A stretch of DNA of 4,832 nt, taken from the IMG/VR virus record IMGVR_UViG_3300000301_000125; one strand, 5' to 3'. Positions within the stretch are counted from its first letter, which is position 1, and the number at the start of each line of letters is the position of its first letter. Positions 1 to 4,832 of the stretch are shown piece after piece. Both the position numbers and the translations under genes were made by a program. This DNA comes from a virus. Its lineage: Duplodnaviria; Heunggongvirae; Uroviricota; Caudoviricetes. The notes under the pieces are model-generated. The model did no database searches, had not been told where the DNA came from, and worked only from the letters and a program-made list of their open reading frames with translations.

Positions 1-494
1 TGCAACATCGGATTGCTGCTGCGGTCAGAGGTTTCGGCACGCTTCACGCCGTTAAAACCGGCCATGATGAAATCAAGGGACTGGCGTTTGATAATGGCGT
101 TACGGACACGGAGCTGGAAATCCTGATAACGCGCCCACAGGTCAAGCGTTTTGTAGCGGATATAAAAATCGAAGTTAATCTGGTCGCATTCGTACTTGTT
201 TGACGCCAGCTTCGAGAAGTCCTTCGGCTGACGCTCGGTGCCACCGGCGGTGTCGGTGGTGCTGGCGATGGAGCCGGTGACACCGATGCCAATTTTTTCC
301 CCTTTCATTTCGCTGACCGGCACAATGTTGATGCGGGTCAGAAAGTCAGAGGACTCCTGCATGGTGTTCATCAGGGTCTGGGTGACCGACGGTTCAACGG
401 TGAATTTTTTCGACACATCACCGGCGTCGATGCCGTTCAGTTCGGCAACACGGGACAGGTAGGCATTAAATTTAAAGCGGGTTTCCTGGCGCAT
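1..494 (-). CDS. N: Major capsid protein, P2 gpN family (partial; N-terminal 164 codons, gene continues beyond window start)
   Basis: ATG at 494..492 on the minus strand. I translated the frame by hand down to position 3 with no stop: MRQETRFKFNAYLSRVAELNGIDAGDVSKKFTVEPSVTQTLMNTMQESSDFLTRINIVPVSEMKGEKIGIGVTGSIASTTDTAGGTERQPKDFSKLASNKYECDQINFDFYIRYKTLDLWARYQDFQLRVRNAIIKRQSLDFIMAGFNGVKRAETSDRSSNPML. I recognise this as the N-terminus of the P2-type major capsid protein. It is absent from the ORF track because there is no stop inside the window. The ribosome-binding site is hidden in the N-run starting at 500. The track ORFs 44..292(-) and 238..462(+) are other-frame artefacts of this gene. Confidence 0.9.
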   Translation of the reverse strand, partial: MRQETRFKFNAYLSRVAELNGIDAGDVSKKFTVEPSVTQTLMNTMQESSDFLTRINIVPVSEMKGEKIGIGVTGSIASTTDTAGGTERQPKDFSKLASNKYECDQINFDFYIRYKTLDLWARYQDFQLRVRNAIIKRQSLDFIMAGFNGVKRAETSDRSSNPML

Positions 495-672
495 AGTTTN
501 NNNNNNNNNNNNNNNNNNNNNNNNNNNNNNNNNNNNNNNNNNNNNNNNNNNNNNNNNNNNNNNNNNNNNNNNNNNNNNNNNNNNNNNNNNNNNNNNNNNN
601 NNNNNNNNNNNNNNNNNNNNNNNNNNNNNNNNNNNNNNNNNNNNNNNNNNNNNNNNNNNNNNNNNNNNNNNN

Positions 673-1651
673 GGCCTTGCTGCGGCGCTGCTGGGTCAGA
701 CTTTCGGTGTGGTCGAGACTGTTTTTCAGGCGGGTGAATGCCTGGCTGGTTTCATCCGCCCTGTCAGTCACCTCCTGCTTAAGTGCGGAAAAGGCGGTTT
801 CCACCTCAGCGAGGCGNNNNNNNNNNNNNNNNNNNNNNNNNNNNNNNNNNNNNNNNNNNNNNNNNNNNNNNNNNNNNNNNNNNNNNNNNNNNNNNNNNNN
901 NNNNNNNNNNNGTGGCGCTCAGTTTTTCCTGCACATGTTCAGCAACAGCGGTCACCGCTTCATGCACGTCATTCAGACGGGCGTCATCGCTGGCCTGTTT
1001 GCGGCCAAAAATGGATTTCACCTTTTCGGTCAGGGCGGTGAACACGGTTTCAGGCAGGTCTTCAAATTCCAGCTCAACGGGCGTTGCCACTGAAATCAGG
1101 TTTTCAGGGCTTAATTTGAAGCGGTTCAGGGGGTTGTGTTTTGCCGTGCGGCAGAATTCCAGGTATTCCGTNNNNNNNNNNNNNNNNNNNNNNNNNNNNN
1201 NNNNNNNNNNNNNNNNNNNNNNNNNNNNNNNNNNNNNNNNNNNNNNNNNNNNNNNNNNNNNNNNNNNNNNNNNNNNNNNNNNNNNNNNNNNNNNNNNNNN
1301 NNNNNNNNNNNNNNNNNNNNNNNNNNNNNNNNNNNNNNNNNNNNNNNNNNNNNNNNNNNNNNNNNNNNNNNNNNNNNNNNNNNNNNNNNNNNNNNNNNNN
1401 NNNNNNNNNNNNNNNNNNNNNNNNNNNNNGTCGTCAATCTTTTCCGCCTTCAGTTCGGCCACATCGCCATAACGCTTAAAAATACCGTCAGGCAGGATGC
1501 CGCGCAGATGTTCCAGGTTAATGCGGCAACCATAGACACGCGGGTCAAAGGTTTCGGCCATTTCCTGAATATCCTGCGCACTGATGACACGCCCGTCACA
1601 GGTGTCACCCTCAACGCCGATACGAAAGAATTTTGAGACTTTTTTTGCCAT
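673..1651 (-). CDS. O: Capsid scaffolding protein / prohead serine protease, P2 gpO family (interrupted by two N-runs; 3' end and stop lie in the N-run 500-672)
   Basis: ATG at 1651..1649 on the minus strand gives MAKKVSKFFRIGVEGDTCDGRVISAQDIQEMAETFDPRVYGCRINLEHLRGILPDGIFKRYGDVAELKAEKIDD (1651..1430). After N-run 1172-1429 the same frame continues TEYLEFCRTAKHNPLNRFKLSPENLISVATPVELEFEDLPETVFTALTEKVKSIFGRKQASDDARLNDVHEAVTAVAEHVQEKLSA(T) (1171..912). After N-run 817-911 the protein continues in a different frame as RLAEVETAFSALKQEVTDRADETSQAFTRLKNSLDHTESLTQQRRSKA (816..673). Possible AGGA ribosome-binding site 9 nt upstream of the ATG. I recognise the protein as P2 gpO-like. The track ORF 472..804(-) is the C-terminal part of this gene; its leading M is an internal GTG (Val) codon and its tail NYAPGNPL is an out-of-frame read of the N start region. 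Confidence 0.85.
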
Positions 1652-1824
1652 TGTCAGGAGTCCTGAATAGTGATTAGAGGAGTCACATGTCGGCATCAGT
1701 TTCCCGACGATGCGCATCCTCCGCCATCAGTCCCGGATGGCTTATCACTGACACAACAGCACCTTAGCGAATCGCGGGGCGCGACTCAGTAGCCTTGCCG
1801 TGTATTCATCACGGCGAGGTATTC
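1652..1824. promoter_or_regulatory. Divergent intergenic control region between O (leftward) and P (rightward); expected site of activator-dependent late promoters
   Basis: 173 bp non-coding spacer between two divergently oriented start codons (O ATG 1651 on minus, P ATG 1825 on plus). In P2-family phages the equivalent interval carries the divergent late promoters activated by the Ogr/Delta zinc-finger activator. No strong sigma70 -35/-10 pair is evident, as expected for activator-dependent promoters. Contains a perfect palindrome TCAGGA-G-TCCTGA (1654-1666), ACATGT (1685-1690) and a partial TGG-N12-ACA dyad (1738-1755). Exact promoter positions are not determinable from sequence alone. Confidence 0.4.
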
Positions 1825-3747
1825 ATGACCATCACCACAGACACCACTCTTTTACACGACCCNNNNNNNNNNNNNNNNNNNNNNNNNNNNNNNNNNNNNN
1901 NNNNNNNNNNNNNNNNNNNNNNNNNNNNNNNNNNNNNNNNNCGTCAGGCGGCGCTGCTGTACTGGCAGGGGTTTTCCGTGCCGCAGATTGCCGCCATGTT
2001 GCAGATGAAACGCCCGACGGTGCAGAGCTGGAAACAGCGCGACGGCTGGGACAGCGTTGCCCCCATCAGCCGTGTCGAAATGAGTCTGGAAGCGCGGCTG
2101 ACCCAGCTCATCATCAAACCGCAGAAAACCGGCGGTGACTTCAAGGAAATTGACCTGCTGGGACGCCAGATTGAACGACTGGCACGGGTCAACCGTTACA
2201 GCCAGACCGGCAACGAGGCAGACCTTAATCCGAACGTCGCTAACCGCAACAAAGGCGGGCGGCGCAAACCGAAAAAGAATTTTTTCAGTGACGAGGCCAT
2301 CGAAAAGCTGGAGCAGATTTTCTTTGAGCAGTCTTTCGAATATCAGTTGCACTGGTATCGCGCCGGGCTTGAGCACCGCATCCGCGATATCCTGAAATCC
2401 CGCCAGATTGGCGCAACGTTTTATTTTTCCCGCGAGGCGCTGCTGCGCGCCCTGAAAACCGGTCATAACCAGATTTTTCTGTCGGCCAGTAAAACGCAGG
2501 CGTATGTGTTCCGCGAATACATCATCGCCTTTGCCCGTCTGGTTGACGTTGACCTGACCGGTGACCCGATTGTCCTGGGCAATAACGGCGCAAAACTGAT
2601 TTTTCTCGGCACCAACTCCAACACCGCACAGAGCCATAACGGCGACCTGTACGTCGACGAGATTTTCTGGATCCCGAATTTTCAGGTACTGCGTAAGGTG
2701 GCATCAGGTATGGCCTCACAGAGTCACCTGCGCTCGACCTATTTCTCCACCCCGTCCACGCTGGCGCACGACGCCTACCCGTTCTGGTCTGGTGAGCTGT
2801 TTAACCGGGGACGCGCCAGCGCCGCTGAACGCGTGGAAATCGACGTCAGTNNNNNNNNNNNNNNNNNNNNNNNNNNNNNNNNNNNNNNNNNNNNNNNNNN
2901 NNNNNNNNNNNNNNNNNNNNNNNNNNNNNNNNNNNNNNNNNNNNNNNNNNNNNNNGCGGACGGTCAGTGGCGGCAGATTGTCACCATTGAGGACGCGCTG
3001 AAAGGCGGCTGCACGCTGTTCGACATTGAGCAGCTCAAACGTGAAAACAGCGCCGACGATTTTAAAAACCTGTTCATGTGTGAATTTGTTGACGACAAGG
3101 CATCGGTGTTCCCGTTCGAGGAGCTGCAACGCTGCATGGTCGACACGCTGGAAGAATGGGAAGACTATGCGCCGTTTGCTGCCAATCCGTTCGGCTCCCG
3201 CCCGGTATGGATTGGTTACGACCCGTCACACCGTGGCGACAGCGCCGGATGTGTGGTACTGGCACCGCCGGTGGTGGCCGGTGGCAAATTCAGAATACTT
3301 GAGCGTCACCAGTGGAAAGGCATGGACTTTGCCACTCAGGCGGAATCCATCCGCAAACTCACCGAAAAATACAACGTCGAATACATCGGTATTGATGCCA
3401 CCGGCCTCGGTGTCGGCGTGTTCCAGCTCGTGCGCTCGTTCTATCCCGCCGCGCGCGACATCCGCTACACGCCGGAAATGAAAACCGCAATGGTGCTCAA
3501 GGCAAAAGACGTTATCCGCCGTGGCTGTCTGGAATATGACGTCAGCGCCACCGACATCACCAGCTCGTTTATGGCTATCCGCAAGACCATGACCAGCAGC
3601 GGACGCAGCGCCACCTATGAGGCCAGCCGCAGCGAGGAAGCCAGCCACGCCGACCTCGCCTGGGCGACCATGCACGCCCTGTTAAATGAGCCACTCACCG
3701 CCGGTATCAGCACCCCGCTGACATCCACCATTCTGGAGTTTTACTGA
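1825..3747 (+). CDS. P: Terminase large subunit (ATPase/nuclease), P2 gpP family; interrupted by two in-frame N-runs
   Basis: ATG at 1825 preceded by GAGG (1816-1819) with a 5-nt spacer. Single frame through both N-runs (1863-1941, 2851-2955) to TGA at 3745-3747. N-terminus MTITTDTTLLHD, C-terminus ...ISTPLTSTILEFY. Walker A-like LSASKT (2479-2496) and Walker B-like LYVDE (2647-2661) in the N-terminal half. Asp-containing motifs WIGYDPS and IGIDATGLG in the C-terminal half, as expected for a terminase nuclease domain. I recognise the protein as P2 gpP-like. The track start at 1795 is a TTG with no ribosome-binding site, so I prefer 1825. Confidence 0.9.
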   Translation: MTITTDTTLLHDXXXXXXXXXXXXXXXXXXXXXXXXXXXRQAALLYWQGFSVPQIAAMLQMKRPTVQSWKQRDGWDSVAPISRVEMSLEARLTQLIIKPQKTGGDFKEIDLLGRQIERLARVNRYSQTGNEADLNPNVANRNKGGRRKPKKNFFSDEAIEKLEQIFFEQSFEYQLHWYRAGLEHRIRDILKSRQIGATFYFSREALLRALKTGHNQIFLSASKTQAYVFREYIIAFARLVDVDLTGDPIVLGNNGAKLIFLGTNSNTAQSHNGDLYVDEIFWIPNFQVLRKVASGMASQSHLRSTYFSTPSTLAHDAYPFWSGELFNRGRASAAERVEIDVSXXXXXXXXXXXXXXXXXXXXXXXXXXXXXXXXXXXADGQWRQIVTIEDALKGGCTLFDIEQLKRENSADDFKNLFMCEFVDDKASVFPFEELQRCMVDTLEEWEDYAPFAANPFGSRPVWIGYDPSHRGDSAGCVVLAPPVVAGGKFRILERHQWKGMDFATQAESIRKLTEKYNVEYIGIDATGLGVGVFQLVRSFYPAARDIRYTPEMKTAMVLKAKDVIRRGCLEYDVSATDITSSFMAIRKTMTSSGRSATYEASRSEEASHADLAWATMHALLNEPLTAGISTPLTSTILEFY

Positions 3748-4832
3748 TGAGCAAGAAAAAAGGGAAAACACCGCGACCAGCGGCAAAAACAACGACCGCC
3801 AGCGCCCCGAAAATGGAAGCATTCACCTTTGGTGAGCCGGTGCCGGTACTCGATCGCCGTGACATTCTGGATTACGTCGAGTGCATCAGTAACGGCAGAT
3901 GGTATGAGCCACCGGTCAGCTTTACCGGTCTGGCAAAAAGCCTGCGTGCCGCCGTGCATCACAGCTCCCCGATTTACGTCAAACGCAATATTCTGGCCTC
4001 GACATTTATCCCGCATCCGTGGCTTTCCCAGCAGGATTTCAGCCGCTTTGTGCTGGATTTTCTGGTGTTCGGTAATGCGTTTCTGGAAAAGCGTTACAGC
4101 ACCACCGGTAAGGTCATCAGACTGGAAACCTCACCGGCAAAATATACCCGCCGTGGTGTGGAAGAAGATATTTACTGGTGGGTGCCGTCCTTCAACGAGC
4201 CGACACCTTTCGCGCCCGGCTCCGTGTTTCACCTGCTGGAGCCGGATATTAATCAGGAGCTGTACGGTCTGCCGGAATATCTCAGCGCCCTTAATTCTGC
4301 CTGGCTGAATGAGTCGGCCACGCTGTTTCGCCGCAAGTATTACGAAAATGGCGCACATGCCGGATACATCATGTACGTTACCGATGCCGTGCAGGATCGC
4401 AACGATATCGAAATGCTTCGCGAAAACATGGTGAAGTCAAAAGGCCGCAACAACTTTAAAAACCTGTTTCTCTATGCCCCACAGGGGAAAGCCGACGGCA
4501 TTAAAATTATCCCGCTCAGTGAAGTGGCAACGAAGGACGATTTTTTTAATATCAAGAAAGCCAGCNNNNNNNNNNNNNNNNNNNNNNNNNNNNNNNNNNN
4601 NNNNNNNNNNNNNNNNNNNNNNNNNNNNNNNNNNNNNNCGCTGACCTGCTGGACGCACACCGCATCCCCTTTCAGTTGATGGGCGGCAAGCCGGAGAACG
4701 TCGGGTCGCTGGGTGATATTGAGAAAGTGGCAAAGGTCTTTGTCCGCAATGAGCTTATCCCGCTACAGGACAGGATCCGCGAGATAAACGGCTGGCTCGG
4801 TCAGGAGGTCATTCGCTTTAAAAACTACTCAC
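3747..4832 (+). CDS. Q: Portal (capsid vertex) protein, P2 gpQ family (partial; continues beyond window end; frame changes across N-run 4566-4638)
   Basis: ATG at 3747-3749 overlaps the P stop codon (TGATG). GGAG at 3735-3738 with an 8-nt spacer. Frame 0 is open from 3747 to 4565 (MSKKKGKTPRPAAKTTT...KDDFFNIKKAS, 273 codons). After the N-run, a different frame starting at 4640 is open to the window end: ADLLDAHRIPFQLMGGKPENVGSLGDIEKVAKVFVRNELIPLQDRIREINGWLGQEVIRFKNYS. The track tail LTCWTHTASPFS with a stop at 4677-4679 is the wrong frame. I recognise the protein as P2 gpQ-like. Confidence 0.85.

Follow-up and report, generated by a model that had tools for sequence, protein, structure and literature searches.

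The late region of phage P2 (Peduovirus P2, NC_001895) is a well-known pair of operons, in which genes N and O are read from the minus strand and genes P and Q from the plus strand, divergently from a common promoter region. The DNA analysed here, a stretch of 4832 nt referred to below as the window, carries the same region (N', O, P and Q') interrupted by six runs of N. Runs of this kind are familiar from draft and metagenome assemblies, where contigs are linked by read pairs and each scaffold gap is filled with Ns to an estimated length. A sequence-only reading of the window had offered two explanations for what it took to be breaks in the frames of O and Q at two of the runs: either the runs differ in length from the sequence they hide, which it favoured, or both genes carry real frameshifts and the window comes from a decaying prophage. 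Comparison with P2 and its relatives leads us to hold, with high confidence, that the genes are intact and that the frame breaks are artefacts of N-runs of the wrong length.

Gene content and divergence from P2

Over its visible bases the window is 98.2% identical to P2 (megablast), and several Peduovirus genomes match it at 98.4% by the same method. The top match among 5,426 complete E. coli genomes reached 98.6% identity, and none of these genomes was 99% or more identical to the window over its whole length; likewise, no phage record was 99% or more identical over the longest visible segment. Gene order and orientation, as judged from the ungapped collinear alignment and the P2 annotation, are those of P2, with N and O on the minus strand and P and Q on the plus strand. 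Together with the protein families and the nucleotide identity, this places the window in a P2-type (Peduovirus) late-gene cluster, and the underlying biology is that of the P2 late operon pair, with nothing new.

The left end of the window (nt 1–494, minus strand) holds the 5' part of gene N, which encodes the major capsid protein (Pfam Phage_cap_P2, E = 7e-64) and is 98.6% identical in nucleotides to the annotated P2 gene; the window start cuts the gene, leaving codons 1–164, which run from nt 494 down to nt 3. Gene O, the scaffold/protease gene, is also on the minus strand and is seen in three pieces. The N-terminal piece (nt 1430–1651; start codon 1651–1649) specifies gpO residues 1–74 and matches Phage_GPO (E = 8e-54). 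The middle piece (nt 912–1171), which also falls within Phage_GPO, covers residues 136–221 plus two bases of codon 222, and its ungapped identity to P2 is 98.8%. The C-terminal piece (nt 673–816), identified by translation, covers residues 225–272 (RLAE..RRSKA) at 97.9% ungapped identity to P2 O. On the plus strand, gene P (nt 1825–3747) codes for the terminase large subunit (Terminase_5, Terminase_6N and Terminase_6C), and its stop codon (nt 3745–3747) overlaps the start of Q in the motif ATGA, as in P2. Gene Q (nt 3747–4832, plus strand), the portal protein gene, is cut by the window end after 338 of its 344 codons. The matches to Phage_cap_P2, Phage_GPO and the three terminase families all pass the Pfam cut-offs; the truncated Q piece scored 31.8 bits against Phage_portal (E = 1e-7), which is under the gathering score of 39.1 bits, and is 97.8% identical to P2 Q at the nucleotide level.

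The divergent late-promoter region pO/pP lies at nt 1652–1824, as placed by the P2 annotation, and the 173 nt between the start codons of O and P show zero differences from P2. Landmarks transferred from that annotation put the activator-binding site at about nt 1731–1761 and the transcription starts at about nt 1691 for the O operon and nt 1802 for the P operon. No strong sigma-70 consensus site was found in the pO/pP region; late promoters that depend on an activator are not expected to carry one. A scan of nt 1600–1862 for promoters and terminators returned no terminator and a single weak sigma-70-like site, which lies within the start region of O; there was no Rfam match within the window.

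The visible sequence (4049 nt) differs from P2 at 72 positions, all of them point differences, with no indel. In the coding sequence, 63 of the differences are synonymous and nine non-synonymous, and no internal stop occurs in O, P, Q or N'. This is the signature of strong purifying selection and not of decay, and it bears out the view of the sequence-only reading that such intact and conserved protein sequence favours an artefact of length. When the P2 bases are substituted for the Ns, O (284 aa), P (590 aa, with both of its N-runs given their true lengths) and Q (the 338 codons seen) are open throughout, differing from the P2 proteins by one, one and five amino acids, respectively. Given these translations, O, P and Q are almost certainly intact underneath the N-runs.

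The densest cluster of differences from P2 is found at the 5' end of Q (nt 3775–3818; five in 50 nt) and includes the replacements Q10R, M16T and G20A. The exact 53-mer that carries these five window-specific differences (nt 3770–3822) had no match in the genome, viral and metagenome contig collections.

Length of the N-runs and reading frame

The seven visible segments of the window align to P2 in order and end to end, with no gaps (blastn), so the distance between the flanks of each N-run can be read directly from the P2 genome. The six runs measure 173, 95, 258, 79, 105 and 73 nt, while the corresponding P2 intervals are 92, 7, 183, 4, 30 and 2 nt. Each run is thus too long, by 81, 88, 75, 75, 75 and 71 nt in order, a total of 465 nt. 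The same figure is obtained from the ends of the alignments: the 4832 nt of the window span 4367 nt of P2, and the same holds for every top match in 1479 E. coli and 72 phage records. A regression of run length on true length gave a slope of 0.99 and an intercept of 78 nt (r = 0.996), with a mean overshoot of 77.5 nt (sd 6.1).

A survey of relatives extends this comparison well beyond P2. It covered 230 loci in all, 80 of them P2-like loci from species-representative genomes and about 150 of them viral contigs, and the flank-to-flank distance was measured only where alignments reached the segment ends, which left 97–132 relatives per site. The distances at the five coding sites (7, 183, 4, 30 and 2 nt) were invariant among the relatives measured, and equally so in genera that are only 70–85% identical at the nucleotide level (blastn); the intergenic O–N site varied from 88 to 93 nt. 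None of the retrieved loci contained an N-run. Variable-gap pattern scans found no contig with 80–110 nt between the O flanks in the viral and metagenome collections, and none with 60–90 nt between the Q flanks in the viral collection. As positive controls, the same flanks with a short gap returned at least 120 contigs for O, with 7 nt in all matches listed, and 36 contigs for Q, all with 2 nt.

The frame is lost at two of the runs. In O, translation of both flanks in all frames showed that the codons of ..EKLSA end at nt 914 and that RLAE.. starts at nt 816 in a different frame, just as the sequence-only reading had it. On the minus strand, the highest codon coordinate is 1 mod 3 for ..HVQEKLSA and 0 mod 3 for RLAEVETAF.., and the intervening nt 817–913 amount to 97 nt (95 N and the visible AC), or 1 mod 3. 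All 132 relatives measured have 7 nt between these flanks, and the P2 bases hidden by the run (nt 817–911) are the third base of the Thr222 codon and the codons for Glu223 and Gln224 (..EKLSA-TEQ-RLAE..). In Q, on the plus strand, ..FFNIKKAS ends at nt 4565 and the sole open frame beyond the run starts at nt 4640 (ADLLDAHRIPF..), again as had been described; the intervening nt 4566–4639 amount to 74 nt, or 2 mod 3. Here all 97 relatives measured have flanks 2 nt apart, and the P2 bases hidden by the run (nt 4566–4638) are the first two of the Ala274 codon, the third being the visible C at nt 4639 (..KKAS-A-ADLL..). The alignment of the flanks to P2, which had been proposed as the check, therefore returns both genes to a single frame. 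The apparent frameshift in O arises from an overshoot of 88 nt and that in Q from one of 71 nt, and the idea that N-run lengths are not true hidden lengths is upheld at both sites.

At the three remaining coding runs the protein-like frame continues unchanged past the Ns, as the sequence-only reading stated. The run at nt 1172–1429 (258 N) corresponds to 183 nt in 128 of 128 relatives, that is, 61 codons for gpO residues 75–135. Within P, the run at nt 1863–1941 (79 N) corresponds to 4 nt in 127 of 127 relatives, and the run at nt 2851–2955 (105 N) to 30 nt in 126 of 126, or ten codons, which in P2 read HNALAGGLLC. A frame that is kept is nevertheless no sign of a faithful length: each of these runs is exactly 75 nt too long, and the frame survives because 75 is a multiple of three, equivalent to 25 phantom codons in each case. 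If run length is unrelated to codon phase, the chance that a given run retains the frame is 1/3; the probability of three or more retentions among five runs is then 0.21, and that of five among five 0.004. Chance alone would thus give such a mixture, with some frames kept and others broken, and the mixture carries no biological signal.

A sixth run (nt 500–672, 173 N) had not been listed by the sequence-only reading. Under it lie the last 12 codons and the stop of O, the spacer between O and N, and the N ribosome-binding site, so that no frame comparison is possible across it; the distance between its flanks in relatives is 88–93 nt, mostly 92 nt.

Some relatives gave matches to P that were about 700 nt longer. 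A link between these and the N-runs was considered and rejected, as the additional length is an extra downstream gene and not an insertion at an N-run site. The gene, of about 248 codons, lies between P and Q and overlaps both, and was seen in some ten P2-like prophages (e.g., locus L007, nt 5270–6016, plus strand; also L042, L052, L053, L056, L057, L058, L072, L074 and L082) whose hosts are Citrobacter, Serratia, Pectobacterium, Buttiauxella, Yersinia and Ca. Symbiopectobacterium; neither P2 nor the window carries this gene. The encoded protein is 32–37% identical to gpP residues ~125–371, with Terminase_6N (the ATPase domain) as the sole Pfam match, and has neither an N-terminal HTH nor a nuclease domain. 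The survey also included Firmicute and Bacteroidota records with P2-like late genes of enterobacterial type, namely Vagococcus sp. WN89Y (L014) and Chryseobacterium sp. 18061 (L034), with gpP proteins 87% and 82% identical to the query, respectively. This suggests that the two assemblies are contaminated or mislabelled.

Origin of the excess length and rival explanations

The N-runs of the window have the properties of placeholders: in all relatives the flanks are collinear and lie side by side or nearly so, and the run lengths differ from the length really missing, as judged by homology only. The hidden bases of the source presumably have the same lengths as those of the relatives, which are no closer than ~98.7% overall. 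The window would then be a scaffold-like copy of the late region of a P2-type phage or prophage (Peduovirus), in which six short stretches have been replaced by N placeholders, and the coordinates beyond each run would be shifted by an amount unrelated to codon phase. An excess that is not a multiple of three (88 in O, 71 in Q) would make the frame seem broken, and an excess of 75 would make it seem held. What the window displays at these sites is a data artefact, not a biological feature.

As to how the overshoot came about, the terms 'gap estimates or padding' in the sequence-only reading are correct insofar as the lengths are wrong, but the lengths are not arbitrary, since they follow the true gap with a slope of 0.99 and a roughly constant excess of about 78 nt. 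A fixed filler (e.g., 100 N) was rejected, as the runs differ in length and track the true gap; tracking combined with a steady overshoot fits a biased estimate of gap size better. The cause is most likely a paired-read gap estimate with a systematic bias, made for a low-coverage short-read scaffold, the contigs of which would measure at least 499, 144, 260, 433, 909, 1610 and at least 194 nt. Granted that the run lengths are wrong and the genes intact, an origin of the overshoot in the assembler is probable. That three of the six excesses are exactly 75 is tidier than is usual for noisy paired-read estimates, and hints at a deterministic step; the recurrence of 75 may stem from the read length, the size of the k-mer or some rule for padding.

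The same tidiness would suit runs added later and on purpose, as masks or filler introduced by the preparer of the record or of the window, each having the length of the hidden stretch plus a pad of about 75 N. The genes would be intact under this reading also, and only the origin of the overshoot would differ. One collection is described as having stretches masked as runs of N, and the absence of the 53-mer from three contig collections points the same way. The other excesses (71, 81 and 88), however, leave no single pad, and a constant pad of 75 combined with real indels in the source was rejected at the Q site, where the 2 nt hidden leave no room for the 4-nt deletion that would bring 75 down to 71. 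In addition, masking base for base would have preserved the coordinates, and the hidden stretches (2–183 nt) sit at no recognisable features, as random gaps in coverage would. Deliberate masking is accordingly a rather unlikely source of the overshoot. A different use of base-for-base masking, with the Ns covering real sequence, would require six insertions of 71–88 nt in N/O, O, P and Q, for instance copies of an unknown miniature mobile element with phage late genes as its target; formally, one short element present in six copies would account for six excesses that are all close to 75 nt. Yet none of the 97–132 relatives measured has an insertion at any N-run site, the top matches all share the span of 4367 nt, and the pattern scans found no contig with the spacing required at O (viral and metagenome) or at Q (viral). 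Inserts of 88 and 71 nt would also destroy two essential genes that are otherwise under strong purifying selection, and the masks would needlessly extend over ordinary, unique P2 sequence as well (183 and 92 nt). We consider this reading hardly credible.

Real frameshifts in O and Q, situated within the hidden stretches of a decaying prophage, were the alternative put forward by the sequence-only reading. The frames do break by window coordinates, and a truly decayed relative exists, in which gene P changes frame (Ca. Symbiopectobacterium, L082). This alternative fails against the visible sequence described above, with its lack of indels and stops and its excess of synonymous changes. Moreover, one small indel would have had to land among the 7 nt hidden in O and a second among the 2 nt hidden in Q, the chance of which is about 1.6e-5 if they fall at random, and the frame-keeping runs are 75 nt too long as well, so that run length is unreliable everywhere. 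Decay of O and Q is very improbable. A programmed ribosomal frameshift was also considered for the two sites and rejected, as O and Q are single continuous frames across them in P2 and all relatives.

Comparison with known systems

With the N-run lengths taken as wrong and the genes as intact, the runs in the window are unusable for arithmetic of frame or length, and the caution includes those that keep the frame, which still add 25 phantom codons. Taken literally, the runs would yield false frameshifts in O and Q, and false insertions of 25 residues in O and P.

Compared with P2, the window has the same gene order, orientation, ATGA overlap and promoter region, and differs by the 72 mostly synonymous point changes and the N-runs, and by nothing else. 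The prophage of Ca. Symbiopectobacterium sp. 'North America' (L082, nt 3501–5244) provides an example of a truly decaying copy, in which gene P, between residues 76 and 80 and in readable sequence, passes from frame 3 into frame 1. It shares with the window an apparent frame change in a conserved late gene, but in the window such changes occur only at N-runs, and no defect is seen in the readable sequence. The closer parallel is with the scaffold gaps of estimated length found in draft and metagenome assemblies. As in these, short contigs (144–1610 nt) follow one another in the right order, each correctly oriented, and the length of each N-run follows the real gap without equalling it; the window differs from them in that the error is a near-constant +78 nt, three times exactly +75, instead of a scatter around zero.
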